Positions 1 through 64,000 of a DNA stretch of 64,000 nt are shown here, piece by piece (the first letter of the stretch is position 1; each line of letters begins with the position of its first letter). Made by a program: the position numbers and the translations under genes. Under the pieces are notes generated by a model, which saw nothing but the letters and a program-made list of their open reading frames with translations, did not search any database and was not told the DNA's origin. This stretch comes from Dipteris shenzhenensis (Eukaryota): assembly GCA_047967505.1 (NCBI GenBank), contig CM106538.1. One strand, written 5' to 3'.

Positions 1-278
1 ACATTAGCAGCATCATGCTTGCTAATAACCCAGTTTATCATGCTAGAACAAAGCACATTGAGGTGCATTATCACTTTGTGAGAGAGAAGGTTCTAGCTGG
101 TGAGATTGATCTTGTCTATGTCAGCACTGAGGAGCAGGTGGCTGATATTTTTACAAAGGCATTGGGTACCGAGAAGCTTCGCAGATTTAGGAGCTTGCTT
201 GGTGTACGTGAGATGGATTTGAGCTTGAGGGGGAGTGTTGAGATATCAAGCTCTACCCCCGATATATCTCCTGGATGA
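1..278 (+). mobile_element. Ty1/Copia pol 3' end (RNase H), truncated by the window start
   Basis: ORF 15..278 has NPVYHARTKHIEVHYHFVRE and QVADIFTKAL, and ends LSLRGSV across the polypurine tract gagggggag (227-235). Confidence 0.95.
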
Positions 279-533
279 CTATCATTTATGTCACCGCCTA
301 TGTTAGTTGTACTCGTGGTGTAGTTAGACTACCACGTATGTTTTTGGTTTGGGTTCACATATGAACCACGTATTCTAGGTTTTGACATATAGGGTATTTC
401 CCTCTTCTATTGTATTGTTGTTGTGTGCAAAAGTGAAGAAAGGCTTCACCCTCCAACCTTGTGTCCTCTCTCTTTTGTGTGTTGTGAAGAAAGCTGAACT
501 TGAGTCTCCTATCTCTCTCCCTTATTCTTTACA
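236..533 (+). mobile_element. 3' LTR of the Copia element (~298 bp)
   Basis: Begins TGTTG right after the PPT. Ends ...ctttACA at 533, where similarity to the dispersed repeat at 34083-34934 begins. Confidence 0.75.
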
Positions 534-648
534 CTCCTCTTACTTCTCTTGGCTCTGCAAACCCCCCAATTAATTTCTACCCTAACTTATCCAGATCTAT
601 TTTCCTTCTTAATATATATATAGATGTGTGTATTTATACATATATTAA

Positions 649-700
<52 letters not shown>

Positions 701-1396
701 AATGAAAACTCAAATTAAAACCCTCTTTTTTCTCTTTTTGTCCTTCTTTACCCCTTTTAAAAAATGTATTTCCTATTCAAAACACCCTTGTTTTCAAATT
801 TTCCTATATTAATTTTTTAAATTAGTTATTTTGTCCTAATTTATCATTCCTTTACTCCCCCCTTCTTATTAGATACAGGGTACCTTTACTTTGATGGACA
901 AATGAGACTAGGTGCCTGCTTTAATGATATTTGGCGGAATGGTAAAAGATGACTAGCATGACCAAGTATTTGGTTGGGGTAATCTTGTAGCTTTGATGGC
1001 TAATTATTCCATATCATAATGCTTTGCAATATATGGTAGTAACTCGGGGGTTGAGCATGAACATAATGTCGCTAAGATTGAAAGACCTTAGAGAATGTGT
1101 AATCTTAATACTTGGGTTTAGACAATATCATCTTCTTCTATGCTACTCTTTAATTATCTTCTAAACCCCCATCGTATATAAATTTAGACCATATAGTTAT
1201 GTTTTATTTCTTTTAACTCTTGCAAATTTTGTTAACCCCTGCAGTATATTTTGATTATAATGTGGTTATAAAAAGAAACTACTAATGGGTTATAAAGTTT
1301 AAAAATTTGGCCTCAAGGCTGCCTAAGGTTCAAATGGATAAGAACGTTAGTCAAAGAGATAACATACACTTATGAAGAAGCTCATGCATACCTAGG
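534..1396. repeat. ~860-bp AT-rich dispersed repeat with a (CT)n tract; inverted copy at 34083-34934
   Basis: Near-identical to the reverse complement of 34083-34934; for example gaagaagctcatgcatacctagg matches cctaggtatgcatgagcttcttc. Confidence 0.9.
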
Positions 1397-1859
1397 CATT
1401 AGGGGAGAATTGTGGTCTCCAAAGGGCCCCCAATTAGTGTTTCCTAATTTCAAGGGATTACTGAGGTATTTGAGGTGTACCAATGGGAGTGCTCCTTTTT
1501 GTGGGGCAATGCCATGTTGAGGTGGAGGGTGGGCAGACCTACAAACAACCCCTATTGGCTACTCCTCTTACATTGGGGACCACTCAAACCATCCCCCCCC
1601 CCTCAACCCATGCTTGACCCTTCTCCCATATGTACCTCCCCCAAACAAACCTACAAGTCATTCAAGAGGCAGTGGACCCTTCTAGGTGAATTTTCCCCCC
1701 CTCTCAGCTTGTTACAGGCTTGCCCCCTCCTCTTCTCTAGTCCAGCTCCATTCTCCCTCCATTTTTCAAATGTGGGAACTCATTTGGCATCTTCTTTGCC
1801 CCCTCCTACTCTAGTCCACTGTGTTTCTCCCTCTCCAACACCTCCTATAGCAGCTACTC

Positions 1860-2591
1860 ATTCTCTCTCCATTGCTAGCTACCCCACCTCCTACAGCAGC
1901 AGCTGCTCATCCCCCTTTGCTCTTTCTTCCTCCATTCCTAGCTATAGTACCTCTTGTAGTGGATGCTCATCCCCCTCTACTCTTTCTCCCTCCATTCCTA
2001 GCTACAACACCTCCTGGAATAATTGCTCATCCCCCTCTACTCTTTCTCCCTCCATTCCTAGCTATAGAACCTCTTGGAGCTTCCATGCAAGCACTGTGGC
2101 AAGAACAACATAATGAGAAGTTTTGCAGAGCCAAAGCAAAGACAGAAAATGTGAATCTACTTTCAGTTGATGAGCCTCCACAAGATGAGGCATCCTTTGA
2201 AGATTATGCATTTTAAAACATCTCTATGTATGCTCCAGATCTCTCTTTTTATGTCAAGGTACTCAGCCTGGATAGTCCTCCAAAATGAATGAAATAAACT
2301 ATTGTGTTTTTGTGTGTTTTGTAAACACCTCTGGTCACCTTATGATGTAGGCCATGTGTATGTTTTACTCCATGGTACCTCCTGCAGACATTGTGTGCAT
2401 GTACATGCAGGGGAGATAACCATTGGAAGGTCTTTTTGTATCCCCTTTTGTTTACCTTACACCCATGGGAACCCTTGCTAGGATGAGAACCTAGCCATAT
2501 ATTTATCCTTGACCACCATGAGATGGCATGAGAAACTATGAGACTAGATGTATCCTTGACATAGCCTGAGGCATTCCCTTGAGGGGGGGTT
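1860..2591 (+). mobile_element. Internal region of a gag-only, non-autonomous LTR element
   Basis: 60-bp tandem repeats (HPPLLFLPPFLA x3) precede a frameshifted zinc knuckle CKHCGKNN(H)NEKFC (~2086-2126). The stop is at 2216, and no pol lies before the PPT gagggggg (2581-2589). Confidence 0.65.
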
Positions 2592-2888
2592 TGTTGGGAT
2601 ATATCAAGGTGTATGCCTCAGGCACACCTTATGTTTCTATGTGTGAGTGCTAGAGGCACAGTTAGGTGCCCACAAGCACAGTTAGGTGGTGGAGAGCCAC
2701 ATAGGATGATTGAGAGAATCTAGGAGCAGATTGAGGAGATGATTGTGGAGCTCTGAAGTCATCAGTGATGTCTGTGAGCATGTATGAGGTGCCTACTTAA
2801 GGACCTCACTCTTCTTCATTCTACAAGCAAGTAATGCAAGTATTCTGAGTTTGTGTCCACTCTTTCCTTTCCTTTCAGCTTACCAACA
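2592..2888 (+). mobile_element. LTR (297 bp), TGTTGG...CCAACA
   Basis: 6-bp inverted termini, directly preceded by a polypurine tract. Confidence 0.85.
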
Positions 2889-2896
2889 GACCATAC

Positions 2897-4155
2897 ATGT
2901 ACTCTGTGTCCCACAGGAGCAAAAATGCACTAGGTGAATCGGTGCCTTGCACCTATAGTTTGAATGATTGGATAGTCATGAGAGGATCTGCCAAGGGTCC
3001 ACATAAGCTTCCCAAGAGGAAAAGATGTGATCTTTTGCATGAATGGAAGGGCCGCATCATGAAGTTCAAGCTTGGGAAGAAAGGATTGCTTGCAAAGGTG
3101 CAACACATCTACATGGGGAAGGACATGCGCCTTCATTTGTCAAGCAATCAATCGACAATACCATCGCATTGTAAGTCTGCATTTTGTGTAAGACTTTGAA
3201 GTGTAATGAGTCAGCTTGAAATTGTATTTTGAAATAGAAGCAGTGTAATGAGTTAGTTTGAAATTGTATTTTGAAATAGCACTTGTGCATAGCAGATGTA
3301 TTTCCTTCAGAATTTGAGGAGTGGGAACCAGTCGAGTGCTTCTTAGGTAAGTTTACTACCATTCATGAGGATTTAGGAAGGCAAATGCATGCTGGAGAGA
3401 AGCCCTCTGCTTTGAAATAGAGAAATATCTATTGGTATAATGCCAAGTACATTACTCCAAGGATGGCATCAGGCTATGGCCATCTTCAATGCATTGCAAC
3501 ACCACAACTTGAAGACATGGATTGCAGCATGGTGGACACAAGAACAATGCAATCATATAAGGAAAAGATTGCAAAGGATGTGGACATGGCCATGAAGTTT
3601 ACATTTGGCTCTAAATGGGTAAGGTTGTCTTGGTTTATGCCTCTGCACATTTTTGCTTCTTGTTTTCATAATATCCAGATGCACAGAACAAAAACCATGT
3701 GGTCATGCAAGTGCCTACATGAGAATGCCCTTGAGGAATTGCTTGGGGTGAATTGGGGAAGTAGGTCAGGTGAACAAAAGGGTGATCTGTTTCAATGCCA
3801 TGTATGTAAGGACAATGTGGTTATCAAGTACCACATCTCCTACCAAATGTTATATTTTGCTTTCCAATATAGGTGCTGTAAGAAAACAGGTGGCAATTGG
3901 CTCCCCCTTGACTCTAACGATGATGATAATACAGGGGTAAGTTTATGTATTAGTTCTCATTTAGGAGATGTCAAGAATGTGACTGTCACATCACAGTGGA
4001 CTCTCAGGGACGTGTGGGAACACCTATTGGTCATGGAGGATGGCATGTATGAGTCCTTTCACTTTACCTTAAATGGTGAAAAGGTAGGAAAGCATGTAGA
4101 GAAGCTCATGCATAGTGCCACTTTTATCCCTCTTGCAATATTGAAGATTGTCTAG
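2897..4155 (+). pseudogene. BAH-domain protein pseudogene, probably 5'-truncated by the LTR; intron 3171-3295; possible ubiquitin-like C-terminus
   Basis: Spliced translation YSLNDWIVMRG..WKGRIMKF..AKVQHIY..YVFPSEFEEWEPVECFLGKFTT..NIYWYNAKY follows the BAH strand pattern. The phase-1 GT-AG intron joins in frame to ORF 3463..4155, with one in-frame TAG near 3418. Confidence 0.6.
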
Positions 4156-4388
4156 AAAATGTGGGGTGGAACAATTGTGGATTTTGACATTTTCCAATTA
4201 ATAGTGGTGCGATTAATTTTGATGTTTTGAATGGTTTTGTTTCATGTCAATGTCAAGTTTTTTCTAAAAAATTTATAATTCTTTTTATTTTTTATATTTA
4301 GAACATTTGGGTATATATATGTTATAAAGTTACTTTAGTTTTAAAGTTTCACTATCATAGCCATAGTTCTCCTAGCTACCAAACTACC

Positions 4389-5782
4389 ATGGATTCTGCT
4401 AGGTCTGCCTTCCACGATTTCATCTCTTATACTCCATTAATTGATAGAGAGGAGGAGTTATTTCCAGTCTTTGATAAGAGCATAGATGTCCTAGGCACCT
4501 ACTTGGGAGCCCGAGACGATTTTGAAGACCTCATCAAGTACATGCAAGACTACATCGTGAGTTTTGCATATCAATTTGATGAATCTACAAAAAGATGGGT
4601 CCTAATTGATTATTTGAAGTACTTGTTCAATCAAGAACCTAGGTTCGTGAAGCGTTTAGATCGCTTTCGAGCCCAGCTCACACCCCTAGGCTTTAGGGAG
4701 TGGACACTGATGACCTCCTAGCATGTGGAGTCATCAAAAACATAGGAAATAGGTTCCTATCTTGGGAAATGACCTTTATTTTCCTTCTCTAGGAGGGACA
4801 AATGGAAGAGAAGGCCTCGACCTCAAGCCTTGCCCTTTTAGATCTTCTTATTTCTGTAGATGAGCCCAACATCTACAATGAAGAGCCCATAGATAAAGAA
4901 GCTGAGGAGTGGGAAGCTACATTGGCCCTGGAAGTGCTCCAGCGACCTCCTGAACCCCATTCTACTTCTCAAATTCCATCCACCTCAGGCACCACCTCTG
5001 TTGACCCCGCAACAATGATATGGTTTCTTGCTCCCCTTCTTGTCGATGGAGAACAATACCCCTTTCTCCATGACATAGAGGTTATGTTTGGTCTCTGGGA
5101 GGATGAAGCTCTTGGTATCCTATGTGGATATGAGGTGGACATGACTATGTAAGAACTTGGGTTTTTGGGAGCAGATGATTCAATAGAAGAGGTTCTTGCT
5201 TTAACACTAGCCCAAATCAAAGATGGAGAGACATCAATCTACTCCACCTACCTGATGTTCCAAAAGAAGCCTCCACATCTCACTCCAGACAACAGGAGGC
5301 CTCTGGATCCATCCTCATTAACAAAGAGGAAGGGATTGAGCATGATGACTCCATAGTGGTAAGAAACTGTGAGCTTTGAATTTCTTCTCTCTTGGTATAC
5401 TTTTGCTTTAATGGAATCCTAATGTAATGTTGGACTATTGCAGGAGGCATTTGAGGTCAACCTATTCTCATCTCGGCAACGCCTTGTTCGCAGTAGCTTC
5501 GGCTGAGATCACTCACTGGCACATTCCCTTGGCCAATCAAAAGGGTGCTTTGTGGTTATCCACAAAAAGTTTTCTCCACATGGCACTGATGACCTCTTGA
5601 AATGCAAGGCCTTGTCAAGAGTGATTGGTCATGTTGACATCAATCGCAATATTGACAAGGTCATTTTGGTGAACCGCATGGCTGCCCTCAATGCCTTTGG
5701 AACCAATTTCCAAGGTATGGCATTGATGGTGGTAGCCATGTCCCTGGCCAGCAACGACAATAGCGTTGACTCTATCGAATAG
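4389..5782 (+). pseudogene. Multi-exon gene relic of unknown function
   Basis: Consecutive same-strand ORFs 4389-4721, 4802-5152, 5165-5356 and 5552-5782. A GT-AG intron at ~5359-5443 has a downstream exon in frame with 5552..5782. AT-rich flanks. Confidence 0.45.
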
Positions 5783-6077
5783 GTTTAGAGCTAGAAGTTT
5801 ATTTGGGAATTCAAAGCCCGATGTTCTCAGTGTTTTAGAGAAGAAAGGCTCTAAAGCCTTATTGTATAAAAATTTTATTTTATATGAATATAGCTATACT
5901 TTTTATACAGTGCCCCATTTTGTGTTCTTTTACAAAATTTATTTTATACTGTCATTGTATTTTGTAACTTTAATTGTTGTTGGCATTAATATTTTCATTC
6001 ACTATTCTGTTCAAAAGCATGCGATCAGATAAAAATTTGCGCTATAATGGTAATTTTTGAGCAATCCAGTAAGAATC

Positions 6078-6284
6078 TCACCGCACGGCAGAAGGCAAAT
6101 GTGTTCGGCATCACGCGGGGAGCCCAAAAATGGTAAAACCCACTATGCCGTGTATGGGGCTTGTTTGACCAAGATGGGGACTATTTGACCAAGTCAAACA
6201 GGCCCCATATGTGCCATAGTGGGTTTTACCATTTTTGGGCTCCCTGCACGATGCTGAACACATTTGCCTTCTGTCGCATGGTGA
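6078..6284. repeat. Long inverted repeat: 92-bp arms, 23-nt loop
   Basis: 6078-6169 is the near reverse complement of 6193-6284, including the run gggagcccaaaaatggtaaaacccactatg. Confidence 0.95.
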
Positions 6285-6466
6285 AAAAACATCATTTGAC
6301 CACTCAAATTCACATTGAACTTGCATAAAGTGATGGAAAGCATCATGTAACATGTATAATAACATGGGAACAGTAATAGAACATAAAGATATCTTTTATT
6401 CATTGGCCTCAAAGGCCAGAGATTTACAAACTGATTCAAGTTACACCAAATGAACCCAAACAACAT

Positions 6467-7582
6467 CTAGGGTCTAAGGGAGGGATCGGAGCGGATGCTC
6501 TTGGTGAGTGCAAGGTCCTTGTCCATCATTGTTACTCTTTTGCCATGGATAGCACATAAGTTCGAATCTTCAAAAAGACCTACTGTCATTTGCTCTGTTG
6601 CCTCCTAAATTGCTCCCATAGCGCCTGAAGTGAAGTGCACATCACTCTTGTAATGCTGTGCTATTTCACGTACAACACGCTGGAAGGGTGCACGGGGAAT
6701 GAGATTGTCCACAGTGGTTTGGAACTTGCGGATCTCCTAAAGTGCCTTGACGCCTAATTTTTTGTGCCTCTTAATCTTTGGGGGACCCTGCACTGGCCTT
6801 TGGACATGGCTCCATGGCCGCTTGTCTGCTTTGAACTTCTTTTGCCTCTCCTCCCTTTGCAACCACCTCTTCAGACTCCTTTTCTGTGTATGGTGGGTCA
6901 TTCGAGGTGGCTTCTCGCGCCTAGGGGTCTGCTTTGTCCTTGGTCTCTTTTCCTTTTCACGAGGCTATGAGACAGTAGGCTGAGGATCTTGCTCAACTCG
7001 TACTAGAGGCTCCTCATATCTGATCATCTCGAGGCATAGAGGGTTGATGGTGCTCTTCCGTGCGGTCTGCTTGGTTGGAGGATTGGGTCCAAGGTTCATT
7101 ATATCTGCAAGCCCACCAAATACTTCCTCTTGTTGTGGCCCCTATAATCTCTCCATCTCCTCTCTTTGCCTTTCTTGCTCCCCTTATTCGTCTAAATGCT
7201 CCACGCCAGGACCCCACAGAGGAGGGAGGGGCAATTGATCAGGATTGACTAGGCTATTTTGCCCCTCTTGGGAGACCTCTCTACTTCCACGGTTACTTGT
7301 GTGGAAGGACTGAGAGGACCCCTGATCGTGCTTGGATCCTTCATTGTGCTGGGATTCCTCATGGTGCTGAGATCCCTGGGATCCCCCATGAGAGTCGGAT
7401 GGTGGGGACTCATGTTGCTTAGGCTCCGGATGATGAGAACCGCCTTCAGATCCCTGGTGATCATTGCGCTCTTGGCCACTAGGGCTTGCAGTGTGTTCGG
7501 AGGCCATGGCATTTTGAGGAGGACAATGGGTAGCATCTAAATGGCGTACAGTGGGTCTAGCAGTTTGTTTAACTCGTGCCAT
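6467..7582 (-). pseudogene. Histone H3-like pseudogene with a ~270-aa N-terminal tail (372 codons in one frame, 5 premature stops)
   Basis: Starts MARVKQTAR. The C-terminal fold reads [86 protein letters not shown] and is colinear with H3. ATG 7582 to stop 6467 spans 1116 nt with no frameshift. Confidence 0.92.
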
Positions 7583-7596
7583 ATAAATGAGGGATT

Positions 7597-7622
7597 TTAG
7601 GGTTTTGAAGTGGTTTATATAG
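7597..7622 (-). promoter_or_regulatory. TATA box plus telo-box upstream of the H3-like gene
   Basis: The minus strand has CTATATAAAC ~30 nt before the ATG, then AAACCCTAA; a second AAACCCTAA lies at ~7658-7666. Confidence 0.55.
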
Positions 7623-7863
7623 TCTTTTTTAAAGAACTTTAGGTTTTTTCTTTTAAATTAGGGTTTTTTGAGTGCACCTCCTCCCCCCCTAGTGTTTTGT
7701 TGCCAGTTCGGTAATACTTAATCTTCACCACCCTCCCTCCCAACCCACTCACCCCTCTGCCCTGCCATGTCGCACATGCAATTATGCAATTTTCAAACAA
7801 ATTTGTGAATTTTGGAAATCTATAATTGACTCAAAATAGTGTTAACTTTATTCATCAAACATT

Positions 7864-10800
7864 TTACTTTTGGGGCTCTCTTAGGACCCAACACCTCCCC
7901 TATCTGACTCTACGTTGCAACCAAAGTGCAACCCCTTGGCTCCCTATTGAGGACTTCCAAGTAGCACATCTCTTTGTCTTCTTGACATGTTGAACTACTT
8001 TTACGAGACTCGAGACCTCTACCTTATCGTGCTTGAGAGTCCTGGCCTCTAGACATCTATAAAACCAATCGAACATTTCATGTAGTGCATTGCTTCACGC
8101 GATACGACCCCCATGCCTTGTATTCTTGAAGTATGCTGCCTTTGCTCTATAGTGTGATTTTTCCATTCCTTGAGTATTCCAAATGGACAGAGGGCCCATT
8201 GCTCCACAAACCATGGTGCATGTGCATAAAGAATATGCTGTAAAGAAAAACATTATATTAGAAACATAAACTGACTCAAGTTTAAAGCACAAAATTTCAA
8301 CCTAAGGAGGATTACCATGTAATGTGTAATATGTGACTCCCCCCATGCTTCTACCATCAATGATATGAATTCTCCCAATGCTGTCCTGAATCTCTCATAA
8401 TAAAGCTCATCTGTTTGACCTTGTCTAAGCAACTTTATAAATGCATCAAGCTTTTTGTCCACAGTTTTTCTCTCAAAGTAGCAATTCGTAGATGTGAAGC
8501 TTGATTTGTGGTGCACTCACACAAATCTTTCCAGTACTCCCAACCTAGGGTACTTTGAGCCAATGTATGTTTTTGTTTATCAGCATTGTGTTTGGACAAG
8601 AACCTCCTTGCCTTTCCTCCACCCATGGACACTTTTGTAGGAAGATTTTGTGTCTTTCTTGATTGTTTCTTGTCCTGCTTAAGCTTCACATTGCCTCCGT
8701 CAAGTCCCATTGGTGAGAGTAGTTCTTCAGCTTTTGCAATGCATTGTGCAGATACTTGCTGTGGCCTCAAATTCCAAGCATAAACTAGATGGAGATAGAG
8801 TAACTTATCAAGTATATGCAGTTTAGCATGCAAAGTACACACGTGTACCTGCTCCAGTGGAATTGGTAGAATGGGGTCCCACTTAGGATCCTTTTTATGA
8901 TGATCAGGGGCTACACTTTGGTTGCAAGAAAGGATGCCATTTTCCCACTGTCGGCTTTCCTTTTGCATCTTCTGAGAGTGGGTGCAATACAAGCATGTCC
9001 ATTTTGCATATGCATTTGTATCACAACCATACAAGCACTTGAGGGTCTTCAAATCACCAGCTAGATGCCATTCAACTTGAAACGTTCCATGCCCATCCAC
9101 AATTAATGTTTGCCCTGCCTCTTATCTTCGAATAATCAACGGGATGCTGGTTCTCTCCAAAATCCACTTCAATGTCTCGTGGCACTCCTTTGGGGTCTCA
9201 AAGGTTGCAAGCCACCATATGTCCTTCTCAGATTGGACTGAGCAAAACACAAGGCGTCGTTCATAATATAAATGCTCACCCTCTCTAGCTTGTGCTCTTT
9301 TACCAACTGAGCTTCATCCATATTTATAACAAATACTAGCTTGCCATCTGTACAATGAAAGAGAAATTCACATTAGAAAAAAAGGGAGCTCATTTTGGGG
9401 CCTTTTAGAAGAGAGAGAAAATAGGCTCTCAACCAATCAGGAGTGGGCCAACGTAACATTGAAAATTCAACAAAAGAAGATGAAAATAAGAAAAAGAAAT
9501 AGTACTATATGTTCGTAGAAGCATGTCACATTAATGAGGTGATCTAATTTGAATCTTTAAAAAATTTATTTTATGTACAGAATTTGGTGATTCTGACACC
9601 GTAGACGTGTCCGGAACGGACCAAAATCCCAAGAACGGCACTGGAAACATTGGAATCGGACATCTGGAGACCCGAAAACGGCCAAAAAAGGCCGAAAAAC
9701 GCGATTTGCAGGCCCGAAAACGGCCAAAAAAGGCCGAAAAACGCGATTTGCACGTTTTTTTGCAAATCACATTTTTCGGCCTTTTTTGGCCGTTTTTGGG
9801 CCTCCGAATGTCCGATTCCAGCATTTCCAGTGCTGTTCTTGGGGTTTTGGGCTGTTCTGGACGTGTCTGCAGTGTCAGAATCACCAAATTCTGCACAGAA
9901 AAGTGTTGCTCTTATATGAACATTGAATGTAAAGCATGTGAAAGAATATATTTATTCCTTTTCACACTGACATTTCTCATGCAAGTATCCATATTTTCTT
10001 GCTTTTGTAGAGAGAGAAAAGAGAAAATAGTGAATTTCTTACAGGGCCCCAAAATGAGCTCCCTTTTTTCCTAATGGTAAGGATATAGAAATCAGAAGAA
10101 ATAAAGTTGAATGTGAAGAGGGAATTTCTCTTATCTTCTTCTCTCATCCCATAGAATTTGACCATGGCTCTCTGCAAATTCTCTACATCCACGTAAACAT
10201 TATTGAAAGCATTCATCTCAAACATTTGGATGCCAGAATTCTTTTTACTCTTCCAAGTCATTGTGCCACTTACACAATGGTATCCTCCAAGCTTTTCTCT
10301 AGCACATTGGTTTGTTTCTTGGCATGCAAGCCTTATAGACCATGGTATTGGCAATGGCATTGTAGATATCTTATACTTTTCCTCCATAGTAGACTTGAAA
10401 ATTTTAAAAACAGAGTTGTAAGCTTCACGACTTACACCAGCAACATCACAAGCTCCAAGCACCTCCTTTGCTTGGACGAGGCCCTTGAAATCCTTCATTA
10501 CCTCTCTAGCAACTTGTTTACGTAGCCCTTTTTGTCTAGGGTCCTTTAACACTTCCATGACATCACTTGGCTTTATTAAACTTTTTAGAACATATGAAGG
10601 ATCACTATCATCCATTTCCATTGTTCCCATCACATCCTCCATGAAATTCCTAAAGTAGAGTACAAATGAGTCTTAGTGGAAAGAATGCAACACCACAAAT
10701 ATTTTGGGTTAAGAAATTTCATTGAAAATTTGGGGAACTAACCTTGCAGCCCGTATTCTCCTCTTTTGGGCACCACTATTGGTTGACAATGCATCCATAG

Positions 10801-11340
10801 ATTGCAATTATCTTTTCCTCTCCTTCAGTCCCAAAGGTGTTCCCTTCAACTTTTGTACTCGTTCTATCGACTTCTCTCGTTCCTTCTCCATAGCACGTTG
10901 AACTTGGCCATAGATAGACCTTTCCAAATCTTGTTTTCTTTCAGCAAGCTTCTGGATTGATTCTTCCAATTCATGTCGCTCCAAGTCCAGTGCATGTGCT
11001 TTGTCACTGAGTTCTTTGTTTTGCAATTGGAGATCTTGCATACTATTATGCATTACCACAATAGTAATATTTCCCAAATGTGCAAGTTCTTCTGCTTGGG
11101 CTCTTTGCACCTCCCTTGCTTGCATAGCCAATGTCTGAGAATGGTTCAATCGATTGCAATAACCGAGTAATCCAGCATGTCCCTTGCCCACAAATTGAAC
11201 AACATCATGCACTGTATGAAAAGAAGGACTCTTTTGTGTGGCAGGGTCTAAAGGATACAAGTTTCCATCCACCCAAAGGTCAAGATGCTTCTTCCCTTGC
11301 AATCGAAGACTGTGGAGTACACTTTGAGGAGTTTCACTAT
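7864..11340 (-). pseudogene. RAG1/Transib-like DDE transposase pseudogene; introns 10742-10650, ~10134-9348 and 8315-8238
   Basis: Motifs occur in RAG1 order: AQKRRIR; VSREAYNSVFK..PLP; LVFVINMD (D at 9316-9318); QSEKDIWWL..KECHETL; LAGDLK (D at 9053-9055); CLYC; CTLHA; spliced THYM|HILYAH; LSIWNTQGMEKSH (E at 8161-8163). Several stops and frameshifts. Confidence 0.8.
9574..9897. repeat. Fold-back (MITE-like) inverted repeat inside the transposase intron
   Basis: Arms of ~135 bp (tgtacagaatttggtgattctgacac...gtgtcagaatcaccaaattctgcaca) with an internal ~40-bp tandem duplication at 9671-9752. Confidence 0.85.
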
Positions 11341-11344
11341 AGTA

Positions 11345-12340
11345 GCCAGGAGGGGGGCAGTAGGAGAGGGAGAGGGAGGGGGTTGTGTTGATCTAAGGGA
11401 GAGAGGGGGGCTGCATTGAAGCAGAGTTAGGAGTGGGAGGGGGGGTGTGTTGCAGGAGAGGTAGGAGTGGGAGGGGGGGTGCATTCAAAATCTGAGTGAA
11501 GAAAATCTCACAAGTCACGATTTTACTCAAAAATCAATGGAGCAACAAAGAAGAAGCTGTACACCAAAGAAAACCTGTACGCCAAAGAAAAAGATGTACG
11601 CCAAAGGAAAACTATACGCCAAAGAAAACCTGGATGCCAAAGAAAAAGCTGTACGCCAAAGGAAAGATTTAGCTGAGCAATTGTAGAGAGCTCCTGGCTG
11701 GCCATTGATGGTGTAGGCGTGATTCCTAAAAAGAGCAACCACAGTCAACGTGGTAGCAATGGAGGTGGAAGTAGAGGTAGAAGCTAAGGCCTGAGTACAA
11801 GAGGGAGGAGTGGGAGGGGGGGTGCGTTATAGGAGAGGGAGGGGGGTGCATTGTAGGAGAGGATGGAGTGGCAAGGGGGGTGCGTTGCAGGAGAGGCACG
11901 AGTGGGAGGGGGGGTGCACTGAAGGAGAAGCAGGAGGGGGGGTGCATTGCAGGAGAGGCAGGAGTGGGAGGGGGGGTGCATTGCAGGAGAGGGAGGAGTG
12001 GGAGGGGGGGTGCATTGAAGAAGAAGCAAGAGGGGGGGGGTGTTGCAAGAGAGGAAGGAGTGGGAGGGGGGGCTGCATTGAAGGAGAAGCAGGAGGGGAG
12101 GGTGCGTTGCAGGGGAGAGGCACATAGGAGGGTATGTAGAGGGGAGGGGGAGGTGGGTTAGGGGAACGCAGAAGGTGGCAGGAGGGGGTGCATAGAGGGC
12201 TGCATAGAGGGTGGTGGGTAGGGGGGTGTAGAGGGTTACGTAGAGGGTGGTGATTAGGGGGATGCGTAGAGGGTAGGGGAGACTCGTGAGGGGGGTGCTC
12301 AACTGGTAGAAGGGAAGCTACATAGAGGGTGGTGAGAGGG
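11345..12340. repeat. Degenerate G/A-rich tandem repeats, with a ~19-bp gtacgccaaagaaaa array at ~11555-11665
   Basis: Recurring gcattgcaggagaggcaggagtgggagggggggt units. Confidence 0.8.
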
Positions 12341-12939
12341 GGTGGCATAGAGAGGCTATGAGGGTGCAGGGAGAGGATCTGAAGATAGAGAGCAGGAGGA
12401 AGTAAAGGCCCAAGGAGGAGATGATGGAAGGCCCAAGGATGGCGGAAGCAGATGGAAGAGGAGCTGTAGCAAGAGATGTCATAGAGGAGATGGTGCTAGC
12501 AAGAGGCATGCAAGGCTGGAGTGGATAGAGGTGACAGAAGAAAGGGGGATACATAGGGGGGAGGATTGTCAAAAGCAAGAGAAAAGTTGACAAAAAAGTA
12601 GGAAAGCTAAAATTAGTAGGGTGCTAAAATAGTGCTTTGGAGTGTAATGTGTAAGGGGGTGGAGAGAACCAATGGAGGGGAGAGAGCCAAAAATCAAAAC
12701 CGCCAAACTTAACCAAATTCACCAAAATAGCACATTTGCCAAATTTAGCATATTCTCCAAATTTAGTGAAGTGCTAAAATTAGTTGGAAGTGTATCGCAA
12801 GGATGATGGAAGATGGAAAGAGAAGGTTTTGGTAAGAGATGAGAGATGGAGTGTGACAAAGGGTGGAGAGAGAAAGTATTGGTAGGAGAGAGGTGGGAGA
12901 GTGACCTAGGGTGGAGAGAGAAGGTGTTTGCAAGAGAGA

Positions 12940-13750
12940 GATAGAGGTGGACAAAGGATGGAAAGGGAATGAGTTTGTAAGAGAGAGGTGGGGGGTTGGA
13001 CGTAGGGTGGAAAGAGAAGGGTTTTGTAAGAGAGAGGTGGGGGGTTGGACATAGGGTGGAAAGAGAAGGGTTTTGTAAGAGAGAGGTGGGGGGGTTGGAC
13101 ATAGGGTGGAAAGGGAAGGGTTTTGTCAGAGAGAGGTGGGGGGTTAGACATAGGGCGGAAAGAGAAGGGTTTTGTAAGAGAGAGGTGGGGGGTGGACATA
13201 GGGTGGAAAGAGAAGGGTTTTGTAAGAGAGAGGTGGAAGGTTGGACACAAGGTGGAAAGGGAAGGGGTTTGTAAGAGAGAGATGGGAGGTTGGACAGAGG
13301 GTGGAAAGAGAAGGGGTTTGTAAGAGAGAGGTGGGAGGTTGGACATAGGGTGGAAAGGGAAGGGGTTTGTAAGAGAGAGGTGGGGGGTTGGACATTGGGT
13401 GGAAAGAGAAGGGGTTTGTAAGAGAGAGGTGGGGGGTTGGACATAGGGTGGAAAGGGAAGGGTTTTGTAAGAGAGAGGTGGGGGGGTTGGACATAGGGTG
13501 GAAAGGGAAGGGTTTTGTAAGAGAGAGGTGGGGGGTTGGACATAGTGTGGAAAGGGAAGGGTTTTGTAAGAGAGTGGTGGGGTTGGACATAGGGTGGAAA
13601 GAGAAGGGGTTAGAGAGAGGTGGAAGGTTAGACATAGGGCGAAAAGAGAAGGTTTTTGTAAGAGAGAGGTGGGGGGGTTGGACATATGGTGAAAAGAGAA
13701 GAGTTTTGTAAGAGAGAGGTAGGGGGTCAGACATAGGGTGGAAAGAGAAG
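12940..13750. repeat. ~47-bp G-rich minisatellite
   Basis: Unit ttttgtaagagagaggtggggggttggacatagggtggaaagagaagg, roughly 17 copies. Confidence 0.95.
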
Positions 13751-14257
13751 GGAAAAGTGACACAGGATGAAAAGGGGAGGCCATAATTAGAGAGAGAAAG
13801 TGACACAGGATGAAAAGAGGAGGCCGCACTTAGAGAGAGAAAGTGACACAAGATGAAAAGAGGAGGCCTCACTTAGAGAGAGAAAGTGACACGGAGTGAA
13901 AAAGGGAGGCCTCACTTAGAGAGAGAAAGTGGCACGAGATGAAAAGGGGAGGTTGCACTTAGAGAGAGAAAGTGGCACGGGGTAAAAAAGGGAGGCCTCA
14001 CTTAGAGAGAGAAAGTGGCGTGGGGTGAAAAGGGGAGGTCACACTTAGAGAGAAAAAGTGGCATGGGGTGAAAAGGGGAGGCCTCACTTAGAGAGAGAAA
14101 GTGACACTGGGGTGGAAAAGGGAGGTCGCACTAAGAGAGAGAAACTGACATGGGGTGAAAAGGGGAGGCCTCACTTGGAGAGAGAAAGTGACACTTGGGG
14201 GGAAAGAGAAGGACCCATGTAGGGAGAGAAAGTGGCACCAGGTGAAGAGAGGAGGAT
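13751..14257. repeat. ~43-bp minisatellite, continuing at 15564-15650 after a solo LTR
   Basis: Unit cttagagagagaaagtgacacggggtgaaaaggggaggcctca. The variant ggacccatgtagagagagaaagtggcacca occurs on both sides of the insertion. Confidence 0.9.
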
Positions 14258-15563
14258 TGTTGTCTCTATGCCAACATGGACTTAGGTAGAACAGAATGTG
14301 TGTGTAGAGTAGCGACAAAGCTCCACTTGTACTTGCATAAGGCTAGAAATAATCCCTCTTAGAAATCCAACTTGCATGTTCTACATGCAAGTTCTACATA
14401 TGATTCCTACATGCAACTCCTACATGCGAGTTCTACATGCAACTTCTACATGTGAGTCCCACATGCAACTCCTACATGCAACTCCTACATGCGAGTTCTA
14501 CATGCGAGTTCTCCATGCGACTCCTACATGCAACTCCTACATGCGAGTTCTACATGCAACTCCTACATGCAACTTCTATATGCAAGTTCTACATGTAGAG
14601 AGAGAATGTCTTACAATTCCTACATGCACAGAGAGAAGCTCTCCAACTTTAATAAATACCCCATAATGGAATGAAGCCCACACTCTTTGGGGCATTGTGT
14701 TGAGTTCTACTTTGGTATTCCAAGCAATTGTCTCAAGTGTCCATCCTTCCTTGCACTCCACGTCCAAAAGCATGTCCTATCCTTACAACTCCTCCTCTCC
14801 TCTCCTCCAACCTTGCAACCCATCCTCTCCCTCTCCTCCTCCCTCCTCCTCCTCCCTCCTCCTCCTCCTCCTCCTCCTCCTCCCTTCTTCTCCTCCTCCC
14901 TCCTCTTCCTCTCCTCCTCCCTCCTCCTCCTCCTCCTCCTCCCTCTCCTCCTCCTCCCTCCTCTCTTTTCTTTCCCCTATGCTCTTACACCTTCTTCCTC
15001 TCCCACTCCTATGTTCCCCCTAAACCCTTTGTTCCTCAACCCTTAACCTCCATGATCTACGAGGGAGACAAGTTCTCCACCATGTACTCTACCATGAACC
15101 TTGGATCCTCCTTCTAACCCTGGAACCTCTTCTAAACTCTGGAACCTCTCTCTAAACCTTGGAACCTCCTTCTAACCCTTGAACCTCCTTCTAAACCTTG
15201 GAACCTCCTTCTATCCCTTGAACCTCTAAACTCTAGAACCTCCTTCTAAACCTTGGAACCTTCTTCTAACCCTTAAACTCCTCCTATAAAAACCCTGCAA
15301 CCCCCAATGAAGGCAAAAGTCTTCATTACCTCAACCATGATGATACATGTTCCTTTTACACATGCATGCACTATGTCTGCTTACCACACTTAAGCCTACA
15401 TCTCTCAACAGAACACGACTCGAGGTCCTAAGCTACACGTATACTAAAAACAACAACCCTGATATATCTACAGGTGACAAAAAGCCTCGGAACCCTACAA
15501 ACTGAGAATACCATACTGAGAATACCCTGCTCTTCCCACAGAAGCCATGGGAAAGAGCCAACA
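14258..15563. mobile_element. Solo LTR (1306 bp) with internal minisatellites
   Basis: Termini TGTTGTCTCT...AGAGCCAACA match 9/10 as an inverted pair; TSD AGGAT/AGGAC. It contains 13-bp catgcaactccta repeats (~14366-14595), a (CCT)n tract and ~21-bp ccttggaacctccttctaa repeats. Confidence 0.85.
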
Positions 15564-15709
15564 AGGACCCATGTAGAGAGAGAAAGTGGCACCAAGTGCA
15601 GAGAGGAGGACCCTTGTAGAGAGAGAAAGTGGCACTCAAAAGGAGAAGATGTCACGAGGGAAGGAGAAGGCAAGAGTGTATATACAAGGACTAGGAGGGT
15701 GTTTCCTCA

Positions 15710-18700
15710 TCATTGATCATGGTACCTCTTGATGCATGACCCATTCACTAATGCACATAAGAGTCTGCCTTCCAAGGTGGCCAAGTAGACTCCTCCACTT
15801 GGGATAAGCTTGGCAATGAAAAATGGGCCTGTCCAACCACTTACAAACTTAGGTTTGTGTTTGAGAAACTTACTGGAATACAAGAGTACTAAATCACCAA
15901 CTTTGAAATCCCTCTTCCTGAGGTTCTGGTCATGCCAAGCTTTCTGTCGTTTCTGCCACACTTCTTGAGCGAAGACTACTTCACGTCGATGCTCTGCTAG
16001 TGCCTCCAAATCCCACAAGCGTTCCATTGTGCAGGCTTCAAAGTTGTTATTTTTGTCTGGAAAAACCCTGTGGGTGTCAAGATGAAATTCATAAGGCATG
16101 ATGGCCTCCAGTCCATAAAGCAGCTCGAAGGGTAAATACCCAGTACTCACCTTGTAAGGAGTTCGATAGGCAAATAAAGCAGCTGGAAGTATGTCATCCC
16201 AATCTGCTAAAGAGCTTAGGCAAAGATGATGCATGATTCTGCACATTGTGCGATTTGAGCTCTCAGTTAGACCATTGGCATGTGGGTAATAGGGAGATGA
16301 AAATTTGTGAACTATTTGTAGTAGGTGAACCAGTGGAGCAATGGTGTCATTTAGGAGGTGAGTCCCTCTATCACTCATCAACTCAACAGGACAGCCAAAC
16401 CGAGAGATGATCTGCTGGTCATATAGAAATGTGGCTACTATGTGGGTTGTACAGTTCTTGACTGCCTTGGCTTCGACCCATTTGGTTCCATAGTCGGTGG
16501 CAAGCAGAGCATACTTGTTCCCTTGACGTGTGGCAGGAGAGATGGGTCCAATGAAATCCAATCCCCAACGATAGAAGGGGGGCATCGAAGTGAATGGTTT
16601 GAGAGGAAGGTACTCGTGCCTTGTAGGCTTGGGGCTTGCTTGTTGACATGAATCACATTGGGTTACATGAGCATGGCAATCACGAAAGAGCTTGGGCCAC
16701 CAGAACCCCGCATGCATGATCTTCTGAAAAGTAGCATCTGAGGCCATATGCCCTCCACCTATGCTAGCATATGCCTCTTCAAGAATGGATTGTGTCTCAT
16801 GGGAAGCACACACCTCATCTCAAGATCTAGTCCTTCCTGAGCTTGTACAATTGACCTACAATCAACTTAAAAGGAGTAGCTTGAAGGATCTGCTTGCATT
16901 TCTCTGTTGGAGTTAGACCTAGAGGAAAGCCATCTGTAGACAAGAGGTATACTATGTTGGCATACCATGGTGGGGAGCAGTCCACCACAAATAGGCATTC
17001 ATCAAGTAGTGCCATCACCCCAAACAAGCCTGCATCGGGTAATTCATCGGTGATACCACTGGCTGGTTCCTCGGAATGTAACCTGGACAAGTGGTCTGTA
17101 GGTTGATGCAGTCTCCTAGCCCTCACCACAATGTCGAATTCAAATTCTTGAAAAAGAAGAATCGATTTGCTTAACAGGCCACCAAGAGTAGGCTTATTCA
17201 ATAAATACTTAAGAGCTTGATGATAAGTGATGATCACAAACTTGTTGCCCAAGAGGTAGTGATGATACTTGGTCATGGCATAAACCATGCCGAGGCCCTC
17301 CCTTTCTGTGGTACTATAATTGCATTCTATTCCATTGAGTTGTCGACTGGCGAAGTAGATGGGCAAATCAATCTTGGTTTCTTGGTTAGGTTGAGCCAGT
17401 ATAGCACCTACTGCCCACCCACTAGCATCCACATGGGCATGAAAAATTACATCCCAATCGGGCTACTTGAGGATGGGGGCCTTCAACGATGCTTCAGATC
17501 ATCAAAGGCTAGTTGTTATGGGGTAGCCCAAATAAAATATCGGTCTTGATGTAGGAGTTCTATCAATGCAACAACAATGTCGGCATAGAAATGTATAAAC
17601 CTTCGGTAATATCCTACATGCCCTAAGAAGGACTTCACCTCTTTGGGTGTACGAGGGATAGGCAATGAGATGATCACCTGTACCTTTGCGGGGTCCATAG
17701 TCATGCCCTCAGCAGAAACAATATGACCAAGGAGAACATCTCGGAGTGCAAGAAAGAAACATTTGTCAGGGTTCACACACAAGCGCACGTCTTTGCACTT
17801 ATCAAAGACCCATCTCAACTTATGTAGATGATCATTTTGTCTGGCCAGATGGGAGGCCGACTTACCATTAAAAATAGAGAAGTCATCTAGAAATACCTCA
17901 AGAAACTTGCCGATATTCTCCTGAAAGACTTTGGTTACAAGTCGTTGAATTGTTGCCAGGGCATTACATAATCCAAAGGGCATCATTCGGTAGGCATATG
18001 TTCCCCATTGAGTGACAAAGGTAGTCTTGGGCTGATCCTGTTCTTTCACTCGGACTTGGTTGTACCCACTATATCCATCCATGAATGAGTATAAAGCATG
18101 TCCTGCCACTGTCTCCAACACTCTATCTGTGAAGGGAAGAGGGAACCTATCATGTCATGTTGCAGCATTCAAACTCCGATAGTCAACACATATTCTAAGT
18201 TTGTTAGTCTCTCTTTTGGGTACAATGACAATTCCCGCTAACCCAATCAGAGTAATCCACTGGGTAAATTAATCCTGATTGCTCCATTTTTGTATATCTA
18301 TTTGGACTACCTTGCCATAGTTGGGATTCATGCGGTATGGACCTTTAATCACAGGGTCTGCATCCGGATATAAGTTGATGCGATTCTCCATGAAATAAGC
18401 GGGCACCCCCTTCAGATCCTTGTAGGACCAGGCAAAGACATCCACAAATTATTTCAAAAGGTCAGTGACTACAGCTAGAAGATAGTCATGTTCCCAAATC
18501 CAAGTGGCTAACTTCAAATGCCGGGGTTGGTGGTCCTCAGTCCCAATGTTGAGATACCGCCAATTCTGTGCCTCATTAACATTGGCAATGCATAAGGATG
18601 TTGAGGTACTTGGTTCACCCATTCTCAGACCTGTATGTGCTGGAGTATCTTCAAGGGGAAAGTCCCCCTCCACTTCTCTCAACCAAGATGGGGGGTAAGT

Positions 18701-18781
18701 AACTGCTGGGTTCTTAGGCACGGACTGAGATGTAGAATTAGTAGATGTTGTAGATGTTGTATGCCTTCGACGCCTCAGTGC
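15710..18781 (-). mobile_element. Degenerate Ty3/Gypsy pol (RT-RH-INT, no extra RNase H); host of the nested element
   Basis: RT DGYSGYNQ..MPFGL..FLDDF, RH DASGWAVGAIL, and INT with HHCC, WGLDFIGP, SDRGTH and GPF. Confidence 0.93.
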
Positions 18782-21642
18782 TGTGATGCCAAAAATTGAT
18801 ATTTTTAACTTGGCATTGATATTGTTTTTCTTTATGTTTGATAAGGGTTTGAGTATTAAGTGATAGCCTAGCGGCTCTCACTTATTTCTATTTTCTATGA
18901 TGTTGTATGGGATTGAGAGGATGAGTGGAATGGCTCATTGTAAATACCATAGGTATGAATTATAAATACCTTGGTATGGGGTGAGAGTTATTTGTGTATG
19001 GGATATTATGAGTTTTTTAGAAAATAGGAAGAGTGGGTCATATAAAGAGGTGGGCTCATCTCCATGTGTTCCAATAATATAAGAGAGGCCACATGCTAAG
19101 AGTGTGGAAGGCATGTGGAGGAGTGTGAAGTCAAGAGGAATCCTTCTAGAACTCCTATGTGGAATAAGGAGGATGTGGACATGTGGAAAAGAGAGGGTCC
19201 CTATGGGCTCCATGTGGGGAGACTCTTGACTTTCTCAATATTTTAAGAGTCTTGAGCATCTTTTGATGGGACACATGGCAAGAGTAGCCAAAAGGAAAAT
19301 GAATGGTGACATACGTGCTTATGTGATTAATGGGGAAAGGAATCTACAAGCAGCAATTGTAAATGGGTGAAGGAGGGTAACAAAATCTCTATAAAAGGAG
19401 CCCTCCTCTCCCTTGTTCATCAATCTCTTCCACCATTAGGCCTCATGTTGCTATAGCTCTAGTCTCCCCAAGCCTCTTTCATGAGCCTTCTCTCCTTCTT
19501 GTAGATATTCTCTTATGTAGACTCTTGAGTCCTTCTCTCTCTAGTTTATTCTCTCTCTATGAGTAGTCTTGGAGCTTCCGCTCCCTCTTGTATGTATGAA
19601 ACCTCTTCTTATCCCTTGTGTTTGTAGTGTTGGAGTGGATTCTCACTCTATTTGTAATGAAGGTCACTTCAGGTTCTCTCTCTCTTGAGTGTCTCTTCCC
19701 TTTTCTTTCTTTCAAAGCCTTAAAAGTTCTTTCTATTCGGCTGCTCACTGTGCATACATGGTCCATTTGTTTCTCGAGCCACCATGCAAACTCCTTCCCC
19801 TCTTCTAGGCAAAATCTATGAGGGGTGGATCGTTGATGAAGGTAGAGTCTTGAGGGAGCATCCTGCTCAGGCGAAATTAGCCTGGGTGGAGGGTAGTTTT
19901 CATGACAGTTTGACCCCCTGTTAGTATTTTACTCATAACTTTCTGCTCGGTAGTCCATATCAGCGCGAAGCTCTCTTCAAGATGCATGTTTTTATGTAAT
20001 CAGATCTTGAATCAGATAATGTTGCAAAAAGTTATGAGTCTCTGTGTTTGACAGTCTGTTTTTATGATAGTTTTTTACCCCTGTCTAGTAAACTATCCAT
20101 AACTTTTTGGCCGCTTCTCTGTTTCTTACGAAACATATATCCCCGCAATTATAAATGGGTGAAGGAGGATAACAAAATCTCTATAAAAGAAGCCCTCCTT
20201 TTCCTTGTTCATCAATCTCTTCCACCATTAGGCCTCATGTTGCTATAGCTCTAGTCTCACCAAGCCTCTTTCATGAGCCTTCTCTCCCTCTTGTAGATAT
20301 TCTCTTATGTAGACTCTTGAGTCCTTCTCTCTCTAGTTTATTCTCTCTCTATGAGTAGTCTTGGAGCTTTCGCTCCCTCTTGTATGTATGAAACCTCTTC
20401 TTATCCCTTGTGTTTGTAGTGTTGGAGTGGATTCTCACTCTATTTATAATGAAGGTCACTTCAGGTTCTCTCTCTCTTGAGTGTCTCTTCCCTTTTCTTT
20501 CTTTCAAAGCCTTAAAAGTTCTTTCTATTCGGCTGCTCACTATGCATACATGGTCCATTTGTTTCTCGAGCCACCATGCAAACTTCTTCTCCTCTTCTAG
20601 GCAAAATCTATGAGGCGTGGATCGTTGATGAAGGTAGAGTCTTGAGGGAGCATCCTGCTCAGGCGAAATTAGCCTAGGTGGAGGGTAGTTTTCATGACAG
20701 TTTGACCCCCTGTTAGTATTTTACTCATAACTTTGTGCTCGGTAGTCCGATTGTAATGAAATTTATATCACCACAAAGATCTCTTCAAGACGCATGTTTC
20801 TATATAATCAGATCTTGAATCACATACTACGGCAAAAAGTTATGAGTCTCTGTGTTTGACAGTCTGTTTTCATGACAGTTTTTTACCCCCGTCTAGTAAA
20901 CTGTCCATAACTTTTTGGCCGCTTCTCTGTTTCTTACGAAACATATATCAGCGTAAATCTCTCTTTAAGGCACATGTTTCCATGTGGTTAGATCTTGAAT
21001 CAGATACTGTTGCAAAATGTTATGAGTCTCTGTGTTTGACAGTCTGTTTTCATGACAGTTTTTACCCCCTTCTAGTAAACTATCCATATCTCTTCAACCG
21101 TCTATCTGTTTTCAATGAAGCTTATATCAGCGCAAAGCCCATCTCAAGCTGCATATCTTTGTGTACTTGAATCTTTGATATCATGTCTCTACTGAAAGTT
21201 ATAGGCCTCTGTGTCTAATGACAGTTTGTAGAGTGTTTTGAGCTAAGTGTAAAGGTGTCTGAAGGAGGTGCAATGTTTCCTCGAAATCTACCCATCCGAC
21301 CTAATCAGCCCCTTCAAACTCCTCGATATATATCAGTTCATGTCATGTTGAGCTGCAAGATCTTCTTTCAACAACGTATCGCTCTTCTCTTTGGCGCAGA
21401 CCGGCTCGCTGAGATTATGGCCTCTGTTGATCCTTTCCTTCTCCCTAAGCTTGATTATAACATCACTTGGGATATTACCATCTTCATTCTCATCTGAGGG
21501 AGGAAAGTATGGTGTGGTATCTTGGCATAAAAGCTTCTTTCTAATGTCCCGTTCTCAATGATAAATATCTTTGTCTGTCAGTTCGAAAGCAGCAGGAAGT
21601 GAAAAGGTGCGTGAAGTTTATTACCCCCAACCTCATGTCACA
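18782..21642 (+). repeat. 5' LTR (2861 bp) with a ~790-bp internal tandem duplication
   Basis: Homologous to 27345-29403; the segment starting gcaatt(g/a)taaatgggtgaagg occurs at ~19353 and ~20145. Confidence 0.93.
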
Positions 21643-21647
21643 TCTTT

Positions 21648-21663
21648 TGGTGGAGACACCGGG
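21648..21663 (+). promoter_or_regulatory. Primer-binding site, tRNA-Ala-like
   Basis: TGGTGGAGACACCGGG lies 5 nt after the LTR and is complementary to a ...CUCCACCA 3' end. Confidence 0.65.
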
Positions 21664-22310
21664 TACGTTTGGTATTGGATTCATCCCACCTTACTAAACG
21701 GTCTCGGGTGTGCCTGATTGCATGTTATGCCTAGAAGAGGCATGTGTTTTAATGAGGTAAAGAAGATGCCTAGAAGAACTCCGTTAGAAGAGATTGCAAC
21801 CCGTTTAAGAGAACTTGAAGATTGTGAAGGTGATGCTCAAGCTATTCGCACAGTCACCATGATCATATCCTTTATGTTTGCATTGTTGAATATGTTGGTG
21901 AATCAACAATGCCAGCAGCAGGCACAATGATAGATTGGGGATTGTTCCATGCACTGGCAGCTTGGTGTGAAGAAGAGTTGAGTCTTTGGGTAGTTTTCGA
22001 CTATAATAGCCGAGTGGTGATTCTTAATGCTTTCAACTTCTTTTGCTATGCAAATGATGAAGAGTACAATATCTTGAAGTTTTTATGTACACTTCCTATT
22101 GTGAGAAGGGTGATTCTAGAATGCATGTATACACAATGTTTCCATGGTGCTGGTTGGTCACTTATTTTTGAAGATTTTGTTGAGGATCACATTGTGGAGG
22201 GTTTTCAACAAGTGCTTATGCATAATAAGTTGGTCTTGGTATACTAAGGCTCTGTGGGATCTTGTTTGGGATATCATTTGGATCTTGGTGTTTCCTTTTT
22301 GTGTTTCATC

Positions 22311-25300
22311 ATGGTGAAGATTCCAATGTTTCGAGGGACCTAAGGGGAAGACCCGGAGTCTTATCTTCGGGATTTTGTTCGAGGATGCCGACTTTCTAGA
22401 TGGTCCATGAAGGATCAGGCAGAGATTTTGCCTGATTTTCTTGAAGGTGTAGCCTTGAGTTAGCATGAGACCTTGCCGGACTCTACCAAGGAGGACTGGG
22501 ACCAAGTGGTGGCAGCAATGAAGCAGAGATTTGGGGCAGTGGAAGTCACCAAATGCTTTGATGTTGCAGTTGGACCGGTTCTATCAAGGAGAGGGTGAGT
22601 TGGTCTCTGCGTTGGCAATCCGATATGAAACTTTATGGACAAAGTATGAAAGGGCAGCTTTGCGAGCTATGGCATCTGCATCATCGGCCCCTCAAAGTCT
22701 CTCAGGGATGGAGCACTTAAAGATGAGCAAATTTGTTATGGCTTTGGAGCCTCGTCTTCGCTCAAAAGTAATGAGTAAAGATCCAACAACATACGTGGAG
22801 GTGCTTCGCATTGCGACTAAGAAAGAAGCTTCTCTAAAGATCGAATCCTCTTTTGTGTCTTCAACAGCTTCAACTTCTAAGGTGGAGGTAATGGGCACTC
22901 CTCAGGTATCAAAGTCCTCTGAGTTAGATCATAATATCTCCCAATTGATGGCAGAGTTTGCTGATTTTAAATTGCATTTGGTTAATGCACGAAACCTAGA
23001 GCACCAAAGAGTGAAGATAGGCCTCAAGATAGGAGTGGGGTCACTTGCTATGAATGTAATGAAAAAGGTCACTATTGCCTCGAGTGTCCTAGATTGAGAA
23101 AGAAAGAAGAAAAACAAGTATCCTTGTTAGAAGCTTCTTCAGGGGATGAGGAAAGAGAGGTAATGATGGCTAAACGGGGGCATGGTAAAGCAAAAGAAGA
23201 AGGAGAAAGCAAGGAAGAAGTAGATGAGGAACATCAGGAAGAGGAACACCGTAGTAAGAAAAAGAAGGCATCTAGAAGGAGAATTAGCCAGTCAGACTTT
23301 CCTTTAGGACAAGGAATTGGAAGCTATGACTTGTTGCCTGACCTTAAAGAAAAGAAAGCTCATATCACCTTTGGTCAATTACTTGCTTTGTCTCCAAAAC
23401 TACGAAAGGAATGGGGAAAACTAGCAAGCACAAGAGTGTCAAAGAAGAAAAAGAAGAAAAGTGCCATTCCTATTGTTCAAAAGGTAGATATAGATGTTGG
23501 TGATGATGTACCTATGGTTGATGTGATCATTGATGGTCAAGTGATTTCTAATGTGTACATTGATGGAGGTGCATCGATTAATGTCATGAGTGAGAAGACC
23601 ATGATAGATGCTGATTTAAAATACTCTAGTACTACCTCTCCTTATCGCATCAAATTGGCTGACAACACTAGGGTTAAGACCTTGGGAGTTGTGAAGAATC
23701 TAGAAGTGGATGTATGTGGAATTTTTGTGCCGACTACTTTTCAGGTGATCCCTACCAAGCCAGATGCACGTGCCTATCCATTGATTTTGGGAAGGCCTTG
23801 TTTACGCAAGGTGAAGGCTGTTCAAAAGTGGGATACTAGAGAATTTATTTTGTAGGGAAATGATAAGAAGGTGCACTACAACATCAGAAGCCGCAAAAAG
23901 GAAGTTGTCAAGGAGGAGTCTTCAACATCAGAGAGTTCAAGCTCTGACTTAACCAATGAAGAAGAAGAGACAGGGTGTAGCTCCGAGGAGTCCAACTCAG
24001 AGGGTGAGGTGGAAGGAGTGGCCTTTGGTCTTTGTCTTGGTGCTGATTGGGATGAGTCAGGAAGGAACAAGGTGGTGGTGCAAGAAGATTTTGTAGAGAC
24101 ACTTCATGTGGAGGACGTGGAGCACACTAAATGACGCCAACGCAATGAAGAGCTTCTTGGTGATTCTCTATTAGGTAGTGAGAAGCTCCAGTACTTGGAT
24201 ATGCTAGATGATTTTCCATGTCTCTTTGCAACAAGCTATTCATAGGTTCGACCAGTCTCTCTTGTGGAGCACAAGATTGAGTTGAAGCCAGAAAGCAAGC
24301 CAGTTGTGCAACGCTTAAGGCGATTGGGGGTGATCCAAGCTGAGGCACTAAAGAAAGAGGTAACACAACTACTTGAGGCGAGATTCATCTTTCTTGTTGA
24401 TGATTCAGTATCTCCTGTAGTTGTCACACCAAAGAAAGGAAATAAGTGGCGAGTTTGTGTGGACTTTCGTCCTTTGAATGCATGCACTAAGAGGGATAAT
24501 TTTCCTTTGCCATTCCAAGATGAAATACTAGACCAAGTAGCAGGGCATGAGATGTATTCTGTATGTGATGGGTATTTTGGGTACTTTCAAATTCGTATTC
24601 GGGAGGAAGATCAAAAGAAAACATCATTTGTCACACCTTGGGGAGTTTTTGCTTACAGAGTGATGCCTTTTGGGTTGACCAATGCACCAGCTACATTTCA
24701 AAGGTTCATGAGTCAAGTTCTTGAGCCTTACTTGGGAAAGTTCATAAGGGTGTTTTTGGATGATTTTTGCATTTATTCTTGGCGCATAGATCACATGGAG
24801 AAGTTAAAGATGGCCTTAGCTAGGATTGATGAAGCAAAAGGGTGTCTAAATCCTAGCAAGTGTCATTTGGCTCAAACAAAGTAGTCTTGTTGGGGCATAT
24901 TGTGTCTGAAGAAGGCTTGCAAATGGATCCTGACAAGGTTCAAGCAATCATGGCATTGCCAAGTCCTAAGAGTGTCATTGGTGTTCGTAGAATTCTAGGA
25001 AAGAGCAAGTATTATCAACGCTTTTGTGATGATTTCACAGAGATAGTGCATCCCATGAACTTGTTGACAAGAAAAGGAGTCTCTTTCCAATGGGGTGTGG
25101 AGCAATAAGAGTCTTTCTAGCAACTTAAGGAGGCCATGAGTAAGGGCCCAATATTGAAGCCCCCTGATTGGTCTCAAGACTTTATGTAAATCCAAGTGTA
25201 TCTTTGCATTCAGTTGGTGCTGTATTGCTACAAAAAGGAGAGGCAGGTAGAATGCAACCCATCTATTATGCCAACCGACAGCTTACAGATGTGGAAACAA

Positions 25301-27294
25301 GGTATGAAGAAATGGAGCAGCAAGCTCTCTCTTTGGTGTTTTCAGTCAGAAAGTTTCGCTCCTATTTATTACCTCGACCATTTTTCTTCCTTACCTCTCA
25401 GTCTGTATTAGCATATCTAGTTCGCAAGCCTAATCCTGGGGGGAGATTTGCAAAATGGTTGTCAGAGCTTCAAGAGTTCTCTTTCTCTTTTGTCACTGAA
25501 AATACCACTAGGTCCAATAGGGCAGATTTGCTCACAGGACGGGAGGATCTAGGAGAAGAAAAGAAATGTAAGGAGAACATTAAAGATGAAAGGGATACAC
25601 CACCAACAGCTTTTGTTTTGTATTTTGATGGGGCTTTTAGTCCTTCATGCCAACAAGGAGCCGGGGGGATATTCTTGATGAATCCTGAAGGTCAAGAGGT
25701 ATGGGCAAGAGGACAAGAGCTTCTAGGTATCACAACTAACAATGCAACTGAGTATAATGCTTTGATTCTTGGTTTGGAGGGTTGTCTTCAAAGTCAAGTT
25801 AAAGAATTGGAAGTAAGAGGAGATTCTCAGCTTATTATAAAGCAAATGCAAGGGCATTACAAGACAAGAAGTCCTCATTTGAAGGAGCTTAATCAAAAGG
25901 CTATGGCACTATGTAGTCAGTTTGATTTTTGCAAGTTTGTTCATTTAAACAGAAAAGAAAATCAAAGGGCAGATGAGTTAGCTACTCAAGCCATTGTAGT
26001 ACAAGACCGGGGGGTGGTTTCTTTGGTAGACATTGGATGGCCAGAACTACAAGATGTTCAGCAATATGTGGAAGAAGGCATGTTTCCTCGAGGGTTAACT
26101 CCACAACAGAAGCAGAGATTGGTAAGGAAGGCTTGTCCCTATACTATTGTTGATGACATTCTTTATAAATTGGGAAAAGATAAGGTGCTCCGTTGGATGG
26201 TCCATCCCATGGAGACTAGGAGAATCCTAGAAATGTGTCGTGAATGCTCTGGTCATTTTGCTTCAGCAAGCACAACTAGGAGAATTCTTAATGCAGGATA
26301 CTTTTGGCCACGCCTCCATAAGGATGTATATGAATGGTGTCAAAGTTGTAAAGTATGCCAAAAGTTTGGAAGGCGACACTTGATTCCTGGGCCCTTGAAG
26401 CCTATTCTAGCATATGGACCATTTGAGAGGTGGGGGTTGGACTTTGTGGAACCACTCCCTCACTCATCTCAAGGCAAGCATTATTTATTGGTGGCCACAG
26501 ATTATGCGACTCGATGGGCAGAGGCCAAGGCCACAGTCAATAGCAAGGCAAGCACAGTTGCAAAATTTCTCTTTGATCAAATTTGTTCACGCTTTGGTTG
26601 TCCTTTGGAAATTCTCACTGATGGAGGAACCTCTTTTAGAAATGAACTAATTGAAGATGTGGTGCATAAGCTAAAGATAAATCATAGCATGTCCATGCCA
26701 TACTATCCTCAATGTAATGGCTTGGTTGAGAAAACAAATGGATTGTTGTGCAATTCAATGGGAAAACTTGTTGACACCAAGAAAAGGCATTGGGATAGGC
26801 ACTTGGCAGAAGTTTTATGGGCTTACAGAACCACACACAAGCTAGCTATTGGGTTTACACCATTCCAACTAGTGTATGGAATAGAAGCCATTTTACCCAT
26901 TGAATTGGAGATACATAGTCTTCGCACAGCTGTTGCAAGAATAGAAGGACAGGAGGATGCCTATGCTCAATGCTTGGTACAGCTAGAAGCCTTGGATGAA
27001 TGCAGATTATAGGCCTTACAAAACTTGGAATCTTCTCAAAGAAGGCGCAAGGCCCATTTTGACACCAAATTACGCAACAAGAAAGATATTGCAGAAGGAG
27101 ATTTGGTAATGAGATTTGATAGCCGTCTGGACAAGCGGCTAGACAAAAAGTTTATCGGCCGATGGAAGGGACCATATCGAGTCAAAAAGAAGTTCACGAA
27201 TGGAACCTTTCAGCTTGAGGATGTTGATGGCATGGTGATACCCGGACGCACCAATGAGTATCGCCTTAAATTCTTCTATGCTCGACCACCTTGA
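22311..27294 (+). pseudogene. gag-pol with stops and frameshifts
   Basis: Gag KIPMFRG..EDPESYL, knuckle CYECNEKGHYCLEC, protease IDGGAS, RT FLDDF, aRH YFDGA..TNNATEY..GDSQL..NQRADELA, INT WGLDF..TDGG..GPY. Confidence 0.93.
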
Positions 27295-27344
27295 GGGCCA
27301 GCAAACCCTCTCTATACTAGAGAGGATCTGCTGGGGGGGAAAGA

Positions 27345-29403
27345 TGTGACGCCAAAAATTGATATTTTTAACTTGGCATTGATATTGTTTTTCTTTATGT
27401 TTGATAAGGGTTTGAGTATCAAGTGATAGCCTAGCGGCTCTCACTTATTTCTATATTCTATGATATTGTATGGGATTGAGAGAATGAGTGGAATGGCTCA
27501 TTGTAAATACCATAGGTATGAATTATAAATACCTTGGTATGGGGTGAGAGTTATTTGTGTATGGGATATTATGAGTTTTTTAGAAAATAGGAAGAGTGGG
27601 TCATATAAAGCGGTGGGCTCATGTCCATGTGAATATAAGAGAGGCCACATGCTAAGAGTGTGGAAGGCATGTGGAGGAGTGTGAAGTCAAGAGGAATCCT
27701 TCTAGAACTCCTATGTGGAATAAGGAGGATGTGGACATGTGGAAAAGAGAGGGTCCCTATGGGCTCCATGTGGGGAGACTCTTGACTTTCTCAATATTTT
27801 AAGAGCCTTGAGCATCTTTTGATGGGACACATGGCAAGAGTAGCCAAAAAGGACATGGATGGGGACATATGTGCTTATGTGATTGATGGGGAAAGGAATC
27901 TACAGGCAGCAATTATAAATGGGTGAAGGAGGGTAACAAAATCTCTATAAAAGGAGCCCTCCTCTTCCTTGTTCATCAATCTCTTCCACCATTAGGCCTC
28001 ATGTTGCTATAGCTCTAGTCTCACCAAGCCTCTTTCATGAGCCTTCTCTCCCTCTTGTAGATATTCTCTTATGTAGACTCTTGAGTCCTTCTCTCTCTAG
28101 TTTATTCTCTCTCTATGAGTAGTCTTGGAGCTTCCGCTCCCTCTTGTATGTATGAAACCTCTTCTTATCCCTTGTGTTTGTAGTGTTGGAGTGGATTCTC
28201 ACTCTATTTGTAATGAAGGTCACTTCAGGTTCTCTCTCTCTTGAGTGTCTCTTCCCTTTTCTTTCTTTCAAAGCCTTAAAAGTTCTTTCTATTCGGCTGC
28301 TCACTGTGCATACATGGTCCATTTGTTTCTCGAGCCACCAAGCAAACTTCTTCCCCTCTTCTAGGCAAAATCTATTAGGGGTGGATCGTTGATGAAGGTA
28401 GAGTCTTGAGGGAGCATCCTGCTCAGGCGAAATTAGCCTGGGTGGAGGGTAGTTTTCATGACAGTTTGACCCCCTGTTAGTATTTTACTCATAACTTTGC
28501 GCTTGGTAGTCCGATTGTAATGAAATTTATATCACGACAAAGCTCTTTCAAGATGCATGTTTCTATATAATCAGATCTTGAATCAGATACTACGGCAAAA
28601 AGTTATGAGTCTCTGTGTTTGACAGTCTGTTTTCATGACAGTTTTTTATCCCCGTCTAGTAAACTATCCATAACTTTTTGGCCGCTTCTCTGTTTCTTAC
28701 AAAACATACATCACCACGAAGCTCTCTTTAAGGAGCATGTCTCTATGTGCTTAGATCTTGAATCAAATACTGCTACAAAATGTTATGAGTCTCTGTGTTT
28801 GACAGTCTGTTTTCATGACAGTTTTTACCCCCCTTCCAGTAAACTGTCCATATCTCTTCAACCGTCCATCTGTTTTCAATGAAACTTATATCAGCGCGAA
28901 GCCCATCTCAAGACGCATCTTTTTGTGTGCTTGAATCTTTGATATCATGTCTCTATTGAAAGTTATAAGCCTCTATGTCTAATGATAGTTTGTAGAGTGT
29001 TTTGAGTTAAGTGTAAAGGTGTCTGAAGGAGGTGCAATGTTTCCTCAGAATCTACCCATCCGACCTAATCAGCCCCTTAAAACTCCTCGATATATATCAG
29101 GTCATGTCATGTTGAGCCGCAAGATCTTCTTTCAACAACGTATCGCTCTTCTCTTTGGCACAGACCGGCTCACTGAGATTATGGCCTCTGTTGATCCTTT
29201 CCTTCTCCCTAATGATTATAACGTCACTTGGGATATTACCATCTTCATTCTCATGTGAGGGAGGAAAGTATGGTGTGGTATCTTGGCATAAAAGCTTCTT
29301 TCTAATGTCCTGTTCTCAATGATAAATATCTTTGGCTATCAGTTCGAAAGCAGCAGGAAGTGAAGAGGTGCGTGAAGTTTATTACCCCCAACCTCATGTC
29401 ACA
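27345..29403 (+). repeat. 3' LTR (2059 bp), preceded by the PPT gggggggaaaga (27333-27344)
   Basis: TGTGACGCC...ATGTCACA, matching the 5' LTR. Confidence 0.95.
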
Positions 29404-29800
29404 GTGCCTATTTCAACATGCCCCAATAAGGTAAGCCTTCCATCTCATAAGTGGTTTCAGGAAGGTCTTGAACTGAGGGGTGGTCGGCTTCTAATAAGAA
29501 AAGGTCAAGCAAAGTGAGATCGGCCATGTTCTCATTTTGGTATCCGGTATGGACCCTGGGTCCCCCTAAGACCTCAGGTTGTTGGTGGTGACTCTCCTCA
29601 AGTTCAGCAATGTCTATGTCACTTTCTTCTAAATCACTATCACCATCAGTTTCTTCTTCACTAGTGTTACTGTCTTCTATATGACCATCATTGTACTCAA
29701 CAGTACCATGGTTGTACATTGTAGTACTATCATTGTACTCTAGAGTACCATTGGTGGGTTGTGCAATACCATTGTACTCAACAGTACCATGGTTGTACAA
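29404..29800 (-). mobile_element. Upstream continuation of the host Gypsy polyprotein (acidic linker before RT)
   Basis: Removing 18782-29403 and one GTGC joins ORF 29408-29800 in frame to ORF 18449-18721. Confidence 0.8.
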
Positions 29801-29804
29801 ATTT

Positions 29805-30187
29805 ATATATCTTTAGATAAGGAGGCAGGTGTATGATCATGGTCCTTTATGTGGACGACTTTGTCATAACAGGGAACCATGAAGAGAAGATCTCGCAGAC
29901 GAAGCATTTGCTAGGAAGAGAGTTTGAAATGACAGACCTCGGACTGATGCATTTCTGTTTGGGGATTGAAGTTTGGCAGGAGCCGAAACAGATCTTCATT
30001 TCATAGTTGAAGTATGCTTGAGAGATACTGAAGGCATTTGTCATGGCTGAGTGCAAGACAATTGGTACCCCTATGGAGGTTGATGCAAAGCTCTCAAACG
30101 AGGATTCATCACCACTGGTGGATGAAGCAACGTACGGAAGGCTTGTGGGCAGCTTGATTTACCTGTGCAACACACGGCTGGACTATT
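29805..30187 (+). mobile_element. Copia RT fragment
   Basis: Translates VLYVDDFVITG..FEMTDLG..LGIEV..YGRLVGSLIYLCNTR. Confidence 0.9.
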
Positions 30188-31380
30188 GACCTCCCCAGTC
30201 CATTGTACCAAATCAGATCTTCAAGCTAGTAGCTCTTCACCTAGTATCTATCTAGATCGCCATCTAAACTCCACTGTGGGAGCGCATGGGTGGATGAGCC
30301 ATCATCTGTACTACAACAGTATTGAAGGAAAATTTTGTTCCTCTCTAGTTTGCTGCGTACTCTCTATTCTTTGTTCAGTTTCTGTTCCACTGTGGTGTGT
30401 AATTTAACATGGTATCAGAGCCTAGGTGGCTCTAAGGAAGAATATAAGAGAGGCGAGGGCTTCAACAGCATACGAAGTGATGGCAATAGGAAGCAGCACG
30501 AGTTCAACCGTTGCTGCTACACAAACAATCCAGGCGTTCAGGATTCACCCACTAGCCTTCACTGAAGGCAAGTTAGAGGGTACGGACTACACTCTGTGGA
30601 AGTTTAAAATTACTACGATTCTGGATTCATATGAGCTTCTGGAGACAGTACTGGGGACTGACCTAGAACCACAAGGAACCCCCGACCCAACAAATCCACA
30701 GAGTATGATACCTCCTAATGCCAACCTTCTACGAGCTTGGAAATGTAGGAATGCAGATGCTCTGTGTGCCCTAGTTACAAGTACTACTGATAGTGTTTTG
30801 ACCTTGATTCATCATACATCTAAGGTAACTGTGCCCTGGAACATATTGAAGAGTCAATATGAGACGCGGAGTCAGACAAGGATCTAGAACCTGGAGAATC
30901 AGCTCGCAGTGAGAAGTTTAATGAAGGAGAGAGCAGAGGCATTCATAATCCGAATCAAAAATTTACGTGACCAAATGGTTGGTGTTGGGATACAAAAGAC
31001 TAGCAAAGAGCTAGCTCGGCAGTGTCTCCGGATATGTCCGCCAAGGCTTGATGGACTAGTAACAGCACTTAACACTTAGGTGAGACCCCAACCATTGTCA
31101 TTTGAGGAATTCTGTGCTTTACTTATGGAGGAGGAATTGAGGCTTAAAGCTCGAGATGGAGGCGACCATGGGGATGATGCATTCTCTACCACTACGAAAG
31201 GCAAAGGTGATTCCTCCACCAAAGGTGAGTCCTCTACCAGTGGTGACAAAAAGAAGTAGGGTGGCAAGAAGAAGTTTCAGGGAGAATGCTTCTAATGCAA
31301 GAAGAAGGGCCATGTGATTGCAGATTGCTGGGTCAAGAAAGCAGATGAAAAGAATGGTACCCTGAAGATAATAGATAAGG
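30188..31380 (+). mobile_element. Copia LTR remnant, tRNA-iMet PBS (30410-30422) and degenerate gag
   Basis: ...TTAACA then TGGTATCAGAGCC; gag KLEGTDYTLWKFKI; knuckle CF*CKKKGHVIADC near 31290-31330. Confidence 0.85.
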
Positions 31381-32253
31381 AGACAGGATCCACTTACCTG
31401 CTACCACCATCCAAACAAACCTAGTTGTTATAACAACATAGATTTGTGAGGGAAGATAGGTAATGCATGTGTATCCTAGCTTGTATCGCTTATACCAAAG
31501 ACCAAGACCCCCAACCAGATTCTAAAGTAGCATCACAATTTTAAAATTGTGGGGCAACTTAATCCACTCCATTCTAGTGCATCTATGGACCAACAAGTGG
31601 TGAAGTCATCACCCTTTAGTGAGTTGTAACTAATATGAGACAATGTTGTAAATTAATTACCTAAAGAAGGAAACAAATTAAAGGAAACCTAAGAAGGGAA
31701 ATGAACAAGGAAACAAAATAAAGGAAACATAAGAAGGGAAATGAAGAAGGAAAACATTTAAGGAAAATAAAGATGGGAATTTTTTTAGAAAAACTACAAA
31801 ATCATCGAAAGGGAAAACATACAGATAACCAAACATTAAATGAGTAACAATATGCCACAATTTGAAAGAATAAAAAACTAAGAAAATGACACAATTTGAA
31901 AAACCAAAATCTACTACCAATAGAGAGGAATTGTATCCTAAGAAGAAATAATGAGAAAAGACATGAAAAACAAAATAACAAGTGTGGAGCTAATTAACCA
32001 GAAATAATTAAAATAAGAGGGAGATAAAGAAAATTATCAAAAGAAAAATATCATTTCAATTATTTAGAAGAAATTGATGCAAACATGGAAAATCTATACA
32101 TAACTATTGAAATAAAGATAAATTTAAATATATAAAGGGAGAGTAAATTTAAAGATAAAGAGAATAATTATAAAAGAGAACAAAATACAAAAATAAGGAC
32201 ATCAGGGAATCTAGAGATGATCAAGAGAATAAGAGGTTTTTATAGGATAATGA

Positions 32254-32256
<3 letters not shown>

Positions 32257-32288
<32 letters not shown>

Positions 32289-34083
32289 AAAAATAGAAAC
32301 TTATAAACAACATGGCACACGATGCTCAGAAAAAGGTGAAAAAAACTTTAACTTGAAATATGGATTCTCATGAGTACAACTGGTAAAAAAGTGTTGAATC
32401 CGTCCAGTAGTCTAGGTTCCGAGGTCGGGGTCCACTTACCTACCACCATCCAAGAGAAACTAGTTGTTAGAACAACATAACTTCAAGTGGGTAGATAGGT
32501 AATGCATGTTAACCCTAGCTTGTTATTGCTTTTACCAAAGAACAAAAACTACCCTGCAAATTCTAAAGTGATAAAGTACGACTATTATATAAAGATTATA
32601 AAAAAGGATGGTATCAATAATTGTGAAAACCTAACACATATCTTTTCATTAAGGGATAAGGAAATAGTTGCCAATGTCATCCCGAAAGGAAATAAGGTAA
32701 CTTTAAAGTAAAACGTTAGGACCATATTGCATAGAGGTTGATTAATAAGCTGTTAGTTCCACATACACATAAAATTTTAGAAAAAGGTTAGATAGATAAT
32801 AATTGGGAAACCAAGAAATTTAAATGAAATGAACACAATTATTATAATTTAAGGAAGCTATACAATATTAAGTACAAAGATCATTAAGAAAAATTTAGAA
32901 AGGAAACCTTTAAGTAACATAGAGGAAAATAAAGGTTAGAATTATTTGGAAAAAGAAATAAATTGAATGAACATATGGTTTAATAAAGGAAATGTAAGCA
33001 ATAAATTTTGATGAAGTGCTTCTAAAGCTATAAACACTTCTTTAAGCAAACCAAAGGATTAATTATGAAAATAAATAAGGAAATATATGTATTTAAAAGA
33101 GTATGTAAGTGAGCCCTATATATATATATATATATAACTATGCATATCAATATAAATACGCGCATGTATATAACTATGCACAAGGAGCACCATTGTCCGG
33201 CCGAGGCATGCAAGTGATAGATCATCGTCCAAAGGTATGGAGGTGATCTGCAGTGACGTAAGGAGAGGAAGCAATCCAAAGGCTACGAAGGTGAGGGAGG
33301 AGTCATCGCAGGCACAGACAAGAGTACGTGATGGAGACCGCGATGATAATCTAGAAGGAAGAAAGAAGAGACGACCGTAAACTGGCAACTACAGGGAGTA
33401 AAGAGGAACCAGTAGAGCCAAGGAGAATACTGAGCACGAACTGAGTTTGAAGGAACAGTGCAAGCAGAGGCTCCCACTCTAGCACTTAATTAGTGAAGCC
33501 AAGAGAGAGCACAAGCAAAAGCTTGTGATGAATAGAGAAGCGAAAAGAGTCACATGATCTGTCGTGCGAAAACACGTAGATCAGTGAGCCGTAAAAGGGT
33601 TTAAAAGGGAGGCCAAGTCCGCCATGTACCGAGACGGTTATAAGTAGCTTCATTGTCAAAGGGAAACATCACAAGAGGCCCTGAGGAAAGCAACGCTAAG
33701 AGGCACTGAGAAGAAGGCAAGAGGAGGGTTGGCGAGCCATATCGTTAGACCTGAGTGATGGTAAAGCATGGAGCAGAGAAGGGTTGTGATAAGAGAAAAG
33801 CACCTACATGATGGTCGAGACAAACGTGGAGACTGGGGGAGAGGATAAGCTACAGCAAGGGAAAAAGGTCCATAAGGGAACTATGACTACAAGGACTCAA
33901 GCTAGAAGGGAGTGCAGGGAGGAGAAGACGAGCAGCAAGAGTGGAGAGGCGAACAAAGATCATGCAATTTGTAGTTCTACTAGGCAGACTTAGAGAACCA
34001 CTCCATAGATACGAGAGCGACTGGTTTCTTTCCATCAAATAAGAGAACTGCCTTGAAGTGTCATAACTCACTCCGCTGCCAAC
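32257..34083. repeat. ~1.8-kb dispersed repeat, copy 1; starts in (TG)n and has an internal (TA)n
   Basis: Colinear with 35501-37340. Confidence 0.9.
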
Positions 34084-34934
34084 CTAGGTATGCATGAGCT
34101 TCTTCATAAGTGTACGTTATCTCTTTGCCTAACCTTGGGCAGTCCTTTAGGCCAAATTTTTGCACTTTATAACCCATTAGTAGATTCTTTTTATAACCAC
34201 ATTATAATAAAAATATACTACAGGTTAACAAAATTTGCAAGAGTTAAAAGAAATAAAACATAACTATATGGTCTAAATTTATATACGATGGGGGTTTAGA
34301 AGATAATTAAAGAGTAGCATAGAAGAAGATGATATTGTCTAAACCCAAGTATTAAGATTACACATTCTCCAAGGTCTTTCAATCGTCACTACATCATGTT
34401 CATGCTCAACCCCCAAGTTACTACCGTATATTGCAAAGCATGATGATATGGAATAATTAGCCATCAAAGCTGCAAGATTACCCCAACCAAGTACTTGGTC
34501 ATCCTAGTCATCTTTTACCATTCCACCAAATATCATTAAAGCATGCACCTAGTCTCATTCGTCCATCAAAGTAAAGGTACCCTGTATCTAATAAGAAGGG
34601 GGGAGTAAAGGAATGATAAATTAGGACAAAATAACCAATTAAAAAAACAAATATGGGAAAATTTGAAAACAAGGGTGTTTTTAATAGGAAATACATTTTT
34701 TAAAGGGGGTAAAGAAGGACGAAAAGAGAAAAAGAGGGTTTAAATTTGAGTTTTCATTTGGAGAAAGAGAGAGAGAGAGAGAGAGACACACACACACACA
34801 CACACACAGAGATTAATATATGTATAAATACACACATCTATACATATATTAAGAAGGGAAATAGATTTGACTAGGGATAAGTTAGGGTAGAGATTAAATG
34901 GGGGGGTTTTTAGATCCAAGAGAAGTAAGAGGAG
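34083..34934. repeat. Inverted copy of 534-1396
   Basis: Reverse-complement match, with (GA)n(CA)n at the position of the (CT)n tract. Confidence 0.9.
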
Positions 34935-35500
34935 GGGGGGGAAAAAGGGGGGGGGGGGGGGATGGGGATAATGTGAATTTCTAGATGTCAATAACTGTAT
35001 GAATATATGAAAGAGTGTAGAAATTGTGTGTGTGTGTGTGTGTACCCACCCTCACTCGAGGGGACACCACATGATGGAGGCAAGACTTCCATTAAGTGGT
35101 GTCCTGCCCCATACCAAAAAACCAAAGAGGAAGCCTTTATGTAAGTGTTGGCAAAAAAAGGGGGTTATATCATATTAAGTGGATATTTCTTTTATGATCT
35201 TTCAAGTTGTAATCTTCAAGTTGCTCAATGGAATAAGACACATCGTGGAATTTCCATAACTATTTGGAGACAATCACACACTAGGCATAACAATTACGTA
35301 GCTACATCAATTCCAACAAAAAGTAAAATCTGGAAGGGATACGTCATTCCTGAAGCAAGTCATACAAGAATCTCAATCCTGCACAACCCGATAAGAGTTT
35401 AATGAGCAACGTGGCACGTGGCATGTGTCATGCAGCTAACCACCCAAGGACTAGCAGCGTGACACATGGTTAACTCGGCCAAAGGTCAACAAGGTTTGGG

Positions 35501-37340
35501 TGTGTGTGTCTTTAAAAAATAAAAACCTATAAACAACATGGCATACGATGCTCAAAAAAAGGCGAAAAAAACTTTAACATTGACATATAGATTCTCATGA
35601 GTACAACTGGTAAAAAAGTGTTGAATCCATCTAGTAGTCTAGGTTCTAAGGTTGGGGTCCACTTACCTGCCACCATCCAAGAGAAACTAGTTGTCAGAAC
35701 AACATAAGTACTTCAAGTGGGTAGATAGGTAATGCATGTTAAGCCCAGCTTGTTATTGCTTTTACCAAAGAACAAAAACTACCCTATATATTCTAAAGTG
35801 ATAAAGTATGACTATGTAAAGATTATAAAAAAGGATGGTATCAATAATTGTGAAAACCTAACACATATCTTTTCATTAATTCATTCTAAACCTACCACAC
35901 TTTAAAGGGAAAGGGATAAGGAAACAGTTGCCAATGTCATCCCGAAAGGAAATAAGGTAACTTTAAAGTAAAACGTTAGGACCATATTGCATAGAGGTTG
36001 ATTAATAAGCTGTTAGTTCCACATACACACAAAAATTTACAAAAAGGTTAGATAGACAATAATTGGGAAACCAAGAAAATTTAAATGAAATGAAGACAAT
36101 TATTATAATTTAAGGAAGCTATAGAGTATTAAGTACAAAGATCATTAAGAAAAATTTAGAAAGGAAACCTTCAAGTAACATAGAGGAAAATAAAGGTTAG
36201 AATTATTTGGAAAAAGAAATAAATTGAATGAACACATGGTTTAATAAAGGAAATGTAAGCAATAAATTTTGATTAAGTACTTCTAAAGCTATAAACACTT
36301 ATTTAAGTAAACCAAAGGATTAATTATGAAAATAAATATATGTATTTATAAGAGTATGTAAGTGAGCCCTATATATATATATATATATAACTATGCATAT
36401 CAATATAAATACACGCATGTATATAACTATGCACGAGGAGCACCATCGCCGGGACGAGGCATGCAAGTGATAGATCACTGTCCAAAGGTATGGAGGTGAT
36501 CTATAGCAATGTAAGGAGAAGAAGCGATCTGAAGGCTGCAAAGGTGAGGGAGGAGTTGTCTGAGGCTCAGATAAGAGTACGTGATGGAGACCGTGATGAT
36601 AATCTAGAAGGAAGAAAGAAGAGACGATCGTAAACTGCTGGCAAATGCAGGGAGTAAAGAGGAACCAACATACCCAAGGAGAATACTGAGCACGAGCTGA
36701 GTTTGAAGGAATTGTGCAAACAGAGGCTTCCACTCTAGCACGTAATTAGTGAAGCCAAGAGAGAGCACAAGCAAAAGCTTGTGAATAGAGAAGCAAAAAG
36801 AGTCACATGGTCTATCATGCAAAAACACGTAGATCAGTTAGCCATAGAAGGGTTTAGAAGGGAGGCCAAGTCTGCCATGTACCCAGATCATTATAACTAG
36901 CTTCATTGTCAAAGGGAAACATCACAAGAGGTCATGAGGAAAGCAGCGCTAAGAGGCGCTGAGAAGAAGGCAAGATGAGGGTTGGTAAGCCATATCCCAA
37001 GACTTGAGTAATGGTAAAGCATGGAGCAGAGAAGGGTTGTGATCATAGAAAAGCACCTGCATGATGGTCGAGACAAACATGGAGACTAGAGGACTGGAGA
37101 AGCTACAGCAAGGGAAAAAGGTCCATAAGGGAACTATGACTACAAGGACTCAAGCTAGAAGGGAGTGCAGGGAGGAGAAGACCAGCAACGAAAGTGGAGA
37201 GGTGCACAAAGATCATGCAATCTGTAGTTCTACTAGGCAGAGTTAGAGCACCACTCCATAGATACGAGAACGAGTGGTTTCTTTCCATCAAATAAGAGAA
37301 CGACCTTATTAAAGTGTCATAAGTCACGCCACTGCCAACA
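35501..37340. mobile_element. ~1.8-kb repeat, copy 2; possible solo LTR
   Basis: TG...GCCAACA termini, flanks TTGGG/TTAGG (4/5 match), direct copy of 32257-34083. Confidence 0.6.
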
Positions 37341-38020
37341 TTAGGGGAGAATCGGGGTCTCAAAAGGGCCTCATAAGGAATGGATTAGGGAATGCTTATT
37401 GGGCTAATGCAAGGGTCTTGGAGGGTCCCAAAGAGGCCTAACCAGCCCAACCTAGGTGGGTTAAGCCCACATTTGAGCCCACCTCTCCCCCCATCAATGA
37501 GGGGAGGGGGCCACTTTTTGAAATTTGAATTTCAAATTTCGAATCTCCCTCCCTCCCCCTCTCTCTCTCTCTCCCTCCCGCCCTCTCTCTCCCTCCCTCC
37601 TCCTCCTCCCTCTCCCTCCCTCCCCCTCCCTCCTCCTCTCCCCTCCTCCGTCTTGCTCCTCCTCCTCCCTCTCCTCTCCCCCTCCTACTTCCGGCTCCTC
37701 CTCCTCCTTTTGGCTCCTCCTCCCTCCTTCCTCTCCCCTCCTTCTCCAACCGCCCAGGATCTCTCTCCTCTGCTCCTCCCTCCTGTAGAATCTCTCCTCT
37801 CCTCCTCCCTCTTGTAGCATCTCTCCCCTCCTCCTCCCTTCTACAGCAGCTCCTTCCCTCCCTTCTGCACCTGTCGCCCTACTCTTCTCCTCCTCTTCCT
37901 CTTGCCCTCATCTGCTTCTCGTCCTACCTCTTCCTTGCTACTCTCTCGCTCTCACTGCTCCATCTTTGCCAGCTCTCCCCTACATTTTAGCCTGCATCAC
38001 TGATACCTCTCTTTGAGTAC

Positions 38021-39360
38021 TCATGGCACCATTTGAGGACATATCCAACAAGTACCATGTGAAGCTACAACTGGAGGCAGAATATGCAAGCACATACTAA
38101 ACAAAATGTTCAGTAGCTCCTTCTCGTTTTGACGAGCAAAGTCTAGTTTCTTCCTTCGTACCAGTCTACGGTATTCACGTAGCATATCTGGTGCGCTCGA
38201 AAGACTATTTTTGGTTTCGAATCTGAGTTGATGGCATAAGGCCTTACACTCATCATCGTACCAACTATTACAGGGTACGGTTCCAGGGGATGGTGGGCGG
38301 GTGGAGCGGGTGGTGTGGGGAAAGGCGTGAATGGCAGCCTCGTGTAGTGAGCGGGTGACAAGGGCAGCACGATCCTCTAAAAGGGGTATGAAGTCAATAT
38401 AAGCGAGAAGTATGTATAGACGGCCAGAGTAAGAAGGTGAGTGATCCCGATCAAAGCCTATATCGTGGTAGGTGGAGTAAGCCCTGAGTGGGATGGAAGG
38501 TGGTGTGCGAAGGGAGGTGGAGATGTGAAAGAAAAGGTATGTGTGATCAGCCCCTGGGGGGAGAGGTGCTACAATGAAGTCAGTAATGCGAGATGTGAAG
38601 ACAGGGGATCCCATGATGTAATCAACAACACTGGAGCCCCCCCCATGTGGAAAGCATGTGAAACCACCTGAAGCGGGCCATCTGTCAAGACCATTATAGA
38701 TAATGAGATCATGTATTCTACCCAGGTCTAATAGGGCCTACCCATAGGATGAAAGTGGACCTCACCTGTCAGTCGAAACCCATAGCATACCTACCTCCTC
38801 AAGGTCAACATCTGCCAATAGAGTGGAATCATCTCTGAAATCAAGAAGTGGTACCTGACGGGTCCTTGTCCTCGCATTGAAGTCCCCCACTAGAAGGACT
38901 TCTCTGCAGCTAGAAAAGTCAACGATGGACTGATAAAGGGCGGCAAATGGGGATGTCTCATCATCACCTCGAATATCTCTGGCAAAGTGGGAGGTCTCCG
39001 AGGGGAAGTAGCAAACTACGACAAACAGATCCTGGCTATCCATGTGTCGTATTTGGATTCAAAGAAATCTGGAATGTGTGTCTCTCTGCTCTACTGAAAT
39101 GATCCCCTGAAGTGTGGATCTGAAAAGGACTGCAACTCCACCTAAACCTCTAACTCCTCCTGTACCCCTCGTCTCATCTCTGTAGGCAGACTCCCATGTA
39201 TATCCGCTGACTATTGGGAGAGGGCGCTCTGGACTCTCATGTGTCTCTGTATAGAAGACTATGTCGTGGCCTGTATAGGATTCCAAGAAGTTCCCTAGTT
39301 ATAACCATAAGGTACCATTATAGTTCCAAATGGTGCAGGACAGGGTCTCGGATATCTGAG
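38021..39360 (-). mobile_element. LINE ORF2 N-terminal fragment (APE endonuclease)
   Basis: DIVFYTETH..GGVAVL..VVCYFP..LLVGDFNART and downstream WYDDECK. Confidence 0.85.
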
Positions 39361-39430
39361 TCTCATAGGCCCTGCTTCCCTATGTAGGGGAGGGGGCAGG
39401 TGTCCTACGGGGTCCTGTAAGAAATGCGAT

Positions 39431-39670
39431 AGGCTTGATTTGCCTCATCCCCAAAGGGGGGGACCGTCAAGAGATCAGACAATGGTGCCCTATCACCCTC
39501 CTTCTGACTACCTATAAAATCCTCGCCAAGATGATCGGTAGCCGCATCCGACCCCTGCTACATGACTTGATCCACGACACCCAGACTAGTTTTGTCTAGG
39601 ATCGCAGCATTTTGGACAACATCTTCACGTTCTCAGAGGTGACGGAGTGGGCCCAGCATTTCAGTGAGTG
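39431..39670 (+). mobile_element. L1-type LINE RT fragment
   Basis: GLICLIPKGGDRQEIRQWCPITLL..YKILAK..QTSFV..RSILDNI. Confidence 0.85.
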
Positions 39671-40419
39671 GCGGAGGGGGCCGTCCTTCTAGAAATCTCC
39701 GCTAGAAGTCCTTCTATTCAGGTGTGAATGTAAGACTCCACTCATGAGAAGGATATGAAAGAACAACGTCAATAGATCCATGAGCTACCAAACCCAAAGC
39801 TGAAGGTGGCTTTTCATATTGTTGAAAAGGCATTAAGTATTTTGTTTTCTTGACTCTTGTAGGAGGTCTAACTGGAATTGAGACGGGCTCAAAATTCTCT
39901 TTTTCTTCTTCTTTGGACTTGTCACTAGACCCAGCACTATCTTTGCTAGACTCATAAAAATCAGATGGAGCTTTTCAAATGAGGTGGACTAGAGATCTTA
40001 ATAATTGTCCCAAAGGGCTTTTGGGGTTCTTTTGGAAAAAAATGGGGCTCTTCAAAAAGTCAGCACTTTGAAGCAAAGATCTTTTAGCAAGTAATGAAGT
40101 TCTTGTGTCCTCTTACCAGAAACATCCTTAGGAACTTTTGTGGACCTCTTGGTAGCCTTCAATTGAGAAGGAGAATCAAATGGAATTTCCTCGCTTTCTT
40201 CCATAGCCATTGCCTTAGATCTCTTCTTTGATTTTCAACCTTCATCCCCTCTGCATACATAGATATGTAAACAAGTATTAGTGCAAAAAAATTGATTAGT
40301 TTGGTAATTATGATTAAGCACAAAAAACTTACATTGAAATCAAATGAAATAGCACGATTAAAAGTAGGCACATATATGGTATAAAGTAAACTATTGATTT
40401 GGATGTGTAAGATCAATTT

Positions 40420-40890
40420 AAAGCTTTAATTATGTGTTTAACATGATTTAAAGTTGAAGGAGATGACCAACAACAAGAAGATGCTTTAACATGATGTTCA
40501 ACGTCAAGTTAAAGCTTCAATTTGATGTTTTACATTGGACCGAAACTTCGATTTAGTGAAGAACATCAAATTGAAGCTTGAACTTGATGTTTTACATCAG
40601 AGTGAAGCTTCAATTTGATGTTTTACATCAAAGATCAAATCAAATGTTCTACATCAACTTGAAGCTTAATCTTGATGTTAAACATCAAATTTGAGCTTCA
40701 TTTCTTTGTTTTACAGATAGTTCTCCGTGGTTTTTTAGAGAGCATTTGATTTGATCTTTGTAGTTGATGCAAAACATCAACTTGAAACTTTTTCCAATGT
40801 TTCACATGAAGTTGAGGCTTGAACTTGATGTTGAACATCGAATTGAAGCTTCAACTTGATGTTGAAATTGAACATCGAATTGAAGATTCT
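40420..40890. repeat. Array of ~30-bp self-complementary units; resumes at 47713-47900
   Basis: Units such as AACATCAA-attgaagcttgaac-TTGATGTT occur on both sides of the CACTA insertion. Confidence 0.8.
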
Positions 40891-41295
40891 ATATTTGTTA
40901 TCAACTCACTACTATACACAAACCCTATTGCGACACTTAAGTACCGATGTTTAGCATGTGCGGGCCGCTAATCGTCAATATTAGAAGTGGGGTTCATTAA
41001 GGGTCGCTATATAGCGACCCTTTTATATAGCGATGTTTACCTAAAGTCGCTACATAGCGACCCTTATCAGATTGGTAATGGTCGTTATATAGCGACACTG
41101 AGACAATTTCCTATAGCGACGTTTTATAGAGAGTTTTTTTTCCCATACCGACCTTAAAAAATAGTTTTTCCCAATGACAAATTTTTTTAAAATTTTCATA
41201 CATGTTTGATCCTTTGAGAGAATAAAAGTACAAGAGCATGTACATCGAGCCTTTGAAGCTCATATATTCATGTCCAAGTTTGAGATGAAAAAAAT

Positions 41296-43370
41296 TCAAT
41301 GAAGAGCATTTACATCAACAGCTTCATCGTAAGCCAAGTCTAATGCACCAAACAAGTCTATCTCTAAGTCTATACCGAGTTGATCTCCTATATCATCATC
41401 GTACTCTAGCATCGTACGTTCACGTAAGAGTACTTGGTCATCTTCTTCAATAAAGTGTGGTGATTCTTGATGATCGTCATCTTCTTCCTCAATATCGTGA
41501 TCTCCATCTTCCTCCCATACGATGTGATTATGCACATCTTCCTCTTGGCTCATGTTGTGATCTTCATCTTGTTCGCTAGATCCATCTAGATCAATTGGAT
41601 CCGGAATTGGTAGTGGCATCTCCATATCCACATCTCTATCTTTAAAAATTTGCTTACTTCATGGTGCAACTTGGATCACATACCACCATCTTGAATCAAA
41701 ATGATTCGGATGAAAAACCACCTATATTGAAGATGGGTGCCAAATGCCATCAATTATATATATGAAATTATGCTTAAGTACATGTATCAATGGATCTTTA
41801 AAAACAAAAGCTTTAATTAATGAAATCATTAGTATGTACCTACTCACAATGCTTAGGAAGAACAAAAGTCTCACTTTCATTGGTCCAAAGTTTGGTGGAG
41901 TCTATTGCAAAGAAACCACTACTGTCTTTTCTCACTATCGCATGGGGACCATTGTAAATAGTTCTGAAGCATTTTACATCAAGAATAAAAATACTAAATC
42001 GTTTAAAATCAACTTCATAGATTTTGCGTATGGTTCCACAATAATCCAACTGTGAGGAGAGAAGATTGGTATCCGAAGCACTTGCTCGGCTATCTTGTGT
42101 GAAGTTATTAGCCATGACTCCATAATCATACGTGACTCTTTGAATCGATGCGTTCCACGTGAAAATGTCATCCATACGACCATAATGCACTGTACTTTTT
42201 GTACTATAAAAGATCATCATTAAAACAATGAAGATGCATCTATTTTATAGCGTATATTGCCACAAATAATTACTTAATTATGTCAAGAGATAAGAAACTT
42301 ACATGCATCATACATCCAAATGATAACTCTCACTCGCGCTCGTTTATTGTCTCTCCATCGCATTCGGCTTTATGTAGAGCCAGTTGTAGCCAATCAAGTG
42401 ACATGTGAGTGGGGAGAAGGGCGAGATCCTGTGGATATGGTTGCGATCGCCTATACATTACTCTGAATCTCGTCCTTGCATTTATTCTTTCTGCTTTGGC
42501 CACTTCATATCTCTCAATCCACTTCTGCATCTCCTTGCTATTGAGGATATAAAACTTATTGAATTTCTCCATTTACTCTTTGCTCATCTTTCTTTCAATC
42601 CCTTTTCCTTGGGGAACCTCGCCAACAATGCGATCATCATCATTGTTATGCCAAGCTTGCGGCATATCGGGATCTGTGGATGCAAAAACTCTGTGATATA
42701 TACTAATGACTCTTGCACAAGCCATCCCTCTACCATGTTCGAGGGAAAGTGCTTCTCAAGCAAGCATACGACTTCGATGGATTCCACCCTAGCCTTCTCG
42801 ATGCTTGATATGGAGATCTCTTTTTGAGATATCCACCTATTTCACATGCCCATGTAAGATATATTCATAATCAGTCTATAGATTATTCAACTTAAATTGA
42901 AGAAAATGCAATCAATGCGATTTGATAGTAAGCATACCTCACAATACCACTAATCTTGAATATAGCATTTATAACATCTTCTTGTATGCACCCTTTTATT
43001 TTAATTAGGAGGATGAACTATCAAAGCAACAAAGAAGTCATGTCAACAATATAACATAATCATAATTACACTAACGCATCATGATTATCGGTACACTAAC
43101 CTTACAACTTAGAATACATGTAGGACCTTGTGCCAATCATGGGACTTGAGCCCACTAAGCTTATTGTCCTTTGAAAATGCTCCTTTCAAGCAAGACATGT
43201 ACCCTATGGGTGTTTGAAAAGAGGCAATGTCCGCCTTAACTGCTGCCTCCTCTCTTGTAGAGAGGATCCATGTTGCTTTCGGGAGGATAACTTTTCCTAA
43301 AGCACACACTTGGGGCCAAAAACGAGACATCCTATTCACAACATGAGCTGCAAGGAAATCTATTAAGATC
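41296..43370 (-). pseudogene. 3' part of a CACTA TnpD-like transposase with introns
   Basis: LSGLKSHDWHKVL, VVCLLEKHFP, YCGTIRKIYEVDF..FVLPKHCE and an acidic tail. Confidence 0.85.
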
Positions 43371-44354
43371 CAAAAAATAGCCACCCATGAGCTCTTTTTC
43401 TCTCTTCTCACAATAAGTGCCCCGAACCATCGGTATATAGTGATGCTTTGCTCTGTTCCATCGCTATATAGCGACACTTTGCTCTGTTCCGTCGCTATAT
43501 AGTCACGCTTATATCCAAAAAGCATCGCTATATAGCAACGGAACAAAGCAAAGCATCGCTATATAGCAATGGTTCAGGACACTAATTGTGAGAAGAGAGA
43601 AAAGGAGCTCATGGGTGGCTATTTTTTAGCGTCGCTATATAGCGACGCTGGGGGCTTAAACCAGAAACCCCGCACGATGCTTTCTTTAGCATCTCTATTG
43701 TGAGAAAAGCAAAAATCTGTCCTTCCACCTTATATTTGATGACCTCGCTTTCCTCCTCTCTATTCTCCACTCCTCACCCCTACCCAACCCCTCTCCTAAC
43801 ACTTGTGCTCCCTCTCCACCCTTCTCCCTCTTTGCTTGTGTGAAAAGAAGTTTTTCAAGAAAGTGAGTCTCTTTAAGCAATGTAGGTTTGTTTTTTGTGA
43901 GATTTCATTTTGTAAGTGTTGAAGCATGTTTCTCCTTGTATTGCTAAGGCTATGTGCTAGTTTTCATGCTTGATTTTCAGAGGTTAAGAACAAAAAATGA
44001 GATTTTGTTAAAGAAAGAAGACTCACCTCTTCTCTTTTTGGTATTTCTCTTCCTCCTCTTTCTCCTTGTTTGTAGGCTTATGCTTTCTCCTTGTTTGTAG
44101 GCTTATGCTTGTCTCCTCAATCCAATCCCTTTGAGAAGTTGCTTCTCTAAACTCCTCCTTCCTCTAACTAGTTATTTGAAAAATGGTATGTTTCCTCTCT
44201 TTTGTAGGGCCAGTCCACAAAACACCGAGCAGGACTATTTCAGGTAAGAAAGTGCTTCCTCTTTTTTTCTTTTGTTATTTTTGTTATTTGCATCGACGTG
44301 CAGCTAGCGCCTTAAGCAGCTAAGGTGCTAGCTGCAATGATGGGCGTAGGAACC

Positions 44355-45470
44355 TTCTCTTCCCCTCTGTTCCCCTATTCCCTCTTCTTTTCCTCTCTTC
44401 CCCTCTTCCTTCTCTTCTTTTTCCCTCTTCTTTTTTCCCTCTTTCAATCTCTTTTTCCCTCTTCTTTTTCCCCGTCTTTCAATCTCTTTTCCCCTCTTCT
44501 TTTTTTCCCTCTTTCAATCTCTTTTTCTCTCCTTTCCTTCTCTTCTTTTTCCCCTCTTTCAATCTCTTTTCCCCTCTTCCTTCTCTTATGTTTATGCTCT
44601 TTTCCCCTCTTCTTTTTCCCCTCTTTCATCCCCTGTTTCAATCTCTTTTCCCCTCTTCCAATCTCTTTTCCCCTCTTTGCCTATGCTTATTCTCCTTTCC
44701 TTTTCTTTTTCCCCTCTTTCAATCTCTTTTCCCCTCTTCCTTCTCTTATGTTTATGCTCTTTTCCCCTCTTCTTTTTCCCCTCTTTCAATCTCTTTTTCC
44801 CTCTTCCAATCTTTTTTCCCCTCTTTGCCTATGCTTATGCTTATGCATGAGCATATGCTCATATGCTCATGCATAAGCACAAGCTTATGCTTTCTCTCTT
44901 TTTCTTTTATGCTCATATGCTCATGCATAATTATAAGCATATGCTTTATTTCCTTTTCTCTTATGCTTATGCTCTTTTTTCCTCTTCCTTCTCTTATGCT
45001 TATGCTTATGCATGAGCATATGTCTCCTTCTACTTCTCCTTCTCCTTCTCCTTCTCCTTCTCCTCTTTTCATCTTTTCCTCTCTCTTTCCCTCCCTATTT
45101 CCCCTCTTTCAATCTTTTTTCATAAGCATATGTATTTGCCTATGCTTAAGCTTTCTCTCTTTTTCTTTTATGCTCATATGCTCATGCATATGCTTTCTTT
45201 CCTTATCTCTTATGCTTATGCTCTTTTTCCCTCTTCCTTCTCTTATGCTTATGCTTATGCATGAGCATATGTCTCCTCCTTCTCCTTCTCCTTCTCTTAT
45301 GCTTATGCATGTCCTTCTCCTTCTCCTTCTCCTTCTCCTTTCCTTCTCTTCTTTTCCCTCTTTTTTTCTCTTCTTTTCATAAGCATATGCCTATGCCTAT
45401 GCTTATGCTTATGCTTATGCATGAGCATATGCTCATATGCTTATGCATAAGCATAAGCATATGCTTTCTC
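44355..45470. repeat. C/T-rich and (cttatg)n low-complexity repeats inside the CACTA element
   Basis: Repeated ttcccctctttcaatctcttt and gcttatgcttatgcatgagcatat blocks. Confidence 0.9.
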
Positions 45471-45564
45471 AATGTATTCTCTTTGCTTTGTCAATGTATT
45501 CTCATATGCTTTCTCAATGTATTCTATTGTTTTTTTTTTTTTCATGTTTGTGTCTACGTTAGAC

Positions 45565-47200
45565 ATGGGATCACGTCACACGTCCGACGAGTACGAAAAC
45601 CCTCGTAGGAGGAGACATCATGATCTCTATTCTCCAGAGGACTTTGATTTCCCTCAGGCAACAACTCAGGGGCCTACTCCTGCGACTACCTCTGGCTTGA
45701 CTCCTCTCGGACGTAGCACTGCGACTACCCCTCGGGGAACTCCTTTGCTAGTAGCCCATGGCTTTTTTTAGAGTCCCGATGAGTTTGTGGCACAGATGAC
45801 CGATGAGGAGGTAGCGAGATTCTTCTCTCTGCTGTCCCAGAGGACCTCAGCAATTCCCTCTCCTACACCAATGGCTAGACCTACTGCCCAACCGTCCCCT
45901 CTAGCCCCTTCAACTAAGGGGTCATCACCTAGGCGTGCCCATCATAAGGGAAGGAAGAGTAGGAGGGGTCGCTTATGTTGTGCTAACTTGGGAGATGTAG
46001 ACGAGTCAGCACACTCACATCCCTACAAGTCTCCACTTGATCCCGAGACCTAGTACCACAGTCAGGTCCCTTGCCCTCTCCTACTCCCACTGCTACTCCT
46101 CGCTTTGGAAGCACTCGCACAAACACCACTTGCTTTGACTTTGCCACTACCATGAGTCCTCCTTACCCGGTCGAGGACGTGTCCTATCAAATCATGACTG
46201 CTGGAGAGATAATAGAAGATAAAAAGGGTGCAACAGTGGAGGAGGAGAAGGGGGAGACATGTGGTAGGAGGGAGGAGGAGGCATGTGGGAGGAGGGATGG
46301 TTGATGGCCACCATGAGGTGGTTGATGAGCCACCACTTCAGGAGCGGCATAGCTACTAATTGGCGGTATCAAGATGACCAAAAGAAGCAGGCGGCCATGA
46401 TGAATTGAAAGCAAAATACCCTAACCCCCCAAATTGGGAGTTCAATGAGAATTACATGCGAGAGCACATGGGTTTGGTCTTGAAGCATTATAGCATAGTA
46501 GATCAACCTTGCATACTTCCATTGCAAAGGGGAGGCTAAACCCAGCTAAGCAGATAAAGCTAATTGGAAGTTTTTCAAGAAGCAGAACAGGGACCATCCC
46601 AAAATGTTCGAGGGTCTGAGGAGGGCTGTGAGGAGATGGCTGGACGCTGTAGGTACTTTGCACTTTGGTGCAGGTGGACGGTTGGCGTTCGAGACAATCG
46701 TGGTAAGTCTACTTCTTCTCATTTAATGTATTGTTCTATTTGTTTTACTACATATTGCATGCACTTTATCTAACTCTCGTGAATTGGATCCACAGCAAGC
46801 TATGATGGGTCGCCTTCCTACATACGTAGAGATGAGGCACGCATATTGCGTAGCAACAAAGCCATGGTTTATTGAGCAGGAGGCAATGGGAGCGATGGTC
46901 AATTGGACTGAGGTGGCTGCTTGTACGGCTGCTTGTACGGTATAAGTCTACTCCTACTTGTAATCTCACTTTTTAAACTGTTTTATTCTTTAAGTTCCAA
47001 TCTAATTTCCAATTAATATGGTTTCACTCTTAGAATCAAAGCTCGAGCGTCCCATCAACAGAGGTGAGCTGTGACGAGGGCCAGGGATCAGGTGTAGCTC
47101 ACAAGGTCCAAGGATCAGGCATAGCGCACGAGGGCCAAGGATCGGGCCAAGGATTTCAAGCCAGCAAGACGACGACGATGATGATTCGAATGAGCAGTAG
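45565..47200 (+). pseudogene. Degenerate second gene of the CACTA element (TnpA-like position)
   Basis: Pro/Ser/Thr-rich and charged ORF pieces with GT-AG introns between the low-complexity block and the right subterminal repeats; no recognisable domain. Confidence 0.4.
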
Positions 47201-47989
47201 TAGTAGTAGTAGTAGTTTGCATATACTTCACCATGTATATCCTTTTGTATATCGGCTCATTTGAGCGATTTTGTATCACCCTTTTCAGAAGGGTAATTTT
47301 GTAACAAACAATGTTGTATATCTTCGACATGTATATGCTTATGTCACTCGATCGGTTCATTTGAGCGATTTTGTATCACCCTTTCCACAAGGAAAATTTT
47401 GTAATAAAAATTTTTTTTTGTAATTACTTAAAAAAAACATTAGTGGGGCAAAACAAGGCTTGTTGTGGCCTTGTTTAGCCCCACTAATGTTTTTTTTTTA
47501 AGTTCTGTTAATCATTACTATATAGTGACATTTACCAATGTCGCTATATAGTGACGTTTGATAGCATCGCTATATAGTGATGCGTATATAGTGATCGTTT
47601 TTTTTAAACGCTTATAGTGATGTAAATAACGACCTTTGCACCTGTCAAAAAAAAAATAATGTAAAAAATGTCGGTATGTTCGTCGAAAAAGAGCCTATGC
47701 CTTGTAGTGACTTGAGGGTTTAATTTGATGTTTTACTTCAAGCCAAAGGTTTAAATAGGTGCAAAACATCAAATTAAACCCTCAAGTTGATGCAAAACAT
47801 CAAGTTAAATGTTCAAGTTGATGTTATACATGAATTCAAATCCTAGACTTGATGCAAAACATCAAATGTGATGTCTGACATCAAGTTCAAGAATGAACTT
47901 AATATTTAATTGCAATACTTATTTTAATACATGAATTTTAAAGAAATATTACCTATGTGCCATGCTAGCATCTCCTTATCACCCTCTAT

Positions 47990-49310
47990 CACATGTTATC
48001 AATCACTTGGCTTATCTTTCAAGTCTTTGGTTCAAGATGGCACAAATATGGAGCTACTTGTTGTACCAAATGAGTGTCAAGGACCCTTTTCATTGCAATT
48101 CCATAGGCGAAAGAGATCCTTTGGCAAGGGTTGCAAAGATCTTCTCACTTCAGATAGTCAAATTTGAATGGCCAAACAAAGTGGATGCTGTAGTAAAAAT
48201 TGTTTGATGAAGATTGGACCAAAAAGTTTGAAGTCTATGAGAATGTTTTATTTAGACTTGAGTAATGAGAAGCAGGATACATTTCTTTCTAGTCAACTTA
48301 TTCCATTGCTACATGATAAATTTGAATACAGTCTATGGAGTAATTTGGTGTGTCGCATTGCTTTCAAAGTGGCTTTGAGTTTAGGAAATGGATGTCTAGA
48401 GAGAATCAAAAGCAGAACAAACAAATGGGGGAAATATTTTAACCTTGATGCTACGAGACAAGTTGGTTCTATTGGGCAACATGCAATCACATGGATGGAA
48501 CAGTATTTCAGACCACATGCAGAGGTGATGCCAACTATAGGTAGGCTCCATCTTTCAGACAATTTCACAAGGTCATAGTTATTTTCACTTTACAAGGAGG
48601 ACATGTAGAGCACACAAGAAAAGCACATAAGCTACTCTTACTTCACGTCGAGACTATGGAAGAGTCATTTCAATAATGTTTCCATTCCTAGAAAGGTAAG
48701 AATTGTGCTGATTTGAAGAGCTGAAGAAAGAATGCTAGAGACCCATCAGAACTTGCAATGATTAAGGTTGCTCTCAAAATGCATAGAGAGGAGCAAGTAG
48801 ATGAGAGAAGGAAGGCAATGGATCATAGGAAAAAGTGCTTTGCATCTCTAGAAAAGTACATTGGGCTAATTATTAATGGGATGGACTAAAAGAAGTCAGA
48901 CTTACCTCATTTCTCTAGGTTGCGAAAGGATATCACTGAGGATACTCTAGTGCAAATGCATATGGTTGGGTGCCTTGTTTACAATGGTCATTTGCATCCT
49001 AAAGTATTTCTCACTTATCCAAATGTGCACAATGATCTGAATTTAACAATTTCAATCATTCATTTGGTGATATCCTCATGGGAAGGTGCATTGCCAAAGG
49101 TACTTTATCTTCAACTTGACAATACCGCTCGAGAGAATAAGAATCAAATTGTTATTGCATACTTGACTAGTATGTTGGTCTATCTAGGAGTTTTTCGCAA
49201 AGTCAAGGTAAACTTTCTACTTGTGGGGCACACACATGATCATATTGACCAAATGTTTAGTGCATTTTCAAAGATTGCCAATGCATCTCAAAGAGACTCT
49301 TGATTTCAAG
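47990..49310 (+). pseudogene. Sola-like DDD transposase relic
   Basis: Cys cluster GCCSKNC..VCRIAF, then INGMD, LYLQLDNTARENKN and FLLVGHTHDHIDQMFS. Confidence 0.75.
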
Positions 49311-49533
49311 CTCTTTGCGTATGGATCAAAGGAATACAAAGTGAATTGCCATAGAAAACAAAAAGGTCAACCCAAGAAAAACCTATTCAGCCCTAAACTC
49401 GACCAATCACTTAATCGAAACTAGTTAATTAGAACCACTTAAAAAGAAGAAAAGAAAAAAACTTGAGAAGATCAGCTACTGAGAACCTCCAAGATTGAGA
49501 GATTGTTGTTTGATGCAAAAAAGAAGCACAACT

Positions 49534-52034
49534 ATGAAGACGACAACCAAGAAGAAGAAGCTATCAGCAGTCATAAGCCTTCTTCTGCTCCTCCTCGTCG
49601 AACACTTTGCAGCAGCACAGCTTGTATCGTCCTCTTTCGACATCGACGAATCCACAATTGCAGACATTCATGCCGCCTTCGCATCAGAAACACTCACTTC
49701 CACTCACCTCGTCCGCTTCTACCTCGCCCGCATCTCTGCGCTCAACCCTTTTCTTCACGCTGTCATCGAAGTCAACCCCCACGCTCTCCTGCTCGCTCGT
49801 AGGGCCGATCTCCACAGGAAGAAGGTAGCCTGCGACCCGTCACGATGGGGACCCATCGCTTCGCTGCATGGTATTCCGGTGCTTCTCAAGGATACCATCT
49901 CCACCCTCGATGAGCTCAATACCACTGCCGGCTCCTTCGCTTTGCTTGGTTCTAAGGTGCCCCGAGATGCAGGAGTGGTCGCGCGGCTCCGCAGAGCTGG
50001 AGCCATCATCTTGGGCAAGGCGAACCTGAGTGAATGGGCCAGTTCTCGCTCCACGAATTCTTCCAATGGTTGGAGCGCCCGTGGAGGACAGACCAAGGTA
50101 CTTATTCTTAAGCAATCGAAGTCCTTGCACAATCTCCTACAATTCGTATTGCGTTTTTATCGTGATTTATCTCCTCTTGTCCTTCGCCAGAACCCTTACG
50201 TTCTCGACGCCGACCCTTGCGGTTCCAGTACAGGCTCAGCTGTGGGTGTAGCAGCAAATCTCGCTACTGTATCTCTAGGGACCGAAACCGATGGATCCAT
50301 CATTTGTCCGGCGTCTCGGAATGCCATTGTGGGTATCAAGCCCACTGTTGGCCTTACCAGTAGATCTGGCGTAATTCCGGTTTCTCACCATCAAGACACT
50401 GTCGGGTAAAAGAATTTGGTTCTCAACGCTTCCGCTTACTTCTCTTCAAGTCCATATAAATGCTCTTACAAGCACAGCAGTTGCTTCCAGCCCCTTGTGC
50501 AGAACTCTGACGGACGCTGTCAAGGTTCTGGACGCGATTGTAGGCTTTGATTCTCTGGATGCAGCTACGGCCAATGCTTCTCGCTTCATCCCAAAAGCTG
50601 GATATACGCAGTTTTTGAATGTGGATGGGCTTCGAGGAAAACGACTTGGGATTGTGCGGCATCCATTTTTTGACCTTGAAACTGATCCCACCCAGCAATT
50701 TGTTTTCGACGAGCTCCTCCTCGTCATGAAGTACTGCAGCTGCAACTTTTCACGGCATGCTCTGGTCATCATTTCCTTGATCAGATTATCTATTTTGGGA
50801 TGATTATCTAGAAAGGCATTATCTACTTTATCCTCGATACATAATCATAATCCTCCTTTGGTGCATGCCTGATAATATAGGAATAAGGGAGCGCAGATTG
50901 TTGATGACCTGACCATTGCGACTATACATGAGATAGATACATAATCATAATCCTCCTTTGGTGCATGCCTGATAATATAGGAATAAGGGAGCGCACATTG
51001 TTGATGACCTTACCATTGCGACTATGCATGAGATAGCTTCTGGGCAGTTCGAGACTACAGTTCTTAGCACCGATTTCAAGCAAGATCTCAACGACTACTT
51101 GGAGCAGTTAGTTGTGTCGCCAGTGAGGACATTGGCAGATGTGATTGCATTTAACAACAAGCATTCAAAAGAGGTTAGATTCTGGACTCTCTTAGCAGGA
51201 ACAGATCGATATCCAGCTTTGAACGAAACTAACGGTTCATCATGTCATTGTTCTTAAGAGCACAGCATACGGCTTTCAGTTCTCTTGATTACTGATCTCT
51301 GCCTAGTTGGCGCTCTGCTATATTGTAGCGAATCTACAGGAAATTCATACTCACAATGTGCGAAGGACTTTGGTCTTTATAAGCTGCCATCTGCTACTAT
51401 CGAGCTTTTTCATCTTTTACTATTAACCTGCATCCTCGCTTTCTTTGCATGCTCTTTGATTTACCGTAATTAAACCATAGACCGTTCGCTCTTTGTGGGA
51501 CGACTCCCTAGAATAAATCACGGAGTGTCTGATCTTTTCGTTCAACTTTACTCTTGTAAACAGTTTTCAACATGCATTTGTTTCACGGACAACAAACTGA
51601 AAAAGTCTTATGGGTTATTTTTGTGATATGCTATCGTCAAGGAGGAGATGTCTAGGTTCGGGCAGGACATTTTCTACGAATCCGAGAAGACAACGGGCTT
51701 CGGTTCTAAGGTTTATAGGGAAGCTGTGGAGGGAGATCGTGTACTAACGAAGAATGGCATCGACAGGCTGATGAAAGAGAGGAAGCTGGATGCGATAGTG
51801 GCACCTTCATATACATCGATAACATCTGTGGCAGCCATAGCTGGATATCCTGGAATCTCCGTGCCGGCAGGGTACACTGAAGGGGTGCCATTTGGCATAT
51901 GCTTTGTTGGGGAGGGTGGAAAGGAAGGCACTCTCATTCAAATAGCCTACTCGTTTGAGCAAGCTACTCTCATTCGTAAGCCACCCCCCACACACCAGCT
52001 TATTAAGGGCCTTAGCACATGGGCTGGGGAATAG
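49534..52034 (+). CDS. Amidase-signature family protein, probably secreted; exons 49534-50097, 50191-50405, 50491-50730, 50981-51173, 51642-52034
   Basis: LHGIPVLLKD, GKANLSEW, NPY..PCGSSTGS, GTETDGSI and AGYPGISVPAG; all introns GT-AG and in phase; hydrophobic N-terminus. The start codon is uncertain. Confidence 0.9.
50836..51035 (+). repeat. 100-bp tandem duplication across the intron 3/exon 4 boundary of the amidase gene
   Basis: 50836-50935 and 50936-51035 differ at 3 positions. Confidence 0.97.
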
Positions 52035-52283
52035 GAAGGGTTTCGATTACTTGACTCTAGAAGGCCACCTGATCACCCGTCGTATAGTGCATGTCATACT
52101 TGCACCGAGTAGCATGACCCGAACGAGTAGCATGACCCATCTACAACAAGTTAGAGACCCGCTCCATTGGGTCTGAAGGTTGGGATCCTTAATTTCAAGG
52201 AATAAATGATTTTCAAGGAATTTTCAAATTGGATAAGTAGCATCACTTTTATTTGGAAAAAATATTTTTGATAGCATTGGATA

Positions 52284-52292
52284 CCCCCCCCT

Positions 52293-52367
<75 letters not shown>

Positions 52368-52470
52368 TATTAATATATTATATATTATATTATACATTAT
52401 ATATAATATAATGTTATATATAATATATTATTATTTTAATATATCATATGTAATATTATAAATATTATAA
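52284..52470. repeat. Compound (C)n(CT)n(AT)n microsatellite with an AT-rich tail
   Basis: Direct reading. Confidence 0.95.
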
Positions 52471-53176
52471 TACTTGCAGTTGCACCATGCCATGTAATCA
52501 TATCCCCACCCACCACGTCATCCCTGTGTAATTTGCACCATGCCATGCCACATCATTGCATCTGTAGTCTACGCTTCGCCACGTCGACTGTACTGGTGGC
52601 CTACATTTCGTGCAGCCTTGTAATGCCATGTGGCAGTCTCCCTCTCTGCTCTATCGTATAGTGTCCTTGCCGATCACCACGTGTCCGTGGCTCTAGTTGA
52701 TTGTGCCCCTGCCCTCGATGCATGCATGCCACAATGTCAGCTGGATAGAGCAGATTGCCCACCTACTCTGTCAGACACCTCCACCACGTGTCATTGTGTT
52801 GTTGGCCATTGCCCTCTATCCTCTGCATGAGTGTGTAGACCCTCTCCTTGAGGCACATGGCACTCCAATCCCACCTTCCACTCCAGCCTCCCCTGAACCT
52901 CCTCCTCCACTTCCCTAACCTCCAATGAAGCTCCCTTCTCTTATGTTCAAGGGATCATTGTGAATACCCTTATCTTGCATAGGTGTTTCATCCTAACTCT
53001 TCAATTTATTTTTAAAAGTACCATTTCAAAATATTTTCTATATGTATAGTTCTATTAAAAAAAGTGTAAATTGTTAGGCCCATATTTAATTTCTATAACA
53101 ATAGTTTGGTATAGGAATTATGCAAATTCTTGTTTGTTTTTATATAAAAAGGAGTAAGCTGCTGCACTATTATATC

Positions 53177-53308
53177 GATTGAATGATTGTTTGATCAAAT
53201 AATATAACCAAAGAAGTATTTAGGATGCTAAAAATGTTACAACCGATTGAATGATGTTTGATCAAATAATATAACCAAAGAAGTATTTAGGGCACTAGAA
53301 ATTTTACA
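53177..53308. repeat. ~67-bp tandem duplication
   Basis: cgattgaatgat(t)gtttgatcaaataatataaccaaagaagtatttagg occurs twice. Confidence 0.9.
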
Positions 53309-54349
53309 ATGTAGTACAGCTAGAAGATGTTCACAAGATAGCCACATATATAGGTGTGTGTGTGTGGGGGGGGGGGTGGAGGGGGGTGGGTAGGTAGGTG
53401 GATGGGGGTCCATGCACATGCACACATGCATGCAATACATTACAATTCTAAATCTAGAAACCTCTATATACCACTAAGAAACAAAAAAAGAAACATTAGT
53501 TTAGAAGTTTATATGCTTGTAATGTGCGCTTTTTTTTATCCCCTTTATTTGGACTTTAGTTCTCAAAAAATGGCATTCACAATACATATAACTCGTTTCA
53601 TCCATGAATATTGAGTCTCCATGGCTAGCTCAGGTCACCACTAGTGTGGCACACATGGCCACAAGGCCCTCTAAAATCTAGTGTTGCTCTTAGGTCACCT
53701 ACAAAGCCTCAAGGTGCCATGAAATTATTTGAGTGCTTTGATAGCTCTTTAGAGCTCTCGATCCCATGCATACATAAGTCCATCCAAACAACACCTCTCT
53801 ATAGAAGAATCCATTACTTGATGTGTAACTGTCACCAATTATAATATGGTAAAATGTATAAATAATGTAATATACATATATAAATAATCAACTTTGAGGT
53901 TACCAAAGTTTTTAAAGTAAGGACATTAACTACATTAATCGTAAGTGACAAATCAGTGTTAAGTTAACACACACACACACACACACAATGCAGTGAAATG
54001 TATATATAATGTAACATATAGATGAGCTTAGAATTTTGTGAACTTAATCATTAAGTGACAAGTTGGTATGGTTGAGGAAAGTGTCAAGTTGACCATGAGA
54101 GAGAGAGAGAGAGAGAGAGAGAGATCATATAAATAATATAATTCTCAAAGTAAGGAAATTATAAGTTTACCAAGCTTTCCTTATTATTTTATATCCTTAT
54201 TTCACTCCACCTTTGTTGGATCTTTGAAATATTGACTAGTGATTTAAAAGATTTTGAATTCTATTTATTGGGCGCTGCGAATCGTGGTAAGCATGGTGGC
54301 TCGCTCCGAATTGAAGAAAAAAGATGGAGGCCGAACCGAGGACAGCAAA

Positions 54350-54431
54350 CCACGAAGCCACGAGCCGGCTGCAGGCTCCCGCATCCATGCCCACGAAGCC
54401 ACGAGCCGGCTGCAGGCTCCCGCATCCATGC
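54350..54431. repeat. 41-bp GC-rich tandem duplication
   Basis: ccacgaagccacgagccggctgcaggctcccgcatccatgc occurs twice. Confidence 0.92.
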
Positions 54432-56039
54432 TCTTAAGTATTGAGACTCAGTACAGAAAGCGCGTATCTGCGTCTGCGCTTAAAAGCTATTGCTTGAATA
54501 GATCTCGCGAAGCTGACTGCCGAAAGCATGAATGGGCCTGCAAAAACATGGGAGTAGTCCCATAGGCTGCCAACGATCTCGAATGCAAAAGCACATGTGA
54601 TTTTAGAAGCTGTAACTAGGGACGAGGATCATCGGAAGCCGCATTATATTGATACGTCGATCATGCGTTTCCAAAATACCCGTCACCCTTAAAAACTCAC
54701 ACTCTGTCTCTCTCTCGTCTCACCCAAGGTGATAGAATCACTCAAAGAACCTCAATGATACTGATCAAGCAAATCAAGAGCACCCAATCTTTGAAGTAGA
54801 ATGTCCAACCAGAGTTTTTTGCCTCAAAATGGAGAATACAGCCTGTACTACACAATAGGGTGAAGAAGGAGCCTCGGGATCTGCTCGGGATAGATCTAGG
54901 GGATTCTCATTCAAGATGCTAGGACCCACCCTGCTAGCAGCGGAGAAAGGTGAGTGATGAAAAGACCATGGACATTGGGAGATTGAACCTACGAACTGCA
55001 TATGCACTTTAATGAGCTCTAACCACCATGACGCACATACGCTTATGCACAATAGAGGCATATTTTTAAACATATGTTTATAAGCACTTATTCCGATGTG
55101 TTCGATACCGGAAAACACCTCCGGCAATGTAGGGGCCCACCACATCCGCTGGGGACAAAGCGAAAACCCCTAAATCTATCATCAAAAAGAAGGAGAATAA
55201 TGCCTTAAAGAGAGGGCTTCATGGTTTGAGAGGAGCAATCTTGCAAGATCGGGGAAACATTCATGAGAGAGGTGGAGCACAGTAGGCTTTGATAATATGT
55301 TGGGATGATGGAAATGAGAGACAAAGGAATGCACACCACACGGACCATTCAAATGAATGCGTGGATAAGGGTTGTTTATACGATTGCACATTATCATGTC
55401 TCTATCCAGTGGAATTTCTGAGAGTAACATGGCATTTGGAAAGGGTATAGCTACATGCACATTGCTCCATTTTTAAAATTGGCAACCATAGTGTTTTCCA
55501 AAATTTAAGATAAATGAAATTTGAAAATCGTTCAAGTTGACTCGATTTATCCCTATCTAGAGAAAGGATACCCCTGCCCAAGGAGAAGAGATGGACAATT
55601 TGGAGACAATGAACAACAAGATAACATTGTGCATCATCATTAGACTGACAATAATGCTAGAAAGATAGAGGATAGTCTAGTCTAGGAAAGGGAATTCGTG
55701 CAAAACTATTGACTCATTGAAAGATTATAGATCCGATAATCTTTAATTTTGTAAAAGTGTTGAGCTCAAAGATACAAGAACACATTCAAAATTTTGGGAC
55801 TTTCTTGCTTCATTTGGATTTTTTTTAAAATGGCTACTCCACTCAATATCACTCAATATACTCCAAAATTGGCTAAATTTGCAATACTACAAGGGTCATC
55901 TCCACACAAATATGGGGTCTAATAAAGCTAATAATTCACCAAAGTTGTAAGTAGTGACCTCCACTCAATAATGACATGTAAACTCCAAAACTTTGGTTTA
56001 ATTCTAATACTATGCAACTCATCTCTGCATCTTTCTTTA

Positions 56040-56740
56040 CGGCTTAAGTCACTACATCTTTCTTCATAGTTTGATAGTGGAAATACATATGCAAAGCATT
56101 TTTTGAATTCAATTCAGCATTAGGTGGTACTCATGAATTATCTGGCATGAAGTTAGCCATGTCTCCACAATCAAATGTAGCTCTCTTGGAATAATGTGTT
56201 CCACATGAAAATGTCATCCATATGACCATAATGCATTATACTTTTTGTACTACACAAGGAAAATCATTAAAACAAATAGGCATGATATTTATAGAGATAA
56301 TTACAGCCATGATCAAAGCAAATTAAAAAGTAAGAAACCTACATGTAGATCACATCCTCGTGCAAACTCCCAATGTTGTTCGGTTACTATGTCTCCATCA
56401 TCTTCGGCTTGATGCCAGAGCTTGTTGTAGCCAAGCAGGTGACATGTCTTTGGGGAGAAGTGCAAGGGAAATCATTAAAACAAATAGGCATGATATTTAT
56501 AGAGATAATTACAGCCATGATCAAAGCAAATTAAAAAGTAAGAAACCTACATGTAGATCACATCCTCATGCAAACTCCCAATGTTGTTCGGTTACTATGT
56601 CTCCATCATCTTCGGCTTGATGCCAGAGCTTGTTGTAGCCAAGCAGGTGACATGTCTTTGGGGAGAAGTGCAAGGTCGTATCAATATGGTTGCATCCTGT
56701 GCCTTGCTCTAGATCTCCTCCTAGCTATTGCTCTTTCCTC
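56040..56740 (-). mobile_element. CACTA TnpD-like fragment with a 208-bp tandem duplication
   Basis: Resembles ~42100-42490 (ttccac..gaaaatgtcatccata.gaccataatgca..tacttttt); aaatcattaaaacaaatagg occurs at 56261 and 56469. Confidence 0.8.
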
Positions 56741-57980
56741 TTTTTTTGGACAAAAAAGTTATATTTTTATAAACATTGTATTCAAAATTTTTGGACTTGT
56801 CTAAAGTCCAATTCTAGAACTTGACTAAATTGACTAAATACAAGTCCAAAATTTATGAATATCATACTCCCATGGTTTTTCCCCCATATATTTCAAAACA
56901 AATATTGCAATATCTCTTGTATATAGTAATTTTGATCTTAGAAACAAGATCTCTCTTTGAGAGATGGTGTACATATACACCTTCTTGTTATTGATATTCA
57001 CAATTAAAATATTAACCAAAACAATTAAGCCAACACTTTACACACCCACTTGCATAGAGTAATTTTGATCCTTAGACACTGAGAATTGAAATATTAAACT
57101 AAAATAATTAAGCTAAAATATTCCCCATTGAAATATTCAATTGAAATAATCGATATTTTCCTTTACAAATTCAAAGACCAGAAAGAAAGTTTGGCTGAGG
57201 ATACCGTCAAGAGTTTATGCAGGAGGTATCCCAATCTAGAACAATAATAGTTCGCTAACACAGGGGCAAAGACAAAGATTATCAGTATCCTTGCCAATAA
57301 GAGGTCTTTGCCACTGGTCGACATTGCCAAGACAGAGGAAGGACAACCACCAAGGGGCCAGCCACACACCGCTCCTAAGCTTGAGTGGAAGAAATCCATG
57401 ATGCTAGCAAAAGAGGACCCCAGTCTGTAGGACATGGAGGCACGATGGATCCAGATGGAGCTATATGGATCCTCACATTTTGGAGCAAGAGGTATTGCAT
57501 CATGGGAGGCCCAATTTGTAAGTATTGATCTCAAATTATATTGTGTTTATGTAGTTTATTAGGAGGTTATTCCTTTGTTCTAACCCCTCTGCAAATTGTG
57601 TCATCTTGCATCTTGATATTGTGGGCAGATACCCTACTCCTGCCAAGATAGCCTATCATCATGGACATGGCAGGTGATCTACTTGGAGGAGACTTGGAGG
57701 CACTTCTATGACAAGGGGTTGATTACTAAGGACTAGTATAGCTGGGCTACTAGAATGCCCATACAGGTATTTAAAAGTACTTTAAAACTTCAATGTTGTA
57801 AATAAAGATTTGATTTTTCACACATTGATACATGTTGTCCCTCGTTTACAAGCTCTTAGGGGTATTGAAGAGGAAGAAGACGAGGGTATTGAAGAGGAGG
57901 AAGAAGGCAACAAAGAAGGCTCCAAGGGTGGCGAGAGTGGTGATGGGAGCAATGATGAGGATGCCTCCTCTATTGGAATA

Positions 57981-59420
57981 TGAAGCCAAAGTGAGTCAAA
58001 AATGAGTGTACTAGGTGTCTAGTAGGTGTTTTATAGTCTAGTGAGTCCTATGGATGCCACGTGTCATATTGGGAGTTATCCCATATGCATAGGTGTTCAT
58101 ATGTGTGTGTGTGCTCTTATATAAGAGCTGTACTTATCTAGTGTCAAATCAATCAACTATTAAGCTACAAGCTCTTTCCTCTTTCGTCTACATGTGAGTG
58201 ATCTCATTTTTGTTCATTGCTTTAGTCATTTCATTTCCATTTCATTATGTCTCTGTTTGAGTATCACTTCCTCTCTCCCTAGCCTACCCTCTCTCTCTCC
58301 CTCTTTCTACCATGCTCCTTCAAGTGGTATCAGAGCCTCCCTTCCTACCTTCCCCTTCTTCTTGCTCTATCTAGAGGATGAGAGAAGCCCACAAATGGAA
58401 GCTCCCCTCTCCTCTAAGGTAGAGCCTCCCTTCCCTTAGCCTCTCTCCAGTGTCCTAGTGATTGCTCGTGGTCCTTGTTTGTGAGTTCAGCTCACTCCCG
58501 CATCAGTTCGTGGTTCTCCCTCAGCATTGGTAGACATTCCTCATCAGTTGGTTGCCAAAAACTTGTTTTCGAGCAATCCAGCCGCTATTTTTTTACCTTT
58601 TGAGGTCCGATTGGCATTTTTTGACATTTTGGCACTGCCCAAACATAAATGATCTTGTCTCGCCTGTAAACTCGTACAAATGTATGGACGTCCATACAGA
58701 CCTCTACAGGTGGATGCATGACAGTGCTAGAAGTCCGTACAGCTTGTCAAAAGGCGATTTTGAGCAATTTTAGGCTACTTTTTGGCATTTTTTGCTTAGA
58801 TTTGGACTCTCGTGACCTCCACCAATGATTTGAGCTTCCCAAGCTTACCCACAAGTCATTTCGACCATACCAACACTTTGATACATTGACTTGAGGCTTT
58901 CGACAATAGGGAATACTCTTTTCACACCTCATCATCTCAGACATTGCGATATTGTGGTGTTTGACTGTTTCGAATAGCCAAATATCATTTCTCTAATCTC
59001 GGTACACTTCGGTGACTACTTCGATTGGTGTGCCATCTCTGCTACTCATTGCCTCTTCTATGCATTTGATGATTCTCCAATCAGCACATTGAGAGTCATG
59101 ATGTGATCTCCCTTGATAGCTGTTCCTATGGCCTTCATTGACAAATCATTTGAGGGCATCCTTGCCTGGTTCTTCACCGGCATACCTCTTTGCATCAGGA
59201 TGTGCACACTCTTGTGCGGTAGCTACTTTGGGCACATGGGTTCTCTACCCTTGCTATGCATAAAATGAATGAAATATATTTTTACTACTTTCTTGTTTGA
59301 GTCAAGGGTACTCTTTCTAGGTGGTCCCCCAAAATGAATGCAAATAAATTATGTGTGTTGAGTCAAAGGTTCTCTATCTTGGATAGTCCTTCTAAAAAGA
59401 TGCATTTTCCTATTTTGTTT
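57981..59420 (+). mobile_element. LTR (57981-58322), tRNA-iMet PBS (58325-58337) and non-coding internal region
   Basis: TGAAG...CTTCA termini, an internal TATA (cttatataag) and TGGTATCAGAGCC. 59290-59400 resembles 2250-2305. Confidence 0.75.
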
Positions 59421-59427
59421 TGGTCTC

Positions 59428-60175
59428 TCATTAAATGATTCATAAACAAAAACGTGGTCATAAGCTCACAGTAATGTTATTCCTCGTAATTGTAGCAAGA
59501 AAGTGTTAATAATATTGCGACAATAAAAATAAACCTATGTCAAAAACTACAGAGGACTTCGGTAATAATAGTCCCTGATAGCTTATTGAAGTACAAGAAT
59601 GTTTTAGGGTCAAATAGTTGCCCATAATATCCTAGCATGCTTTTATGATCAATAGCATCAGGGCATCACTCATCATGTATAAAGAAAGGTAACGTATATC
59701 TCAACTACGAAGTTGTGACTGGGTACATTACAGCCCCTGGGTATTCAAGAAATCCACCAAGTAAGGGATCCCGGGGTACAGAATATCGTGGTAGTTATCC
59801 TATTGAAAGCAGATTTAACATAAGGCATAAGCATTAACCTGAGTTCATCTTGTGGAAGTCTTCCCACAGTCGCTCGAAGTCCCTCATACACCTTGAACCT
59901 CCTTCTTCCTATGTTTTCTCTCGCAATTGCTCACGGGGATCGTGTGGAGCAATAAAGTATGCATGTTGCTTATGACACTTAGAGCATCAACTTTGTAGGG
60001 CGATCGGAGATCGTTTTTCGTGGCCAAATGTATGATGCTATGATTATTTCAAAAATAAGGTATCTCTTGCCTACCGTGACCGATTGCGGCCGAAAAAGAA
60101 CAACTAACCATATCTAGCTCTTCTGATATGCATCAAAGGCTAAGCTAAGTTATTCGTCGAAGGGATGCACAATTT
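59428..60175. repeat. Local duplicate, copy 1 (lacks ~400 bp)
   Basis: Colinear with 61219-62366 except for 61449-61851. Confidence 0.9.
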
Positions 60176-61218
60176 CAAAGCCAATTATAGCTTCATGGAC
60201 TCTTTGGGGGAACATTGTCATAACTTCTTGGCATGCTTGTGAAGGGGCTAATAGTGGATCCTCATACCCAAGTTTGGTGAGGTCCATGAACCAAGTAGGT
60301 GCCTGGGGGAGACAGAAACAAAACCATTAAATTAGGATCTTTGTCATCCCAATGAGCTTGTTATGGTATGTGTTGCCTATTAGAACAATAAGATCTATTT
60401 CCTCCCTACTACACATCCCTTGTTTCCATTTCTTACAAGAAGGCCCTTCTTATTGCATGCAACTTCATTCCTATGCTGTCCTTGCACTCTATACTGTACC
60501 ATATACATTAGAGCAATGTGTTCCACACTTGTAGTTGCTGTTCTTATATATTTTTGACTAGACAGATACCATCAATACTCATTTTGCAAAGCCAATATTT
60601 TATATATACTTGTAACTAACCTCCATATATAGAAAAAGCAAAATTCAAATATTGTCTTCTCCATAGTTCTTTTAGTCTGTCCAAGAAAAGGACTCATCAA
60701 AATCATCCATTAATTTAGCTTTGTTTGTAAAATAACCAAGTCACAGTGGACCGCCTCGTATCTAGATCTATGGGACCACCCAATAGGCATCAAAATGTGT
60801 CATATTGCCTTTGAGGGTTATCCCCAAGGGTTCTTCCATGGTAAGTGCTCATGATCTGAGGACCATTGTGAATTGGTCTGGTCTGCCCGTAAATATCATC
60901 TCAGTGTACATCCTTTCTATCAAAAAGTCAAGGTAAGTGGCTGGACTCACCTGTATCCATCCATAAGCACAGCATGTCAAAACATGAACCTAATGCAATG
61001 TGGGACTATAGGCTTCATGGCCTAGCCACAGTTGTCATCCTTGTCAACCCCAACAATTTTAAGAAGGAAACATTGCTAGTGATGATTTTCAACAAGCATT
61101 AATGATCTTTCTATTGAACTCTTATCATTTCTAAGGGGTATTAAAAACCTTCTTCACACCGAAGTCCTTAAAGGTCATAAGGTATGTGACTATTTACTAT
61201 CATCATATCCTCATTTTG

Positions 61219-62366
61219 TCATTAAATGATTCCTAAACAAAAACCTAGTCATATGCTCACAGTAATGTTGTTCCTCGTAACTGCAGCAAGAAAGTGTTAA
61301 TGATACTGTGATAAAAATAAACCTATCTCAAAAATTGCAAGGGACTTCAATAATAATAGTCCTTGATAGCTTATTAAAGTACAAGAATGTTTTAGGGTCA
61401 AATAGTTGCCCATAATATCCTAGCATGCTTTTATGATCAATAGCATCAGTTCATCTCCATTCTTCCAGTGTAGCCCAAGAGGGAGACATAAGCCGATTAT
61501 GAGTACATCAATCATGATTACAAGCCCCACTTCATCAATATTTTTAGATAGCTTAAGAGGAAAAAAAGGTATAAGTACATCCTCCTGTGATCAGCTACAT
61601 CTCAGCACCACATCAAACCACACAGTTCTTCGTAGAAATATAAGGGGCTTCCATTATTTATTATACGGGCTCAGTTCGAGGGAATATGATGTAAATACAA
61701 AGGTCCCTAGCTAAGAAGTAGCCTGCTTACAGTTTGAACAAGCCAAACTAGCATATACAATCATAAATCCGAGGTTAAATTAGGGAGCTTGAGCGTTTCA
61801 GTCATCAACCATAGCGTGGAGCCTGCTATCATAAGTGGTTGAGCAACACTTGGGCATCACTCATCATGTATAAAGAAAGGTAATGTATATCTCAACTACG
61901 AAGTGGTGACTGGGTACATTATAGCCCCTAGGTATACAAGAAATCCACCAACTAAGGGATCCCCGGGTACATAATATCGTGGTAGTTATCCTATTGAAAG
62001 GAGATTTAATGTAAGGCATAAGCATTAACCTAAGTTCATCGTGTGGAAGTTTTCCCACAGTCGCTCAAAGTCCCTCATACGCCTTGAACCTCCTTTTTCC
62101 TATGTTTTCTCTCGCCACTGCTCACGGGGATCGTGTGGAGCAATAAAGTATGCAAGTTGCTTATGACACTTAGAGCATCAACTTCATAGGGTGATCGGAT
62201 ATCGTTTTCTGTGGCCAAATGTGTGATGCTATGATTTTTTCAAAAATAAGGTATCTCTTGTGCCTACCACGACCCATTGCGGCCGAAAAAGAATGACTAA
62301 CCGTATCTAGCTCTTCTGATATGCATCAAAGGCTAAGCTAAGTTATTCGTCGAAGGGATGCACAGT
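61219..62366. repeat. Local duplicate, copy 2
   Basis: Matches 59428-60175 through ...cgtcgaagggatgcaca. Confidence 0.9.
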
Positions 62367-63864
62367 TTCTTCGTCGGTATTTCAAGCGCTCTTTTACGTG
62401 CTAAATCCTCTGGGATTCAGCTCTCCTAGATCTTAATGGAAGTCCTTGCTTCTTCGTGCTCCTGGAGCTTTATACTCATTAGAAGCAAATGCCTTGCTTC
62501 AGGTCAGGTCGTCGACTAGGGACTGGGGCGCTATCTTATTTTGGAGTGTATATGGACTATGCACTTAGTGTTGCGAGCTAGGTTACTTCTGATCTACAGA
62601 TACAAGGTAACACAGAAGTAAGCGAATGGTTCCAAACAGGTCATAAAGTAGTTGTAGGAGTTCGTCTCCTTTTTTAATCCGGGCTCTCCTTGCGATAATG
62701 GCCAGAGGGTAACTCTGAGACTCCCATGTCCTCGATGCCTGGGGGTGGCATCTCGTGGCAGGTTCCCTCGTTCCGAAGCAAAGGGAGGCTGTTCCAACGT
62801 CTGGCTTCGGCTAAGCAAGTTTCAGAGCTAACGTGAGCCTATGTTGGAAAGACGACGAGGGGGAGGCGGGTTGCAACGCAGTAGACCTTAGAGAAGCAGC
62901 TTCTGTCTTGGCTGCGGGCTTGCAAAGTCGCAACCACTAGGTATGGGCGCATGCAAGATGGCCATGCGTCATTGCTACTCGCTTCATCAGGCTCATGAGA
63001 GCCCTCCGCTGTTGTTTTTGTGTTCTGCGTCTCCCATGCAAGCTTTGTTGTTGGAAGAGCTTCAAGAAAGGGAGGGAGGGCGATGCCATTCCATGGTAGT
63101 GCGGGAGCGGGGGGGAAATATTGGATCTGTGGCACTTACGTGTGCACCCTCCATTTTGTGGAGAGTGTGCTTCAAGGGTCCTCGGTAGCAGTGAAGAGCC
63201 TTGTCAAGGGTAGGTTGTCATGCTAGGGTCCTCCTTTTGTGCACAAGAGCTTGGAGCTTCTTGGAATCCAGTCCGTCGAAGATTTCAGGGAGATTACAGT
63301 TGGGTCTTCATAGGCATCTCTAGGCATTGGGCTCAAGGCACCTTGGATTCCGTCTGGGGTGGTTTCTTGGACTATCCGTTGGAGGCTTTGCAAAGGGTGG
63401 GAAGGCGGGAGGAGGGATTTGTTTGTGCCCTCGTGCTCATGTACTATGCACTTTCTATAGGCTCCATTAAATCATACTCATGCCACCTATCTTGGGGGTT
63501 TCTTTTCTTCATTGCCCATGAGTTTCATGGGGAAATGGGGGCGGTGGTGGAGGGCTTGGTATGAGCGGCTCCTCTCCATCTCCAGTCCTACCCCCTTACT
63601 TTAGTCAAATATCATCCCTTAACCATAGCGTACTTTTTGTGCTCTATTTTACTAGGCCTAAAATGTTATTTGGATCCCGGGATTTAGTTGATGCTCTTCC
63701 GCCTCTTTGAGGGGGTCCATCATGGGGGTTTGTAGATGCCCCTAGTTTTTCGATTAAATGTCCCCTTTAATTATTCCCTTTGTAGTTGATCCTTTATCCG
63801 GAAGCGAGTTGTTCCATCCATGGGATCTCGATGGGGATCAAGTCCCTTCCCTCTTGGGGGTGGG

Positions 63865-64000
63865 TGTGTGTGTGTGTGTGTGTGTGTGTTTAAAATAAAA
63901 AACCTTTTAATAGCATGGTGCACAAAGCTCAGATAAGGGTAGATAAAAAATTATTTATTACATGGTTGTTCATGCAAAGTGTAAAACATTATAATGCCGA
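63865..64000. repeat. (TG)n followed by a diverged start of the 32257/35501 repeat family
   Basis: (tg)n-ttt-aaaa..aacc..catgg.gcac...gctcaga resembles 32285-32340. Confidence 0.55.

Follow-up and report, generated by a model that had tools for sequence, protein, structure and literature searches.

The question raised by this locus is whether the stretch from 2897 to 4155, which a list of open reading frames breaks in two, is a gene and, if it is, why it lies beside a gene for a RAG1-like transposase. The window, by which we mean the whole stretch of DNA that was analysed, is 64,000 nucleotides of Dipteris shenzhenensis contig CM106538.1 (assembly GCA_047967505.1). The setting looks like that of a repeat-rich, plant-type eukaryotic genome with many tandem repeats and a G+C content of 36-51%. 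By eye, 3-278 is the end of a copia-type pol, and 15710-18121 holds pol ORFs of the gypsy type. The first-pass annotation proposed that 2897-4155 is a spliced gene for a BAH-domain protein with a ubiquitin-like C-terminus and one TAG that is read through, and that its product would be a functional analogue of the RAG2 PHD finger.

The ORF list gives two separate frames here, 2897-3199 (100 aa) and 3463-4155 (230 aa). When exon 1 and exon 2 are joined without 3171-3295, they form a single frame of 377 codons containing one internal TAG (3418-3420). The gene model is as follows.

2897 to 3170, plus strand: exon 1 as retained in the window copy, from the first in-frame ATG past the LTR cut described below; predicted N-terminal half of the BAH fold.
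3171 to 3295, plus strand: intron of 125 nt, GT..AG, phase 1 within a Tyr codon, placed by contig joints and containing a 42-nt tandem duplication.
3296 to 4155, plus strand: exon 2, predicted to encode the rest of the BAH fold followed by the middle and ubiquitin-like domains; stop codon at 4153-4155.

The joint from 3170 to 3296, at which 125 nt bounded by GT and AG are skipped, is present in contigs from two of the four public runs compared (X1 and X3, from two studies). The support in X1 is one contig with a shorter side of 30 nt, and in X3 it is one contig (record 30) that spans 3088-3170 and 3296-4048. Contigs that contain the intron are also present in both of these runs, and the duplication within the intron is marked by a joint in X2 from 3212 to 3255, which skips 42 nt. 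The assignment of the runs to RNA or DNA is a guess, so the spliced contigs may come from spliced RNA or from DNA copies that lack the intron; under either origin the junction between the exons is biological.

The spliced translation aligns without a break over the junction to 10 of the 149 database-protein matches, for example P0013 (E 4e-43) and P0014 (E 1.6e-33). A search of metagenome contigs gave two short contigs only, L001 and L002. In L002, which comes from a distant relative (about 25% identical), a GT..AG intron of 103 nt interrupts the same Tyr codon in the same phase, and L001 is exactly the spliced form of L002. Taken together, the joints in X1 and X3, the 10 junction-spanning alignments and the intron in L002 confirm that 2897-4155 is a copy of a genuine spliced two-exon gene, which the ORF list had split around an intron at 3171-3295 just as the first-pass annotation supposed.

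Exon 1 matches the N-terminal ends of those family members that are full length (44% identity to P0006 residues 15-107); searched alone against the longer database proteins it gave no match at E<=0.01. Exon 2 is 59% identical to P0001 with 100% coverage (E 7e-114). Two further stretches, 3619-3678 and 3937-3964, were considered as additional introns and ruled out because the homologues are colinear across both.

When P0001 was the query of a full HMMER scan, 165 representative proteins matched at E<=1e-3; 77 also passed E<=1e-10, and 11 passed E<=1e-30. Among the members there are many fragments, and the few that are full length have 370-600 aa. Pfam gave no assignment for 13 family proteins with the exception of one weak BAH match in P0091. 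The BAH, X and ubiquitin-like family has therefore so far been unannotated, with 165 representative clusters lacking a Pfam assignment. No further loci were found when viral contigs and genome contigs were searched with the A2 and A3 profiles. Within single runs there are overlapping contigs with unequal counts of differences from the window (records 3/4 and 5/6 in X1, and 21/22 in X2), giving at least two diverged copies per run. This indicates that there are several copies per genome. The family is a conserved, multi-copy, two-exon eukaryotic gene whose product is made up of a BAH, a middle alpha/beta and a ubiquitin-like domain.

Although the family is real, the copy in the window is dead. 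Two features mark its decay.

2700 to 2888, no strand assigned: 3' end of a high-copy LTR that truncates the gene at its native 5' end; from contig depth and a break in homology.
3418 to 3420, plus strand: in-frame TAG, a nonsense mutation; T3418 is C at full depth in X1 and X3, and P0001 has Gln here.

In the run contigs the depth of the LTR end is 10-100 times that of the BAH-family gene. Other copies of the LTR continue past 2888 as a 13-nt string that resembles a primer-binding site, and homology to the other copies of the BAH-family gene begins at 2888. Those gene copies extend upstream of this point for 172-255 nt or more into sequence unrelated to the LTR, with loose ends of 255 nt (X1 and X3) and 172 nt (X2). 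The upstream stretch is in frame and offers another ATG, which lies only a few codons ahead of 2888. Its translation reads M-V-R-R-P..., and P0017, P0049 and P0091 begin in a similar way. The start and the promoter were thus lost in the window copy through insertion of an LTR retrotransposon ending at 2888. The TAG had been taken as a codon that is read through. This does not hold: C stands at 3418 in the X1 and X3 copies, and P0001 (59% identical) has Gln; the TAG is a nonsense mutation rather than recoding. This copy was killed by two events, the retrotransposon insertion a few codons into the coding sequence and then a C-to-T change that created the stop. Additionally, positions 3874 and 3879 differ in the other copies, which encode Arg-Trp at this place as P0001 does, while the window copy has two Cys. 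By codon position, the 27 listed differences between copies fall 11 in third, 10 in first and 6 in second positions, a hand count too small to demonstrate selection.

The N-terminal part of the protein had been described as having a BAH-like pattern. The first half of this region is encoded by exon 1 and the second by the start of exon 2.

3296 to 3519, plus strand: predicted remainder of the BAH-fold region; exon 1 and this stretch jointly cover about residues 7-196 of P0017 (alignment A1 and the P0017 model).

By sequence the resemblance is faint. None of three pieces of the gene from the window matched Pfam BAH (PF01426) at E<=1, the separate exons being blank, and among the 13 family proteins only P0091 gave a match, of 15.5 bits (E 0.017) against a gathering cut-off of 30.8 bits. 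All scores are below this cut-off, which places the family outside Pfam BAH as a sequence family. A family profile searched against the PDB (177,635 sequences) had the BAH domain of BAHCC1 as its best match (E 0.039). A single-sequence phmmer search of the PDB with P0091 gave only noise, for example antibody light chains.

By structure the resemblance is clear. An AlphaFold model of the family member P0017 was made from a 13-sequence alignment (pLDDT 81.6, pTM 0.66). Foldseek returned 88 matches to this model at E<=0.001, and the best 40 of the 88 are all BAH-domain proteins (best E 1.7e-5); TNRC18, BAHCC1, DNMT1, ORC1, Sir3, EBS, SHL, AIPP3, ZMET2, DIM2, ASH1L and MET1 are among the matches listed. 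VIA, an independent comparison with all representative structures, matched P0017 residues 7-196 to ORC1b (Z 12.4, 5hh7), PBRM1 (Z 11.6), EBS (Z 11.3) and TNRC18 (Z 11.1), and BAH proteins make up 17 of the 50 VIA matches listed for P0017. Over the BAH region the window protein aligns to P0017 with an E value of 1.8e-28 and 23% identity. These results support a divergent BAH fold at the N-terminus, predicted from the model of P0017, whose identity to the window protein is 23%. The BAH-like pattern is therefore upheld by the structure search with P0017 and by the two weak profile matches (Pfam E 0.017 and PDB E 0.039).

BAH domains that read H3K27me3 or other methyl-lysines have an aromatic cage with a back Trp, according to the available part of PMC13068663. 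When the family profile is aligned to BAHCC1, a His falls at the back Trp and the next cage Tyr is kept. Three candidate cage columns were compared in nine sequences, the second and third of them placed by this alignment: the first is W or Y in 9/9, the second is H in 8/9 (Y in 1/9) and the third is Y or F in 9/9. The aromatic cage thus appears to be only partly canonical, with His in place of the back Trp. Conservation of these columns suggests a functional pocket.

The remainder of exon 2 is predicted to encode two further domains. ORF 3463-4152 of the window was folded with 75 relatives (pLDDT 87.5, pTM 0.74).

3520 to 3918, plus strand: conserved middle alpha/beta domain, from the family consensus and the model (pLDDT > 90 over most of it).
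3919 to 4152, plus strand: predicted C-terminal ubiquitin-like (beta-grasp) domain with no di-glycine end; residues 153-230 of the model of ORF 3463-4152.

The middle domain was searched as part of the whole ORF model and has no counterpart among the matches listed by VIA and Foldseek. It had been noted as a Trp/Cys/His-rich region of no known type. The region is conserved as a domain, but its Cys-rich look is partly a product of decay, as the two Cys at 3874 and 3879 are derived from the Arg-Trp of the other copies and of P0001. The family consensus keeps one Cys only, so there is no zinc-finger pattern.

The suggestion of a ubiquitin-like fold at the C-terminus is supported by the model of the window's own sequence. 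VIA matched window residues 153-230 to TINCR (7mrj; Z 9.8, rmsd 1.8, 69 residues aligned), kindlin F0 (Z 9.1) and the UBX domain of PUX5 (Z 9.0), and Foldseek aligned the window C-terminus to ubiquitin with a TM score of 0.76, normalised by target length. Residues 336-418 of P0017 are likewise predicted to be ubiquitin-like (Z 10.2; 33 of the 50 VIA matches listed). A di-glycine end is absent from the window protein, P0001, P0004, P0013 and P0017. This suggests that the C-terminal domain is a built-in interaction module and not a modifier that can be conjugated.

Three features of the window lie downstream of the gene.

4802 to 5152, plus strand: ORF that may belong to the same unit as the BAH-family gene, from its match to P0121.
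6482 to 7582, minus strand: H3-like gene with an extended tail, three H3-tail-like motifs and 5 in-frame stops (Pfam Histone E 1.9e-23, 83.4 bits).
11317 to 7876, minus strand: putative RAG1/Transib-like transposase gene, decayed and with several exons, in convergent orientation to the BAH gene (tblastn with P0156).

Residues 76-107 of ORF 4802-5152 match P0121 residues 242-273 (pairwise E 3e-6; tblastn E 0.001). P0121 begins with a BAH-family N-terminus, which is followed by the stretch similar to this ORF. This hints at a neighbourhood that may be conserved in a third source. The Histone score of 83.4 bits supports the H3-like gene, opposite which the BAH gene had been placed.

The RAG1-like gene needs more care. 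The region 11317-7876 matches residues 38-892 of the 898 residues of P0156 by tblastn. P0156 belongs to a family of 8 long database proteins, one of them named from Klebsormidium nitens. Profile searches were blank: Pfam RAG1 families were found neither in seven window pieces of this gene nor in eight homologues, even at E<=10 for five of the homologues, and the A3 profile of the family brought up three PDB sequences at E<=10, none of which is RAG1 or Transib. A piece of the gene searched alone against the PDB gave only noise. The Atlas language-model look-alikes of a window piece have RAG1_ZnC2/ZnH2/RNase_H in the top three clusters (0.97-0.96), with 201 of 256 features shared at 0.97. With the whole of P0156, a nematode DUF1280/PHD cluster comes first and RAG1 clusters follow at 0.85-0.88. 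Read by eye, the order of motifs in P0156 (D...G..A..CxxC, LHA..R, GG..AR, H..L.HGP...E) is that of the Transib proteins in the supplement of PMC9435367. This neighbour is probably a member of the RAG1/Transib superfamily. The earlier statement that the BAH gene lies beside a gene for a RAG1-like enzyme is supported by the tblastn match to P0156 and the Atlas look-alikes, with the Pfam and PDB profiles blank.

In the window, the BAH gene (plus strand) and the RAG1-like gene (minus strand) are tail-to-tail with the H3-like gene in between. A similar arrangement is found in L001. Here a BAH-family gene at 991-2146 (plus strand) is followed, 98 nt on, by a convergent ORF (2555-2247) that matches the last 100 residues of P0156 and is co-linear with it to the very end (pairwise E 2e-6). 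The Smith-Waterman score of this match is 87, which was reached by none of 2000 shuffles (maximum 61), and the ORF also matches the C-terminus of the RAG1-like gene of the window (E 4e-4). The 98 nt between the stops in L001 have no space for an H3-like gene, which shows that the system can lack one. L002 ends within the gene, and the pairing is therefore seen at both of the two loci with a readable 3' flank. These two loci are not a census, and conservation of the convergent pairing is suggestive. Terminal inverted repeats and target duplications cannot be defined because the left end lies past the LTR insertion, outside the window. Complex prediction for the core of P0156 (400-898) with the window ORF for the middle and ubiquitin-like domains gave a score of 0.00 in a run that used no alignments and that paired sequences from different sources; such a score speaks neither for nor against contact.

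On balance we favour the explanation that the BAH-family gene is the second, convergent gene of a RAG1/Transib-like DNA transposon, of which the window holds a dead copy. In the lineage of the window, the H3-like gene would sit between the BAH-family and RAG1-like genes of the element. The BAH domain would dock the transposase complex on nucleosomes or on a histone tail, and the middle and ubiquitin-like domains may contact the transposase or a host factor. The BAH-ubiquitin-like protein would then correspond in role to RAG2 and its PHD finger, without homology to it. By analogy with RAG2, a role as chromatin-reading partner of a RAG1-like transposase is plausible, and the comparison with the RAG2 PHD finger made in the first-pass annotation gains one item, in that the convergent pairing appears to recur at a second, diverged locus. 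That the BAH domain binds the tail of the element's own H3-like protein, as was also proposed, can only be conjectured. A wider version can be offered only tentatively, being doubtful as it stands: an undescribed branch of RAG1/Transib-like transposons in the green lineage and other eukaryotes may have independently gained a convergent reader gene with a BAH, a new and a ubiquitin-like domain, a non-homologous counterpart of RAG2, to which the window lineage may also have added a multi-tail H3 variant.

The main mechanistic rival is that the transposon encodes this protein to counter silencing by the host. The BAH domain would mask repressive marks and the ubiquitin-like domain would recruit a segregase or the proteasome, perhaps together with the H3-like protein. 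This rival shares its linkage evidence with the reading as an accessory subunit of the transposase, and transposon-encoded anti-silencing proteins exist, such as VANC of the VANDAL elements. CDC48-binding UBX domains are among the best matches to the ubiquitin-like fold (Z 10.2 and 9.0), but these tie with many ubiquitin-like domains to within 1 in Z. The H3-like gene that lies between both genes in the window lineage has three H3-tail-like motifs that differ from canonical H3, which would suit such a role; in L001, however, there is no room for an H3-like partner. We consider the anti-silencing role unlikely.

Less likely again is that the gene belongs to an ordinary host family of chromatin proteins, is a pseudogene here, and lies near a RAG1-like element by chance. 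BAH readers are common among plant host proteins (EBS, SHL, AIPP3 and ORC1b are among the fold matches), and no terminal repeats enclosing both genes were found at the two loci inspected. A chance neighbour, however, would not be expected to recur in convergent orientation in a relative that is about 25% identical, and the chimeric P0121 links the BAH N-terminus to the downstream ORF of the window. A host gene would also fit poorly with several diverged copies per run that show the transition-rich differences typical of repeats, and with the many database members that are fragments. Finally, a functional window copy in which the TAG is read through or recoded is so improbable that we reject it: the frame is open across its 377 codons except for that one TAG, but position 3418 is C in the other copies, with Gln in P0001; an LTR end at 2888 has taken the place of the native start and of what lay upstream; codons for conserved Arg and Trp are altered; and the adjoining H3-like gene is interrupted by 5 in-frame stops, with all three stop codons represented.

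If the BAH-family gene is the second gene of a RAG1/Transib-like transposon, it can be compared with several known systems. RAG1-type transposases have been found in plant data before: in the available text of Tao et al. (2022; PMC9435367), 39 plant Transib-like proteins are described. The plant entries in the accessible supplement look like standard single-gene Transibs, with no second gene described there. Two strings that are invariant or nearly so in the family of the neighbour gave 0 matches each in this supplement, so these 39 proteins seem to be a different set. Our literature searches found no paper that joins Transib with a BAH domain and, judged by titles and the beginnings of abstracts, no RAG1-type element in which a BAH reader is encoded by a gene of its own.

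The predicted N-terminal domain shares the BAH beta-barrel with histone readers such as EBS, SHL, AIPP3, ORC1b, BAHCC1 and TNRC18 (Z 10.6-12.4; Foldseek E about 1e-5), and aromatics are conserved in the window family at two of the three cage-like positions. In contrast with these readers, the window family is under the Pfam BAH cut-off and has His for the back Trp of the cage as described in the accessible part of PMC13068663. It also has a ubiquitin-like domain where they have a PHD, TFIIS or RRM partner, and it is multi-copy and transposon-linked. The C-terminal domain resembles integral ubiquitin-like and UBX domains (the UBX domain of PUX5, TINCR and SUMO-like domains) in its predicted beta-grasp (Z 9-10, rmsd 1.8-2.4, 69-75 residues), but sequence identity to them is only 7-16% and the window family has no di-glycine end.

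Other mobile elements carry their own chromatin reader, as in the integrase chromodomain of chromoviral (Gypsy) elements and other reader fusions. The available text of a bioRxiv preprint (10.1101/2021.11.30.470311) describes transposon-reader fusions as mostly Chromo and PHD. The window family differs from the chromoviral chromodomain in having a predicted BAH fold, in being a separate gene and not a fusion to the enzyme, and in its link to a RAG1/Transib-type DNA transposon. With it, BAH would join the few types of chromatin reader that transposons carry.

The closest comparison is with RAG2. In work on how V(D)J recombination arose, a central question is how RAG1 became dependent on a chromatin-reading partner, RAG2. 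RAG2 is composed of a Kelch propeller and a PHD finger, and the PHD finger reads H3K4me3. In RAGL transposons the RAG1L and RAG2L genes are convergent, as stated in the accessible part of PMC7204232. Like RAG2 and the RAG2-like genes of ProtoRAG-type elements, the BAH-family gene is a second gene convergent to a RAG1-type transposase gene and has a putative histone-reader module. Unlike RAG2, with which it has no homology, it combines a BAH, a new and a ubiquitin-like domain, and its neighbour appears to be a remote RAG1/Transib-like branch. No propeller was seen in the P0017 or window models, and Pfam found neither Kelch nor PHD in the window pieces or the family proteins. The likeness to RAG2 would therefore be one of role and gene layout only. 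If it is true, RAG1-type transposases have teamed up with a histone-reading subunit on two or more occasions in evolution. This partnership would then be a recurrent solution, for which the BAH-family gene and its neighbour would provide a tractable system for comparison with RAG1 and RAG2.

The H3-like gene encodes a canonical histone fold, which scores 83.4 bits against Pfam Histone, behind a tail of approximately 250 residues. Three motifs in this tail resemble the H3 N-terminus: the first opens the tail and the other two lie inside it. The gene is interrupted by five in-frame stops, with all three kinds represented. This copy is therefore decayed, like the copy of the two-exon BAH gene at 2897-4155. 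The features surrounding the BAH gene are as follows.

3-278: C-terminus of a copia-type pol, at the start of the window
2700-2888: end of a high-copy LTR, adjoining the BAH gene
3204-3289: 42-nt tandem duplication within the BAH-gene intron
4802-5152 (+): ORF downstream of the BAH gene, with similarity to P0121
6078-6284: hairpin-like inverted repeat in the interval that separates the BAH and H3-like genes
6482-7582 (-): H3-like gene
7876-11317 (-): RAG1/Transib-like gene, with homology to residues 38-892 of P0156
11367-14200: densely packed tandem arrays (repeat periods 34, 49 and 43 nt), directly upstream of the RAG1-like gene

In its other copies, the LTR that ends at 2888 is followed by a string resembling a primer-binding site. 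Part of the region between this LTR and the pol remnant (519-1396) is present again, inverted, at 34083-34949. Within the intron of the BAH gene, one 42-nt unit of the duplication is missing from a copy in the public sequencing run X2 (joint 3212->3255).

The diverged BAH-family genes on the metagenome contigs L001 and L002 lie in sequence that is 96-99% identical between the two contigs, beginning approximately 225 nt upstream of the start codon and continuing onward; the L001 gene contains a frameshift. Before position 766 of L001 and 181 of L002 the contigs are unrelated, and this boundary marks an end of an element, an alternative 5' exon or a break in the assembly.

The ORF at 4802-5152, downstream of the BAH gene, has a 32-residue stretch in common with P0121 (44% identity), a database protein with an N-terminus of the BAH family; the match falls in the C-terminal half of P0121. 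Within the BAH-gene unit, the ORF may represent either an additional gene or an exon used alternatively. The inverted repeat beyond it has arms of 92 nt that are 86% complementary and spaced by 23 nt, and is possibly a small non-autonomous element.

G skew is strong across the tandem arrays upstream of the RAG1-like gene. These arrays could belong to the element, as its subterminal repeats, or form a satellite unrelated to it. None of the Pfam RAG1 models matched the family of P0156, the 898-residue homologue of the RAG1-like gene, and its conserved strings do not occur in the supplement to the 2022 survey of Transib-like proteins (PMC9435367). The family consists of eight long proteins, one of which is from Klebsormidium nitens.
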